A stretch of 64,000 bases of DNA from an uncultured delta proteobacterium (GTDB lineage Bacteria; Desulfobacterota; Syntrophorhabdia; Syntrophorhabdales; WCHB1-27): positions 96,001-160,000 of the forward strand of contig CAWEPK010000017.1 in NCBI GenBank assembly GCA_963810935.1. Direction: 5' to 3'. A model generated the notes under the pieces. It worked only from the letters and a program-made list of their open reading frames with translations, made no database searches and was not told where the DNA came from. The translations under genes and the position numbers were made by a program. Position 1 is the stretch's first letter; each line of letters opens with the position of its first letter. Shown one piece after another: positions 1-64,000 of the stretch.

Positions 1-704
<704 letters not shown>

Positions 705-706
<2 letters not shown>

Positions 707-724
707 TTAGGAACCATTCCTGAT
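705..724. promoter_or_regulatory. Candidate PerR/Fur-type operator overlapping the regulator start
   Basis: Palindrome AATTAGGAA-CCA-TTCCTGAT (AGGAA-N3-TTCCT), resembling deltaproteobacterial PerR boxes; position fits autoregulation of perR-katG. Confidence 0.55.
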
Positions 725-839
725 AACCTATAGCTTATATGTAAGACGCCGCTGCCCGTCCGTCAAGGTAAAGCGGCGCCTCTCTTCAAAGCAGATTGTT
801 TTTGACAGAAAAGCTCGTCTGTGCTAACAATATAGATAA

Positions 840-2273
840 GTGGCCCTCAGGATCTATAACTCTCTTACCCGCGAAAAGACTAACTTTGCCCCCGTTGAAG
901 AGGGAAAAGTCAAGCTTTACGTCTGCGGAGTCACTGTATACAGCGACTCGCATATCGGGCACGCACGCAGCGCCATCGTCTTCGACGTCGTCTCCCGCTA
1001 CCTGCGGGCCGCGGGCAATGAGGTCACTTACGTCAGGAATTTCACCGACATCGATGACAAGATCATCAACAGGGCCAACACCGAGAAGCGCGACTGGAAA
1101 GAAATAGCCGAGACCTACATCGCCTCCTTCCGGGACGATATGGCCGCCCTCGGCGTCGTCCCGTCCACATACGAGCCGAAGGCCACTGAGCACATCGGGG
1201 AGATGATCGCCCTGATCGAGGAGCTTGTCCGCAGGGGCTGCGCCTACCAGGCCGGGGGCAGCGTCTATTTCTCCGTCACGAAGGACAAAGCCTACGGCAC
1301 GCTGTCCGGCCGGACGCCGGACGAGCTGATCGCAGGGGCCCGCGTGGATATCGACGAGCGGAAAAAGGATCCCCTCGATTTCGCCCTCTGGAAAGAGTCG
1401 AAGCCCGGGGAGCCTTTCTGGGAGAGCCCTTGGGGTAAAGGCAGGCCGGGCTGGCACATCGAGTGCTCGACGATGAGCATCAAGTACCTCGGGAACCCCT
1501 TCGACATCCACGGCGGCGGCAAAGACCTCGTCTTCCCCCACCACGAGAACGAGCGCGCCCAGGCCGAGTGCGCCACCGGGCGGAAATTCGTCAATTACTG
1601 GGTCCACAACGGGTTCGTTACGATGGACCGTGAGAAAATGTCGAAATCGCTGGGCAACATTTTGCTTATCAAGGACTTCCTGAAGGTCTATCATGCAGAC
1701 GTCCTGCGCCTCTTCTTCCTTTCGGCCCATTACCGCAACCCGGTCGATTACACGGAGAAGGCGATAGAGAGCGCCGACAGCGCGCTCCAGCGGTTATATG
1801 CGACGCTGGAAAGGAGCACAAGCCTTAAGGCGCCGGACGCGGCCCGGGTCGACGCCCCAGAGATCGACGACCTGCAAAAAAAGTTCTACGAGGCAATGGA
1901 CGACGACTTCAACACGGCCCTTGCCCTTTCTTCCGTCTTCGACATGGCCACCATCCTGAACAAGCTGATGGACGAAGGTACTGAGGCGAACGTGCCGCTC
2001 ATCGCCAAAGGTAGGGACGCCCTGCTCGCCTGCGCGCACGCCCTCGGGCTTCTCACCAAAGAGACGGACGAGTACGCGGCCTGGGAGACGGCCCGCTTCC
2101 TTACTGCGGCCGGCCTCAACGAGGCGCAGATCGATCAGGCCATCGGCGCAAGGGCGGATGCGCGCGGCAGGCGCGATTACAAGGCCGCGGACGAAATAAG
2201 GAACAGCCTGCTCGAAAAAGGCGTCATCCTGCTCGATTCACCGCAAGGCACCAAGTGGCGGATCAAGAAATAA
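840..2273 (+). CDS. cysS: Cysteinyl-tRNA synthetase
   Basis: [32 protein letters not shown] and KMSKS motifs. Confidence 0.98.
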
Positions 2274-2289
2274 CCGTCCTGCGTCCCGC

Positions 2290-3399
2290 ATGACCCTTTC
2301 TTCTCTCCTTCTGACTATCACCCGTTATATTAAGCCCATGCCGCAAGAGACTGTCCCCCTTATCGACGCCCTGGGGCGCGTGGCGGCCCGGCCTCTTGCG
2401 GCCCGCCGGGACCTGCCTCCCTTCGAAGTCTCGTCCCTCGACGGATACGCAGTCAAAGGGCCCGGCAGGCGGTTCACGCTCAAGGGTAGCCTTGAACCCC
2501 TCGGTCCCATCCATTCACGGCTCAGGCAGGGAGAGGCCCTTTTCGTCCCGACAGGCGGGCGATTCCCTCCGGATACGCGCTTCGTGGCGTGCGAATATGC
2601 CTCGGAAGACGCGCAGGCCGTCACCGTGGAACACGAAAAGGACGACCGTAAGATCGTAAAGAAGGGCGACTGGCTCAGGAAAGGGCGCATGATCGCGCAA
2701 CCGGGCGACGTCATAGGACCGACTGCGATGAGCCTGCTTGCCCAGGGCAGGCACGATATGGTAGGCGTTTACGGAAGGCCGCAGGTCTCCGTCGTCGCGA
2801 CCGGGGACGAGCTGAAAAAAGGCTATATCGCGGACTCCAATAAGTTCCTGCTGGCGGGCCTGGTCCGAAGGGACGGGGGAGAGACGGCCGGCCTTTATAC
2901 AGCAGGCGACGATGAAGAAGAGATAGCCACCGCAGTCGAAGATGCACCGGGCGCCCGCTTAATTATCCTGACAGGCGGGACGGCCTTCGGAAAGAAGGAC
3001 GTCACGATGGAGGCGGTGAGGCGGATCGGCTTCCGCTTCCTGTTGAAGTCCGCACCGATCCTGCCGGGCAAGACGATGGCCTTCGGCAGGAGAGGCAAGA
3101 AATTCTTTTTTATCCTGCCCGGAAGGCCGACGGCAGTCCGGACCCTCTACGATGTTTTCGTGAGACCCGCCCTCTTTGCCCTGGCGGGCCGTACGCAATT
3201 GCAGGCGGAGTGCCTGCTGCCCCTGCTCCGCCGGATCGAGAAACCCGCAGGCGCCGTGCTCGTCATACCCGTCTCCATAACCGGCCGGCCGGAAGGCATG
3301 GTCGAAATGTACGCAGAGGAGCCGGACGGCTACATTATCCTTGATGAAGGCGTAAAAAAGGCAGCCGCCGGGCAGACCGTAAGGGTGCTGCGCGTATAG
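2290..3399 (+). CDS. moeA: Molybdopterin molybdenumtransferase
   Basis: ALGRV, PPF.VSSLDGYAV, TGDEL, DSN, TGGTAFGKKD, PGK, LPG.P motifs. Confidence 0.88.
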   Translation: MTLSSLLLTITRYIKPMPQETVPLIDALGRVAARPLAARRDLPPFEVSSLDGYAVKGPGRRFTLKGSLEPLGPIHSRLRQGEALFVPTGGRFPPDTRFVACEYASEDAQAVTVEHEKDDRKIVKKGDWLRKGRMIAQPGDVIGPTAMSLLAQGRHDMVGVYGRPQVSVVATGDELKKGYIADSNKFLLAGLVRRDGGETAGLYTAGDDEEEIATAVEDAPGARLIILTGGTAFGKKDVTMEAVRRIGFRFLLKSAPILPGKTMAFGRRGKKFFFILPGRPTAVRTLYDVFVRPALFALAGRTQLQAECLLPLLRRIEKPAGAVLVIPVSITGRPEGMVEMYAEEPDGYIILDEGVKKAAAGQTVRVLRV

Positions 3400-3466
3400 A
3401 GACCCTGCCCAAAGCTTGAAAAAACCACCCCCCGGCACTAGCTTCTAAAACATAACGACTATCAAT

Positions 3467-4333
3467 ATGGACACGACAGCGCACAAAAAAGGCGGAGTTG
3501 TCCCTAGAGTTGCGATAAACGGCATGGGCAGGATAGGCAGGGCCGTTTTCAGGATCCTCTCTGCAGGGGCGGGCCTGGAGCTTGTCGGCGTAAACGACCT
3601 CATCCCGCCGCAGCAACTTGTCAGGCGGCTCGAGGCGGACCCCGTCCGCGGCGAATACGAGGCTGAGGTGGTCAGCGACGGGAACGATATCGTTACCGGC
3701 AGCTCGAGGATAAGGCTCTTATGCGAGCCGGACCCCTCCCGGCTCCCTTGGAAAGACCTCCGGGTAGACCTTGTCTTCGAATGCACGGGCCGCTTCACGG
3801 ACACGGAAGGCCTGTCGAAGCACATTCGCGCAGGCGCGGGCAGGGTAATCCTTTCTGCGCAGGCGGACGACGATGGAATACAAACCGTGATCTACGGCGT
3901 AAACAGCGCCTGGACGGGCGCCCTTCTCGTCTCGTGCGCGAGCGCAGCCGCAAACTGCGTCGCCCCCGTCATGGAAGTGATGGAACGAAGAATAGGGGTG
4001 AAGCAGATGGCCCTGACGAGCCAGGGGTCCGTGGCCGGGGCGTGTCTTTCCTCGACGAAGGGCATGATATTTTTGACGGAGAGGGAGACGAGCACTGACG
4101 AGATCAACGCTATCTTCAGGGAGGAGTCCGCAACCGACAGGTATAAAGGTATCCTGGGGACGGCCGAAGCAGGGGCGACGGGGACAGGCGTAGAAAGGGA
4201 CGCCAGGGCCTCCGTAGTCGATCTGGCGATGACGCGCGTCATCGACGGGGACCTGGCGAAGATATTAAGCCGGCACGACAACGAATGGGGCTATTCAAGC
4301 CAGCTCGTAAGGTTGGCCGCCTGTATAGCGTGA
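3467..4333 (+). CDS. GAPDH-like protein, degenerate (catalytic Cys absent, shortened catalytic domain)
   Basis: VAINGMGRIGR, LPWKDL.VDLVFECTG and DNEWGYS present; ASCTTNC replaced by ASAAANC; only 288 aa. Confidence 0.75.
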   Translation: MDTTAHKKGGVVPRVAINGMGRIGRAVFRILSAGAGLELVGVNDLIPPQQLVRRLEADPVRGEYEAEVVSDGNDIVTGSSRIRLLCEPDPSRLPWKDLRVDLVFECTGRFTDTEGLSKHIRAGAGRVILSAQADDDGIQTVIYGVNSAWTGALLVSCASAAANCVAPVMEVMERRIGVKQMALTSQGSVAGACLSSTKGMIFLTERETSTDEINAIFREESATDRYKGILGTAEAGATGTGVERDARASVVDLAMTRVIDGDLAKILSRHDNEWGYSSQLVRLAACIA

Positions 4334-4380
4334 TGATAGGAATGGAAGGCTCGGAAAGGCATACAGCAAGGAGGGTTAAC

Positions 4381-4806
4381 ATGGCAAATACAAAGGGTCT
4401 GAGCGCGTTCGACACTACCGTCCAGGAGTCGAACATCTGGATCAAGGACATCATGGAGGAGGAGGAGTGGAAAGACAGGCACAAGGCGTATACGGCGCTG
4501 CGCACGGTCCTGCACCTGCTCCGCGACCGGCTGACCGTTGACGAGGCGGCCCACCTGGGCGCCGAGCTGCCGATGCTCATTCGGGGCATCTATTACGAGG
4601 GCTGGAGCCCGAGCAAGGTCCCCCACAAACGGACCAGGGAGGCTTTTCTCTCGGCCGTTGCCGACAACCTCATAAACGACCCGGACGTCAACCCCGAGGA
4701 AGTCATCCGTTCGGTCTTCTCGGTGATAGAACGCCACGTCGCGCCCGGACAGGTCAAGAACATCAAGGCGTCCCTGCCTAAAGAGCTTGCTTCCCTCTGG
4801 CCTTAG
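4381..4806 (+). CDS. DUF2267 family protein
   Basis: ATG at 4381 with AGGAGG RBS; AY.ALR.VLH.LRDRL..EAAHLGAELP.LIRG.YYEGW signature. Confidence 0.9.
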   Translation: MANTKGLSAFDTTVQESNIWIKDIMEEEEWKDRHKAYTALRTVLHLLRDRLTVDEAAHLGAELPMLIRGIYYEGWSPSKVPHKRTREAFLSAVADNLINDPDVNPEEVIRSVFSVIERHVAPGQVKNIKASLPKELASLWP

Positions 4807-4924
4807 AAAAACGCCGCCGGCCGGCATGCCTGCGTGAGGGTGAGGAAGGCAGCACGCCCGCGCAAAACGCGCGGCCCGAAAGAAACGGTATTCACTTTGC
4901 CCGTGTCTTATCTTATAAGCAGAA

Positions 4925-5176
4925 ATGCCCGAGGAGGCCTATGTGAATGAGCCGGAGAAACTTTCAGACACAGAGCTTCTCTACATGCTGCGCATGGACT
5001 ACTTCGAAGCGATCCGGTCAGAGGATTACTATCGCATCCAGGCCACGATAGTTCCGACGTTCCGGAAGCGTTTCGCCAAATATTACAATGAGTACGAAAA
5101 AGAGCTGGAAGAACACCTCCGTACCCCGCCTGCCCGTCCGCGTTGCGCTGAACCCGACGGAGCGGCAGAGGGCTGA
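4925..5176 (+). CDS. Hypothetical protein
   Basis: 83-aa ORF filling the intergenic gap; GAGGAGG precedes an alternative GTG at 4943; no recognisable family. Confidence 0.5.
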   Translation: MPEEAYVNEPEKLSDTELLYMLRMDYFEAIRSEDYYRIQATIVPTFRKRFAKYYNEYEKELEEHLRTPPARPRCAEPDGAAEG

Positions 5177-5253
5177 GATCGGATGGATAGAGCGCGTGCT
5201 GAAGGGCCAGATCGACCTTGAGCCCGGATAAGCCCTTATCTTCCGGCTGTGCG

Positions 5254-6003
5254 CTATTGTCTTTTGATTATCTTCACGAGCCTTCCCGCAAGCAGGACGA
5301 AGGCCTGTATCAGATACGTCCGAAACACGTAGAGCCCCACCGTCGCTGCGACGCTTGCGGCGAGGATCCAGAAGAACGCCTTGTACTTGCCCGTTCTGAC
5401 CGCATCGCCCTCCAACGCCAGGACAAGCGTGCCCGGCAGCCTGCCCAGGATGTTCATCAGAATAAAGTCTATCCTTCGCAGGTGCGTGAGGCCGAGCAGG
5501 TAGCACAGCGTATCCTTCGGGAAGCCCGGCACGATGAACAGCACGAACGCGATCCGTACGCCCCGGTGCGTCACGAAATTATCGAACCGCTCCATCGCCT
5601 TCCGCTTGACCACCTTTCGCACGAGGCGCGTCCCGAAGAGCCTCGTGATCTCGAAAGCGCCCACAGAACCCAGCGTAAGGCCGACGGTTGAAAGGAGCGT
5701 GCCGATGAACGACCCGTAGAGGTACCCGCCGATGAACCCGGTTATCTCGCCCGGAATGGGCGCGAACAAGACCTGAAAGGCCTGGACGAGAACGAAGACG
5801 ATTGCCGAGTAGGCCCCGAAAGAGAGTATGAAATCCCTGAGGTTCTTAAAGCTGAAGAAATACTTGAACCGGAAGAACAGGTCCCGCCACGCGCCCTCAT
5901 AATAGAAATAGAGGATGAGCGCGAGGGCGGCCACGGCCAAAAGACCGCAGGCGGCCTTTAGCACCGGCATCGCGTAAGAAGATACGGGCCTGCGCAAAGC
6001 CAT
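5254..6003 (-). CDS. TVP38/TMEM64 (VTT/DedA-like) membrane protein
   Basis: QVLFAPIPGE..GF.GGYLYG, LF.VPGFPKD.LCY..GLT, GRLPG motifs. Confidence 0.9.
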   Translation of the reverse strand: MALRRPVSSYAMPVLKAACGLLAVAALALILYFYYEGAWRDLFFRFKYFFSFKNLRDFILSFGAYSAIVFVLVQAFQVLFAPIPGEITGFIGGYLYGSFIGTLLSTVGLTLGSVGAFEITRLFGTRLVRKVVKRKAMERFDNFVTHRGVRIAFVLFIVPGFPKDTLCYLLGLTHLRRIDFILMNILGRLPGTLVLALEGDAVRTGKYKAFFWILAASVAATVGLYVFRTYLIQAFVLLAGRLVKIIKRQ

Positions 6004-6027
6004 CTATAAACAATATAGTTTCAGTGA

Positions 6028-6732
6028 CTACCGGCGGTCGTCTTTTCTTTTCCTGGCCTTGAGGATGACAACGCTCGATGCGTAAAGAAGGGCCGAGAGG
6101 ATAAGGAGGGCAAGCACGTCGGGACGCAGCAGGAAGGAGAGGCCTGCGGCGCCGTGCGGCCATTTGTGGATTACTACGATGAGTGGGGCCATAGCGTAGA
6201 ACCTCATGATCCTCGCCACTTCCTTGCCGCTTATGCGCCGCCACGAAAAACCGGCGAAGAGGTGCGCGCCGCGGACGGAATGGCGGTCCGGGAAGACGGG
6301 AGGGGTACCGAGCATATAGGCGACGGACCCCTCGCTGTGCATCTCGGTGAGGGTGCCCTCTTCCTTCCTGAAGGTCGGGCCGTAGCTCCAGAAGAAAAGA
6401 AAAGGATAAAGGAGCAGCAGGTAGCGGTTGCCGCTGAGCACGCAAAAACTCGAATCGATAAGGTAGTTGGCCAGGTAGTACGGGTGCCGTACTATCCCGT
6501 AAACACCCTCCCTGCAAAGGACCCGGTTCCTTATCAGCACGCCTTTGGTAATGAAGTGCATGGAGCTGCCCAGCACGAGAAGCAACAGGGCGACGCCTGT
6601 CTCGACCACCGTCAGCGGATAGAAAAACGCAGAAGCGGCGCAGAGCAGCAAGACCGCGTCCCGCAGCCCGCTCCTTGTCAGAAAACCCTCGTCTTTTTTC
6701 TTAATCGCCATCCTCTCCACAGCCTTTTGCAC
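6028..6732 (-). CDS. Isoprenylcysteine carboxyl/phospholipid methyltransferase-family membrane protein
   Basis: G.Y..VRHPYY and downstream EE..L motif; hydrophobic. Confidence 0.75.
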   Translation of the reverse strand: MQKAVERMAIKKKDEGFLTRSGLRDAVLLLCAASAFFYPLTVVETGVALLLLVLGSSMHFITKGVLIRNRVLCREGVYGIVRHPYYLANYLIDSSFCVLSGNRYLLLLYPFLFFWSYGPTFRKEEGTLTEMHSEGSVAYMLGTPPVFPDRHSVRGAHLFAGFSWRRISGKEVARIMRFYAMAPLIVVIHKWPHGAAGLSFLLRPDVLALLILSALLYASSVVILKARKRKDDRR

Positions 6733-6840
6733 TTTTTGTAGTCAGCAGACCCATAACAATATCGGCTTGGCCCGGAGGAATCAAGTAAAAAGCACCGACG
6801 CACAATCCCCAATCACCCCCAGTTGCCGCTTGCTCCTTTC

Positions 6841-6868
6841 TCCGTCACCCTGGCGGAGGCCAGGGTCC
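6841..6868. repeat. Left arm of a paired palindromic (REP/CIR-like) element interrupted by the first IS
   Basis: TCCGTCACCCTGGCGGAGGCCAGGGTCC; hairpin ACCCTGGC-GGAG-GCCAGGGT; outer TCCGTCA is complementary to TGACGGA at 8427-8433. Confidence 0.75.
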
Positions 6869-6885
6869 CATATAGCTGACAGTTG

Positions 6886-7160
6886 TCAAGCAGATTGTGC
6901 CTGCCCCTTTTTCTTTTTGTCTTTACATCCTATCAATCATCAATGTTATAAGAGGGCTCCGGGGGACGGGACTCATCTTGCGACGTTTGATCATTCTCAT
7001 ATTCGCGGATTTAACCGCATGACTTGGCTTCGTCACGGGAGCTGCCCTCGGTCTAGGTTCTTGAGTTCGGCTTTCGCCTTATCTATATGGACTCTCCGTG
7101 GGTTCTCCCAACGCGGTCGCGTCCCTCCGTATGCCCTGGATTCGCCTCCTTAAAGTAATG
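6886..7160 (-). ncRNA. Putative bridge/seekRNA of the first IS
   Basis: ~275-nt non-coding region 3' of the transposase with stems (GGGAG..CTCCC, GGCGAAAGCC, GCGG-TTAAAT-CCGC) and short matches to the element junctions. Confidence 0.6.
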
Positions 7161-8270
7161 TCATTGTTCCGCCGCCACTTCCCTCGCTATGGCCCATATG
7201 AACCCCGTAAGCTCCCGTGCTATGGCTACGGTGATCTTCGTCTTCAGCTTTCCTCTCGCCATGAGCCTGCGGAACCTGCCGCAGAGCCTTACTTGAGCCT
7301 TCCAGGCAATATCGAGGACAGACTTTGGCAGGCCTTCATGACGCTTAAGCAGATGTCTGCTCACACGGGCAGGGAAGCCATAGGCATGGGAAGCTTCAAT
7401 GAGCACCCGGCGAACATGGCCGTTGCCCGTTTTGGTGATGCTTCCCCGGTGGACGCTCTCCCCCGTGGAGTGCTCCGAGGGGACGAGCCCAAGATAGCCC
7501 ATCAGTTGCCGGGGGTTCTCGAAACGGCTCATGTCGCCGATCTCTGCGATGGTAGTTGCCGCAACGATCGGGGCCACGCCTCTTAAGGCTTGCAGGGCCT
7601 TGACGACGGGGTTCAGGCGCCAGTCGGGAAGGAGCTTTATTATCTGGTCGGTCAAACGAGCCACTCGCTCCGCACATGCAGTGACAGTATTGATATACTC
7701 CTGCAATACAATCTGCTGGGACGGATGAGGAAGGGCTATATCAGAGAGCCATCGTATATGCATAGGCGTCCATGACGCCTTGCCGGGATACCGTTTCCCA
7801 TAACGGAGGAGAAAGGCGTTCAACTGATATCGCGCGGTCTTCGACGCCTTGGAGGCATCTTCTCTCGCCCTGGTCAGATCGCTCATGGCCTCGTCCTCCT
7901 CACGGGGGACATAGACGGCCGTGAGTTCACCCGCGCGCTCCAGGCGCGCAAGGGTCTCTGCATCCCTTCGGTCGTTCTTGATCCTGTCTCCGCTCTTATG
8001 TGGAGTTTTGGAAGGAGCGACGACCTTGCAGGAAAACCCCTTCCTGGTCAGGTGGCGGTATATCTCATACCCGCAGGGTCCGGCCTCATAGACAAAGCGC
8101 AAGGTTATCCCCCCACTGATGAGCTTCCTTACCGCCCTGTCCAGGGCGTCCATCGTACCGCCTATCTTGCCGTAGTGCCTGACTTCCATCGCTCCATCCA
8201 CATCTGCCGTTGCAATCTGAATGGAGTTCTTGTGCACATCGAGTCCTACAATTGTGATAGAATCTTTCAC
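7161..8270 (-). CDS. IS110-family DEDD transposase/recombinase
   Basis: GLDVHK, YEAGPCG, KNDRRDA and GLVPSEHSTG motifs; likely start GTG at 8270 after AAGGAGG (ORF track extends to 8360). Confidence 0.95.
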   Translation of the reverse strand: MKDSITIVGLDVHKNSIQIATADVDGAMEVRHYGKIGGTMDALDRAVRKLISGGITLRFVYEAGPCGYEIYRHLTRKGFSCKVVAPSKTPHKSGDRIKNDRRDAETLARLERAGELTAVYVPREEDEAMSDLTRAREDASKASKTARYQLNAFLLRYGKRYPGKASWTPMHIRWLSDIALPHPSQQIVLQEYINTVTACAERVARLTDQIIKLLPDWRLNPVVKALQALRGVAPIVAATTIAEIGDMSRFENPRQLMGYLGLVPSEHSTGESVHRGSITKTGNGHVRRVLIEASHAYGFPARVSRHLLKRHEGLPKSVLDIAWKAQVRLCGRFRRLMARGKLKTKITVAIARELTGFIWAIAREVAAEQ

Positions 8271-8378
8271 GGCCTGCCTCCTTATTAGTGGCTCTGTACT
8301 TGGTTTAGCTGCCAGAGTATAACCCACGGTCATAAGGGGCAGGTCCTTTCGTTCCTTCAACTGTCAGCTATTATGTCT

Positions 8379-8433
8379 AGGTCGCTCCAAGCCGAGGAAA
8401 TACCTGGATACCGGCTTTCGCCGGTATGACGGA
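8379..8433. repeat. Right part of the palindromic element interrupted by the first IS
   Basis: AGGT...ACCTGGATACCGGCTTTCGCCGGTATGACGGA; hairpin ATACCGGC-TTTC-GCCGGTAT. Confidence 0.75.
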
Positions 8434-8671
8434 GGCAAGGCGAATCGCCGACTACCGAATACCCGCAGTTGCAGCAATTGGCCCCCGGCCCAATTGCTGC
8501 CGTGGTCGGAGGAGCGCCTCAAGGAATTGCGATAGGCGGATGAAATGGGTGCCTTGCCGCCCGGAGTCTCTATGCTATAAAAGCCCTCTTCCACAGGGGC
8601 GGATAAAAAGGCTACCCTCTTTCTCTTAAGCGATGGATGCACATCGCAAACCAAGGAAAGGGAGGTAGCCA

Positions 8672-9748
8672 ATGGAGATTCATAGGGTACAGGATTTTGT
8701 GGTTGAAGGTAAAGAGGTTTTTATCGGTTTGGAAGACTCAAAGAAGACCTGGAAGATAGCAGTTCGGTGTGACAGGATGGTGATCCACCAGGTATCCATG
8801 GAGGCAAAGTATGTCTTGCTGAAGCAATACCTGAGAAACAGGTTCCCCGGTTGCACGGTCCATTTGATGTACGAAGCAGGCTTCAAGGGGTTCAACCTTC
8901 ACGATCTTCTTGCCGAAGACGGCATCGACTGCGTGGTGATCCCTCCCCATATGGTGACGGAGCCGAAGGCAAACAAGGTTAAGACCGATAAAAGGGATGC
9001 AAACCGTCTCGCCCGCATCCTGGAGAGCCACGATTACAGGGACCCCTGCTGTGTACCCGACAAAGAGAGGAGGGAGGACCGGCAGGTAAGCCGTACCATA
9101 ATCGCCATACAGAAGGATATCATCGGTAACCGCAACCGCATCCGCAAGCTCCTCGACTTTCACGGGATCGAGGTCCCCTTTGCCGGTAAGAGCGAATGGG
9201 GGCGAAAGGAGTTCGAGGGTCTTCGGACATTACCCCTGAGCGATCCCTTAAGGGCAGCTCTGGGCTCGCTTTTGACCATACTGGAGGAACTGTGGGGCCA
9301 GCGTGCGGTCTTGAGGGACTATCTCCGGGGTCTGTGCAAGAAGGAGCGTTATAGAAAGCCCTACGAGGTCGCAAAGAGCATCCCCGGCATAGGGTGGTTC
9401 ACAGCCATCCGCCTGATATTAGAGCTGGGGGAGGATCTCTCCCGTTTCGGAAGCGGGAAGAAGATCGCAGGCTTCGTGGGGTTGGGCTGCAGCGAGCATT
9501 CGACGGGCCAGACCGAACGGAAAGGTCGTATCACGGGCATGGGGTCGGGGTTCATACGGCATATCCTGGTCGAGAATGCCTGGATAGCGATCAGAAAGGA
9601 CCCGGCCCTGCTGTCCAAGTTCTCACGGGTATGGCGGTCGAGCGGCAGCAAGAAGAAAGCCATAGTGGCAGTTGCCCGTACTCTTATTGTGCGCCTTCGG
9701 GCCTGCATGCTTTCGGGCAGGCCTTATACGGTCGGAGTTATTAGATAG
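8672..9748 (+). CDS. IS110-family transposase/recombinase (GLEDSK variant)
   Basis: IGLEDSK, YEAGF.G, KTDKRDA, PGIG, GL..SEHSTG, KKKAIVAVAR; GGAGGT RBS. Confidence 0.95.
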   Translation: MEIHRVQDFVVEGKEVFIGLEDSKKTWKIAVRCDRMVIHQVSMEAKYVLLKQYLRNRFPGCTVHLMYEAGFKGFNLHDLLAEDGIDCVVIPPHMVTEPKANKVKTDKRDANRLARILESHDYRDPCCVPDKERREDRQVSRTIIAIQKDIIGNRNRIRKLLDFHGIEVPFAGKSEWGRKEFEGLRTLPLSDPLRAALGSLLTILEELWGQRAVLRDYLRGLCKKERYRKPYEVAKSIPGIGWFTAIRLILELGEDLSRFGSGKKIAGFVGLGCSEHSTGQTERKGRITGMGSGFIRHILVENAWIAIRKDPALLSKFSRVWRSSGSKKKAIVAVARTLIVRLRACMLSGRPYTVGVIR

Positions 9749-10060
9749 GATGAGCCTGACGGAAGAGGACCTTAACAGAACAAGGGCGTACAACGCCACG
9801 TACGCTGTATTAAAGAACGGCCCGGAGTATGTTGACGCCCGTTCCTCTTTTTTCGAAAAGCAGACACATGTGGGTTGGACCACGAATAGCAGCTTGCAAA
9901 GAACCTCCTCTTCAAGAAAGGCTCGCGCTTCGGCCGCGGACCTGTGTAAGGTCGTCGGCCTCGCGCTCGCTATCGGATATGTACTCACTAATAACAGAGG
10001 GAAAGTCATGGACTGACCCATAAAGAAAAGGGGGTAGCAAAAGCCCGCTGGAAGAATCCG
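9749..10060 (+). ncRNA. Putative bridge/seekRNA of the second IS with a visible target-binding loop
   Basis: Stem GGGCGT(A)CAAC / GTTGACGCCC (9784-9840) encloses ACGTACGCTG (reverse complement of right flank 10077-10086) and GCCCGGAG (identical to left flank 8559-8566). Confidence 0.8.
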
Positions 10061-10264
10061 TTGACTTTTATCATAGCAGCGTACGTCGGTACGTCGGAGG
10101 GCGCAAGGCGAGCAGGGCGCCGCATCCGTCATATCAGTTGAAAGTAGGTTTGCCGGGTGCCCGCACGGTAAAAAGCGTGTTGAAAAGGCGCCACCTTGCA
10201 TGCGGGTGGTCCGCAGCAGGCACGAGTCCAAACCTTGCCACAACATCCGCCTTTGCCTCTATCG

Positions 10265-11326
10265 CTACCACCTGAAGTCCTGTGTCGTCCAACCCGACAT
10301 ACACCTTTCGCGCATCCGCGCATACATCACCGGCAGATCCGCCGCACTCGCCCCCATCAGCGGCGCAATGCACTTCATTGCCCTTACCGCTCCCCACGCC
10401 CTTTGTCTCCCGTAGCCCGTGTGCGCCTGCGCCATATACCGCGCAGTCTTATACAGCGCGTACCCCCTCATCCGCCGGCGCGCCTCCGAATCGTGCGCAG
10501 CATGCTTGCATACCACGTACGCCCTGTTCAGTACCTGCATGACGCCCCATGCGGTCCCATTGACGCGCGCCTCCGGCGCCCGGTTATGGAAGACCCGGGC
10601 GTTTTCCGCATCGACCAGGAGGTGGCTGCCGAGGACTGCAAGGCTCGCATCGTAATCCTCGAACAGGGCATACGTACCCAGCGTCTCGTCGAAGCCCGTT
10701 TTCCGGATCAGGTCCGCCCTGAAGGACATCCTGAAGCCGGGCAGGGCCGTGGCGGGTGTTGCGCCGGCGGCCGCGAGCCAGGCCGGCCTTCCTATCCTTG
10801 CGCTCCGCGAATCGGCTTCCACAAAGAACGGGTCCGGAAACAGCCTGTATTCCAGGGAATCGATGAAACGGCCGACGGAGAGCTGGAGCTTGTCGCGGAG
10901 GGCCATGCGGTACGCCGGGGGCGCACACCCGGACATGCCGGGCGGCAAGGCGGCAACTTCCGTCCCCCCTACCCCGCCTATCGTCTCTTCCGCGTCCGTC
11001 TCGTAGACGCGCATGACGGAATCGGAAAAACCCGGGAACCAGAGGGCGTCGTCGTCGGGGAACATCGCGACAGGCGAGAGCGCGGCATCGAGCCCTGTGT
11101 TGCGCTGGAGGGAGGAGCCGGGCGCGGACCGCAGCACTACGAGGCGCACACCGGGGGCTACATCCCGCGCGATCTGCGCGACGGTCCTCGCGGCCTCCTT
11201 ATGGTTATCGCTCGAATCGACCACGATGAGGCTGCGGGGAAGGCGCGACTGGGAGAGCATCAGCGGAAGGGAAAGCCGCAGGGCCTCCACCCTGTTTCGG
11301 GTGGCAATGACGATATCGAAATCCAA
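10265..11326 (-). CDS. Glycosyltransferase family 2
   Basis: IVIATRNR, IVVDSSD, QRNTG, FPDDD, ED motif; likely TTG start at 11326 after TAAGGA. Confidence 0.88.
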   Translation of the reverse strand: MDFDIVIATRNRVEALRLSLPLMLSQSRLPRSLIVVDSSDNHKEAARTVAQIARDVAPGVRLVVLRSAPGSSLQRNTGLDAALSPVAMFPDDDALWFPGFSDSVMRVYETDAEETIGGVGGTEVAALPPGMSGCAPPAYRMALRDKLQLSVGRFIDSLEYRLFPDPFFVEADSRSARIGRPAWLAAAGATPATALPGFRMSFRADLIRKTGFDETLGTYALFEDYDASLAVLGSHLLVDAENARVFHNRAPEARVNGTAWGVMQVLNRAYVVCKHAAHDSEARRRMRGYALYKTARYMAQAHTGYGRQRAWGAVRAMKCIAPLMGASAADLPVMYARMRERCMSGWTTQDFRW

Positions 11327-11539
11327 AATCCTTACCTTACCGTTTTTAAATAAAAGCACAAACGGAAGGGTTGCCAAGGGAAGCGAAAAGCGGCCTCCGG
11401 GAGCGAGGCCGCACGATTTGACAATCGATGGAAGCGGCCTCAGATTAAGGTATGGCCGGTCCTACAGGGACCGGGGCTAACCTGATAAAACGCACGTAAG
11501 CGAAAGAGGAGACGACCGCATGTTTGCAGGCGCTGCATC

Positions 11540-13045
11540 ATGATGCTCTCCGATCTTATAGACCTCTTCGGCGCCCTGAACGTCCTCGTTATAGGGGACG
11601 CCATGATGGACGTCTACCTCGAAGGGGTGGTCCAGCGGATCTGCAGGGAGGCGCCCTGCCCCATAGTGGACGTCCTCGACCGGCAAGAGGCTGCCGGGGG
11701 AGCAGCCAACACGGCCCTCAACGTCGCCTCGATGGGCGCGCAGGCGACCTTCCTGTCCGTCACGGGCGACGATGAGGAAGGAAGGGCCCTTCGCCGCATG
11801 CTTGACGGGTCGGGCGTGGATATAGACAATCTCCTCGTGGAAAAAGGCAGGGTCACGCTTACGAAGAACAGGCTGACATCCAATTCGAGGATCGTGATGA
11901 GGTTCGACCAGGGGACTACGGCGCCCGTAAGCAAGGCCGTCGAGAGCGCGCTCGTAGAAAGGCTCTGCTCGCTGTTCCCGAAAATGGACGCGGTGGTCAT
12001 ATCGGATTACTGCTACGGGGCAATCACCCCCGGACTTATAGATACGCTGAGGAAGCTTCAATCATCGGCGCCGAGGACCGTCGTGGTCGATTCGAGGCGC
12101 CTGCCGGAATACAGGTCCCTCCGCGTGACATCGGTCAAACCCAACATCGAAGAGACGCTGGACCTGCTGGGTTTCCCGGAAGACGCCTCGCCGGAAGAGA
12201 TAGCGCGTAAGGCCGACCTGCTCCTCGACCTTACGGGGGCCCGCGTAGCGGCTGTGACCCTCGACTCCAAAGGCGCCTTATTCCTGGAGAGGGGCGAGAA
12301 GCCCTACCGGACGCACGCTGTGCCCGCCGCCGAAACGAAGGTCATCGGCGCGGGCGACACGTTCACTGCCGCCCTCGCGTTGTGCCTCGCCCTCAACGCG
12401 CCTACGCCGGCGGCTGCGGAGGTCGCGTCCGCAGCGTCCGCCGTCGTCGTGGAGAAAGAGGGGACGACGGCGTGCAGCGCGGGCGAGCTGAAGGAATACT
12501 TGGTTCCCGGCGGTAAATACATCTGCGGGCCGGAGCGGCTCGCCGAGCACGTAGATCGGTACAGGGGCCGTGGACTGCGCATCGTCTTCACGAACGGCTG
12601 CTTCGATATCCTCCACAGGGGTCATATAACCTACCTCAACCAGGCAAAGGAATTGGGCGACGTGCTCATCGTCGGCGTCAACTCGGACGCGGGGGTCCGC
12701 AGGCTGAAAGGGGCCGGACGGCCCGTCAACAACCTTGAGGACCGGATCCGCGTGCTCGCTGCGCTTGCCTGCGTAGACCATATCATCGCGTTCGAGGAAG
12801 AGACGCCGGCCGAATTGATAAAGGTGGTGCGCCCCGACGTCTTCACGAAGGGCGGCGACTATACAATCGCCACCCTGCCCGAAGCCTCGCTCGTGAGCAG
12901 CCTGGGCGGGCAGGTCCACATCCTACCCTACGTCGACAACGTCTCGACCACCGGCATCATCGACCGCATGAAGAGGATGCCGGAAAAAACGCAGGCCCTC
13001 CGGCCGGGAGGGGATATCGTTCTGGAGCCCGCCGGCACGGGATAG
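11540..13045 (+). CDS. hldE: Bifunctional heptose-7-phosphate kinase / heptose-1-phosphate adenylyltransferase
   Basis: IGDAMMD, GGAAN, SDY, GAGDT (PfkB domain) followed by TNGCFDILHRGH, GVNSD, KGGDY. Confidence 0.92.
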   Translation: MMLSDLIDLFGALNVLVIGDAMMDVYLEGVVQRICREAPCPIVDVLDRQEAAGGAANTALNVASMGAQATFLSVTGDDEEGRALRRMLDGSGVDIDNLLVEKGRVTLTKNRLTSNSRIVMRFDQGTTAPVSKAVESALVERLCSLFPKMDAVVISDYCYGAITPGLIDTLRKLQSSAPRTVVVDSRRLPEYRSLRVTSVKPNIEETLDLLGFPEDASPEEIARKADLLLDLTGARVAAVTLDSKGALFLERGEKPYRTHAVPAAETKVIGAGDTFTAALALCLALNAPTPAAAEVASAASAVVVEKEGTTACSAGELKEYLVPGGKYICGPERLAEHVDRYRGRGLRIVFTNGCFDILHRGHITYLNQAKELGDVLIVGVNSDAGVRRLKGAGRPVNNLEDRIRVLAALACVDHIIAFEEETPAELIKVVRPDVFTKGGDYTIATLPEASLVSSLGGQVHILPYVDNVSTTGIIDRMKRMPEKTQALRPGGDIVLEPAGTG

Positions 13046-13070
13046 GGGCGCGGCCTTCCGGGTTTTTCGT

Positions 13071-14411
13071 ATGGATTTCACTTACCTGTCGCGACTCCAA
13101 TTCGCCCTCACGACGATGTTCCACATACTGTGGCCCGTATGCGTCATCGGCCTCGGCATTTTTCTTTTCATCGTCGAGGCCCTCTGGCTCATCACTAAAG
13201 ACGGCGACTACTACGTACACGCCCGCTTCTGGGGACGCGTCTTTCTTCTTTATGTCGCCATCGGCGTAGTCACAGGCATCCCCCTCGAATTCGAGTTCGG
13301 CACAAACTGGGCGCCTTTCGCGCGGTCGGCGGGCGACTTCTTCGGCAACATGCTCGGCTTCGAGGCGGCGATGGCCTTCATGCTGGAGGCGAGCTTCCTG
13401 GGCATCATGCTTTTCGGCTGGCGCAGGGTCAGCCCGGCCATGCACCTCGTCTCGACAGGCATGGTCGCCTTCGGCGCCACCCTCTCGGCCTTCTGGATCA
13501 TGGTGGGCAACTCCTGGATGCAGACCCCCTCGGGTGGCGTGTTTCATAACGGCAAGTTCGTTGTCCAAAGCTACGCAGAGGCGATCTTCAACCCGAATAT
13601 GCCGTGGGGCGTCTCCCACATGTTGGTGGCCGCCATTCAGATATCGCTCTTTGTAGTGGGCGGCGTCAGCGCGTGGTACATCCTGAAAGGCAGGAACGCC
13701 GGTCTTTTCCTCAAGTCCTTCAAAATCGCCCTCGTGGCGGCAATCCTGGTCACGCCGCTCCAGGTCTACTTGGGCGACGGCTCCGGCCGCTCGGCCTATA
13801 AATACCAGCCCGCCAAGCTGGCCGCGATGGAATCGACGTGGGAGACGAACCGCGCAGGCGCCGGCGCACCCTGGCACGTGGTTGCCTGGCCCGACCCTAA
13901 GGCTGAGAGGAACCTCTGGTCCATCGATGTACCGTACGCCCTGAGCATCATCACTACAAGGACGCTGACGGGGCAGATAAAGGGGCTGAAGTCGTTTCCG
14001 CCGGATGACCGGCCGCCCATACTGATGCCTTTCTACGGCTTCCGCATCATGGTCCTCGTCGGTTTTCTTTCGGTTCTCCTCATGCTGTGGACGCTACGGG
14101 CGTGGGCCAAAAGAAGGCTTTCGGCAGAGCGGATAGGCGGCCAGAGGATGCTGCTTTACGCGTGGATGGCGGCAGCGCCGCTCAACTACCTCGCGATGGA
14201 GGCGGGATGGGTCACGCGCGAGGTGGGGAGGCAGCCTTACATAGTGTACGGGTTCTTAAGGACGTCCGGGTCGGCAAGCGCCTTGCCTGCAGGCGCGGGC
14301 TTTTCGCTTTTCGCCTTCGCGGCCGTCTACCTCGTGCTGCTCGCTGCATTTTGCGTCTTCGGGGCGATGGTCCTGGCGCGTGGCCCGGTGCATGAGCCGC
14401 CGGTGATATAG
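13071..14411 (+). CDS. cydA: Cytochrome bd ubiquinol oxidase subunit I
   Basis: SRLQFA...FH, FEFGTNW, NSWMQTP, QPAKLAAME, GW..REVGRQP. Confidence 0.96.
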   Translation: MDFTYLSRLQFALTTMFHILWPVCVIGLGIFLFIVEALWLITKDGDYYVHARFWGRVFLLYVAIGVVTGIPLEFEFGTNWAPFARSAGDFFGNMLGFEAAMAFMLEASFLGIMLFGWRRVSPAMHLVSTGMVAFGATLSAFWIMVGNSWMQTPSGGVFHNGKFVVQSYAEAIFNPNMPWGVSHMLVAAIQISLFVVGGVSAWYILKGRNAGLFLKSFKIALVAAILVTPLQVYLGDGSGRSAYKYQPAKLAAMESTWETNRAGAGAPWHVVAWPDPKAERNLWSIDVPYALSIITTRTLTGQIKGLKSFPPDDRPPILMPFYGFRIMVLVGFLSVLLMLWTLRAWAKRRLSAERIGGQRMLLYAWMAAAPLNYLAMEAGWVTREVGRQPYIVYGFLRTSGSASALPAGAGFSLFAFAAVYLVLLAAFCVFGAMVLARGPVHEPPVI

Positions 14412-14420
14412 GGGGAAGAT

Positions 14421-15455
14421 ATGGAGCAGGCTTCTGCCGGTCTCCTTGCGATGGCGAAGGCGTATTTGCCGGAGCTGTGGGTCGTCCTCATCGTCCTGTT
14501 TCTGCTCTATTACGCAGTTACGGACGGCTTCGACCTCGGCGTGGGGATCGTCTCGCTTTTCACGCCGGGCGCTGAAGACCGGAAAAGGATGATCGGAAGC
14601 ATAAAGGGCGTCTGGTCCGGGAACCAGACGTGGCTCGTAGTGCTGGGGGGAATGCTCTTCGGCGCATTCCCGATCTTTTACAGCGTGCTCCTCTCCGCGC
14701 TCTATATCCCCATGGCCCTGATGCTGATCGCCTTCATTTTCAGGGGCATCGGGATCGACCTGGGCGAGCAGTACGGGTACGCCCCTTTCTGGCGCTACTC
14801 CTTCGGCATCGGGAGCCTGGCTGCGACGCTCGCGCAGGGCCTTGCCCTGGGTGGCCTCCTCAGCGGGATAACCCTTAAAGACGGCATTTTCGCAGGGGGC
14901 GTCTGGGACTGGCTCAACCCGTTCGCCCTCCTGATTACGGCAGGCGTCCTTTTCGGCTATACGATGCTCGGGGGAAATTTCCTCGTCTGGAAGCTCGAAG
15001 GGCCGATCGAGGACAGGGCAAGGCGGTTCGCGCTGGCCGCCTCTGTCGCGGCAGGCATCGTGTCTGCGGCCACGTGGGTCTGGGTCGTGCTCCGCTACCC
15101 CTTCTTTGCGCAGAAGATTTACGCGTGGCCCGGCCTTCTTTTCATCATGCTCTTCCCCGTCCTCGCGCTCTTCTCCTTCGTCATGTTCCTGCGGGCCATA
15201 CTGAAGCGGCGCGACCTCTCCCCGCTTCTCTGGAACATCGCCATCATCCTGTTCTCGTTCCTGGGGCTTTCGATAGGCTTCTGGCCTTACATGATACCGG
15301 GCATCGCCGGGCCTGTAACCTTCCGGGCCGCGGCTGCCTCGCAGCCCACGCTCGTTTTCATGTTCATCGCGATGGTCGTTTTAACGCCGATCATCCTCGT
15401 CTACCACAACTACCAGTACTGGGTCTTCAGGGGGAAAGCGCGGGAAGGCGAGTAG
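14421..15455 (+). CDS. cydB: Cytochrome bd ubiquinol oxidase subunit II
   Basis: DGFDLGVG, W.GNQTWLV..GG.LFGAFP, Y.YWVFRGK. Confidence 0.95.
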   Translation: MEQASAGLLAMAKAYLPELWVVLIVLFLLYYAVTDGFDLGVGIVSLFTPGAEDRKRMIGSIKGVWSGNQTWLVVLGGMLFGAFPIFYSVLLSALYIPMALMLIAFIFRGIGIDLGEQYGYAPFWRYSFGIGSLAATLAQGLALGGLLSGITLKDGIFAGGVWDWLNPFALLITAGVLFGYTMLGGNFLVWKLEGPIEDRARRFALAASVAAGIVSAATWVWVVLRYPFFAQKIYAWPGLLFIMLFPVLALFSFVMFLRAILKRRDLSPLLWNIAIILFSFLGLSIGFWPYMIPGIAGPVTFRAAAASQPTLVFMFIAMVVLTPIILVYHNYQYWVFRGKAREGE

Positions 15456-15476
15456 GATGACCGGCAAGGAAAAGAT

Positions 15477-15893
15477 ATGGAGGACCATATGGAACAGACA
15501 TTGAAGCAAATCGATCTCCCGCACCTCGTCGTCACGCTGCGGGAGCAGACAGCGGGGCTGGTCAGGTCGCAGGTCGCCCTGGCCCGCGCGGAGATGGGCG
15601 GCGTCGCACGCCGGGCCGTCAGGTACGCAATGTTTATGGTAGTGGGCGCTCTTATCCTTGCTGCGGGCCTGATCGCCGCAATTGCGACTGCGGTTGCCGT
15701 TATCGCCCTCTTCCTGCCGGTCTGGTTGTCGGTCCTGGTAGTCGCGGCTGCGCTGATAGTTGCGGGCCTTGCGCTGATCCTGAGGGCCGCATCGAAGTTC
15801 AGGCACATGCGATGGCTGCCGGTGAAAACCATCGAGACGTGGAAGGAAAGCCTGCGGGGACTGATAAGAGAGAGGCAAAGAGAAAAGATCTAG
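15477..15893 (+). CDS. YhjD/DUF1469-like ('phage holin family') membrane protein
   Basis: LVR.QVALARAEM, two TM helices, P.KT.ET.KE C-terminal motif. Confidence 0.8.
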   Translation: MEDHMEQTLKQIDLPHLVVTLREQTAGLVRSQVALARAEMGGVARRAVRYAMFMVVGALILAAGLIAAIATAVAVIALFLPVWLSVLVVAAALIVAGLALILRAASKFRHMRWLPVKTIETWKESLRGLIRERQREKI

Positions 15894-16110
15894 AAGCAAA
15901 GGCGTTTTACCGGGGCCGGGACTCGCACATTTTGCAGGATCGCGATTCCGAACAGGCACGGGTCCGGCCGCAATACACGTATCCTTCTCACCGCCGCCAG
16001 CCTTTACCTATTCCATCCACAACTTTGAGCGCACTCATTTAACTCTTGCAATAACGTGCCCGTTAGGCTATGGTTTCGTTCGTCGGTATAAAAGCACGGA
16101 GGTTATCGAA

Positions 16111-16689
16111 ATGAAGAAAGCGCTTCTGCTCGTTCTTGTCGTATTCGCGGCGGGGATCCTCGGCTGCTCGTCCATGCAGCAATACAGTACTTATCAGACT
16201 GATATGTCGAAAGCTAAGAAGATGCTGGACAACGCCGATTACAAGCAGGCGCTCGAAAGCTTCGTAGACGCGGCAAAGGCCATGCCGAAGGAGCCGGACC
16301 CTTACGCCTACGCTGCGACGGCGAGCTATAAACTGAACAACATCGAGGCCGCGTCCGGCTACATCCGGGATGCGGTACAACTGAACAAGAGCAGCGACGC
16401 CTATATCCGCATCCTGGGCTACAAGGCGCTGATCCTCCTGAGGCAGGGCAGGCATAAAGAGGGAATGGACGCCTTGAATGATTATATCCAAAATTACGAA
16501 CAACAATACGCGGCAAGGAACGTCCGCGACATCAAGGCCATGTGGCGGAGCAACAAGATAGACCTCCCCACCCTGGAGCAGTACCTGGACGAAGGGATAA
16601 CGACATTCGAAAGCGATATGGAGATGTTCCGCAAGTCGGGCGCGGGATGGTTCGCGGCGAAGTACGGCCCGGCGCCGTCAGGGCGGTGA
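16111..16689 (+). CDS. TPR-like lipoprotein
   Basis: Lipobox ILGC, helical repeats, GGAGG RBS. Confidence 0.75.
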   Translation: MKKALLLVLVVFAAGILGCSSMQQYSTYQTDMSKAKKMLDNADYKQALESFVDAAKAMPKEPDPYAYAATASYKLNNIEAASGYIRDAVQLNKSSDAYIRILGYKALILLRQGRHKEGMDALNDYIQNYEQQYAARNVRDIKAMWRSNKIDLPTLEQYLDEGITTFESDMEMFRKSGAGWFAAKYGPAPSGR

Positions 16690-17012
16690 AAGGAAGTCCG
16701 CCCCCCCTAAACCGACCAAACGCTGCCATTCGGGCGCATGTGGCCACAATGAGGCCCAGGCGCCCGTTTCTTTTGGCTTCCCGGTCCGTTCCTTTTTGAT
16801 TGACACGGGCCTCTCCGATTGGATAACATTATTCGGCTGATGGTGGTGCCTGCCTTCTGGGGTACAGTATGCAGTCCCAACATCGGCAAAAAAGCACGGA
16901 AAGGCAAACGGCCCTCCGGGCCGGCCCGGTTTCAGCCATCGGGTCGGGACGGGGCCGGTCGCACGGAGAGCTTGCCGGTGTTCACGCCGGCCCAACCATA
17001 TAGGAGGATGAC

Positions 17013-18041
17013 ATGAAAAAAGAGATTTGCGTGGCCCTGGCTGCTATCGTCGCCGCAGCTTCGATATTCTGTTTTATGGCGCAGCCCGGCTTCGCCCAGG
17101 AAAAGACGTACAACCTGCGCTACGCCAACTTCTTCCCGGCGCCCCACAGGAACAGCCAGATGTCCGAGGCGTGGTGCAAGGAAGTGGAAAAGAGAACGAA
17201 CGGTAGGGTCAAGATCGCATATTTCCCCGGCGGCACGCTCACCCCGCCCGCCCAGACCTATGACAGCGTCACGACGGGCATCGCGGACATCGGCATGAGC
17301 GTCCTCAATTACACCAGGGGGAAATTCCCGCTCATGGACGCCATAAACCAGCCGATGGGCTACAAGAGCGCCTACGTCGTAACGAAGCTCGCCAATGATT
17401 TCTATAAAAAGTTCAAGCCGAAAGAACTGGACGACGTGAAGGTGATGTACCTCCACGGCCACGGCCCCGGCCTCCTGCACACCAAAAAGCCCGTCACGAA
17501 GCTTGAGGACGTAAAGGGGATGAAGGTGCGGGCATCAGGCAGCATCACCAGGATCGTTTACGCCCTTGGCGGCTCCCCTGTCGGGACCACCATGCCTGAG
17601 ACGTACGACGCCCTCCGCACCGGCGTAGCCGACGGCGCCCTGGCGCCATATGAGGCCCTGTACGGCTTCAAGTGGGGGGAGGTCGTCTCCTCCACCACCG
17701 AGTGCTATCCCATATCTTACACCGACATCGAATTCGTCGTTATGAACAAGGACAAATGGAACGCCCTTCCCCCCGACATCCAGAAGACGATAGAGAAGAT
17801 CAACGAAGAATGGATCGAAAAACAAGGGCGCCTCTGGGATGAGCTGGACAAGGAAGGCAAGGCATTCGTGCTAAAGAGGGGCAACAAGATCCAGACGCTC
17901 AGTGCAGAAGAGGGCGCGCGCTGGAAGGCAAAAGTACAGCCGCTCATCGATGACTATGTCAAGACCAACAAGGCCAAAGGCCTGCCGGCCGAAGCGGCCG
18001 TCAGGTTTGTCCAGGATTACCTGAAGGCAAACCAGAAGTAG
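17013..18041 (+). CDS. dctP: TRAP transporter substrate-binding protein
   Basis: Signal peptide; EVEKRTNGRVKI..FPGGTL, KGMKVR, YDALRTGVADG, MNKDKWNALP. Confidence 0.93.
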   Translation: MKKEICVALAAIVAAASIFCFMAQPGFAQEKTYNLRYANFFPAPHRNSQMSEAWCKEVEKRTNGRVKIAYFPGGTLTPPAQTYDSVTTGIADIGMSVLNYTRGKFPLMDAINQPMGYKSAYVVTKLANDFYKKFKPKELDDVKVMYLHGHGPGLLHTKKPVTKLEDVKGMKVRASGSITRIVYALGGSPVGTTMPETYDALRTGVADGALAPYEALYGFKWGEVVSSTTECYPISYTDIEFVVMNKDKWNALPPDIQKTIEKINEEWIEKQGRLWDELDKEGKAFVLKRGNKIQTLSAEEGARWKAKVQPLIDDYVKTNKAKGLPAEAAVRFVQDYLKANQK

Positions 18042-18104
18042 TACGCATCCGCCCGCGTCCCGCGTTTTACGGGCGGCAGAGCAAAATGTTTTTCGGGAGG
18101 CGTC

Positions 18105-18587
18105 ATGCAAGGATTTTTCCGGCTGATTGAAAAGCTGGGCAAGCTGATGCAGGTCATCTCAGGCATTGCCCTCACCTTTATCATGCTCCTTACCGTTACC
18201 GACGTTGCCGGAAGGCTGGTCGGCCATCCGGTAGACGGCACGTTCGAGCTGGTGGGGCTGGGCGGGGCGGTCGTGATCGGCTTCGCCCTTCCCATAACGT
18301 CGTGGCTCAGAGGCCACATATTCGTCGATTTCCTCTACCAGAAGGCGCCGCCGGCCTTCCAGCGGGCGCTCCACGTGTGCACGAGGATCATCGTACTGGT
18401 GATGTTCGTCTTCATAGGCTGGAACCTCATCAAGCTGGGCTACAAGCTCTACATAACGGGCGAGGTGACGCTGACCCGCCAGTTGCCTTTCTATCCCATA
18501 GCGTACGGCCTGGGCGTCTGCTGCTTCATCCAGTGTCTCGTCGCCCTGTGCGAGATATGCAAGGTGGCGGGAGGTACTTATGAATGA
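18105..18587 (+). CDS. dctQ: TRAP transporter small permease
   Basis: Four TM helices, DV.GR, GHI.VD motif. Confidence 0.9.
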   Translation: MQGFFRLIEKLGKLMQVISGIALTFIMLLTVTDVAGRLVGHPVDGTFELVGLGGAVVIGFALPITSWLRGHIFVDFLYQKAPPAFQRALHVCTRIIVLVMFVFIGWNLIKLGYKLYITGEVTLTRQLPFYPIAYGLGVCCFIQCLVALCEICKVAGGTYE

Positions 18588-19884
18588 GGTCTGGGTAGGC
18601 ATCGTCGGTCTCACCGCCGTGCTCGTGCTCTTTCTTACGGGCATCGAGCTTGCGTTTGCAATGATCGCCATAGGGTTCGCCGGCTTCGCGTACCTGGTCT
18701 CCATGAAAGCGGCCTTCGACCTTCTGGCCAAGGACTTTTTCGACGTCCTCGATTCGTACGGGTTCACCGTCATCCCCCTCTTTATCCTGATGGGGCAAAT
18801 AGCTTTTAACTCAGGCATAGCGAGGAGGCTCTTCGACGCCGCCTACAAATTCATCGGCCACGTGCCGGGCGGCCTGGCAATGGCTACCGTTGCCGGGGCG
18901 ACCGCGTTCAAGTCGATATGCGGCTCCTCCCCCGCCACTGCGGCGACGTTCGCCAGTGTGGCCGTACCGGAAATGGACCGCTACGGGTACGACAGGAGGC
19001 TTTCCACGGGCGTCGTCGCTTCCGTCGGGACGCTTGGCATCCTCCTGCCGCCCTCCGTCACGCTTATTGTGTTCGGCATCATCACGGACCAGTCGATAGG
19101 CCGGCTCTTCCTGGCAGGCATCTGCCCGGGCCTTATGATAGCCGCCCTCTTCCTCTGCGTCATTTACGGGTGGTGCAGGATCAACCCGGCCCTCGGGCCG
19201 AAAGGCGCCCGCTCGTCATGGAGCCAGAGGATTAGGGCCGTCCCTGAAATCGCCTGGGTCGTCCTCGTCTTCGTGCTCGTGATCGGCGGCATCCTTAAAG
19301 GGTTCTTTACCCCGACGGAGGCAGGCAGCGTAGGCACGTTCCTGGTGCTGATACTTACTTTCGGCAAGCGCGACCTCAACATCAAAGGGTACATCAAGTC
19401 CGTCTCGGAGTCGGTGAGGACGGCCTGCATGGTCCTCGTGCTGATCGTCGGCTCCACGGTGCTCGGCCATTTCATCGCCGTCACCAGGATACCGATGATC
19501 GCCGCGGACTGGATAGTCTCCCTGCCTCTCCACCCGGCGCTGATCATGTTCCTCATCGCCATCATCTACGAGGTGGGCGGCTCTTTCATCGACGACATGG
19601 CGTTCATGATCCTCGCGACGCCGATCTTTTATCCCGCCATTATCAAGCTCGGCTACAACCCTCTCTGGTTCGGCATCCTGATAGGCATCACCGTTATGAT
19701 AGGCGTGGTGATACCGCCTGTGGCCATCAACGTCTTCGTGGTCAAGCAGATCACGAAGGCCTCCTTCAAAACGATTTACGACGGCGTCTATCCCTTCCTG
19801 ATAAGCCTCGTCGTCGGCGGCATCCTGGTCTTTATCTTCCCCCAGCTCGCCACCTGGCTCCCGAAGGTGCTAATGGGCGGATAA
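18580..19884 (+). CDS. dctM: TRAP transporter large permease
   Basis: IPLFILMG, GGLA, GSS.ATAA, GTLGILLPPS, FTPTEAG. Confidence 0.94.
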   Translation: MNEVWVGIVGLTAVLVLFLTGIELAFAMIAIGFAGFAYLVSMKAAFDLLAKDFFDVLDSYGFTVIPLFILMGQIAFNSGIARRLFDAAYKFIGHVPGGLAMATVAGATAFKSICGSSPATAATFASVAVPEMDRYGYDRRLSTGVVASVGTLGILLPPSVTLIVFGIITDQSIGRLFLAGICPGLMIAALFLCVIYGWCRINPALGPKGARSSWSQRIRAVPEIAWVVLVFVLVIGGILKGFFTPTEAGSVGTFLVLILTFGKRDLNIKGYIKSVSESVRTACMVLVLIVGSTVLGHFIAVTRIPMIAADWIVSLPLHPALIMFLIAIIYEVGGSFIDDMAFMILATPIFYPAIIKLGYNPLWFGILIGITVMIGVVIPPVAINVFVVKQITKASFKTIYDGVYPFLISLVVGGILVFIFPQLATWLPKVLMGG

Positions 19885-19945
19885 GGGGCATCATCCTTTC
19901 AGCCGTTTTTCCGCAGGATCGGCCGCCCGGCACTACGCCGGGCGG

Positions 19946-20032
19946 GCAATTATTGGGGTTCAGCACCCCCTCCAGCGGCATCAGCCGCATGGAGCCTCCC
20001 CGCTCGGCGCGGCGCTTCGCTTGCTTTATTAT
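19946..20032 (+). repeat. Dispersed ~100-bp repeat family, single unit
   Basis: ATTGGGGTTCAGCACCCCCTCCAGCGGC...GCATGGAGCCTCCCCGCTCGGCGC...TTCGCTTGCTTTATT, near-identical to 34198 onward and the reverse complement of units at 29241 onward. Confidence 0.9.
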
Positions 20033-20137
20033 AGACGCGGTTTTTTTAGGCGACCTCGGACATTTGACTTTAACCTCTCGCCGCCTTAGTTTCAAAACAG
20101 GGGTTACTACAAACAACATCATAATGAGGAGGTCGCT

Positions 20138-20302
20138 ATGCCGAGCTGCGAGGAGATGAAAAAGGGACAGGTTTACGAGTGCAAGGAGTGCGGCCTTCAG
20201 TTGCAGGTGGTCAAGGAATGCACGACCTGCACGACATCGACGTCATGCGGCTGCCCCTGCACCTTTTCTTGCTGTGAAAAAGAGCTGACCCTCAAGCAGT
20301 AG
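20138..20302 (+). CDS. 54-aa Cys-rich desulforedoxin/metallothionein-like protein
   Basis: GAGGAGG RBS; MPSCEEMKKGQVYECKECGLQLQVVKECTTCTTSTSCGCPCTFSCCEKELTLKQ; below the ORF-track cutoff. Confidence 0.85.
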   Translation: MPSCEEMKKGQVYECKECGLQLQVVKECTTCTTSTSCGCPCTFSCCEKELTLKQ

Positions 20303-20343
20303 GGGAAGCGCGCCGGGGACGTTTTTCCATGGGCGGCGCCCCT

Positions 20344-23300
20344 TTATGGCTGCCCGTCGAGCGCGTTGCGGACGGCCAGTGCAATCTCCCTCTTCGTCAA
20401 CGGCTTCATCACGAAGCCGTTGATGCCTGCCGCCTTTGCTGAATCCGCGTCGACCAGGTGGCTGAAGCCCGTGCAGAGGATGACGGGGATATCCGGGCGG
20501 GCGGACAGGATGGCCTTCCCAAGCTCGATGCCCGTTATGTCAGGCATCGTCTGGTCGGTTATCACGAGGTCGAAGCGCGACGGGTCGGACGTGAAAAGGG
20601 CAAGGGCCTCGACGCTGTCGTTCCGCGTGGTCACCTCGTACCCGAGGTCTTCGAGCAAGCTCCCTGCCCATGTCGGTGAGCGGCTCCTCGTCGTCCACGA
20701 GAAGCACCCGCTCGTTGCCTCCGGGTATCGGTTCTTCCTCCAGGGCCGTTTCCTCCCGTTTCCCTTCGATCCTGGGCAGGTAAACGATGAATTCCGTGCC
20801 CTGGCCTGCCTCGCACTCCACGGTAATGTAGCCTTCATGCTGCCGCACGATGCCGAGCACGACCGAAAGCCCGAGCCCCGTGCCCTCGCCCCGCTCCTTG
20901 GTAGTGAAGAAGGGGTCGAATATCTTGTCGATGATATCGGGCGGCATCCCGACGCCCGTGTCCCGGACAACGAGCTTCATGTAAGGGCCCGCCTTCATAT
21001 CTGCGTCCTTCCAGGTTTCCGTGACCGTGAAATCGCTCAGCGTGACGTGCAGGATGCCGCCTGTCTCCCGCATGGCGTAGGCGGCGTTCGTGCAGAGGTT
21101 CATCACCACCTGCTGCATCTGCGTGGGGTCCGCATAGACCATGCCCGACTCGCTCTCCACCTTGACCGTTATGCTGATGGTCGAGGGGATGGAGGCGCGA
21201 AGGAGCTGCATTACCTCGCCCACTGTGTCGCTGAGGCGAAGCGGCTCTTTCTCGTGCAGGCCGCTCCTGCTGAAGGTGAGCATCTGCCTGACGAGGTCCC
21301 TTCCCCGCAAGGCGGCCTCGACCACCCTGCCTATGTCGTGCTTCTGGCGGCTCCCGTCCTCCGCCCTGCCTTTCGCCATCTCCGCAAACCCTACGATGGC
21401 GGCGAGGATATTGTTGAAGTCATGGGCTATGCCGCCCGTGAGCGTGCCGAGTGCCTCCATTTTCTGCGCCTGGCTAAGTTGCTGCTCGGTGCGCCTGGCC
21501 TCCGTGACGTCCAGGTTGATCTCGAGGACGGCCATGGGGTTGCCGTCTTCGTCCCTCTGGAGGGCCTGGCGGCTGAGCACCGTTATCCTGCGGCCGTCCT
21601 TGGTAGCGTGCACCAGGTCGCCGTCCCAGCGGCCTTCATCAAAAAGGGCGGTCGTATACTGATCGAAAGGCACGGCGAGCTGCGTATCGAGGAGGGTCTG
21701 GCTGAAGCTGCCCAGCGCTTCCGCCTTCGTCCAGCCGTATACCTCCACGGCCGTCGCGTTCCAGAACGTGATCCTGCCTTCCGGGTCGCGCACGATGACT
21801 GCGTTGTGTGCAAGCTCCAGAAGCTCCGCCTGCCTCCTGATGTCTTCGGTCCTCTCCCTTACCCGCTCTTCCAGCTCGTCGCGGGCCTTCTTCACCGCCT
21901 TCTCGCTCCTCATGCGGACTATGGCTACGGCCACTTGGCCGGCTATCGCCTTCATGAGTGAAAGCTCGTCTTCGCTGAAGGCGTCTTTTCCGGTCGCACC
22001 GAATGAGAGGGAGCCGACGACCAGCCCGTCGGGGCCTAATAGCGGGTTGGTGGCGTAGGCCCTTATGCCGTACGATTTGACGAAGTCCGATATGCGTAAG
22101 GGCGTATCCGCGCCATCGGCGCATCCCGCCTCAGCGCAGGCCCCGCAGCCCGACCCGTCGGAGAAGACGGCGGGAAAATCGACCGACTCGATCCGCGACG
22201 CCGCCTCTTCAGGGATGCCTGCAAAGGCATTCAGCTTCAGCCCGCCTGTCCCTTCGACGGTAAGGAAATTGAGGAACGCCTGGCAGCCGAGGCGCTCCAT
22301 CACTTTCGTGCAGATGGGGCCGACGAGCTTCGGCGGGTCCGGCTCCTGCAGCAGGTCGCCCGCCGTATCTGCGAGCAAGGCCAGCGACGCCTCGGCCGCG
22401 TCCCTGTCCGCCTTTCTTTCAAGGAGGGACTCGGCCATGTCGTCGAACGCCTGCGCGAGCTTGCCCAACTCCCCGCCTTTCACTACGTCCGATACATTCA
22501 CCCGGGCAACGCCCCCGGTAAGCTGCTCGGACGCCTTGACCAGCTTGAGGACGGGCTTTACGACCGCAGCCTCCCCCACGAACCAGACAAGCACGAGGGC
22601 GGCCAGGTATACGGCCAGGAGAACGGCCAGGTCCCTGTACATCGACGCGTAGGCCCTCGATACCGCGGAGGCCAGGGGAACGCTCAGGCGGACATAAAGA
22701 TAGGGGCCGGCCTCGTGCGGCAGGCTGACCCTCTTGTACACCACGATGCGGTGCTTTCCGTCGTTCCCGTTCGCCTCGAATGTCCCTTCCGGCCCGCCCT
22801 GCAGCATGTTGTCGAACATCACGCGGCTTGCGTCTGTGCGCCCGACGAGGCCCTGCGAAAATACGTCCTGGAGGCTCCTGGTCAGTATGGTCCCCTGATG
22901 GTCGAGCAGGGTAAGCGACGCGCCTGGCAGCAGGCTGTTATCATTCAGGGATTGCACGGTCTGCGGCAGGTTGAGGGCAACGACTATCACCGATATCAGC
23001 CTGCCCGACGCATCCTTCACAGGGTACCCGAAGTGGACGACGGGCTTTTTCACGCGCCTGCCTATGGCGTACTCGCCGGAAGAGAAAAGGCCCGTGCGGA
23101 CCGCGTTCTCGTAGTACCTGCGACCTGCCATCGACAGCGCGCCATCGCCGGGTATAGCGTAGGCCCAGGATGTGCCCGCAGCGTCGCCTATGCCGATCGT
23201 CGCATACTGCGGGTTCTGCTCAAGGAGCCGGACCAGGATGCGCTCGGTGGCCTGTGCGTTGCGGGACTGCACCTCGGGCAAAAAAGCCAGGGCCGTCACC

Positions 23301-23518
23301 AATTGCTGCACGCCCGCGACGACCGCCTGCTCCTCGCTCGCAATATTATTGACCACCCTCACGCATTCCTTGCGGGCGTCCTGTATGGCAGTCCTGCGCT
23401 CGGCCAGCCCCGAATGGATTATCAGGACCAGCGACGGCACGGCCAGCAAGGAAACGAATATTATTAATTGAGTGCGTATCGACCAGGATAGGAATCCGCG
23501 CATCCGTTTGCTCCCCAA
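20344..23518 (-). CDS. Hybrid sensor histidine kinase (Cache-HAMP-GAF-PAS-HisKA-HATPase-REC), one frameshift near 20657
   Basis: [13 protein letters not shown] boxes, LLVDDE; the receiver domain continues in ORF 20344..20970 (LEDLGYEV...[10 protein letters not shown]...KP) after one extra base. Confidence 0.9.
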
Positions 23519-23707
23519 CGTTCCCTGATGCTCCGAAAATCCTAACTTACATCGACGGCATTTACAACGTCAATCAGCCATTTTTGACCTCGCCGGGATG
23601 GGCGAAGGCAATATTCCGGGACATTAGCGCATTCTTCGTCATCTGAGGACAAAGGCGGCCTTAAAAGGCTGGCCTCGCCCGATAATCTGCTATAGTATAG
23701 GACCGCT

Positions 23708-24589
23708 ATGCAAGCACCCGGTGACAAAGAAGAGGAAGGCAGGACGCTAAAGAGAGTAGACGACCGCACGGTCCTCGTCGATTACGGCCCCATGCATATG
23801 TACATTCAGGCGACCGACAGGGGCAGGCCCCGCCTCGACCTCGCCGTAGAAGGCGGCAGAATGGCCGCAGGCGTCCTCGAAGACCAGGCCCGCTTCCTCT
23901 CCCTGCTCAAAAAGAAGGCGGGCGAAATAGAGGCGAAGGCGGACCTTCCCGCCGTTGTAGCCGGCATGGTCGTGGCAGCGCAGAAGATGGAGGCGGCCGA
24001 CCTGACGCCCATGGCCGCAGTCGCGGGCGCGGCATCCGACGCGGTAGCCGATTACTGCATAGAAAAAGGCGGCACAAAGATCATAGTCGATAACGGCGGC
24101 GACGTCGCGCTGCGCCTAAAAGGCGACGAGACGGCGCGCGTCGGGATCAAGACGGAAATAGACGCCCAGCGGCCGACGTACGTGCTAAACATCCCGGCCG
24201 GCGCAGGCATCGGCGGCGTAGCAACAAGCGGCCTGGGTGGCAGAAGCTTCACCAAAGGCATAGCCTCGGCAGTAACGGTGCTGGCCGAAACAGCGGCCCT
24301 CGCCGACGCAGCAGCGAGCGTAATCGCCAATGCAACCTACGTAGAAGACCCGGCAGTCGAGCGCTATCTGCCGGAAACGGTCTATCCGGACACGGACATA
24401 GCGGGGGAGTGGGTAACGGGGGCGGTAGGGGAGTTATCGGAGGGTAAGATAGACGAGGCGCTGACGCGCGGCCTTGAGGCCGCGCAGCGCCTCTGCGATA
24501 AAGGCTTGATTCTCGGCGCCTTTATCGCGGTGAAAGGTCGAACTACGTGGACAGCTACCTTAAATCCATACATCGCGGATTTAAGGTAG
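23708..24589 (+). CDS. UPF0280/ApbE-like family protein
   Basis: TPMAAVAGA, VDNGGD, GVATSGLGGRS, A.ADAAA..IAN. Confidence 0.85.
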   Translation: MQAPGDKEEEGRTLKRVDDRTVLVDYGPMHMYIQATDRGRPRLDLAVEGGRMAAGVLEDQARFLSLLKKKAGEIEAKADLPAVVAGMVVAAQKMEAADLTPMAAVAGAASDAVADYCIEKGGTKIIVDNGGDVALRLKGDETARVGIKTEIDAQRPTYVLNIPAGAGIGGVATSGLGGRSFTKGIASAVTVLAETAALADAAASVIANATYVEDPAVERYLPETVYPDTDIAGEWVTGAVGELSEGKIDEALTRGLEAAQRLCDKGLILGAFIAVKGRTTWTATLNPYIADLR

Positions 24590-24610
24590 CTGTCCAGCCG
24601 CTAACGCGGG

Positions 24611-24733
24611 GGCCGGAGATCCTTTCGCGCCTTTCGCGTCGATTTCTCGGCGCGAGTCCTCACATACACAAACCGTATGCTGCGGCTCGCTTCTTCGAAA
24701 AGCAACGCGAAATGCATCGAAAAATCTCCGGCC
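24611..24733 (+). repeat. ~123-bp palindromic MITE-like element (left copy)
   Basis: Terminal IR GGCCGGAGAT/ATCTCCGGCC, internal TTTCGCGT/ACGCGAAA; inverted homologue at 26757-26881. Confidence 0.85.
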
Positions 24734-24864
24734 GAAAGGGCAAGACAAGTATCGGCCGGCAGAGCAACGGCTGATGGCAAGGAGAATTACTTCGTACAAC
24801 TTTCACTTCCTTTGTTCGAAAAATCGTGCGATATTACATATCATAAGGGGTTACGGGAGAAAGT

Positions 24865-25764
24865 ATGGCTGAATCAGCGGTTGTCGCACTCCAGCGTGAT
24901 GCTCTCGACCGGAGAGTTCCGATTACTGACCTTCTACGCAAGGCACTAGTTATCGCAAAAAAGCTTAGGATTTCTGAATTTGAGACTTGGATCACACACG
25001 AGTTAAACGGGTACGGCGAAACAAAAGATGTGCCAGAATATCGCTGGGTTAGGGGTACTGTTGAAGCATGGAATCCGTACCACGGCTGGACGCAGGTGTT
25101 TTTTCGCGATCACGAGAAGCAGGAGTTACTTTCCAAGCGACCGTGCGGTCTAGCCATCGCGGAGTTAGAGAATCTCACGGAAAAGAATACATCGGGACAG
25201 ACAATTCAAATGTCGTATTCTGCTTATATGGAACAACGGTTGCGAAAGTCAATTGACTTCGATACCGAAGTAACGTTGATGCTCCCTTCAAGCACCCTCG
25301 TACGCATTCTTGATGCTGTTAGGACCGTGGTCCTAAATTGGGCTATGAAACTTGAGGAAGAGGGAATAGCCGGTGTCGGGCTTGCGTTTAACGACAAAGA
25401 AAAGCGAACAGCAGGAAAAGGTTCATATGCGATAAACAATTTTTATGGCCCCGTTACTAATTCGCAGATACAACAGCAAACATACGGTTCGGTACAAGAG
25501 CCGATGACCGAACGGCTAGATATGGAAGTGCTCAAGGAGATACTGAAAGGTGTGAAAGACTATATTCACATGGGTACTTTGCCAGCAGCCGCGCGTGAGG
25601 AAATAGAGGCCGAGATGAAGACGGTCGAGGCGCAGTGTGCTTCTCCGAAACCGAAGACAATTATCATCAAAGAAAGCTTGAGCTCAGTGCGAAACGTCTT
25701 AGAAGGCACGGCCGGTTCGATTCTGGGCGCGAAACTCATGGCACTGATTCAGTTGGTACTATGA
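24865..25764 (+). CDS. AbiTii-domain protein (abortive-infection associated)
   Basis: N-terminal LQ..ALD....ITDLLRKALVIAKKL...EF..WI..ELNGY....VPEYR...G...AWNPYHGW signature; visibly lower GC than flanks. Confidence 0.82.
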   Translation: MAESAVVALQRDALDRRVPITDLLRKALVIAKKLRISEFETWITHELNGYGETKDVPEYRWVRGTVEAWNPYHGWTQVFFRDHEKQELLSKRPCGLAIAELENLTEKNTSGQTIQMSYSAYMEQRLRKSIDFDTEVTLMLPSSTLVRILDAVRTVVLNWAMKLEEEGIAGVGLAFNDKEKRTAGKGSYAINNFYGPVTNSQIQQQTYGSVQEPMTERLDMEVLKEILKGVKDYIHMGTLPAAAREEIEAEMKTVEAQCASPKPKTIIIKESLSSVRNVLEGTAGSILGAKLMALIQLVL

Positions 25765-25815
25765 TCTTTCAGCTTGCTGTCATTACCCTTTATACTCCCT
25801 TACGCAGAGGATAAA

Positions 25816-26633
25816 ATGGACTGGATCCCTGCAATATCTACGACGACGGTACTGGCTTTTGTCGTCTGGCTATTGCGAAGCCTTATCATCACACGGTTAA
25901 CAAGGTCAGTAAGCCACGAATACGACAAGAAGATAGAAGATCTAAGAGCAATTCTACGTCAGAGCGAAGAAGCGTTTAAGGCTCAATTGAGGGCGAAAGA
26001 ATCTCAAATCGATGCATTGAGAACGGGTGCGCTGACAGGAATTAGCAATAGGCAAGCAGTCCTTTACCAGCGTCGAATTGTTGCCGTGGAACAAATATGG
26101 AATGCGGTAATATCTCTCGCGCCCGCGAAACAGGTGTCCGCAACAATGGCTATTCTTAAATTTGAAGCCGCGGCAAAAGAGGCGGCCAGAGACCCGCGTT
26201 TTAGGGAAGTGTTCGTGGCGATCGGCAAAGCGTACGACCCTGATCAACTTAGAACTGTCGAGGCTTCGAAGTCTCGTCCCTTTCTTTCGCACTCGCTTGG
26301 GCGTACTATTCTGCATACGAAGCGATAGTTGTTCATGCCGCGTTGAGGCTGAAGGCTCTTCAAAGTGGGATGGAGAAAGACTATGCTGACGTGGAGACCA
26401 TCACAAAGCTGGTAAGAGTCGCGCTACCGCATCGGGCTGAAATGATCGACAAGTTTGGTTCAGACGCTTTTCATTACTTTCTCGAAGAACTCGAGTCCAG
26501 CCTCCTGGCTGAACTTAGCAATATGCTACGTGGAGAAGAATCGGATAAGGAAAGTGTAGAACGAGCGGCTTTGATTGTAGAGGCGACAGAGCGCCTAATG
26601 AAGACTAATGAATCGATAAAAGAAAAGGGCTAA
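25816..26633 (+). CDS. Hypothetical membrane-anchored coiled-coil protein, one frameshift near 26290
   Basis: ATG at 25816 with GAGGA; N-terminal TM helix; restoring one base near TCG-CA-CTC joins ORFs 25774..26328 and 26343..26633 through ...LAWAYYSAYEAIVVHAALRLK. Confidence 0.7.
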
Positions 26634-26756
26634 TTTGACCACCGATCGTCATTACTTGATTATTGCATTAGCTGATACGAGGTGCCGATCCTTGGAATGA
26701 AAACCCTACCTTAAAGGGTTGACAGTTAGTAGGCGAACTATACGCGTGGTTTTTCC

Positions 26757-26881
26757 GGCCGGGATATTTTTGATGGATTTCGCGTTGCTTTTCGACCAAG
26801 CGAGCCGCAGCGTACGTAGTTGTGTACGTGAGGACTCGCGCCCGAGAAATACGACGCGAAAGGCGCAAAAAGATCCCGGCC
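26757..26881 (-). repeat. ~125-bp palindromic MITE-like element (right copy, inverted)
   Basis: Terminal IR GGCCGGGAT/ATCCCGGCC; core CGAGCCGCAGCGTACGT...TGTGTACGTGAGGACTCGCG is the reverse-complement homologue of the left copy. Confidence 0.85.
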
Positions 26882-26899
26882 GACTATGAGAGTGAGAAT

Positions 26900-28108
26900 A
26901 TGACCGACGATAGGCTTTGGACCAAAAACTTCATCATCATCGCTCTCGCTAATTTCCTGATCTACATCGTCTTCTACCTCTTGATGGTCGTCATCGCCGC
27001 CTATGCGGTGGATACGTTCCATGCTTCCACCGGCATGGCGGGGCTTGTCTCCGGCGTCTTTATTATCGGCATCCTGATCGGCCGCCTGGGGACGGGGCGC
27101 ATTGTTGAGGACGTGGGGAGCAGGAAAGTCCTGATCGTCGGGACACTGCTTTTTACGGTCACGTCCGCGCTTTACCTTGCCGCCGTCAGCTTGCCCCTGC
27201 TGGTGCTGATGCGGTTTCTGCACGGGCTGGGCTACGGGGTGGCGCACACGGCTGCGGGGACGATAGTAGCGCAGGTCATTCCCGACCGAAGGCGGGGGGA
27301 AGGCATCGGCTATTACACCATGAGCCAGATACTCGCGACGGCCCTGGGCCCGTTCCTCGGGATAGTATTGAGCCGGCATATCGACTTCAACATGATCTTT
27401 ATCATTAACTCGATCATAGCCGCTGCCGGATTCGCAATCTCTTTCATCATCACCCAACCGGCCCGTAAAGGCGTGAGGCAGGAGCAGGCCAAAGCCTCCG
27501 CGCGTTTTAAGGTATCGGGCTTCCTCGAATTGACGGCCATACCGATCTCGATTATCGTAATGATAATCGGTTTCAATTATTCCGCCATCCTGACTTTCCT
27601 GTCGTTGTACACCAAAGGGCTGCACCTGGAAGCGGCCGCGAGCTTCTTCTTTATTTGCTATTCGGCGGCAGTCGTCTTGTCGAGACCGTTCTCGGGGCGC
27701 CTGCTCGATGCCAGAGGCGCCAATTTCGTCGTATACCCCTGTCTGGCGATTTTTGCGATCGGCACGTTTCTGCTCGGCGGGGTCACTAATATAATAACCC
27801 TATTGCTTGCAGGGACTATAATGGGCTTAGGGTGGGGCAATTTCCTTTCCTGCGGGCAGGCAATATCGATAAAGAACGCCCCGTCCCACAGGCTGGGGCT
27901 GGCAACGGCCACATACTATATGTTCCTTGACGTGGGTTTCAGCCTGGGGCCCTATTTGTTCGGGTCCCTCCTGCCGTACACGGGATATCGCGGCTCGTAC
28001 TTCATTATGGCCGCAGTGACGGTTGCGACAATCGGCCTTTATTATTTACTTTCCGGCAGGAGGGGGGGCGAGCGCTTGCTTCGCCCGGCAACGACCTCTT
28101 CCGATTAA
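26900..28108 (+). CDS. MFS transporter
   Basis: LWTKNF, GR..ED.G.RK, RRGEGIGYY, ~12 TM helices; likely ATG at 26900. Confidence 0.92.
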   Translation: MTDDRLWTKNFIIIALANFLIYIVFYLLMVVIAAYAVDTFHASTGMAGLVSGVFIIGILIGRLGTGRIVEDVGSRKVLIVGTLLFTVTSALYLAAVSLPLLVLMRFLHGLGYGVAHTAAGTIVAQVIPDRRRGEGIGYYTMSQILATALGPFLGIVLSRHIDFNMIFIINSIIAAAGFAISFIITQPARKGVRQEQAKASARFKVSGFLELTAIPISIIVMIIGFNYSAILTFLSLYTKGLHLEAAASFFFICYSAAVVLSRPFSGRLLDARGANFVVYPCLAIFAIGTFLLGGVTNIITLLLAGTIMGLGWGNFLSCGQAISIKNAPSHRLGLATATYYMFLDVGFSLGPYLFGSLLPYTGYRGSYFIMAAVTVATIGLYYLLSGRRGGERLLRPATTSSD

Positions 28109-28128
28109 ATGACGCGACGAGGATATAT

Positions 28129-28644
28129 ATGATAACTGAGATTAACGGAAAGAAACCGATAGTCGATCCCACGGCGTTTATAGCCGGCAATGCCATGGTC
28201 ATAGGCGATGTCACGATCGGCGCAGGCGCCAATATCTGGTTCCAGTCAATCGTCCGGGGCGATACGCACTATATACGGATAGGGGCGAACTGCAACATCC
28301 AGGACGCCTGCGTGCTGCACGTGGTAAGGGGCCGCTACCCTGTGATACTGGAGGACGACGTTGTCCTCGGCCACCGGGCCGTGGTGCACGGGTGCCATAT
28401 AAAGAGGGGGGCGCTCATCGGCATCGGGGCCGTCGTGCTCGACGGCTCGGAGATAGGCGAGGAGTCGATTGTCGGGGCGGGCGCGGTCGTCGCGCCGGGG
28501 ACCATCGTGCCGCCGAGGTCGCTCGTGCTGGGCACGCCGGGAAAGGTCGTCCGCACATTGACCGACGACGACGTCCTTGTGATCAGGGAGATGAACAAGC
28601 AGTACCTGGAGCTGAAGGAGATTTACAGAAAGGCGCTCCTTTGA
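28129..28644 (+). CDS. Gamma-carbonic anhydrase family protein
   Basis: IGDV.IG...IW...VRGD, NIQD..VLH, GH..VVHGC hexapeptide repeats. Confidence 0.92.
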   Translation: MITEINGKKPIVDPTAFIAGNAMVIGDVTIGAGANIWFQSIVRGDTHYIRIGANCNIQDACVLHVVRGRYPVILEDDVVLGHRAVVHGCHIKRGALIGIGAVVLDGSEIGEESIVGAGAVVAPGTIVPPRSLVLGTPGKVVRTLTDDDVLVIREMNKQYLELKEIYRKALL

Positions 28645-28730
28645 CGCGGGCAGTCCCCCGAAATTGACATTTAATCCCCTATACGTTAGCATTTGATACT
28701 ATCTTATCCGTCGGTTATGGGAGGAAAGGA

Positions 28731-29168
28731 ATGTCGAACGTTAATAAGGTAATCCTTATCGGGAGGCTCGGGGCCGACCCCGAAATCCGCTATACCGCCG
28801 ACGGAACTCCGGTCGCCACTTTCAGGATGGCGACCAGTGAGACACGGAAGAACAAGGACGGCACTAAGTCCGAGCAGACCGAATGGCACAGCATAGTGGC
28901 GTGGCGCAAGCTCGGCGAGATATCGGCCGAATACCTCAAGAAAGGCAAGCTCGTCTACATCGAGGGCAGGATACAGAGCCGCGAGTACGAGGGCAGGGAC
29001 GGCGTCAAGAGGAAGGCCTACGAGATCGTGGCGTCGGCCATGAAGATGCTGAGCACTGCCGGGGGCGGACCGGGCGGCGACGACAGAAGGGGCGGCGGTG
29101 TTTCCCAGTCGCACGGGGACGACGACTTCGTGCACGAGAGCCCGGGCGAAGACGATATCCCCCTATAG
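28731..29168 (+). CDS. ssb: Single-stranded DNA-binding protein
   Basis: VNKVILIGRLGADPE, TEWH, YLKKG.LVYIEG, acidic DDIPL tail. Confidence 0.97.
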   Translation: MSNVNKVILIGRLGADPEIRYTADGTPVATFRMATSETRKNKDGTKSEQTEWHSIVAWRKLGEISAEYLKKGKLVYIEGRIQSREYEGRDGVKRKAYEIVASAMKMLSTAGGGPGGDDRRGGGVSQSHGDDDFVHESPGEDDIPL

Positions 29169-29240
29169 GCCGCATATAGGGGCGCGGACAATTAAATTTT
29201 ACTCAGGGCCTCCTATAAATTACCCTGCTCAAAAAGCAGG

Positions 29241-29526
29241 ATAATAAAGCAAGCGAATGCGCCGCGCTGAGCAGGGAGGCTCCATGAGCTTTGCTCGTGG
29301 AGGGGGCGCTGAGCCCCAATGATGATTGCCGCGCCAGCGGCAATAAAACGGAGCGCAGCGAAGTGCCGAGGGGGGAGGACTCCACGGACTTCGTTCGTGG
29401 AGGGGGCGCTGAGCCCCAATGATGATTGCCACGCCAGCGGCAATAAAACGGAGCGCAGCGAAGTGCCGAGGGGGGAGGACTCCACGGACTTCGTTCGTGG
29501 AGGGGGCGCTGAGCCCCAATGATTGC
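29241..29526 (-). repeat. Tandem array of ~3 units of the 100-bp repeat family
   Basis: GTGGAGGGGGCGCTGAGCCCCAATGAT recurs at 29297, 29397 and 29497 (exact 100-bp period); units 2 and 3 differ at one visible base. Confidence 0.95.
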
Positions 29527-29541
29527 TTAAAGGAGTCTTCA

Positions 29542-30986
<1,445 letters not shown>

Positions 30987-30987
<1 letters not shown>

Positions 30988-32048
30988 TGCGCGAGCACAT
31001 TTACTGGAAGAACGACGCGCTGTACGTCCTCGATCAGCGGCTCCTGCCTTTCAAGGAGACCTACATCCGCTGCGAGACTTCCAGGGACGCTGCAAAGGCG
31101 ATCAAGGAGATGGCTGTACGGGGAGCGCCGCTCATCGGCCTCGTCGCCGCCTACGGCGTTGTGCTCGGCGTCAGGGAGACGGCAGCGAGGCGCGGCCGTG
31201 TAAGGCCGGGCGACATCGAGCGCATCTGCCGCAGGCTCCAGGAGACAAGGCCCACCGCGGTCAACCTCACCTGGGCGCTTACCAGGATGAAGGCCGTGTA
31301 CGCGGAGCAGCAGGGCGCGGACGGCGTGGCCGAGATCATGCTGAAGACCGCCGTGGAGATGCACGAAGAGGACATAGAGAACAACCGCCGCCTCTCGATG
31401 TACGGGGCGGAATTGATCGACGACGGAGACACCATCCTCACCCATTGCAACGCAGGCGCCCTTGCCACGGGCGGCTACGGCACGGCCCTGGGCGTCATCA
31501 GGACCGCCCATGAGTCCGGCAAGGAGATACGCGTGATCGCCACTGAGACGCGGCCCTACTTCCAGGGGGCGCGGCTCACGGCCTGGGAGCTGCGCGAGCA
31601 GGGGATAGACGTCACGATCGTCCCGGACAACCACGCGGGCCTTCTGTGCGAGCAGGGCATAATCGACAAGGTGGTAGTCGGCGCAGACCGGGTGGCGCGG
31701 AACGGCGACACGGCGAACAAGGTAGGGACGTACATGATCGCACTGGCCGCCCACGACAACGAGGTGCCGTTTTACGTAGCCGCGCCCCTGTCGTCGTTCG
31801 ACCCCGCCATCAGGAGCGGGGAAGAGATCGACATCGAGGAGCGCGACGGCGAGGAGGTAAAGTACGTGAACGGCCGCCTGGTCGCGCCGGCGGACGTGCC
31901 CGCCAGGTACTACGCCTTCGATATCACGCCCGCGCGCCTTATCACTTATATCCTCAACGAGAACGGAGTACTCGAAAAACCCTTCGGCAAGTATATAAAA
32001 ATACTCTTCTCCCAGAGCAGGCGTGCGCATCGTAACACTCCTCACTGA
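30987..32048 (+). CDS. mtnA: S-methyl-5-thioribose-1-phosphate isomerase
   Basis: LDQRLLP, VRGAPLIG, RPTAVNL, THCNAGALAT, ETRP..QGARLTAWEL, ANKVGTY. Confidence 0.96.
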
Positions 32049-32805
32049 CTTCGGATCGATTGACCCCTACGTCGGCATTATGAAAGGGGTAATGCTGACC
32101 GTTTACCCACAAGCCGTTATCGTCGATATCACCCATGAAGTGGGACCGCAGGACGTAGAGGAGGCCGCCTTCCTCGTCGCCGAATATTACCGACGCTTCC
32201 CGGAAGGGACCGTCCACCTGTGCGTCGTTGACCCGACCGTAGGGAGCAGCCGCAGGGCCATGGTCGCGGTGATTGACGGCTACCTTTTCGTGGGGCCCGA
32301 CAACGGCCTTTTCAGCCTGCTTTATGCGAAGGGAGAGACGCGGACGTACGAGATAGCACAGGGCGGCGGGGACGTGAGCGGCACATTCCACGGCAGGGAC
32401 ATTTTCGCCCCCGCTGCGGCACGGCTGGCGGCCGGCGAGCACCCTGCCGGGCTTGGCCCCGAATTCGCAAGGCCTGTAACGTTAGACGGCCTTTTCCCTG
32501 TCGTAGAAGGCGACGTGATGCAGGGGAAAATCGTCCGGTTCGACCGCTTCGGCAACGCGATCTCGAACGTCGCCCACGACCTTTTCGGTAAATTCACGGC
32601 AGGCAGGCCGTTTACTGTCACGCTTGGCCGCCTCTCTTTTTCCTCCTTGAGCCGGAGCTACTACGAGGCTACCCATACGTGCCTCGTCGGCAGCGCGGGT
32701 TACCTCGAATTCGGCTTATTTCTGGGGAACCTTGCACAGGAGCAGGGCTTGCAAAAGGGCGAGAAGGTGGAGGTAAGGCGCGGCCCTTTCAGCCGGACAG
32801 GATAG
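32023..32805 (+). CDS. SAM hydroxide adenosyltransferase / DUF62 (chlorinase-fluorinase family)
   Basis: TLLTDFG..DPYVG.MKGV, VVDP.VGS.R, GPDNG, TFHGRDIFAP, D.FGN. Confidence 0.92.
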   Translation: MRIVTLLTDFGSIDPYVGIMKGVMLTVYPQAVIVDITHEVGPQDVEEAAFLVAEYYRRFPEGTVHLCVVDPTVGSSRRAMVAVIDGYLFVGPDNGLFSLLYAKGETRTYEIAQGGGDVSGTFHGRDIFAPAAARLAAGEHPAGLGPEFARPVTLDGLFPVVEGDVMQGKIVRFDRFGNAISNVAHDLFGKFTAGRPFTVTLGRLSFSSLSRSYYEATHTCLVGSAGYLEFGLFLGNLAQEQGLQKGEKVEVRRGPFSRTG

Positions 32806-32809
32806 TATT

Positions 32810-33010
32810 CTAGCTGATGAGATCCAGCGCCTTCTTGAGTGCCGCGCCCGCTCTCTCGACGTGGTCTCCTGCTTCCGCAATGAGGCGTGCGGCTTCTTCC
32901 GTCCCGCTCGAGCCGGCAAGCTCGACCCATCGCTTGTAATCTTCTGCGTGCCCCTCGTTGTGCTCGATGAGGTGCTTCAACACGATCCGCAGCCGTTCTT
33001 TGTCTTCCAT
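32810..33010 (-). CDS. Small hypothetical protein with HxxEHNxxH motif
   Basis: 66 aa, AAGGAGAAGGA RBS; helical, putative metal-binding His cluster. Confidence 0.75.
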   Translation of the reverse strand: MEDKERLRIVLKHLIEHNEGHAEDYKRWVELAGSSGTEEAARLIAEAGDHVERAGAALKKALDLIS

Positions 33011-33063
33011 TGTCCTTCTCCTTAATACACTAACAGGGCCGAATCGGCCCTTCGCGACCTTTC

Positions 33064-34125
33064 TTACAACGTTACCGGGTATCTCCAGCCGAACGGGTCG
33101 GGCATGTCTCCGTACTGGATGCCCGTTATCTCGTCGTAGAGCCTTTGCGAGAACGGCCCGATGCGGCCTTCGTTGACGGTTATCGTCTCTTCCTCGTGGC
33201 GTATCCAGCCGACGGGCGATATGACGGCGGCCGTGCCGGTCCCGAAGACCTCCTGGAGGCTGCCGTCCTTCGACCTCTCCATCACCTCGTCTATCGTGAT
33301 CTTCCTCTCCCTGACCGGGATGCCCCTGTGGGCGGCAAGCTCAAGGACCGTATACCGCGTTACGCCCGGCAGTATGGAGCCGTCCAGCGGCGGGGTGACA
33401 AGCTCGTTGTTTATCACGAACATGATGTTCATCGTGCCCACTTCTTCGATGTAACGCTTCTCGACCGCGTCCAGCCATAGGACCTGCGTGAACCCTTCCG
33501 CCTGGGCCTTCTCCGCGGGAAGGAGGGAGGCTGCGTAGTTCGCGGGTGTCTTGACCTCTCCGAGGCCGCCCCTCACGGCCCTTACGTAAGGCCCCGACGT
33601 GACGAGCTTCACAGGGTTCAAGCCTTCCGGGTAGTAGGCGCCGACTGGCGACGTGATGACCATGAACGTGTACGTTGCTGCTGCGTGCACGCCGAGGAAA
33701 TTATCAGCGGCGAAAATAAAGGGCCGGATGTAAAGGGAAGAGCCGAGCTTCCTCGGTATCCACTCGCTGTCGAGCCTGCAAAGCCCCACCACCGCGTCGA
33801 AGAACATGTCGTGGGTCAGCAACGGGATGCACAGGCGCGCGGCCGAGTTGTTGAACCGCTCCTGGTGCCTGTCCGGCCGGAAGATGAAAGCAGCGCCGTC
33901 CTTCGAGCGGAACGCCTTAAGCCCCTCGAAGATCGCCTGGCCGTAATGGAGGGAGCAGAGGCTTGGCTCGATCTCGATCTTGCCGTAGGGTACTATCCTG
34001 GGCGAAGTCCAGGCCCCTCCCTTGTAGTGCGCTACGAACATGTGGTCGGAAAATATCTTCCCGAACTCCAGGTTATCGAAATCGACGCCACCCAGCCTGC
34101 TCTCAGACGACCGCACGATCTCCAT
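33064..34125 (-). CDS. ilvE: Branched-chain amino acid aminotransferase
   Basis: FGK.FSDHMF, LHYGQ.IFEGLKA, LYIRPF, K...NYAASL, EEVGTMN, ILPGVTR, GTAAVISPVG. Confidence 0.96.
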   Translation of the reverse strand: MEIVRSSESRLGGVDFDNLEFGKIFSDHMFVAHYKGGAWTSPRIVPYGKIEIEPSLCSLHYGQAIFEGLKAFRSKDGAAFIFRPDRHQERFNNSAARLCIPLLTHDMFFDAVVGLCRLDSEWIPRKLGSSLYIRPFIFAADNFLGVHAAATYTFMVITSPVGAYYPEGLNPVKLVTSGPYVRAVRGGLGEVKTPANYAASLLPAEKAQAEGFTQVLWLDAVEKRYIEEVGTMNIMFVINNELVTPPLDGSILPGVTRYTVLELAAHRGIPVRERKITIDEVMERSKDGSLQEVFGTGTAAVISPVGWIRHEEETITVNEGRIGPFSQRLYDEITGIQYGDMPDPFGWRYPVTL

Positions 34126-34197
34126 ACGTGCAAACCTCCGCTTTCATTTCACGCAAATCGTTTTCCATAGCTTAAAATAGTTAGGCCCGGTTTGCAA

Positions 34198-34335
34198 CAA
34201 TCATTGGGGTTCAGCACCCCCTCCAGCGGCGAAGCCGCATGGAGCCTCCCCGCTCGGCGCTGCGCATTCGCTTGCTTTATTGCCGCTGGTGCGGCAATCA
34301 TCGGGGTCCTTCGGCGCTTCGCATTCGCTCGCTTT
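34198..34335 (+). repeat. Dispersed ~100-bp repeat family, one full plus one partial unit
   Basis: Near-identical to 19946-20032, continuing into GCCGCTGGTGCGGCAATCATC, the linker seen in the tandem array. Confidence 0.9.
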
Positions 34336-34366
34336 GGATTTGGGGCGCAGCAGCCCCTGGGGCAGA

Positions 34367-34891
34367 TTAGTCTTCTTCCAGGACGAAAATCGCGGGGAGG
34401 TTTCGATAACGCTCTGCGTAATCTATGCCGTATCCTACAATGAAGCCGTCCTCGATGGTGAAACCCACGTAATCGCCTTCTATCTCCGTCTTCCTCCGCG
34501 CCCGCTTGTCTACGAGGGCGCAGATCTTGAGAGAGCGGGGGTTTCTCTCCGCGAGCATGTCGCGGATCACGGTAAGGGTGAGTCCGGAGTCGATGATGTC
34601 CTCGACGATGATGACATTCTTGCCCGTGATGTCCGTTTCCAGGTCCATGGTCAGGCTCACTTCGCCGGACGTGGTCGTAGCCGAGCCGTAGGAAGCGGCC
34701 CGCACGAAATCGACTACGACGTGGCTTTTCATCTCCCGCACGAGGTCCGAGAGGAACATGAAGGACCCCTTGAGGATGCAGACGAAGACCATCTCTTCCG
34801 CGTTGAAGTCCCTTGCGATCTCCCCGGCCAGCTTTTTTACGGCCTTCCGGATGTCGTCTTCGTCGAACAGCTTGCTGAGCTTCTCGGTCAT
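34367..34891 (-). CDS. hpt: Hypoxanthine phosphoribosyltransferase
   Basis: ILKGSFMF, SYG, IVEDIIDSGLTL, FIVGYGIDY.E.YRNLP. Confidence 0.96.
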   Translation of the reverse strand: MTEKLSKLFDEDDIRKAVKKLAGEIARDFNAEEMVFVCILKGSFMFLSDLVREMKSHVVVDFVRAASYGSATTTSGEVSLTMDLETDITGKNVIIVEDIIDSGLTLTVIRDMLAERNPRSLKICALVDKRARRKTEIEGDYVGFTIEDGFIVGYGIDYAERYRNLPAIFVLEED

Positions 34892-34892
34892 G

Positions 34893-35549
34893 TTATTTGG
34901 CGTGCCTTAAAATAACTATCTCGGGCTCTTTCGGCAGGCCCTCCTTCGTTACCTCTATCTCGAAGCCGTCAACCTTCTTCACGCCCTTCTTGCCTTTGAC
35001 GAACAGGTCGACGCCGGTGATGGGGAAATCGACCTTGTCCGTCTTGTAGTGCATGGGGATGGTGATTGCCGGCTTCAGCGCGTCCATGACCTTCGTCGCC
35101 GCGACCGCGTCTATCGTGAAATAGCCGCCCACCGGCATCATGAGCACGTCGGTCCTGCCTATACGCTTAACGAGGTCGTCGCTCAAGGGGTGGCCCAGGT
35201 CACCCAGGTGGACCACCGACAGGCCGTCCGCCTCGATAACGAGCAAAAGGGTCTTGCCCCTTTCCCTCCCCTTCGATTCGTCGTGGAAGGCGGAAACCGC
35301 CCTTATCTTGACGCCGCGTATCTCATAGACGCCTTCGTCGTGGACTTCGCTGTACGGCCCTTCGATCGATGCAGTGTAGTTGTGGTCGGCGTGTCCGTGG
35401 GTGACGAGCACGATGTTTGCGCGGTCTGTGATGGGGCCGTAAGTTATGGCACCGCCGAAGCCGCCGGATTCGTAAGGATCGATGATGATGCCCGTGCCGT
35501 CGGAAGTCGTGATCCTGAACGCTGCGTGGCCGTACCATTTGATCTTCAT
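34893..35549 (-). CDS. MBL-fold metallo-hydrolase
   Basis: WYGHAAF, THGHADH, HLGDLGH, IPMHY. Confidence 0.9.
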   Translation of the reverse strand: MKIKWYGHAAFRITTSDGTGIIIDPYESGGFGGAITYGPITDRANIVLVTHGHADHNYTASIEGPYSEVHDEGVYEIRGVKIRAVSAFHDESKGRERGKTLLLVIEADGLSVVHLGDLGHPLSDDLVKRIGRTDVLMMPVGGYFTIDAVAATKVMDALKPAITIPMHYKTDKVDFPITGVDLFVKGKKGVKKVDGFEIEVTKEGLPKEPEIVILRHAK

Positions 35550-35689
35550 CTCGCCCTCCGATTTTTTACGCTGACCCTTCTATTATAGCGACGGGGCGGA
35601 ATTAGTCAAATGTTTGTTGGAAAAACAAGGCGAAAAGCACACCCCGACCTGCCGGCGGCAGCACGCTCAGGGGCGCCTATCGCCCTATC

Positions 35690-35935
35690 TCACTGCCCGG
35701 CTTTCTTTTCAGGCCGGCAGCCGATGCGTAAATTGCTGCTGAAGACGCCGTCATCTTCGGACAAGGTCGCGTATCCATTAGGGCACAGCTCGTTAGCCTT
35801 GTTGTAGCAAGTCTTCAGCTTGCCGCAGGAAATCCAGTAATCTTTTGCTCCGTCGGGACGTTTGATCTCCTGGAATTTAGTGCTGCAGCCGGCTAAAAGC
35901 ATGACGACAAAAGCCGCGACCATCAACCTTTTCAT
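35690..35935 (-). CDS. Small lipoprotein
   Basis: Lipobox LAGC, four further Cys, GGAGG RBS. Confidence 0.75.
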   Translation of the reverse strand: MKRLMVAAFVVMLLAGCSTKFQEIKRPDGAKDYWISCGKLKTCYNKANELCPNGYATLSEDDGVFSSNLRIGCRPEKKAGQ

Positions 35936-36482
35936 GAGCCCTCCGGGACCGATCTTTTCTGCCCTCTCTTATTAGAGGGCGCAAGTGCGAAATTATGCTG
36001 CAAAAGCGCCTTTATTATTCTCCAATTGGACGGTCGCCGTCAACTGTTAAATAGCTTTTTGCGGCAGGACTCGTGGGCTGTTCGGAATCGTGACCCCTTT
36101 CTGGGCATTCTTACACATCGCTTCTTGCTGGCGAACATCCTATATCTGCATCAAGCTGGGTTCTGGACCTTGCTTCGGTACGCAATTTTCGATCGCAACG
36201 CTTGTAGCAAAAATGATGACGCGCTCGTTTATGAAAAGTGCTACAAAATGTTTGTTGCCTCTGCGACAGACCGGGCAACCGACTTCTGGTAACCTAAAGG
36301 GTATATGTAATAAACCGTTCATAGGGGGGTCGGTAGTGAAGCTCCTTTTGATTTCACTTTCCAATAAGCCGGGAAAAAAGGTACTTTCAACCGAGGAACA
36401 TGACACCCGACAGGACAAAAGAACGGACGGAAGGCAATAACCTCTCGATTGTGGTATATTTGCACGTATAAGGACACGAAAG

Positions 36483-38186
36483 ATGAAGGACAGGAATGGT
36501 TCAAGAGAACAGCTCGTCAACGAAGGGACTGCCCGACGGACTGATGAACCGGTAGCGTTGGAATCTCGCCGGAAACACGCTCAGACCGCAGCGGAAGAAA
36601 CCGCCGCATACGCTCGGGCGATAATCGACACGGTGCGCGAACCCCTTGTGGTTTTGGATAAGCACCTGTTGGTGCTCTCCGCCAGCCGCAGCTTCTACGA
36701 TACGTTCAAGGTAACCCTCGGTGAGACCGTGGGGAAATATATCTACGACCTGGGAAACGGACAGTGGAACATCCCCGGGCTCCGGAAACTGCTTCGGGAC
36801 ATCCTGAAGAATACCAGACTCGACAACTATGCGGTCGACCACGTATTCCCGACCATCGGGCATAAGTTCATGGTGCTCAACGCCCGTCGGATTTACAAGG
36901 AAGACGTCGGCACGAAGATGATTCTCCTCGCCATTGAAGACCTCACAGCATTGAAACAGAGAGATGAAGAGTTGAAAGCTTCTGAAACCCGGTACCGCCG
37001 ACTCTTCGAAACGGCCCAGGACGGAATCCTTATCCTCGACGCAGACACTGGACAGATAGACGACGTCAACCCATTCCTCATGGATATGCTCGGCTACACC
37101 TACGAAGATTTCCAGGGAAAGAGGCTCTGGGAGATAGGCGCCTTCAAGGACACCAGGGCAAACAAGGCGGTGTTTACGAAGCTACAACACAAAGGGTACG
37201 TCCGCTACGAAGACTTGCCGCTCACCACAAAAGACGGGCGGGAGATTGACGTAGAATTTGTCAGCAATGTGTATCCGGTTAACCATCACAAGGTCATTCA
37301 GTGCAATATCCGGGACGTTACAGACAGAAAACTGGCCGAAGAAGAACTCCGGAAGGCGCACGACGAGCTGGAAGGGCGGGTAAAAGAACGTACGGCTCAA
37401 CTGTTTGAATCGAACATGTTGCTCAGGCAGGAAATCGCTGAACGTAAGATCGTTGAAACAGAACTGAAGGAGTCCCGGGAACGGCTGCGCCGCCTCAGCA
37501 TCCATTCGCGGAAGGTGAGAGAGGAGGAAAGGACATCTATCTCACGCCAACTCCATGATGAATTGGGGCAGGTCTTAACGGGCATAAAAATGGATGTCGC
37601 ATGGATAGGGAGAAGAACGCCGCAAGACCGTACCATAATCCCTGAAAGAGTGAATTCGTTGCTCGCGCTTATCGATGACGCCATCGTTTCCGTACAGAGA
37701 ATCTCGATGGCGTTGAGACCGCCCGCTCTGGACGATTTTGGCCTGCAGGAAGCGATGAAACTGGCGGCGGAAGACTTTCAAAAGAGGACAAAGGTTGCTT
37801 GCGAGATTATTTCAAAGCCACAGGATATAGACCTCAAGGGGAACATTTCCACCGAGGCCTTCCGCATCTTTCAGGAAGCGCTTACCAACATCGCCCGCCA
37901 TGCAGGCGCGCACAGAGTCGTCGTATCCCTGCGGACCGTGGGAGATGCATTTATTATGGAAGTGAAGGATGATGGGAGGGGCATTACGAAAACACAGATA
38001 TCCGATCTGAAGTCTATCGGATTAACGGGCATGCGGGAACGAGCATTTGCTATGGGGGGAACCCTGACCGTTGCCGGCGCGCGGGGAAAAGGGACGACAG
38101 TCGCCCTGAGCGTTCCGCTCGGTGAAGGGAAAGAAGGGCCTCGCATAATAAAGCGTTGCAGGAAACAACGGTCCGAGGAGGGATGA
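36483..38186 (+). CDS. PAS-PAS sensor histidine kinase (HisKA_3/NarX type)
   Basis: Two PAS domains, [47 protein letters not shown]. Confidence 0.93.
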
Positions 38187-38818
38187 TGCTCCGCATCGTT
38201 ATTGCCGATGACCACCCGGTCGTGCTCAAAGGCCTGAAAGAGATTCTTTCGGATAGTTTCGATGAAGTGATAATCGATGAAACCACCACGGGTCATGAGC
38301 TCATGAGCAATGTCCGGAAAAACCAGTACGATCTGGTCCTTCTCGATATCTCACTTCCTGACATAAACGGTCTGGAAGTCCTTAAGGAGATTAAGAAAAA
38401 CAACCCGAAGCTCCCCGTCCTTATCATAAGCATGTACCCCGAAGAGCAATACGCACCCCGTGCCATAAAGGCCGGGGCGCAGGGTTATGTCACAAAAAAA
38501 AGTGCATCGAATGAACTAGTGCTGGCGGTACGCAAAATTTTGTCCGGCAAGAGGTATATCAGCCCGGCGTTCGCCGACAAAATGATGTTTGATTTCGAGT
38601 CGAATGCCGACAGACCTCCACATGAGCGACTCTCCGATCGGGAGCTTCAAGTGCTCTGTATGATCGGCGGCGGAAAGGCAGTAAATCACATCGCGGAAGA
38701 GCTCCATTTGAGCGCAAACACGGTGAGAACGTACCGGGCCCGCATCCTGGAAAAGATCGGGGTTAATGGAACTAGCGAATTGATTCACTACGCCATCACG
38801 CACAGCCTGACAGAATAG
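38183..38818 (+). CDS. NarL/FixJ-family response regulator
   Basis: [40 protein letters not shown] at 38183 overlaps the kinase stop. Confidence 0.94.
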
Positions 38819-39053
38819 CCCTTTCAGCAAAACAATTGCGCATGCCGTGCGCGGCCCGGCAACCTTAAATCCGGAAAAACCGTATGCTGGGCCGGCCCCA
38901 CTGGTTTCAACCCCCGTAGTAAAAACAATGACACGGCCGCGCGCGTGACAACGGCAAAATAATTCCCGGTTTTGCGACAGACGCGAGTCCGCGCTTGTCG
39001 TATCTTATTGCAGACGTTTTTCAATACACTCTTACAAAAAGGAGGAATCACAA

Positions 39054-39128
39054 ATGGGATTCGTGATTGGAATCTTAGTTATCGCTGCTCTGGTTCTTGT
39101 CGTAATCTTTTTAGCGCACCGTGCGTGA
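39054..39128 (+). CDS. 24-aa single-TM small protein
   Basis: AAAGGAGGA RBS; MGFVIGILVIAALVLVVIFLAHRA. Confidence 0.65.
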   Translation: MGFVIGILVIAALVLVVIFLAHRA

Positions 39129-39304
39129 GTTCCTGCAACGCACTTCTGTCTCTATCGGCCATGCGGGGGGACCCCTGGAGCGTGACAGCGCTTGCCGTTA
39201 GCGTCTGTTCGCTGTCACGCTCCAGGGGCCCAAGGCTACGGTGTTTTGTACTACACGGCAAATTCTCGTCCTTCGCGTTCAAAATAGGGGCACGGCGATA
39301 ATTC

Positions 39305-39985
39305 ATGCAGCTCGAAATCCGGAATCTGACAAAGCTCTACGATCACAAAAGGGGTCTTCTGCCGACCAGCTTTGAAGTAACAAAAGGCGAGCTGATGGCT
39401 GTTGTCGGTCACAATGGCGCCGGTAAATCCACTCTTCTAAAAATGCTGGCAAACTGGATTCTTCCGGACGGCGGTCAAGTCACGATAGAAGGAATCGATC
39501 TGAGCAACAGGACCGCCGTTGTGAGGAAAATTGGTTTTGTTCCGGAAGTCCCCAACCTTTTTGACTTCTTTTCAGTTGGATACAATCTCAAACTGTTTGC
39601 CGTTCTCTTTCAAATACCCTTTCCGCGGGTGGATGAGGTGTTGAGAGAGTTCAATCTGATTCCCTTTCGAAAAAGCAAAATACAGGCGTTGTCAAAAGGC
39701 CTAAAGCAAAGGGTGAGTATCGGGCGCGCCCTGCTGGCGGATCCTCCCATTCTCCTTTTTGACGAGCCAACATCGGGTCTCGACTTCGAGATGACGAAAG
39801 AAATATACCGGCTGTTGAACAAAATGCATGACGCAGGGAAAACGATCCTCTTTACTTCCCACCGGCCCGAAGAGATAAAGAGCCTGGCAACGCGCATCAT
39901 GGTGCTGCACGAAGGCCGTTTGGCCTTCGACGGATCTCCTCAGAGATATTTCCAATCCGAGACTCACGAAAGCCTCTACGCATGA
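39305..39985 (+). CDS. ABC transporter ATP-binding protein
   Basis: GHNGAGKST, LSKGLKQR, LLFDEPTSGLD, TSH. Confidence 0.93.
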   Translation: MQLEIRNLTKLYDHKRGLLPTSFEVTKGELMAVVGHNGAGKSTLLKMLANWILPDGGQVTIEGIDLSNRTAVVRKIGFVPEVPNLFDFFSVGYNLKLFAVLFQIPFPRVDEVLREFNLIPFRKSKIQALSKGLKQRVSIGRALLADPPILLFDEPTSGLDFEMTKEIYRLLNKMHDAGKTILFTSHRPEEIKSLATRIMVLHEGRLAFDGSPQRYFQSETHESLYA

Positions 39986-41013
39986 TGATGAGAAATATCC
40001 TTGTACTCGCATTCAATGATTTTGCCGTCGCATTAAAGAATAAAACAATTTATCTCATCCTTTTCATTCCTTTCTTCGTCTTCATTTCCTTAAAATTGAT
40101 AGATCGGCCCGACGCAGACGTCACCAAAATCAAAATCGGCCTCATTCAAAAATATGCCTACGCGCCTCAATTCAGCCGAAGCGTCAAGGCGGCCGAAAAG
40201 ATCATTGAAGTTACGTGGGTTCGAAACGAAGAGGAAGGCAAGCGCCTTTTGAAAGAAAAGAAACTAGACGGGGTGTTGGTAAGAAATGAAAGAGAACCCG
40301 ATAGTCTTGCACTCCTGGTGTCAAAAAAGGAATCTCCTCATACTCTTGCCATCGTGGAATGTTTTTCAGCTTTGCAGAAAGCGGCGGAAGGAGGCAGCAT
40401 AAGCTGGATTACCGACGTTAAACCGCTTTACGAAGGCGGCATTCAAAGACAGACTTTACCGACGTGGATTTTGATGCTCGCCCTCCTCGTGGGTTTCATT
40501 ATTCTTCCAGCGCAAGTCGCCGAAGAAAAGGAAAAGAAACTGCTCCTGGCGCTTCTCCTGACGCCCATACGTGAGATCCAATGGCTGATTGCCAAACTCA
40601 TCATCGGCATGGTCCTTATAATCATAGCCGTGTTATTTCTCCATTTATTGGGTAGATTCAGCGTGGCAAATCTTTTCAGCTATGCCTCATTCATTGTCGT
40701 AGGGAGTTTTTGTTTCAGCGCCTGCGGGATTTTTCTGGGTTTTCTCTGCCGCAATCAGGCGAGCGCCAGGGCCCTGGGCCTTGTCTTCTATTTGCCGCTT
40801 CTTCTTCCCTCGGCGCTGTCAGATTTTTCGAAAAAACTGACGATCGTCGCGCCCTTCATGCCATCCTACGAATTTTACGAGCCCCTTAAATCCCTTCTGA
40901 TAGAAGAGGGGAGAATAGGGAATATGGTTTTTGATTGGATTTACTTGTTGCTCGTCGGAGCACTTATGCTTTACTTGTCATATCTATTGATGAAAAGACG
41001 CTGGTTAATGTGA
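39982..41013 (+). CDS. ABC-2 type permease
   Basis: N-terminal TM, extracytoplasmic loop, EEKEK..L..LL.TP motif, further TM helices. Confidence 0.88.
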   Translation: MMMRNILVLAFNDFAVALKNKTIYLILFIPFFVFISLKLIDRPDADVTKIKIGLIQKYAYAPQFSRSVKAAEKIIEVTWVRNEEEGKRLLKEKKLDGVLVRNEREPDSLALLVSKKESPHTLAIVECFSALQKAAEGGSISWITDVKPLYEGGIQRQTLPTWILMLALLVGFIILPAQVAEEKEKKLLLALLLTPIREIQWLIAKLIIGMVLIIIAVLFLHLLGRFSVANLFSYASFIVVGSFCFSACGIFLGFLCRNQASARALGLVFYLPLLLPSALSDFSKKLTIVAPFMPSYEFYEPLKSLLIEEGRIGNMVFDWIYLLLVGALMLYLSYLLMKRRWLM

Positions 41014-41131
41014 TCTTGCCGGCCGAACGTTAAATCCGCGGTGTTGTTTCTCCTTCTTGTCTATCAACGAGGTAGTATTGAAACAAAAGGTGAATTCGTT
41101 TACTTCAAGCCATCTGTGCTTTGTGGGGCTT

Positions 41132-41935
41132 CTATAGGCAGAGGCACTGCCTGTACCCACCCTTTTCAATAAGCTTAATGGCTTCTGCATAGTCTCTTTG
41201 AAGGGCATTCCCGGCATGAGATTTGCCGCCTTCCTTCGGAAAGACATCGCCGAGGATCTCTGCGATGGCGCTATAGGGCAACTTCTCGGCTTTATGCAGG
41301 TCATAGACAATGATATAGCGCTTCCATTTGTCTGTCCTCATCCTTGATCGGTAGCGCCTGACGTTATGTTCGTCGAGCAGCCTGGATATCCGTTCAATTA
41401 TCGTTTTCTTCAGTGCCGTCCTTGATACCCCGAAGTAGAGTGTATCGGCAACATTCGTCGGCGTCAACGCCCCCAGCACCCAGAACTCTGACGGGTCTAC
41501 GCTCGGCAGCAGACTCCATGCCTCCTTCTTATCGGCAATTTCCAGTTGTTCATCTACGTAAGCACCGGAAAGAAAGTTTACCGGATCGAAATTCACCGGG
41601 GGCAGTTTGGGGTCGAGCTTCTCGTAAACTGTGTCCGGAAGAGGGATAATGGCTGCTCGCCTCGGCTCAAATCTCAAGGGGGCTATTAGATAATCACCTT
41701 TTTCATGACTCCACTGCCCCGGGTCGATGAAAGTAATGTGGACCCCGAGTCCCTTGATTTCGTCGACTATGCCTTTCCGGGCAATACTATCCTTTGTTTC
41801 AGCAAGTATCTTTATTTTCTCCCGATAGGCAGGGCTCCTTCTTATAACCTCCCACAGCCACCCCTCCGGAGGCATCTTGTCCATGTACTCATACTTCTTC
41901 CTGATCTCCCCTGCCATTTCATCAACCTTTTCCAT
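41132..41935 (-). CDS. DUF6499/DUF2285-like (FseA-like) putative transcriptional regulator
   Basis: N-terminal Y.Y......GWLWEVIRRSPAYR; C-terminal VYDL......YSAIAEIL...A.KLIEKGGYR. Confidence 0.6.
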   Translation of the reverse strand: MEKVDEMAGEIRKKYEYMDKMPPEGWLWEVIRRSPAYREKIKILAETKDSIARKGIVDEIKGLGVHITFIDPGQWSHEKGDYLIAPLRFEPRRAAIIPLPDTVYEKLDPKLPPVNFDPVNFLSGAYVDEQLEIADKKEAWSLLPSVDPSEFWVLGALTPTNVADTLYFGVSRTALKKTIIERISRLLDEHNVRRYRSRMRTDKWKRYIIVYDLHKAEKLPYSAIAEILGDVFPKEGGKSHAGNALQRDYAEAIKLIEKGGYRQCLCL

Positions 41936-42277
41936 CTTCGTTCACCATATTAAGCTCGATGCGGCAGACAGACAATTGGGCATTCAGTGACACCAACCGA
42001 TTACGTGCAATCGTTAATCATACCGCTTTTAGTGTAATACATCGCTGCATAAAAGACATTTCATTCCGGCGATCGGGGAAGAAATGTTGTGTTGCGGCAT
42101 CAGATGCAACTCGGATAGCGATAATGATGACATCAAAATTGTCGGTTGTGCGACATACAAGGAACATGCAGCCTGATAAACTTCATAGGTACCATAAATG
42201 GGTGGAGAGAACGAACGCTCCCATTAAGCTCCCCTACGTGCTGGGACGCAGAAATTAACCTTATAAGGAGACAGATC

Positions 42278-42757
42278 ATGAAACGAATTGCCCGTCAGTT
42301 CACTTATCCGGCTGCACTCACTGTCGCGGTGGCGCTCCTCGCGCTTATCGTTCTCGCAACTGCAAGCCCAACGTGGGCGGCCTCGCCCGAGCCGGGCATG
42401 GCGACCGCCGGTTCCGCCTCAAAGGCCGACCGCGTCGAGGCGCGCATCAAAGAGCTTCATACCAAGCTCAATATCACCCCGGCACAGGAAGGGCCATGGA
42501 ACAACGTCGTCCAGGTGATGAGGGACAATGCGAAAACTATGGAGGCGCTCATCAAGGGAAGGACGGAAAAAGCAGGTACCATGACCGCCATCGACGACCT
42601 CAAATCATACAGCGCAATTGCCGAGGCGCATGCGGATGGCCTCAAGAAATTCATCCCGGCCTTCGAGCCGCTCTATGCCGGCATGTCGGACGCTCAGAAG
42701 AAGAGCGCCGATAAGTTATTCCGCCAGCACGCCCGCATGAAGGCAAAGGGCAAATGA
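42278..42757 (+). CDS. Spy/CpxP (LTXXQ) family periplasmic protein
   Basis: ATG at 42278 after AAGGAG; signal peptide; LH.KL.ITPAQE..W, LY..MSD.QKK.AD. Confidence 0.85.
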   Translation: MKRIARQFTYPAALTVAVALLALIVLATASPTWAASPEPGMATAGSASKADRVEARIKELHTKLNITPAQEGPWNNVVQVMRDNAKTMEALIKGRTEKAGTMTAIDDLKSYSAIAEAHADGLKKFIPAFEPLYAGMSDAQKKSADKLFRQHARMKAKGK

Positions 42758-42831
42758 TCCCAACCGCCATGACGTCAAGACAGTAAACCCTATTTTGCGA
42801 TAGGGAATAACTCCAACAATGGAAGGTCATT

Positions 42832-43155
42832 ATGAGAACCTCGAATACGCAAGCCAGCAAGTTTAAGTCGATAGTCGCCAAGGTCGTGATGGCGCTCGTC
42901 TTCGCCTCAATGATCGGCGGTATATCCATCGCGCCGGCGTTTGCCAGAGATAACGCCAGGGGTGGTGGAGGGCATGCCGGGTATCACGGGCGCGGCGGGT
43001 ATGGAGGAGCCCATGGCTATTACCGTGGTGGTGGATATTACCCCTATGGCGGCTACTACGCGCCACCTGTCTATGCGCCGCCACCGGTCGTCTATGCCCC
43101 GGCCCCGTATATGTCGCCGGGCATCAGCCTCGTACTTCCCATCCACATTCGATAG
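42832..43155 (+). CDS. Exported Gly/Tyr/Pro-rich protein
   Basis: Signal peptide then GGYGG and YAPPPVVYAP low-complexity segments. Confidence 0.75.
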   Translation: MRTSNTQASKFKSIVAKVVMALVFASMIGGISIAPAFARDNARGGGGHAGYHGRGGYGGAHGYYRGGGYYPYGGYYAPPVYAPPPVVYAPAPYMSPGISLVLPIHIR

Positions 43156-43157
43156 GG

Positions 43158-43250
43158 GAAAAGTTGAACGAAAGAAGGGCCAACGCCGTCAAAGGATATT
43201 TCATTGGCGAAGGGCTCATTTCACGGGATAGGCTTTCCATGATCGGGCTA
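43158..43250 (+). pseudogene. OmpA C-terminal domain fragment
   Basis: KLNERRANAVKGYFIGEGLISRDRLSMIG resembles OmpA LS.RRA.AV..YL...GI...R....G; no N-terminus or RBS. Confidence 0.6.
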
Positions 43251-43367
43251 TGTAAAAGGAGGTGGTCAGCCGGTTCTGGAAAAGCTTGCGAGTGGCGCGA
43301 CATCTTTAACAGAAAAGATTTCGTAATCGGCCGTTTCAGTCAAATATACTAAAGAGGAGTAATCGTT

Positions 43368-43682
43368 ATGAAAACAAGGAATGTGTTTATCGGCTATCTG
43401 GTCCTTCTTATGCTTGTCGCCACCTTTGCGGCCTGTTCCTCGACACGCACGCATGAAAGCACGGGCGAATACGTGGACGATTCGACCATCACGACAAAGG
43501 TAAAAGCTCTGCTTGCCGAAGATCATTTTGTCAAGTCGTTCCAGATCGGGGTCGAGACTTACAAGGGTACGGTCCAGTTGAGCGGCTTTGTTAATTCTCA
43601 GAACGCCGTCAACAAAGCGGGGGAGATCGCAACGAGCGTCAAGGGAGTCAAATCGGTAAAGAATAACCTGGTCGTGAAATAG
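43368..43682 (+). CDS. BON-domain (OsmY-like) lipoprotein
   Basis: Lipobox FAAC; GEYVDDS.ITTKVKA, VET..G.VQLSGFV, V.GV.SVKNNL. Confidence 0.92.
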   Translation: MKTRNVFIGYLVLLMLVATFAACSSTRTHESTGEYVDDSTITTKVKALLAEDHFVKSFQIGVETYKGTVQLSGFVNSQNAVNKAGEIATSVKGVKSVKNNLVVK

Positions 43683-43787
43683 ACGATTGCTATCCTTATC
43701 ACGGATAGAGCGAAAGGTGGCCGCGTGAAGATTTCGACGTTCCCTCGCCGGCGCACGCGGCCGACCAAGCTCCGTCGGGCCCTTCTA

Positions 43788-45116
43788 TCAAATAGGGAAG
43801 GGGTACTGTCCTGACAGACACGCCTCGCAAAAGTCCGTGCCGCTAAACTCCCTCAGCTCTTTGGTGGACAGATATCTGAACGTATCCACCCTCAGCAGGT
43901 TCTTGAGGTCTTCGTCCGTCCTGTTCGTCCCCAGAAGCTCGCCGGGCTTGGCCATCGCCATGCCCATGAAGCAGGGATAACGCGGCGGCGGCGCGGTGAC
44001 GCGGAGGTGTATCTTCTTCGCCCCTGCCTCCCGCAGCTTCGGGATCAGGACCATCGTCGTCGATCCCCTCACGAGGATAGTGTCGATGAGCATGATCTCC
44101 TTGCCCTTCACCATCTCGCGGTTGATCTGGAAGCGCATCTCGGCCTTTTCGAGCCTGTCCTTCTCCTTCGGGATGATGAATATCCGGCCTATCTCGCCTA
44201 CGGTGCTGATGATCTCCTTGTAGGGGATGCGCGTAGCGCCGTGAAAGCCGAGGGCGCCGGGGATGGCCGCCCGTGGGATGGGCACGACCATGTCGGCCTT
44301 CTGGGTCTCGCCCTTTGCCAGCCTCGCCCCGACCTTCTCCCTGAACTCGTAAACGTTTCTGGAGAACACATTGCTGGCCGGCGAAGCGAAGTCGAGGACC
44401 TCAAGGATGCAGGGCCTCGGGCGCGCAGGCGCGAACCTGACGGGCCTCGCCTCGTCACCATCGATGACGACCATCTGGCCGGGCTCGACGTCCCCGATCC
44501 AGTCGAACCTGTCCCTGAACGCGCACGTCTCGGAGGCAACCGCCCACTCGTAGTCCCCCTCTTCTCCCCTGCGCCCGATTGAAAGGGGCCTGAAGCCGAA
44601 GGGGTCGCGGGCCGCGATCAGTCTGCCTTTGTGCAGGATTATCAGGCTGAAGGCCGTCTCCCGGCCGAGGGTGGCAAGCGTCTTCTTCGCCTTCTCCAGC
44701 ATATCCTCGCCTTGGGCCCTGGCGATCATCTGGAGGATGACCTCCGTGTCGGTATCCGTCTGGAAAAGGCCGTCGAGCCTTTCCATCATTTGCCTGTATC
44801 TGGGGAAATGGCCGTTATGGACTACGGCGATCTTCTCCTTTTTGGCGGTGCCGATGATAGGCTGTGAATTCCGTTCGCTCGCTTCTCCGGCCGTGGGATA
44901 ACGGACGTGACCGACGGCCACCGAGCCGTAGTGGGGGCGGTTGACCGTGGGATGGCGAAAGATCGAGCCCATCATGCGGACCTCCGAGAAGGAGCCGTCT
45001 TTCAAGCCCGATACGATGCCCCAGCTCTCCTGCCCCCGATGGGAAAGGTTTTCAAGCCCGGTCCGCACCTCGACGAAGGCGTTTCCCCTGCCGATAAACC
45101 CGAATATTCCGCTCAT
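43788..45116 (-). CDS. Amidophosphoribosyltransferase (PurF)-like protein with degenerate active sites
   Basis: HRGQE, GHVRYPTAG, HNG, RDPFGFRPL, ASET and Fe-S cysteines present; begins MSGIFG (no Cys1); ATG at 45116 after AAAGGAG. Confidence 0.82.
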   Translation of the reverse strand: MSGIFGFIGRGNAFVEVRTGLENLSHRGQESWGIVSGLKDGSFSEVRMMGSIFRHPTVNRPHYGSVAVGHVRYPTAGEASERNSQPIIGTAKKEKIAVVHNGHFPRYRQMMERLDGLFQTDTDTEVILQMIARAQGEDMLEKAKKTLATLGRETAFSLIILHKGRLIAARDPFGFRPLSIGRRGEEGDYEWAVASETCAFRDRFDWIGDVEPGQMVVIDGDEARPVRFAPARPRPCILEVLDFASPASNVFSRNVYEFREKVGARLAKGETQKADMVVPIPRAAIPGALGFHGATRIPYKEIISTVGEIGRIFIIPKEKDRLEKAEMRFQINREMVKGKEIMLIDTILVRGSTTMVLIPKLREAGAKKIHLRVTAPPPRYPCFMGMAMAKPGELLGTNRTDEDLKNLLRVDTFRYLSTKELREFSGTDFCEACLSGQYPFPI

Positions 45117-45307
45117 CTCATCTCCTTTAAATGTGCAGGAAGTTCCTGCCGGCCGTGATATTATATCATGACGGCTTTCAGGTAGATAGCGGGCGGCCGC
45201 ACGTGCCGGGGGGAGGCACGCTACCCTCATACGCCGGCCCGATTTATGGTTTAAAAAACCATCCGTTTTGTGTTAATATGAGACAAACAACAGACAAGGA
45301 GCGGACT

Positions 45308-45412
45308 ATGGCTAAGAGCCACGACGTGAAAAAGGATGCCAAGAAGCCGGCTGGCAAGTCGCTGAAGGAAAAGAGGGTCGCGAAGAAAGAGAAGAAGGCT
45401 TCGAAGTCCTGA
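45308..45412 (+). CDS. 34-aa Lys-rich small protein
   Basis: AAGGAG RBS; MAKSHDVKKDAKKPAGKSLKEKRVAKKEKKASKS. Confidence 0.75.
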   Translation: MAKSHDVKKDAKKPAGKSLKEKRVAKKEKKASKS

Positions 45413-45459
45413 CAGGCCTTTATTTTTTCTTTCGCTCTGCTTTTCGCCCCTGACCGGCG

Positions 45460-45699
45460 CTATCCGCCCGCAACCGGCGGAAAAACGCTCAGGACGTCGC
45501 CGTCGTTCAATACGCGGTCCGGCTCGGAGTGCGTACCGTTCACTATTACGATCTTCGGCACGTCCTCCGGCAGGCCCAATCCTCCCACAACCTCGCCCGC
45601 GGTCGTCTCCCGGTCCAACACCTTAAAGAACGAGTAGCCAACGCATCCCGCGGGCAGGAACTCACGGAACGTGGCGAAAAGGCGCACCTCGATCTTCAC
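45460..45699 (-). CDS. MoaD/ThiS-family sulfur carrier
   Basis: VRLFATFRE, IVNG, L.DGD.LSVFPPVAGG C-terminus. Confidence 0.92.
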   Translation of the reverse strand: MKIEVRLFATFREFLPAGCVGYSFFKVLDRETTAGEVVGGLGLPEDVPKIVIVNGTHSEPDRVLNDGDVLSVFPPVAGG

Positions 45700-45714
45700 G
45701 GTCCTCGCCTCGCC

Positions 45715-47299
45715 TCACCTGTAGCGCAGCTTGTAGCGCTGCATCTTGCCCGTCGCGCTTTTCGGCAGGGCGTCTACAAACTCGATCCACCTGGGGTACT
45801 TGAACTTTGCCAGCCTGTCGAGCACCCACTTTTTCAGCTCTTCCTCAAGCTCGGGGGAAGGTGCGCTCCCATCGCGGAGCACGACGAACGCTTTCGGCTT
45901 TATCAGGTCCTTATCGTCCGCCCTGCCGACGACAGCGACTTCGAGAACTGCCGGGTGTTCCATCATGCAGTTCTCCACCTCGACCGGCGACACCCAGATG
46001 CCGCCAACCTTCAGCATATCGTCGCCCCGGCCCGCGCACCAGTAATAGCCTTCCGGGTCCACGTAATACTTGTCGCCCGTGTTGATCCATTCGCCCTGCA
46101 TGGTCAGGCGCGTTTTTTCCCGTTTTCTCCAATACTGCTGCGCGGCGCTTCCGCCCTTCACGTAGAGTGTGCCTATCTCGCCCTTCGGGACCTCATGCGT
46201 CTCCTCGTCGACGAGCCGCAGCTCGTAGCCTGGCACGGGTTTGCCCGTCGAACCCGGCTTTATGTCGCCTGGGGAGTTGGAGATGAAGATATGGAGCATC
46301 TCCGTCGAGCCTATGCCGTCGAGGATATCGACGCCGAAGCGCGCCTTCCAGCGGTGATACAGGTCCGGCGGCAGCGCCTCGCCCGCCGACACGCATAGGC
46401 GGGTGGATGAGAACTCGTGCGGTGCGGCAGGGTCGGGCGATATACCGGCCTCGCGGTCCTTCTTGTCCTTGTATTCGAGGATCTGGCCGTAAAGCGTCGG
46501 CACGCCGAAGAAGACCGTCGGGCGGAAGCGCGTCATGTGACGCAGGACGCTTTCGGGGTTCGGCGGGCCCGAGGCTGAGGACAACCGAGCCGCCCACCGA
46601 GAACGGCAGGTAACAGGCATTGCCGAGGCCGTACGCGAAGAAGAGGCGCGCCGCGGAAAAGACGATGTCTTTCTCCGTCAGGTCGAGCACCTCCTTGCCG
46701 AACGCGTCCGACACGGCCACCATGTCGTACTGGGAATGGATCGCGCCCTTCGGCGAGCCGGTCGAGCCGGAGCTGTAAAGCCAGAAGCAGACGTCGTCTT
46801 TCGTCGTATTCTCCGTCTTCACTTCTTTCGGGGCCCTGCGGTACATCTGGCGGAAAGGCACATGGGCGCCCTTCGTTTCCGATATGACGATCATATCCCG
46901 CAGGTACGTGAGGTCCCCCTCGATCTTCGTGATCACGGGGATAAGCTGCTCGGAGACGACGAGCACGCGCGCGTGGCTGTCGTTGAGATAGTATTCATAA
47001 TCGTTGGGAGTAAGCATCGTGTTGACGGGAATGGGCACCGCGCCTATCTTGATCGCGCCCCAGAAGACCGCGTAGAACTGCGGCACGTCGAGCATCAGCA
47101 CAAGGATGCGGTCGTCGACGCGAACGCCTAAGTCCCTGAAGGCATTGGCCGTCTTGTTCGCCATCTTCTGGATGTCGTTGTACGTGTACTGTCTGCCCTC
47201 GGTATAGACTGCGACTTTTCCTCCGCGCCCTTCCCGTATATTGCGGTCCAGGAAGTAATCCGTAGCGTTGAAAAACTCGGCCGGCTCACCGTGAACCAT
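45715..47299 (-). CDS. Benzoate-CoA ligase family protein, one frameshift near 46572
   Basis: FWLYSSGSTGSPKG and ARLFFAYGLGN (ORF 46193..47299) continue into PTVFFGVPTLY, SAGEALP, DGIGSTEMLHIF, GRGDDMLKVGG, LPKSATGK (ORF 45715..46620). Confidence 0.9.
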
Positions 47300-47331
47300 G
47301 ACTCACCCTCCTTTTGTATGTCGTGGCCTGC

Positions 47332-48717
47332 TCAAATAGCGAACTCTTCTCCCCTGTGGGGAACATGCGTCTTGAAACCAAGCTTCTCGGTCACCAGTTC
47401 GGCAAAACCGACTGCCACGCTTTCTTCGCCGTGCACCACGAAGACCTCGGGCGCGCCGCTGAAAGCGGAGACCCACTCCAAAAGGCCGTCCCTGTCAGCG
47501 TGGGCGGAAAAACCGTTTATGGTGTAAACCTTCGCCCGCACGGCGATCTCCTCACCCATGATGTGGACCGGGGACAGGCCGTCCACGATACGCCTGCCGA
47601 GCGTGCCACGCGCCTGGAACCCTGTAAAGACTATACCGCACTCGGGCCTCCAGAGGTTGTGCTTCAGGTGGTGGGCTACCCTGCCCCCGTCGCACATGCC
47701 GCTCCCCGCCATGATGATGGCCCCGGACTTGATCTTGTTGATCGCCTGCGACTCCTGCACTGACTGCGTGAAATGGAGCCGAAGGGCGCCGCTGCCGTTT
47801 CCTTTGCGGTTATCCCAGACCTTACGCGCTTCCGGGTTGAAATACTCCGCATGTTTAGTATATATCTTCGTAACTGCGTCCGCCAAAGGGCTGTCGATAT
47901 ATATGTCGAGCGGCGGCAGCCGCTTCTGTGTGACAAGCTCGTTGAGGATGTAAAGCATGTCCTGCGTCCTGCCGACTGCGAAGGTCGGCATGATGACGTT
48001 GCCTCCCCTCTTGAACGTGATCTTGATCGCGTCCACCAGCTCGTCAATGCTCTCCTTCATCTCTTTGTGGAGGCGGTTGCCGTACGTCGATTCCATTACG
48101 ACGTAGTCCGCGGACGCCGCCGACTTGGGGTCCGCTATGATCGGGTTGTGCCGCTTTCCGATGTCGCCGGAGAAGACGATCTTTTTCTGCGAGGGCCCAT
48201 CCTGGTACCACAGCTCGAAAGTCCCGGAGCCGAGGATATGGCCCGCGTCGACGAAGCAGTAACGGAAGCCCGCCTCCAGGCGGCCCGTCTCGCCGTACTT
48301 CACCTTGTTGAAAAACGGGACGGCGGCCTTCACGTCCTCTACCGTATAGAGGGGGTCGAATACCTCGTCTTTGCCTTTCCTCAGGGCCTTCTTTGTCTTC
48401 CATTCGGCCTCCTTCTCCTGGATGTGGGCCGAGTCGTAAAGCATGATTTCCGTAAGCTCCGCGGTAGCGTCGGTAGTGATGATCCGCCCCTTGAACCCCT
48501 CTTTGACCAGCTTAGGGACGAGTCCCGAATGGTCGATGTGGGCGTGGGTGAGGAAAAGACAATCTATCTCGGAGGGCTGAAATGCAAAGGTGTTATGGTT
48601 CTCCGCGTTCTCGCCCTGCTGCATTCCGCAATCGACAAGCATCTGCACGCCGTTGGTCGATAAGTGGTAGCATGATCCCGTCACCTGCCTTGCCGCGCCT
48701 AAGAATCTAAGTTTCAT
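47332..48717 (-). CDS. MBL-fold beta-CASP RNA-processing hydrolase
   Basis: GAA..VTGS, THAHIDHSG, AGHILGS, FSGD.G, MESTYG.R, FSAHAD, VHGE; ATG at 48717. Confidence 0.92.
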   Translation of the reverse strand: MKLRFLGAARQVTGSCYHLSTNGVQMLVDCGMQQGENAENHNTFAFQPSEIDCLFLTHAHIDHSGLVPKLVKEGFKGRIITTDATAELTEIMLYDSAHIQEKEAEWKTKKALRKGKDEVFDPLYTVEDVKAAVPFFNKVKYGETGRLEAGFRYCFVDAGHILGSGTFELWYQDGPSQKKIVFSGDIGKRHNPIIADPKSAASADYVVMESTYGNRLHKEMKESIDELVDAIKITFKRGGNVIMPTFAVGRTQDMLYILNELVTQKRLPPLDIYIDSPLADAVTKIYTKHAEYFNPEARKVWDNRKGNGSGALRLHFTQSVQESQAINKIKSGAIIMAGSGMCDGGRVAHHLKHNLWRPECGIVFTGFQARGTLGRRIVDGLSPVHIMGEEIAVRAKVYTINGFSAHADRDGLLEWVSAFSGAPEVFVVHGEESVAVGFAELVTEKLGFKTHVPHRGEEFAI

Positions 48718-48849
48718 AGATACCCCCTGGTATGCGAATTCTATCACAGCAGGCGCCGATCGACAAGGAGCCGCCTGGGGCCGGCGCGTCATTGCACTTC
48801 ACGGGCTTTTAGCAGACTGCATTTGTGGTATAGTAATGCCTAGGCCCTG

Positions 48850-49812
48850 ATGAAAAAAATACTCGTTTTCGCGCATAATATTGCGGCGATCCAAAACCCC
48901 AACGGCTACCGCATCGAGCAATATTTCCCCTATCTGGAGCGGGCCGGGTTCGCAGTCCGCCGCATCACCACAAGGACTGGCGTCGCCGCCCTTGCAGCCG
49001 CGCTGCGGGAGGCCGACGTAGTCTACGTGCAGCGGCTCCTCCCCGACATCGGGAAACGCTATCTTCTGAAGACCTTCGCGAAAAAGGTCGTTTTCGACTT
49101 CGACGACGCCATCATGTACGGCAGCAAAAAAGAGAGCCGGACGCGAAGGGGCAGGTTCAGGAGCATGATACAACTCTCGGATGCGGTCCTCTGCGGCAAC
49201 GGCTTTCTGGCGTCCGAGGCGAAAAGGTATAAGGAAACGAACGTTTTCTGCGTGCCCACAGTGGTCGATACGGACGATTACCCGGTCAAGGAGCACAGGG
49301 CTTCCGCGGCCCTTGCGGTCGGCTGGATGGGCGGGGCATCGACGCTGCGGTACCTCCAGGACATATCATCGCTTCTGGCATCGCCGCCGGACCGCGTATC
49401 CTTCAAGGTCGTGGCCGACAGGCGGCCGGAGATCGCACGCGCGCAGGTCGAGTTCGAGGCGTGGAGCGGAGAAGCGGAAAAAAGGATGCTCCTCGGTTTT
49501 GACGCAGGCGTCATGCCGGCCAGGGACGACGCCTGGTCGCGGGGCAAATGCGGGCTGAAGCTCATCCAGTACGCGGCGTCCGGCCTGCCGTCCATATCGC
49601 ACCCGTTCGGCGTCTCGAACGAGATCGTGGAAGACGGGGCGAGCGGTTTCTTAAGGCGCGATATCGACGGGTGGCGCGAGGCAATCGAGCGGCTGCGCGA
49701 CGATGCGGAGCTGCGGAAGCGGATGGGGAAGAGGGCGAGGGAAATAGCGGAAGAAAGGTACTCCCTGAAGGTGTGGGGGCCGCGCGTGGCGGAGATTATC
49801 GGCGGGTTGTAA
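48850..49812 (+). CDS. Glycosyltransferase family 4
   Basis: FDFDDAI, PTVVD, GKCGLKLIQY.ASGLP, MGKRARE. Confidence 0.88.
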   Translation: MKKILVFAHNIAAIQNPNGYRIEQYFPYLERAGFAVRRITTRTGVAALAAALREADVVYVQRLLPDIGKRYLLKTFAKKVVFDFDDAIMYGSKKESRTRRGRFRSMIQLSDAVLCGNGFLASEAKRYKETNVFCVPTVVDTDDYPVKEHRASAALAVGWMGGASTLRYLQDISSLLASPPDRVSFKVVADRRPEIARAQVEFEAWSGEAEKRMLLGFDAGVMPARDDAWSRGKCGLKLIQYAASGLPSISHPFGVSNEIVEDGASGFLRRDIDGWREAIERLRDDAELRKRMGKRAREIAEERYSLKVWGPRVAEIIGGL

Positions 49813-49840
49813 TGTCCGGACCGTCGTCTATCGTGTCGTT

Positions 49841-50557
49841 TTAAAATAAAGAGGTGAAAAAGCAAAGGCGTTTCTTCTTGGCCGGACTCGCGCCTGTTCG
49901 ATCGCGGCCCACGTCGGCTACGGTCCCCATCAGGACGGCGGGTTTCGCTGAGGCGTCGAGCCACCCGAGGACGAGCAGCATCGCCTCCTCCGACATGGAG
50001 ACGCACCCTTCGGTCGGCACCCCGGCCGCCTTCCACACGTGGAAGAATATTGCGCTTCCCAGTCCTTTGACAACGGGGTCCGTGTTGTATTCGACGACTA
50101 TGCCGTACTTGTACAGGTCGTCGTCCCGCCTCATCTTCTCGACCGCGGCCGCGGGCGCGCCCCTGACCCACCTGTTGTAATCAGGCGAATCGATATCGTT
50201 CACCCAAAAGTCGTCTTCCCCTGTCTGCCGGTAAGACATGCCCGTATCGACCGACGGCGGATAGCCGAACGCACACCCCAGCCCGAACAGGCCGCTCGGG
50301 GTCCTGCCGTCCCCCTCCCTCTTTTCGCCCGGCGGCGCAAAACCACCCTTGCCTATGTTGCCGCTCACGGGCCCGGACGCCACGTGCCACCGGCCGGACA
50401 CACATTCAAGCACATAGACGGCCGCCTCGCAGGACGCAGCATCGAAGTTCGCCACAAGAAGGACCTGCCGGCATTCACCCATACAATCGGGCCGCGAGGC
50501 GATGGATTCGACAAACCGGACGGCCTGTTCTCTCGTCGGAAACGCCATGGCCCGCAT
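49841..50557 (-). CDS. L,D-transpeptidase (YkuD) family protein
   Basis: K.EGDGRTP.G.F, GSAIFFH, PTEGC. Confidence 0.88.
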   Translation of the reverse strand: MRAMAFPTREQAVRFVESIASRPDCMGECRQVLLVANFDAASCEAAVYVLECVSGRWHVASGPVSGNIGKGGFAPPGEKREGDGRTPSGLFGLGCAFGYPPSVDTGMSYRQTGEDDFWVNDIDSPDYNRWVRGAPAAAVEKMRRDDDLYKYGIVVEYNTDPVVKGLGSAIFFHVWKAAGVPTEGCVSMSEEAMLLVLGWLDASAKPAVLMGTVADVGRDRTGASPAKKKRLCFFTSLF

Positions 50558-50887
50558 TCTAACACGTATCGAAGCAGTCTGCCAGGGGGGTCAAAGGGTG
50601 GGTAGGGGCCGGGACTTTCCGCGCCTTTCAAGCCGATTGTAAAACGCGGTGCGGCGAGAGGCTTTTCTTGCAATACAACATTACTCCCGGCTATGATTAA
50701 TACGTGGCGGAAGCGCAGGACGCGGTGGCAGAGCGAAAAAGAAGCCTGTCGCCCTTTCCTTCGGCGCTGGCAAAGGGTTCCAGGCGGTGTTATATTTCAA
50801 GAATAATCGTAGGATCCGGTGCTCCCGGCAAGTCCGGGAATGAGACCTTGCGGCATCACGCCGCGAAGATGCAAAAGGGGAACGTTT

Positions 50888-51298
50888 ATGACGAAGCATG
50901 TGGTATCGACCGTTACGCTGATACTGGTCGTCTTGTTGTGCGGTGCCGCAAGAGCGAATGATGCGCACATGATGACGAAGGAGCAACTCCTTCCCATGCT
51001 GGGAAAGCCCGATGTTATCATCATTGATGTGCGTACGAATTATGACTGGGACAAGAGCAGCATGAAGATCAAAGGGGCCGTGAGGGAAGAGGGGATGAAG
51101 TTCGCTTCCTGGATGAACAAGTACCCCAGGGACAAGACAATCGTCCTTTACTGCGCCTGAGTGAACGATTCTACAAGTGTCAGTTTGACACAGGCGTATC
51201 TGAAGGCGGGCTACGAGAGAGTTTACTATCTAAAGGGCGGCATAAAGGGCGCCTGGGAGGATTGGGTTAAGGCCAAGTATCCGGTAGAACCCAAGTAG
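50888..51298 (+). CDS. Exported rhodanese-domain selenoprotein (in-frame TGA at 51158-51160, C-A-U)
   Basis: Signal peptide, IIDVR, IKGAVR, IVLYCA-TGA, then in-frame continuation VNDSTSVSLTQAYLKAGYERVYYLKGG...W..AKYPVEPK completing the rhodanese fold. Confidence 0.85.
51161..51195 (+). promoter_or_regulatory. Candidate bacterial SECIS element
   Basis: Hairpin GTGTCA-GTT-TGACAC (51177-51191) starting 16 nt after the UGA, G in the apical loop. Confidence 0.65.
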
Positions 51299-51350
51299 CT
51301 TCCCCGGCGAGCGAGAGAGTCTTAGCCGCTACATAACCTCGTTCTTCCCT

Positions 51351-51815
51351 TCACCACAAAAGGCGGAGTTTGTCGCTCCACCTCGAAGGCAGTCTGTTCC
51401 CCAGAGAGAGCCAATGACGGCTGTGCCCCGGTGAGAAAAGGACTGCCAGCGCAAGCAGGAAAACTGCCGGGTCCAGATAGATGCTCCACGACGCCATAGT
51501 CGATCCGATGGCGCCGAAGCAGCCGCATTCCATATCTGCCCCGCGAGACAGCAGGACAGCCTTGGCAATAAAGAAAGAGGTGCTCAGCAAGGCGATGCCG
51601 AGAGCGGACAGACGGGTCAACACGCCGAACAGCAAACCGAGCGCGCAAGCGAGCTCGATGAATGGAAGGGCCCACCCGAAGCCTATCGCCAGCGGACCCG
51701 GCAGCAGGTCGAAATTGTAGACCATAGCGACCGAGTAGTGCTCGATATCCACGAGCTTCCCCAACGCGCCGACGAGGAAGGTCACGGCCAGGACCCAGCG
51801 GAAAACGAGTATCAC
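51351..51815 (-). CDS. MauE/DoxX family membrane protein
   Basis: LGKL, LP.IEL..ALGLL.G, CGCFG motif; reading frame is open upstream to 51881. Confidence 0.88.
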   Translation of the reverse strand: MILVFRWVLAVTFLVGALGKLVDIEHYSVAMVYNFDLLPGPLAIGFGWALPFIELACALGLLFGVLTRLSALGIALLSTSFFIAKAVLLSRGADMECGCFGAIGSTMASWSIYLDPAVFLLALAVLFSPGHSRHWLSLGNRLPSRWSDKLRLLW

Positions 51816-52285
51816 ATATCGATTTTCGAGGACCTTGCGTAGAATAGCGTCGCCTGCGCGGTCGGCAGAATGTTTTTTAATTGTTCACCTCCCATTAGCA
51901 ATCAGGCACGGGCCGGCAGAAGAACGTAACTATCCGCCAATCAGAGTAACTATAAGCCCGATCGTCCCGTATTTCAGGGTCGCGAGTCCATCCATACCGG
52001 AATGTGGCAGGGCTCAAGACAAAAGATGAAGTGATTTCGGGACTTATTGACTCGACTTGGGCTTCTTCTATCGAGATGTGGCTATGCCGGTCGGATTAGT
52101 GTTCCTTACTTAAATTGCGCGGCTCTTCTATCGAGACTCTCCAACATTTCGACCGGCATTACAGCCAGGATAACCCTGCCTTCACTTTTTTAAAATATAT
52201 TTGTGTAAAGACCCGTGCCGGCGATTACACTGTTAGTACGATCTTGTTTCGAGATCACGATAAATAAAAACTTGGAGGGTACGGT

Positions 52286-52639
52286 ATGAAGAAGGTATTG
52301 CCGGTAGCTTTAATGTTCGTTTTAGCGTTGGTGTTCGTGGGACACGCATTTGCCCAGGAAGGCGCTGGTGGAGCCGAATGGAGCAAGCAGGAATTCATGA
52401 ACAAGCTGTCCGTCGCCAAAGAGCACCAGTTGGCAGGTACGGTCGTCAGCCATGACCCGGTGTGTCATTGCGTCGTCATAAAGACGGCAAAAGGGGACAT
52501 GACCTTGCAGGACGACTACACCAAATTCATGCAGGACTACAACCAGGCAAAGGGGCTGAAGATAGGCTCCAAGGTGAAGGGGACGTATAAGACGGTCAAT
52601 CACATCCACTATCTCACGGACACCGACTACGCGATGTAG
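52286..52639 (+). CDS. Exported hypothetical protein (CHC motif)
   Basis: GGAGGG RBS, signal peptide ending AFA, followed by a terminator. Confidence 0.78.
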   Translation: MKKVLPVALMFVLALVFVGHAFAQEGAGGAEWSKQEFMNKLSVAKEHQLAGTVVSHDPVCHCVVIKTAKGDMTLQDDYTKFMQDYNQAKGLKIGSKVKGTYKTVNHIHYLTDTDYAM

Positions 52640-52662
52640 AAACACCTGCGTCGTAACCGCGT

Positions 52663-52704
52663 CAGAGAGAGGGGGCGAGACATGCCTCCCTCTCTCTTTT
52701 TTTT
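52663..52704 (+). terminator. Intrinsic terminator
   Basis: AGAGAGAGGGGGC...GCCTCCCTCTCTCT followed by a T-run. Confidence 0.8.
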
Positions 52705-52819
52705 CGGAAAGACAGCACAGCAGGCGCGGATTACTAAGGCTCTCGTATATCGACGTCTTAATATCCCACGCGATAGGTACAGTATAGCCCGCTCTTGCCG
52801 CCGCCTTATAATATCCTCT

Positions 52820-53021
52820 TTGTTCCGTTACCGGCTGGCGGCTGTGGAGGAGGGTCTGAGGGAATCGTGATAGTTAGTGCTGGTTCGCCGGGGCCCTTAG
52901 CATCTGCTCGTAAGTGCCCCGCTCCACCGGGGACATATAGAGGACGATTCGAAGCTCCTTCGGAAGGAAGGGGCCGGCTTACGGCAACGGCCTCCCGGAG
53001 GGAGGGCCGGGAGGCCGTTTT
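52820..53021 (+). ncRNA. Candidate structured non-coding RNA (unassigned)
   Basis: TATAAT at 52807-52812, 5'/3' end pairing, internal stems, own terminator. Confidence 0.45.
52986..53021 (+). terminator. Intrinsic terminator (possibly bidirectional)
   Basis: AACGGCCTCCCGG-loop-CCGGGAGGCCGTT then TT. Confidence 0.8.
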
Positions 53022-53046
53022 AGCTGTGCCGTATCGTAAGAGGTTT

Positions 53047-53574
53047 CTACTGCATGAAACGGCCATGGCGGTGGGACTTGAAGAAGCCTGCCCTGTCGAG
53101 CTTCTGCAACTGCTCGGGGGTGAGCACCTTTCTCCACTCTACTTTCATGGCGGCTTTTCTGTCCATCAGCTTCATTATCAGCGTGTCGATCTCTTTCTGC
53201 TTCGCGAGCAGCGCCTCGTCCGTAGCCTTCGGGTCCGTAAAAAGCTTCTTCATCTCGATGCGCTTTACCTGGAGGTCGTATCTCACGTCATGCGTGTCCG
53301 TCAGGAAGCGCTGCCCGATCTCCCGCATCTTATCCTGCTGCTCTTTCGTAAGGTTCAGAAACCTCCCCATGCGGTGGCGCATGTGGCCCCAATGATCTTG
53401 CCCGCCGGGATGGCCGGGGCCGTGTTGCATGAGGGCGGGACCTGACGGGGCCGGGCCCTGCTGCGCCATGGCGGGGCCTGACGGGGCCGGACCCTGCCCG
53501 GGCGATTGCGCGTATGCCATTCCTGCCCAGCTTACGAAAAGCATTGCCAGGGCGATTACGAAAACTCTTTTCAT
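53047..53574 (-). CDS. Spy/CpxP family periplasmic chaperone
   Basis: Signal peptide, duplicated QGPAPSGPA, LNLTKEQ and VLTPEQ motifs. Confidence 0.88.
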   Translation of the reverse strand: MKRVFVIALAMLFVSWAGMAYAQSPGQGPAPSGPAMAQQGPAPSGPALMQHGPGHPGGQDHWGHMRHRMGRFLNLTKEQQDKMREIGQRFLTDTHDVRYDLQVKRIEMKKLFTDPKATDEALLAKQKEIDTLIMKLMDRKAAMKVEWRKVLTPEQLQKLDRAGFFKSHRHGRFMQ

Positions 53575-53651
53575 GTTAGCTCCTCCAGTTTTTTGTGCGG
53601 GCGGTTTTTAGGGCCCTTTGTCCGTTTCGCTCGTGTCTTCTTATCAGGTAA

Positions 53652-53678
53652 GTCGTGCGATGTGTTCGAAAGGTTACA
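53652..53678 (-). promoter_or_regulatory. Possible ECF-sigma promoter
   Basis: Minus strand TGTAAC-N17-CGAC upstream of the Spy/CpxP gene. Confidence 0.35.
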
Positions 53679-53685
53679 CGGCTGG

Positions 53686-54789
53686 TCAGCTTCGCTTTAT
53701 GACGTGGACCGCAGTGGCCTTGAAGGAGGCGGTCAGGCGCCTGCCTTCCGCAACGGAGAGCGCCTCGCGCGATTCGCCCGTTATGTAGGAGACGAGCGGA
53801 AAGCCGCAATCGAGGCTTACCTTCTGATAAAACCCCATGGAGGCCACCCTCGTCACTACGCCGGGGAAGACGTTCCTCGCGCTCGTGAGCCGGGGGCCTT
53901 CGCCGTTGTGACCGTCAGGCACGGAGAGGGTCACATTTTCCGGCCTTATGTAGAGCGTCACTTTTTCGCCGCGCGCGATGCGGCCGGCCGCCTCTATCTG
54001 CATACCCGCGACCGTTATGACGGCGGTGTCGCCGCCGCTTCCGTCCACCTGCCCCCTCAGAAGGCTCCCCGCTCCGACGAAGGAGGCGACGAACTCGTCC
54101 GCAGGCGCGTTCATTACCTCTTCCGCCGGCCCCGCCTGGAGGACCCTTCCGCCGCTCATCACGGCTATCCTGTCGGAGAGCCGCAGCGCCTCCATCAGGT
54201 CATGGGTGACGAGGACCGTCGTAGTCCCGGTGGTCCGGACGGCCGCCTCCATGTCTTCGATCAGCGGCTCGCGGCTCATAGGGTCGAGGGAAGAAAACGG
54301 CTCGTCGAGGAGCATCACCTCCGGCCGGACGGCAAACGCCCGCGCCAGGGTCGCACGTTGCGCTTCTCCGCCTGAGAGGCTGCGTGCCGAGCGGTCCTTC
54401 AGATTGATGATGCCGAAGCGGGAGAGTGCCTCCATGACAGCGTCGCGTACCGCGGCCTTTTTGGCTCCCCTTATTTTGAGCCCGGAGGCAGCGTTCTGGT
54501 AGACCGTAGTGTCGAATAAGAGGGGCTCCTGGAAGACCATCGCGAGGGAGCGCCTGTAAGCGAGGACAGGGCAGTCGCGCCCCACCTTGCGGCCGCGGAA
54601 GAGGATCTCGCCCTCGAAAGGCAAAAGGTGCGCGAGGACCTGGAGAAGCGTCGTCTTCCCCGCGCCGTTCGGGCCGATCACGGAAAGGACCTCGCCTTGT
54701 TTTACATCGATAGAGGGCACGTCCACTGTCACGGCGCCGCCCCTTTTAACCAGAAGGCCCTTCCCCTCGATGATGGCGGGCGGGCTCAT
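53686..54789 (-). CDS. tupC: Tungstate ABC transporter ATP-binding protein with TOBE domains
   Basis: GPNGAGKT, LSGGEAQR, LLDEPF, SARN, ASFKATAVH. Confidence 0.85.
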   Translation of the reverse strand: MSPPAIIEGKGLLVKRGGAVTVDVPSIDVKQGEVLSVIGPNGAGKTTLLQVLAHLLPFEGEILFRGRKVGRDCPVLAYRRSLAMVFQEPLLFDTTVYQNAASGLKIRGAKKAAVRDAVMEALSRFGIINLKDRSARSLSGGEAQRATLARAFAVRPEVMLLDEPFSSLDPMSREPLIEDMEAAVRTTGTTTVLVTHDLMEALRLSDRIAVMSGGRVLQAGPAEEVMNAPADEFVASFVGAGSLLRGQVDGSGGDTAVITVAGMQIEAAGRIARGEKVTLYIRPENVTLSVPDGHNGEGPRLTSARNVFPGVVTRVASMGFYQKVSLDCGFPLVSYITGESREALSVAEGRRLTASFKATAVHVIKRS

Positions 54790-55484
54790 CTGGGCCTTTC
54801 CCTTTGCTGGATATGCGTGAGCAGCAGGTTAACCCCGTAGGCGAGCAAAAGCAGGATAAAGCTTAAGGCGATGGCCGTCTCGAAGTTGCCGCGCCCTGTT
54901 TCCATGACGGTCGCGGTGGTCAGCACGCGCGAGTATCCTTTGATATTGCCGCCGACCATTATGGAAGCCCCCACCTCCGATATGACCCCGCCGAAGCCCG
55001 CCATGACTGCGGCAAGGAGAGGAAGGCGTGCCTCTTTGATCAGTATCCAGGCAAGCTGCGCCTTTGTCGCGCCGAGGGCAAGCACCTGGAGGGTCAGCTT
55101 CTGCGGGAGCTGCTGGAGGGCGGCGATGGAGATACCCATGACGATGGGGGTAGCTATCACTGTCTGCGCGACCACCATGGCGGCTGGGGTGAAGAGCATG
55201 CCGAGGAAGCCAAGGGGGCCACTGCGCCACAAAGATATGCTCACAAAAAGACCGACGACCACGGGCGGCAGGCCCATCCCGGTGTTTACCAGACCCACTA
55301 CTATGCGCTTGCCGGGGAAGCGCGCGAGCGCCACGAGGGCGCCTAAGGATATGCCGATCGCGGTGCTGATGAGCGTCGCGGCGCCCGACACCTTAAGTGA
55401 CAGTAGGGTAATGCCGAAGACCTCGGGGTCGAACGTCACCAACAGCCAGAAGGCCTTGCGGAGCCCGTCGAGGATCAGCTCCAT
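54786..55484 (-). CDS. tupB: Tungstate ABC transporter permease
   Basis: NTGMGLPPVVVGL, GPLG, SEVGA..MVGGNI.G..RVLTTA. Confidence 0.92.
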   Translation of the reverse strand: MELILDGLRKAFWLLVTFDPEVFGITLLSLKVSGAATLISTAIGISLGALVALARFPGKRIVVGLVNTGMGLPPVVVGLFVSISLWRSGPLGFLGMLFTPAAMVVAQTVIATPIVMGISIAALQQLPQKLTLQVLALGATKAQLAWILIKEARLPLLAAVMAGFGGVISEVGASIMVGGNIKGYSRVLTTATVMETGRGNFETAIALSFILLLLAYGVNLLLTHIQQRERPR

Positions 55485-56342
55485 CTATTTACCCAGGTCC
55501 TCCTCTTTCTTTCCTGCGTCGGCGAAGAAGAGGGGCGATCCGAATTTATCGACGCCGAAGGCGCCGATCTGGCCTTGCGTCTCGGGCGCCGTCATGAAAG
55601 CGGCAAATGCCTTTGCGCCTGCTGCGTTCACTTTGGGCCATTTCTCAGGGTTGACCTCTATCACGTGATAGACGTTGAGAAGGCCCCTGTCGCCCTGTAC
55701 GAGGACCGCGAGGTCGAGCCGTTTTTTCAGCGCCAGGTAAGTGCCCCGGTCGGCGAGGGTGTATGCCTGTTTTTCGGAAGCCACGTTTAAGGTCTGCCCC
55801 ATGCCGAGGCCCGTCTCCTGATACCACTTCTGCCCGACGGGTGCGATGCCTGCTGCTTTCCACAGGGACTTTTCCTTCGCGTCGGTGCCGGAGTTATCGC
55901 CCCTGGACATGAAGAGCGCCTGCGACGCGGCAATTTTTTTGAACGCCGCGGCGGCGGATTTCGTCCCTGCAATGCCTGCCCGGTCCGCGGCCGGTCCGAC
56001 GATGATAAAATCGTTATGCATTACGAGGCGGCGGCCTGTGCCGAAGCCGTCCTTCATGAAGGCTTCTTCGGCCTCGGGCGAATGGACGAGGAGCACGTCC
56101 GCCTCTCCCTTCCTGCCCATGGCCATGGCCTGGCCGGAGCCGACCGCTATAGTCTTTACGAAGTAGCCGGTCTTTTTCTCGAACATGGGTATGAGGACGT
56201 CGAGGAGGCCGGAGTCCTGGGTGCTGGTCGTCGTGGCTAAAATAATGTTCTTCTGCGCTGCCGCGTGACCCGGCGCGGGCGCGATAAAGCACGCTGTAAG
56301 CACTGCCGCAACAAAAAGGATGGAAAGTCCGATTCGGTTCAT
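55485..56342 (-). CDS. tupA: Tungstate ABC transporter substrate-binding protein
   Basis: ATTTSTQDSGLL, AVGSGQA, SRGDNSGT, GMGQTL, DRGTY. Confidence 0.93.
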   Translation of the reverse strand: MNRIGLSILFVAAVLTACFIAPAPGHAAAQKNIILATTTSTQDSGLLDVLIPMFEKKTGYFVKTIAVGSGQAMAMGRKGEADVLLVHSPEAEEAFMKDGFGTGRRLVMHNDFIIVGPAADRAGIAGTKSAAAAFKKIAASQALFMSRGDNSGTDAKEKSLWKAAGIAPVGQKWYQETGLGMGQTLNVASEKQAYTLADRGTYLALKKRLDLAVLVQGDRGLLNVYHVIEVNPEKWPKVNAAGAKAFAAFMTAPETQGQIGAFGVDKFGSPLFFADAGKKEEDLGK

Positions 56343-56469
56343 TTTTCACCTTTTTTATCTGTTCGGTCCCCTCAAGAATAATGCGTGAGCCTCCAAAATG
56401 CAACCGAAAACCAACGCGTGCAAGTGTGCAAATAGTGATATACTCTTCCATGCATTTTGGAGCAATTGC

Positions 56470-57273
56470 GTGACGAGGGTTGACATCATAGCGGCCAAAG
56501 GGACCGAGGAGCTTCTCGATGAGACGTTCTACAGCCTCGCGGGCGGCCTCTGGGTCGAAGACGAAGCGCGGGGCGTGCGCATAACGTGCTACCCCGCAGA
56601 CCCCGGCCTTCTCCTTGCGCACCTGCGCAAGGCCGGCATCAGGGTCAGGAACGTGACGACGACCGAGGAAGAAGCGAAGGACTACGTGGCCGAGGTGCGC
56701 AAGCACTTCACGCCCGTCAGGATCGGCGGCCTCACCATCCTACCGCCCTGGCGGAAATCGGGCAGGAAGGGCAGGACCATAGTGATAGAGCCGGGCATGG
56801 CCTTCGGCACTGGCAGGCACGAGTCTACGAAGCTGATGGCCGCCATGATGGAGCGCGTCCCCATCGACGGCAGGAGTGTGCTCGATATCGGGTCCGGGTC
56901 GGGCGTGCTCGCAATCAACGCCTGGTTGCTGGGCGCATCGAAGGTTGCGGCAATCGACCACGACCCGCTGGCCGCAGAGGCAATGAAAAAGAACTGCGGC
57001 CTCAATGGCCGCCCGTGCATATCTGTTGCTTGCGGCGATATAGACGCGGTAAAAGGCTTATACGACGTTGTCCTGGCGAACCTCGATTTCGGCACGTTCG
57101 AACGCCGGGCGCCCGACGTAATCCGCACGGTCTCGCCGGGCGGGTTTCTCCTGGTCTCCGGCATAGAGGCACAGTATGCCGGTGAGGCATTACCCCTCTT
57201 CGCCCCCCTCGAACTTGTCACCCGCCGCAGGAAGGGCGAGTGGCACGGGTTTATTTTCAAGCGGAACGTGTAG
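56470..57273 (+). CDS. prmA: Ribosomal protein L11 methyltransferase
   Basis: PPW, IEPGMAFGTGRHEST, VLDIGSGSGVL, V.AN, LVSGI; start estimated (GTG at 56470). Confidence 0.9.
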   Translation: MTRVDIIAAKGTEELLDETFYSLAGGLWVEDEARGVRITCYPADPGLLLAHLRKAGIRVRNVTTTEEEAKDYVAEVRKHFTPVRIGGLTILPPWRKSGRKGRTIVIEPGMAFGTGRHESTKLMAAMMERVPIDGRSVLDIGSGSGVLAINAWLLGASKVAAIDHDPLAAEAMKKNCGLNGRPCISVACGDIDAVKGLYDVVLANLDFGTFERRAPDVIRTVSPGGFLLVSGIEAQYAGEALPLFAPLELVTRRRKGEWHGFIFKRNV

Positions 57274-57274
57274 A

Positions 57275-57907
57275 CTAGAAATCCCTGTATCCCGAAGCAG
57301 TCATGCCTTCGCGCAAGTGGCACGTGTCGTTTGCAAAAGCCAGAGAGAACCTGTCGTCTTTTCCTTCCAGCAGCGTGATCGACGCGGGGTCGAACCGCAT
57401 ATCCCAGAAGTGGCTGTTGTCGATGCCGAGACACGAGAGCACGATCACCTTGCAGATGACCCTGTGCGTTGCAATGACTACGGCGCCAGGCTGCCCTGTG
57501 CCGATCTTTTCGATGCACTCCCGCACCCTGCTCCGCACCTCCCCGAGTGTCTCGCCCTCTTCAACTTTTAGCTTATGCGGCGAGCTTCTCCAGACAGCGA
57601 TGTCCTCCGGGAAAAGCTCCTCCACTTCTTTAAGCGGCTTTCCCTCCCATATCCCGAAGCTCATGTCGGTGAGCTGCTCCACCGCTTCCACCTGCACGCC
57701 CGTCATGCGGGCGACGGCCTGCGCGGTCTGCATAGCCCTTGACAGCGGGCTCGAAAGGACAATGTCGAGCGATTTCCCCGTAAAGTAACGCCCGGTCTTA
57801 TCAGCCTGCTTTGTGCCCGTGACATTAAGGGGGACGTCTTTCCTGCCCCTGAATATCTCTTCTTTGTTCCACTCCGTCTCTCCGTGCCGTACGACGTACA
57901 GCTTCAT
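57275..57907 (-). CDS. Histidine phosphatase family protein
   Basis: RHGETEWN, SSPLSRA.QTA, FG.WEG, GET, ATH. Confidence 0.92.
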   Translation of the reverse strand: MKLYVVRHGETEWNKEEIFRGRKDVPLNVTGTKQADKTGRYFTGKSLDIVLSSPLSRAMQTAQAVARMTGVQVEAVEQLTDMSFGIWEGKPLKEVEELFPEDIAVWRSSPHKLKVEEGETLGEVRSRVRECIEKIGTGQPGAVVIATHRVICKVIVLSCLGIDNSHFWDMRFDPASITLLEGKDDRFSLAFANDTCHLREGMTASGYRDF

Positions 57908-58054
57908 GCAGGCCTCCCTTTCGGCGTCCCCTATTATAAAGCAGATCGCATAGGCCGGACAATACGTGGAGGCAGGTTCGACGAATTATTACGCCGTTAG
58001 ACGGAAAGGCCGGAGAGTAGCCTGTCCGGGCATATATCCTGTGTGTTTCCCGTG

Positions 58055-59131
58055 CTATACGGACAGGCCCAAGGCACGCGCCAATGCATCGAAGTCCATA
58101 TGTTTTTTCAGCAGGTCCTCGAAATATCCGACTTTTTTATGTTGCTGGAACCGGTTCTTGCCAAAAAAATTCTCGATGGTCTGGATAGCGCTGAGGGTAT
58201 CGTGTCCGGTCAGTATGAGCGGGACGTGGCGCTCCGAGGCGAGGCCGATGATCAGCGGGTCGGGCCTGATGTTGCCCGTAAGGATCAGGCAGCGTGTAGA
58301 CGTCTCGAGGGCTGCGAGCTGGAGATCGACCCTGTCCCCTCCCGTAATGACTGCCTTGCCCGGTACGCGGCGGAAATATGTAAGGGCGCTCTCGACGTTC
58401 ATCGCTCCTACCATGAGATTTTCGACCAGCTCGTCAAAGGCGTCTTCGCAGCAAAGGGGCTGGCCCCCCAACCCTTCGAGCAGCTCCCTCACGCTCACGG
58501 AAAGGAGCACCTTCTCTTTCGGCAGAGCGGCGAAAACAGGCACGCCCCTGGCAGCAAGGAAGGGCGTCACCTTATCCCTGGCATACGCCATCCGATGATG
58601 CAGGACGCTGTTGATCACCGCCCCCATCATCGGGTCCCCTATCGAAGCTTTTGCCCCTAGCAGGTCGTCGACCATCTGAAGCGTATCGACGTAGGGGACG
58701 ATGACGAGCGCGCGGGCGCCCAGAAGCTCCGAGATGCGGCCTGCGCTTAAGTTTATCATCCTGCCTTCACGCAGGGTGTTCCCGCCCTCGAGGACCACCA
58801 CGTCTTTACCGGCTGCGACCGTCTCGTACGCCTCGACGATCTTTTGCTCGTAAGCGTCCGCTTTGGCCCCGTCGACCGCCGCCTTGACGGCGTCTACGGT
58901 AAGCAGGACAGGCGACATCGCCTCCATCGGCTCGATCAGGCCAAGCGTCGCCTTGATGAACGCCACGTCCTCATCGACCGCCCGCCCCCCCATGCTGCGC
59001 GGGGTCGAGCTGACAGGCTTCATGTACCCGGCGGCCAGACCCTTCTCGCGGAACCAGTGCATGAGGCCGATGCACAGGGCAGTCTTGCCCGAATACCTGT
59101 CGGTCGATGCGACGTAGATAATTGCAGCCAT
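58055..59131 (-). CDS. Phosphotransacetylase N-terminal-like (BioD/AAA + DRTGG) protein
   Basis: YSGKT, GYMKP, VLEG, ITGGDR.D.QLAALE, LILTG; no PTA catalytic domain. Confidence 0.88.
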   Translation of the reverse strand: MAAIIYVASTDRYSGKTALCIGLMHWFREKGLAAGYMKPVSSTPRSMGGRAVDEDVAFIKATLGLIEPMEAMSPVLLTVDAVKAAVDGAKADAYEQKIVEAYETVAAGKDVVVLEGGNTLREGRMINLSAGRISELLGARALVIVPYVDTLQMVDDLLGAKASIGDPMMGAVINSVLHHRMAYARDKVTPFLAARGVPVFAALPKEKVLLSVSVRELLEGLGGQPLCCEDAFDELVENLMVGAMNVESALTYFRRVPGKAVITGGDRVDLQLAALETSTRCLILTGNIRPDPLIIGLASERHVPLILTGHDTLSAIQTIENFFGKNRFQQHKKVGYFEDLLKKHMDFDALARALGLSV

Positions 59132-59194
59132 ACTTCCTCCCCGCTCGCCCGGAGGGGCCCAAAGTCCTGCGGCCCCGGGCTTGCACGTTTCGCG

Positions 59195-61351
59195 TTATTC
59201 CGCGAGCACCAGTCTCATATCGATGCCGACAGCGCCCTTCCCCTCTTCGAACACGGTCAGGGGGTTGATATCCATCTCGACGATCTCTCCGAAATCCGTT
59301 ACCATCTGCGACACCTTCAGGAGTATGTCCTCCAGGGCCTTCAGGTCCGAACGCACCTCCCCGCGCACGCCGAGGAGTAAATTGAATGACCGCAGCTCCC
59401 GCATCATCTCGCCCGCCTCTTTGCGCGAGAACGGGGCGATGCGAAAGGCGACGTCCTTGAGGACCTCCACGTAAATGCCCCCGAGCCCGAGCATAACGAG
59501 GGGACCGAACTGCGGGTCGCGGTTCATGCCGACGATTACCTCTTTACCGCCGTGCACCTGCTGCTGGACGTTGCAGCCCCATATGTCGGCGTCCGGCATG
59601 TAGCGGGTGGCGCGGTAGGTCAGCAGGTCGAAGGCGTCGCGCACGTCGGCCGCGCTCCGTACGTTGAGCTTGACGCCGCCTATATCGGTCTTATGGAGTA
59701 TATCGGGCGAGGCAATCTTCATTACGACGGGGTAGCCGATCTCTTCGGCACATTCGACCGACTCATCGGCCGTCTCGCAGAGCTTCGATTTCGGCACGGG
59801 GATATGGTACGCCTCCAGGATGCTCCTCGCCTCGGCGTCGCCGATGGTCAGCCGCCTCTCCGACCGGACCCTCTCGAAGACCTTCACCACCGCCTCGCGG
59901 TCCGCCTCAAATCGCTCGAACTGCGGCGGGGGCTCCTCCTGCCAGGCGCGCTGCCTGGCCATTACGGAGAGGGCGCCTATGGCCCGCTCCGGCACTATAT
60001 AGTTAGGGACGTCGTTGTCGGTGAGCGTATTCAGCGCCCGGTCGATTGACGCCTCCCCCATAAAACAGGCAAGCACGGGTATCTTCTTGAGCCTCCCGAC
60101 CTCCCCGACTACCTCTGCCACTTCGTCGATGGGCGTCGAGAACTGCGGGGTGAGGATGACGACGAGGGCGCCGACGTTAGGGTCGTCCAGAAGCAGCCCG
60201 ATTGCGGCTTTATACAGCTTCGTATTCGCGTCGCCGAGTAAGTCTACCGGGTTGAGCGTTGATGCCGCAGGGGGGAGCGCTGCCCGCAGCTTCTCGATGG
60301 TGCCCTTGTCGAGCGATGCCAGACTGAGGCCCGCCCGCTCGATGGCGTCCGTCGCCATGATGCCCGGACCTCCCGCGTTCGTGACGATGGCGACCGACTT
60401 GTTTTTCGGCAGGGGCTGGCGCGCCATGGCTACGCCGAAGTCGAACAACTGCTCTATCGAATTGGCCCTGATGATGCCCGTCTGCTTGAAGGCCGCATCG
60501 TAGGCCCTCTCGCTGCCTGCCAGCGAGCCGGTGTGGCTGCTGACGGCCCTGGAGCCGCCGGCCGTCACGCCCGCCTTTATGGCGACGATGGGCTTTTTCT
60601 TCGTGAACTCCCTGGCGACGCTCATGAAGCGGGCGCCGTCGTTTATGCCCTCCAGGTATGCGAGCACGACCTTCACGTTCGGGGGCCCGGCCCACGCCTG
60701 GAGGAAATCTATCTCTCCGAGGTCCGCCTTGTTGCCGAGGCTGACGAAGGAAGAGAAGCCTACGCGCTCGGCAATGGCGATATCGAGCATGGAGGTGCAC
60801 AGGGCGCCCGACTGGGACATGAAGGCCATGTTCCCCTTTGGCGGAGTGCCTGCCGCGAAGGTTGCGTTGATGGGCGTAAATGTGTCGATAACGCCCAGGC
60901 AGTTCGGCCCGAGGACGCGCATGCCGTGCTTTTTGGCGATCTGGGTGATCGTGCGCTCCGCCTGGAGCCCCGCAGGCCCCGTCTCGCGGAAACCCGCAGA
61001 TATGACGACCACGCCGCCGACCCCGTGCTTCCCGCACGCCTCCAGGGTATCCGGGACGAATTTTGCAGGGATCGCTACGATCGCCAGGTCCACTTTGTCG
61101 TTAACTGCCTCTATACTCCCGTAGCAGCGAAGGCCCAAAAGCTCGTCCCTGCCCGGATTGATAGGGTGTATCCTGCCCTTGAAACCGCTTTTGATAATAT
61201 TATAGAGGATGGCGTAGCCCGGCTTGTCCCTCGATTCCGTTGCACCGATTATCGCGACGGAGGACGGCGAAAAAAACGCTTCCAGCTTCTCAGGTTCCAC
61301 AAACACCTTCGGTTTTGCCGCAGCTCTCTCCTGATACAGGGCGGCGTTCAT
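59195..61351 (-). CDS. Acetate-CoA ligase (ADP-forming), fused alpha/beta
   Basis: P.SVAIIGA, GPNCLG, SQSGA, SHTGSLAG (phospho-His), TNAGGPG, NPVD, HKTDIGGV, DPQFGP, DINPL; no GNAT domain. Confidence 0.92.
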   Translation of the reverse strand: MNAALYQERAAAKPKVFVEPEKLEAFFSPSSVAIIGATESRDKPGYAILYNIIKSGFKGRIHPINPGRDELLGLRCYGSIEAVNDKVDLAIVAIPAKFVPDTLEACGKHGVGGVVVISAGFRETGPAGLQAERTITQIAKKHGMRVLGPNCLGVIDTFTPINATFAAGTPPKGNMAFMSQSGALCTSMLDIAIAERVGFSSFVSLGNKADLGEIDFLQAWAGPPNVKVVLAYLEGINDGARFMSVAREFTKKKPIVAIKAGVTAGGSRAVSSHTGSLAGSERAYDAAFKQTGIIRANSIEQLFDFGVAMARQPLPKNKSVAIVTNAGGPGIMATDAIERAGLSLASLDKGTIEKLRAALPPAASTLNPVDLLGDANTKLYKAAIGLLLDDPNVGALVVILTPQFSTPIDEVAEVVGEVGRLKKIPVLACFMGEASIDRALNTLTDNDVPNYIVPERAIGALSVMARQRAWQEEPPPQFERFEADREAVVKVFERVRSERRLTIGDAEARSILEAYHIPVPKSKLCETADESVECAEEIGYPVVMKIASPDILHKTDIGGVKLNVRSAADVRDAFDLLTYRATRYMPDADIWGCNVQQQVHGGKEVIVGMNRDPQFGPLVMLGLGGIYVEVLKDVAFRIAPFSRKEAGEMMRELRSFNLLLGVRGEVRSDLKALEDILLKVSQMVTDFGEIVEMDINPLTVFEEGKGAVGIDMRLVLAE

Positions 61352-61779
61352 TATTTATTGTACTTCCCCGAACCACCATGTGCAATGAGAGAAGGCGGGG
61401 GACGGGGGACGCTTGATCCCCTTTCGCTTCCTAAGCGACGGCACGCAAGAAGCGAAAAGCATATCCACGACTGCGAAGGCCGTCCGAAAAAATACGCCCC
61501 TATGCCTAGTTGACAATCCCCCTCCCCGTTCCCAGATTAGTTTATGTAAGGTTCTTTCGTGTCCCTTAGTCGGGCGTTATCCGAAGACTATCCATTCTCT
61601 TATCCACCTTGCCTCACCGGACGGGCTTACGGCGGAAGCCCATCTTAAGGGCGGAAAAGGAGTTCTTTTCGATCTCCCGCTTCCGTATAGCAAGGTCAGC
61701 AAGGCAAACGCGGTTGTTAGGGGCAACCGCCCAAGTACCAGCAAGGGGCAGATAAACAAATGCGTCAAGGGAGGGGACA

Positions 61780-62472
61780 ATGAAGATAGGCGTCTTGCTC
61801 TTTATCTTTCTATGCCTGGCCGCCTGCGCGGCCCCACAGGCCCCGAGCGTCGCCAGCATGGGCCTGCCTGCAAGGACCGTCCAGCCTGAGTACAGGCTCA
61901 ACCCCGGGGACATCCTGGACGTCAAGTTCTTCTACAATCCGGAGCTTAACGAGACGATCATGGTCCGCCCGGACGGGAGGATCTCCTTACAGCTCGCAAA
62001 CGAGGTAATGGCCGCAGGCCTGACCCCGGAGGAGCTGCGTAAGTCCCTGGCCTCCCGCTACTCGAAGGAGATCAACAAACCCGAGGTGAGCGTCATCGTC
62101 CGCTCCTTCTCCATGCAGCGGGTCTACGTGGACGGAGAGGTCTTCCGTCCCGGCATGCTGCCCCTGGCAGGCCCTGTGACCGTCCATCAGGCCATAGCGG
62201 CGGCAGGCGGGTTCAGGGATACCGCCAGGAGGACGGACGTCATCATAGTAAGGCAGGTGGCCGGCAAGCCCGTCCCCCTGAAGGTCAACATGGAAGACGT
62301 ACTGAAGAACGAAGACCCGTCCCAGGATATCCTGCTCGCCCCCTTCGACATCGTCTACGTACCGCGGTCCGGCGTCGCCGAGGTCAACAAGTTCGTAGAC
62401 CTCTACCTGAGGAGGAACATACCGATAGGGGCAGGCATAGGGGCAGGCTGGACGCTCGGAGGCACGCCATGA
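61780..62472 (+). CDS. wza: Polysaccharide export lipoprotein
   Basis: Lipobox LAAC, Y.L.PGD.L, VRPDGRISL, V.V.GEV..PG, AGG, DIVYVP. Confidence 0.9.
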   Translation: MKIGVLLFIFLCLAACAAPQAPSVASMGLPARTVQPEYRLNPGDILDVKFFYNPELNETIMVRPDGRISLQLANEVMAAGLTPEELRKSLASRYSKEINKPEVSVIVRSFSMQRVYVDGEVFRPGMLPLAGPVTVHQAIAAAGGFRDTARRTDVIIVRQVAGKPVPLKVNMEDVLKNEDPSQDILLAPFDIVYVPRSGVAEVNKFVDLYLRRNIPIGAGIGAGWTLGGTP

Positions 62473-63908
62473 ACGACAACACCGGCAGCGTAAGAGACAT
62501 ACTGACCGTCCTCTTCAAGCACAAACAGAAGATCATCATAACCTTCTTCGCCGTAGTGGCCGCAGTCACCATAGGCACCTTCCTTATCTCCCCCACTTAC
62601 GAGGCAAAGTCCTCCCTTTTAGTCAAGTTCGGCAGGGAGTACCTCTATACGCCTGAGGTAGGGGAAGGCAGGCCCACCCCCATGGCCTCCGGCCAGGAGG
62701 AGCTTCTCAACTCGGAAGTGCAGATACTAATGAACCACGACATCATAGGCAAGGTGCTTGCCTCCTTGGGGATACAGAACGTATACCCGGGCCTGTCCGC
62801 CTTCTCAGGGGTAGCCAAGACGGATGCAGCCATCAACCAGTTCAAGAGGTCCCTGATCGTAGAGCCGGTCAAGAAGTCGAACGTCATCCAGGTCTCCTTC
62901 CAGCACCATAACCCGGAGATCTGCGCCAAGGCGGTCAACCTCCTGGTCGATAACTTCAGGGAGAAGCACCTTCAGATATACGCGGACCCCAAGTCCTCCT
63001 TCCTTGCCGAGCAGTTGTCGGGGTACAGGGAGAAGCTGACCCAGGCGGAAGGCAAGCTCGAGGGGTTCAAGCAGAGATACGGGGTTTACTCGTTAGACGA
63101 GCAAAGGGGCATGCTCTTAAAGCAAAGGCTGGAGGCGGACAGCTCGGATAAGGACGCGGAGAACCGCATGGGGGAGATTGCAAGGAAGATAGCCTCCCTC
63201 CAGTCCCAGATGCGCACGATAGAAAGGAACGTGCCCGTCTCGTCGGAAGAGCCCCGCTTCAGGGTAGTGGACGACGCCAACGCCCACCTGCTTACCTTAA
63301 GGATGAAGGAGCAGGAGCTTCTGGAGAAGTATAAGGAGGACAACAGGCTGGTCGTCAACGTAAGGAAGGAGATAGCGATACTCGAGAACTTCCTGAAGAA
63401 AGAGAAGCAGAACCAGGTCCCGAAAATAATAACGGGCAAGAACCCCGTCTACGACGACGCGGAGAGGGAGATAGTAAAGGCAAAGGGCGACCTTGCAGCC
63501 CTGGAATCCAGAAGGTCTTCCCTAAAGGTGCAGATGTCGCTTATAGAGAGGGGCCTGCGTGAGCTGGATGCCCGGAGCACGGAGCTGTCCACCTTGAAGC
63601 GCGACGTAGAGGTCAGCGAGAAGAACTTCCAGATATACAGGGAAAGGGCCGAAGAGGCCCGCATAGCGGATGCCATGAACCGGCAGAAGATGGCGAACGT
63701 CTCCGTCATCCAGGAAGCCTCCGTCCCCACCGAGCCCATAAAGCCCCGCATGGGATACAACTTCATGCTCGCCCTGGTAATAGGCTCCATATCAGGGCTC
63801 GGCCTGGCTTTCTTCTCCGAGTATGCAGGCCAGCACCTCTCGACCCCCCAGATAGCTGAGAAAAGATTGGAGCTGCCGGTCTTGGGGAGCATAGAGAATA
63901 AGGGGTAG
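62469..63908 (+). CDS. Polysaccharide co-polymerase (GumC/Wzc N-terminal type)
   Basis: N-terminal TM, P.YEA, coiled coil, A..P..P.KP, C-terminal TM, LELPVLG. Confidence 0.88.
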   Translation: MNDNTGSVRDILTVLFKHKQKIIITFFAVVAAVTIGTFLISPTYEAKSSLLVKFGREYLYTPEVGEGRPTPMASGQEELLNSEVQILMNHDIIGKVLASLGIQNVYPGLSAFSGVAKTDAAINQFKRSLIVEPVKKSNVIQVSFQHHNPEICAKAVNLLVDNFREKHLQIYADPKSSFLAEQLSGYREKLTQAEGKLEGFKQRYGVYSLDEQRGMLLKQRLEADSSDKDAENRMGEIARKIASLQSQMRTIERNVPVSSEEPRFRVVDDANAHLLTLRMKEQELLEKYKEDNRLVVNVRKEIAILENFLKKEKQNQVPKIITGKNPVYDDAEREIVKAKGDLAALESRRSSLKVQMSLIERGLRELDARSTELSTLKRDVEVSEKNFQIYRERAEEARIADAMNRQKMANVSVIQEASVPTEPIKPRMGYNFMLALVIGSISGLGLAFFSEYAGQHLSTPQIAEKRLELPVLGSIENKG

Positions 63909-63949
63909 GGGATAGGAAAGGTGGAATACACGTCTTGTTTTTATGCCGT

Positions 63950-64000
63950 ATAAAGCAAGCGTATGCGCAGCGCTGAGGGGGGTGGCTCCGGCGGCTTTGC
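63950..64000 (-). repeat. Partial copy of the 100-bp repeat family at window edge
   Basis: ATAAAGCAAGCGTATGCGCAGCGCTGAG...GGCTCC...GCTTTGC matches 29244 onward. Confidence 0.75.

Follow-up and report, generated by a model that had tools for sequence, protein, structure and literature searches.

The insertion sequences closest to the element analyzed here are those of the IS1111 type, which, as described by Siddiquee et al. 2024 (PMC11187229), have a long downstream non-coding region and sub-terminal inverted repeats, and encode recombinases of ~330-350 amino acids with a C-terminal GL-P----S(t)G motif. In the seekRNAs described in the same paper, the top-strand complement comes first, on the 5' side of the bottom-strand complement, and a long form of the molecule measures 145-170 nt. 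A bridge RNA was predicted in the right end of 93.0% of the IS1111 elements surveyed by Durrant et al. 2024 (PMC11208160), and the bridge RNA is described there as having the core within all four pairings and a discontiguous pairing between the right donor guide and DNA.

The window, that is, the 64,000-nt stretch analyzed here (positions 96,001 to 160,000 of contig CAWEPK010000017.1 in assembly GCA_963810935.1, from an uncultured delta proteobacterium), contains an ORF (8672-9748, plus strand; stop codon at 9746-9748) that encodes a 358-aa IS110-family recombinase, or transposase. Both domains characteristic of IS110, the N-terminal DEDD/RuvC-like PF01548 (E 1.6e-9) and the C-terminal PF02371 (E 6e-18), are detected in this protein above the gathering scores, and the profile NF033542, ‘IS110 family RNA-guided transposase', matches it with 173.6 bits (cut-off 140). 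The gene belongs to an IS110-family insertion sequence with an IS1111-type organization, namely, a short left end, a long right end and an AG core. The probability that positions 8565-10079 are an IS1111-type element encoding a two-loop bridge RNA or seekRNA is, in our estimate, about 0.9, and the coordinates of the features that make up this reading are collected in Table 1. The mechanism, judging from the sequence, would be that of the bridge RNA and seekRNA published in 2024, found here in an uncharacterized Syntrophorhabdales-like clade, and would involve nothing mechanistically new.

Table 1. Features of the element, its predicted guide RNA and its target site (positions in the window)
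Feature	Position	Strand	Basis or remark
Left target half GCCCGG, flanking DNA inside REP-like repeat	8559-8564	+	Identical to 9820-9825; flank belongs to repeat family
AG core, left copy	8565-8566	+	CCGGAG precedes 4/4 copies; AG starts 95/95 extracted left ends of relatives
Insertion sequence body (TCTC...ATAGC, 1511 nt; 1513 nt with one core copy)	8567-10077	+	Four copies, unoccupied sites
Left sub-terminal inverted repeat CTATGCTATAAAAG	8571-8584	+	4 nt from core; conserved in 73-locus left-end alignment
Candidate -10 box TATGCT	8571-8576	+	Left end, in block conserved across relatives
Outer closing helix, 5' strand (GAAGAGGA)	9762-9769	+	Minimum-free-energy fold; pairs with 9906-9913
Target-loop basal stem, 5' strand	9777-9795	+	RNAalifold consensus; compensatory CG:41/UA:19, GC:51/AU:8
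Predicted right target guide ACGTACG+CT	9798-9806	+	Complements top strand AG+CGTACGT (10078-10086); covaries with right flanks
Degenerate distal hairpin of target loop (TGT-ATTAAAGA-ACG)	9806-9819	+	YGTG...CACR in most relatives
Predicted left target guide GCCCGG+AG	9820-9827	+	Equals top strand, would pair with bottom strand of 8559-8566; covaries with left flanks
Target-loop basal stem, 3' strand	9830-9845	+	Pairs with 9777-9795; T-rich tract 9846-9854 follows
Donor-loop basal stem, 5' strand	9846-9859	+	Pairs with 9894-9903; UA:38/AU:7/CG:3, UA:48/CG:7
Predicted right donor guide CAGACACA	9861-9868	+	Partly complements core G + left end TCTCTA; 5/8 pair
Distal hairpin of donor loop (TGTGG-GTTGGA-CCACG)	9869-9884	+	Four near-invariant RNAalifold pairs, 9869-9872 with 9881-9884
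Predicted left donor guide ATAGCAG	9886-9892	+	Equals right end ATAGC + core AG (10073-10079)
Donor-loop basal stem, 3' strand	9894-9903	+	RNAalifold
Outer closing helix, 3' strand (TCCTCTTC)	9906-9913	+	Pairs with 9762-9769
Candidate -35 box TTGACT	10061-10066	+	Right end, in block conserved across relatives
Right sub-terminal repeat region	10061-10076	+	CTTTTATCATAG at 10065-10076 is the partner of the left inverted repeat, 1 nt from core
AG core, right copy	10078-10079	+	Empty sites: CCGGAG then directly (G)CGTACG; AG ends 72/80 right ends of relatives
Right target half CGTACGT, flanking DNA inside REP-like repeat	10080-10086	+	Empty sites, flanks of copies

The family profile of the recombinase retrieves the solved structures of ISCro4 (9t56; E 4.6e-7) and IS621 (8wt6; E 2.2e-5), in both cases through the C-terminal domain only, and a phmmer search with the single 358-aa protein found no solved structure at E <= 0.01. 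The C-terminal motif is GLGCSEHSTG, which retains the G, L and TG of GL-P----S(t)G but has C at the position of P; all 24 aligned relatives have G270, L271 and G279, and the ISCro4 residues aligned with the TG are SG. Given its length of 358 aa rather than 330-350 aa and the C in place of P, the recombinase appears to fall slightly outside the IS1111 description given in PMC11187229. Its plasmid-borne relatives are at most 37% identical (~29% for those annotated as ISEc45), and it is by these relatives, the best of them at 37%, that the protein is judged to be distant from those of ISEc11, ISPa11, ISKpn4 and ISPst6. The ‘divergent subfamily' proposed in the sequence-only reading thus holds loosely for the protein, with plasmid-borne relatives at 37% or less and with IS621 and ISCro4 reached by profile only, whereas the IS1111-type organization is ordinary.

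Altogether, 1862 related proteins were found, the best 120 of which are 68-100% identical to the query, and the AG-core clade is widespread, with representatives among Syntrophorhabdales-like anaerobes as well as in metagenomes from peat and sediment. The genome itself carries further IS110-family recombinase genes (C7:218222-219121, C10:159348-160247, C18:9834-10733, C20:45-944, C8:756114-757010 and C5:364260-365417), four of which encode proteins of ~316-318 aa scoring 229.4 bits each, and the others have open frames of 339 and 456 aa. One relative, L017, with a recombinase 73% identical, is located on a 3.7-kb contig binned as a Nitrososphaerales archaeon, which reflects either a binning artefact or transfer between domains; the target loop of this locus, TGATCCA, matches its flank TGGATCA.

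The non-coding ends of the element differ in length, with 105 nt upstream of the recombinase gene (8567-8671) compared with 329 nt downstream (9749-10077). Sub-terminal inverted repeats in the range of the IS1111 group (~7-17 bp, with short terminal extensions) are present at both ends: CTATGCTATAAAAG and CTTTTATCATAG are complementary except for a 2-nt indel, and, of the 73 loci in the right-end alignment, most conserve TTGACTTTTATCATAG and ~8 do not align to it. The repeat search returned further imperfect terminal arms (I7 and I8), with the exact 7-nt arm absent among the 25 pairs listed. Four copies of the element, 99-100% identical to each other and embedded in different wider contexts, were detected in the genome, and all four read CCGGAG directly before the left junction and TCTC after it, with CATAGCAG leading up to the right junction. 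The RNA region (9778-9915) shows no differences among these copies, and the recombinase frame is split by indels in copies 3 and 4, that is, 2/4 copies are frameshifted.

Joining the two ends of the element yields a sigma-70-like site, TTGACT-17 nt-TATGCT (9/12), a candidate circle-junction promoter, and 0 sigma-70-like sites were detected when the linear element (8400-10200) was scanned for promoters. The leader of the recombinase gene contains an 18-nt inverted repeat (8610-8627 and 8653-8670; GGCTACCCTCTTTCTCTT vs AAGGAAAGGGAGGTAGCC) that would sequester the ribosome-binding site just upstream of the ATG at 8672. The left arm of this repeat, GGCTACCC, is conserved in relatives, and a third copy of the motif, AAAGGGGGTAGC, is found in the right end, at 10027-10038.

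The exact boundaries of the element can be gleaned from unoccupied target-like sites. The genome contains 25 such sites that fit the pattern CCGGAG(N)C[GA]TACG, nearly all of them within REP-like palindromic repeats, and four are exactly the 15-mer GCCCGGAGCGTACGT; these counts come from an exact pattern search, which was used instead of a search with the 15-mer allowing up to 3 errors, with its 1167 mostly meaningless matches. Only AG is common to both junctions, and the empty sites read CCGGAG(G)CGTACG, which indicates site-specific insertion that leaves a short repeat of the core rather than an ordinary target-site duplication. The empty sites therefore identify C10077 as the last base of the element, AG at 10078-10079 as the core and GCCCGG-AG-CGTACGT as the target. 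The sequence-only reading had placed the right core at AG 10075-10076, 3 nt to the left of the copy that the unoccupied sites define; the empty target that it predicted, CCGGAGCAGCGTACG, has 0 occurrences in the genome, and its 10-nt ‘right flank' is made up of the terminal base of the element, the 2-nt core and 7 target nucleotides. With the junction so corrected, the guide-target pairing shrinks from the ~18 bp originally claimed to 6 + 2 + 7 = 15 bp, and the core is read by both guides.

The repeat family that flanks the window copy is present in many copies (e.g. G000 C5:218533-218770) and covers ~120 nt on the left (8447-8566) and ~190 nt on the right (10080-10270) of the element. Copy 2 sits in another REP-like palindrome, which is shorter (...GAGCCGGAGCATACGT-loop-GTATGTGAGGACTCGC). 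The window copy alone matches the guides fully: at the left guide, 4-5 of the 6 positions agree in copies 2-4; at the right guide, 6/7 agree in copy 2; and copies 3 (C7:15880-17393) and 4 (C5:83380-84886) have one extra G between the core and the right target, so that pairing there would need a 1-nt bulge or another register. An extra base between the core and the guide-matched right flank was also observed at L018, L079, L092, L104, L120 and L123, which suggests, at the level of sequence, that a 1-nt bulge is tolerated or that the register is flexible.

Another insertion sequence lies close by on the minus strand (6867-8380). This first IS is of the IS1111 type and is single-copy in the genome, with a recombinase ORF at 7161-8360 (NF033542, 249 bits) and sub-terminal inverted repeats of 12-14 nt (AGCTGACAGTTG at 8369-8358 and CAACTGTCAGCT at 6885-6874). 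Its long downstream non-coding region includes a hairpin, GCGG-TTAAAT-CCGC, followed by GAATATGAG (7018-6996), which resembles the right end of the same element, ...CTATATGGG. The possibility that the second element landed inside the first one was considered and rejected because the first IS ends near 8375-8380, the flank from 8447 onwards belongs to the repeat family, and 8375-8438 is a different repeat.

The key observations made from the letters of the sequence downstream of the recombinase gene hold up. The stem GGGCGT(A)CAAC (9784-9794), which begins 35 nt past the stop codon, pairs with GTTGACGCCC (9831-9840) with one bulged A; the loop that it closes contains both ACGTACGCTG (9798-9807), which reverse-complements 10077-10086 without a mismatch, and GCCCGGAG (9820-9827), which repeats 8559-8566 letter for letter. 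An independent repeat search lists the 9-nt arm pair 9799-9807/10077-10085 (I17). The top-strand complement (9798-9806) precedes the bottom-strand complement (9820-9827), which is the order seen in IS1111 seekRNAs. A full inner hairpin is present in 55 of the 74 distinct target loops, and the window loop is among the 19 that do not have it.

Matches of this kind could also arise if the loop were a captured or convergent piece of REP-like target DNA, a relic of recombination or a matter of composition, with no guiding role. The target repeats are indeed abundant, palindromic and rich in CGTACG and CCGGAG, and the self-complementarity of CGTACG makes a match on either strand more likely. Furthermore, the single matches are not vanishingly rare: among 50,000 dinucleotide-preserving shuffles of 9749-10064, the 8-nt match to the left junction appeared 419 times and the 9-nt complement of AG plus the right flank 58 times. 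In contrast, the two junction matches occurred jointly in 0/50,000 dinucleotide shuffles of the non-coding region, and the two halves are in opposite sense, at fixed positions of a conserved scaffold. Further evidence on this point comes from the relatives of the element.

An alignment of 24 relatives was used to fetch 72 genome and 80 metagenome loci, and the 107 loci at >=60% identity yielded 99 target loops, 96 donor loops, 95 left ends and 80 right ends. The ends were assigned blind to the loops, at fixed offsets from two conserved motifs, CTATG(C)TATAAAAG and TTGACTTTTATCATAG, and loci were excluded only by these criteria and by collapsing identical guides. The resulting alignments consist of a constant scaffold with hypervariable segments located exactly at the two positions of the matches in the window. 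The left guide is identical to its own left flank upstream of AG at 3.81 of the 6 positions on average (86 loci, 52 distinct guides), compared with 1.57 +/- 0.15 and a maximum of 2.12 in 2000 permutations of the pairings; among the 52 guides, the identity is 6/6 in 3, 5/6 in 10, 4/6 in 17, 3/6 in 20 and 1/6 in 2. For the right guide and its own right flank, the mean longest complementary run is 6.47 (77 loci, 58 distinct guides), compared with 3.19 +/- 0.14 and a maximum of 3.69 for permuted pairings. This run begins directly at the junction in 43/58 cases and one base in for 8 more, and it is 4 or shorter in 10/58 representatives, some of which are mis-anchored extractions or decayed copies, all counted.

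The covariation between guides and flanks means, therefore, that homologues with different flanks carry different, flank-matching loops, far above the level of permuted pairings, rather than keeping the same loop regardless of the flanks. The central proposal of the sequence-only reading, an RNA that follows the transposase gene and matches both halves of a target with an AG core, accordingly is supported by the covariation with flanks across 52 + 58 guides. Capture of REP-like DNA with no guiding role becomes highly improbable because the guides track the flanks in 52 + 58 independent variants, the targets of which are unrelated to this REP.

The conserved scaffold has a well-defined predicted fold. 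In the RNAalifold analysis of 63 sequences, there are 30 consensus pairs, 11 of which show compensatory changes on both sides. The outer closing helix was scored by a per-sequence duplex test, without column-wise counts, because the alignment register drifts in this region; the duplex is better than in shuffled sequences (z < -1.5) in 45/63 relatives. The matches of the covariance model built from the alignment to the genome are exactly the four copies of the element. The search of the whole window against Rfam gave no match at gathering scores, and for 9700-10100 just two sub-threshold, wrong-strand chance matches were found, so that Rfam seems to have no family for this candidate RNA.

Some features of the first stem-loop are those of an intrinsic terminator, and it might be supposed that 9784-9840 together with the T-rich tract serves chiefly as a terminator or 3' stabilizer of the recombinase mRNA, with only incidental matches to the flanks. 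The stem is GC-rich, comprises 16 pairs, is followed by TTCCTCTTTTTT at 9844-9855 and lies close to the stop codon, at the distance of 35 nt given above. However, the terminator scan of 8400-10200 detected no plus-strand terminator-like site, the T-rich tract would, in the predicted fold, form the donor-loop stem with 9894-9903, where compensatory changes are found, and the hypervariable loop segments that track the flanks are left unexplained, all of which leaves very little probability to a function that is chiefly one of termination. The roles of terminator and guide are compatible, and termination could yield the short form of the seekRNA described in PMC11187229.

The second module noticed in the sequence-only reading, with short matches to the donor junction, likewise stands, its best match being ATAGCAG, and the comparison of relatives indicates that this module is a donor-binding loop that covaries with both ends of the element. 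It is organized like the first loop, with a basal stem leading into a 5' guide and a distal hairpin (TGTGG...CCACG) separating this guide from the 3' one. In the relatives, the 3' donor guide AATAG(C/G/T)AG equals the right end plus the core, and in 13/13 distinct pairs (C 8, G 3, T 2) the guide and the right end have the same letter at the variable position that precedes AG. The right donor guide is antiparallel to the core and left end, with positions 3, 2 and 1 paired in 38, 29 and 33 of the 44 distinct pairs; the respective means for permuted pairings are 18.5, 15.8 and 25.8, and the observed values were reached in 0, 0 and 3 of 5000 permutations. The window element, with 5/8 of its own left-end positions paired, compares with 7/8 in the closest relatives, L005 and L008.

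A peculiar pattern is associated with the second base of the left end. When this base is C, the donor guide pairs with it in 0/13 distinct cases (C-T 6, C-A 5 and C-C 2), and the guide position opposite left-end base 2 is G in 0/44 pairs; in the window, the unpaired C is at 8568, opposite 9865. By analogy with the handshake guides of IS621, for which effects were reported in 2026, the unpaired C might represent a programmed mismatch that shifts the balance of the reaction, for example, between insertion and excision. That the AG-core clade is an undescribed IS1111 subfamily with a donor-loop rule of its own, whereby the left-end C at base 2 is left unpaired, appears unlikely.

Covariation cannot separate RNA from DNA, so the guides could, in principle, act as single-stranded DNA of the element, for example, as an excised single-stranded circle, and single-stranded circles have been reported for IS621 in a 2026 preprint (10.64898/2026.08.31.748434). 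However, the stems keep changes of the G-U type (CG:56/UG:7 and AU:54/GU:8), and several guides have ‘TT' in place of ‘CT' opposite the AG core, both of which fit RNA pairing; in the IS1111 and IS110 elements tested in PMC11187229, RNA co-purifies with the protein and is essential. Action as single-stranded DNA thus seems very unlikely.

Under the bridge RNA/seekRNA reading, the first ~165 nt of the 329-nt right non-coding end (~9762-9913) would encode a two-loop RNA in which loop 1 (9784-9840) binds the target and loop 2 (~9859-9893) binds the donor. The 3' segment of loop 2, ATAGC-AG, would mirror the right end and core, and its 5' segment would pair discontinuously with the core and the left end. 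The recombinase, probably anchored on the conserved stems and distal hairpins, would bring together the circularized element (right end-AG-left end) and a REP-like site, GCCCGG-AG-CGTACGT, and the strands would be exchanged at AG. The action of the molecule as RNA, its binding by the recombinase and the existence of a circular intermediate are all inferred from the published work on IS1111 and IS621.

The predicted RNA resembles the seekRNAs of ISEc11, ISPa11, ISKpn4 and ISPst6, as presented in PMC11187229, in its downstream non-coding location, the sub-terminal inverted repeats of the element and the order of the guides; the two guide segments overlap at the junction, as in the IS1111 seekRNAs of that paper, and the length of ~150 nt fits the range of 145-170 nt. 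REP-type repeats, the targets here, are likewise targeted by ISPa11 according to the same source. The donor-binding loop is revealed here by covariation, whereas PMC11187229 stresses the short, target-matching form. With the bridge RNAs of IS621 and ISCro4, as described in PMC11208160 and seen in 8wt6 and 9t56, the element shares two internal loops with two opposite-strand guides each, the involvement of the core in each of the four pairings, the discontinuous pairing of the right donor guide, a distal hairpin that closes each loop and, in the protein, the DEDD domain and the C-terminal Ser/Thr-Gly motif. In contrast to these two systems, the RNA is located in the right rather than the left end, the guides follow the reverse order within each loop, the core is AG rather than CT, the inverted repeats are longer, and the protein similarity extends, at the profile level only, to the C-terminal domain only. 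ISPpu9 (PMC12288879) and ISPpu10 (10.64898/2026.03.19.712850) of Pseudomonas putida also insert into REPs at a fixed position and in a fixed orientation, according to their descriptions, as the present element does; the host lineage and the target sequence are different.

For the genome analyzed here, the element accounts for four insertions into REP-like repeats. More generally, a guide RNA of the bridge/seekRNA class appears to be legible directly from raw sequence, and the locus provides a fully annotated example that covers the four predicted guides together with the core, the stems and the corrected target. The clade is a natural library of at least 58 guide sets on one conserved scaffold of ~150 nt. 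The IS1111-type recombinases are less studied than IS621, and such a guide-target library could help define the pairing rules of IS1111-type elements, that is, the register, the tolerated bulges and the wobble at the core.
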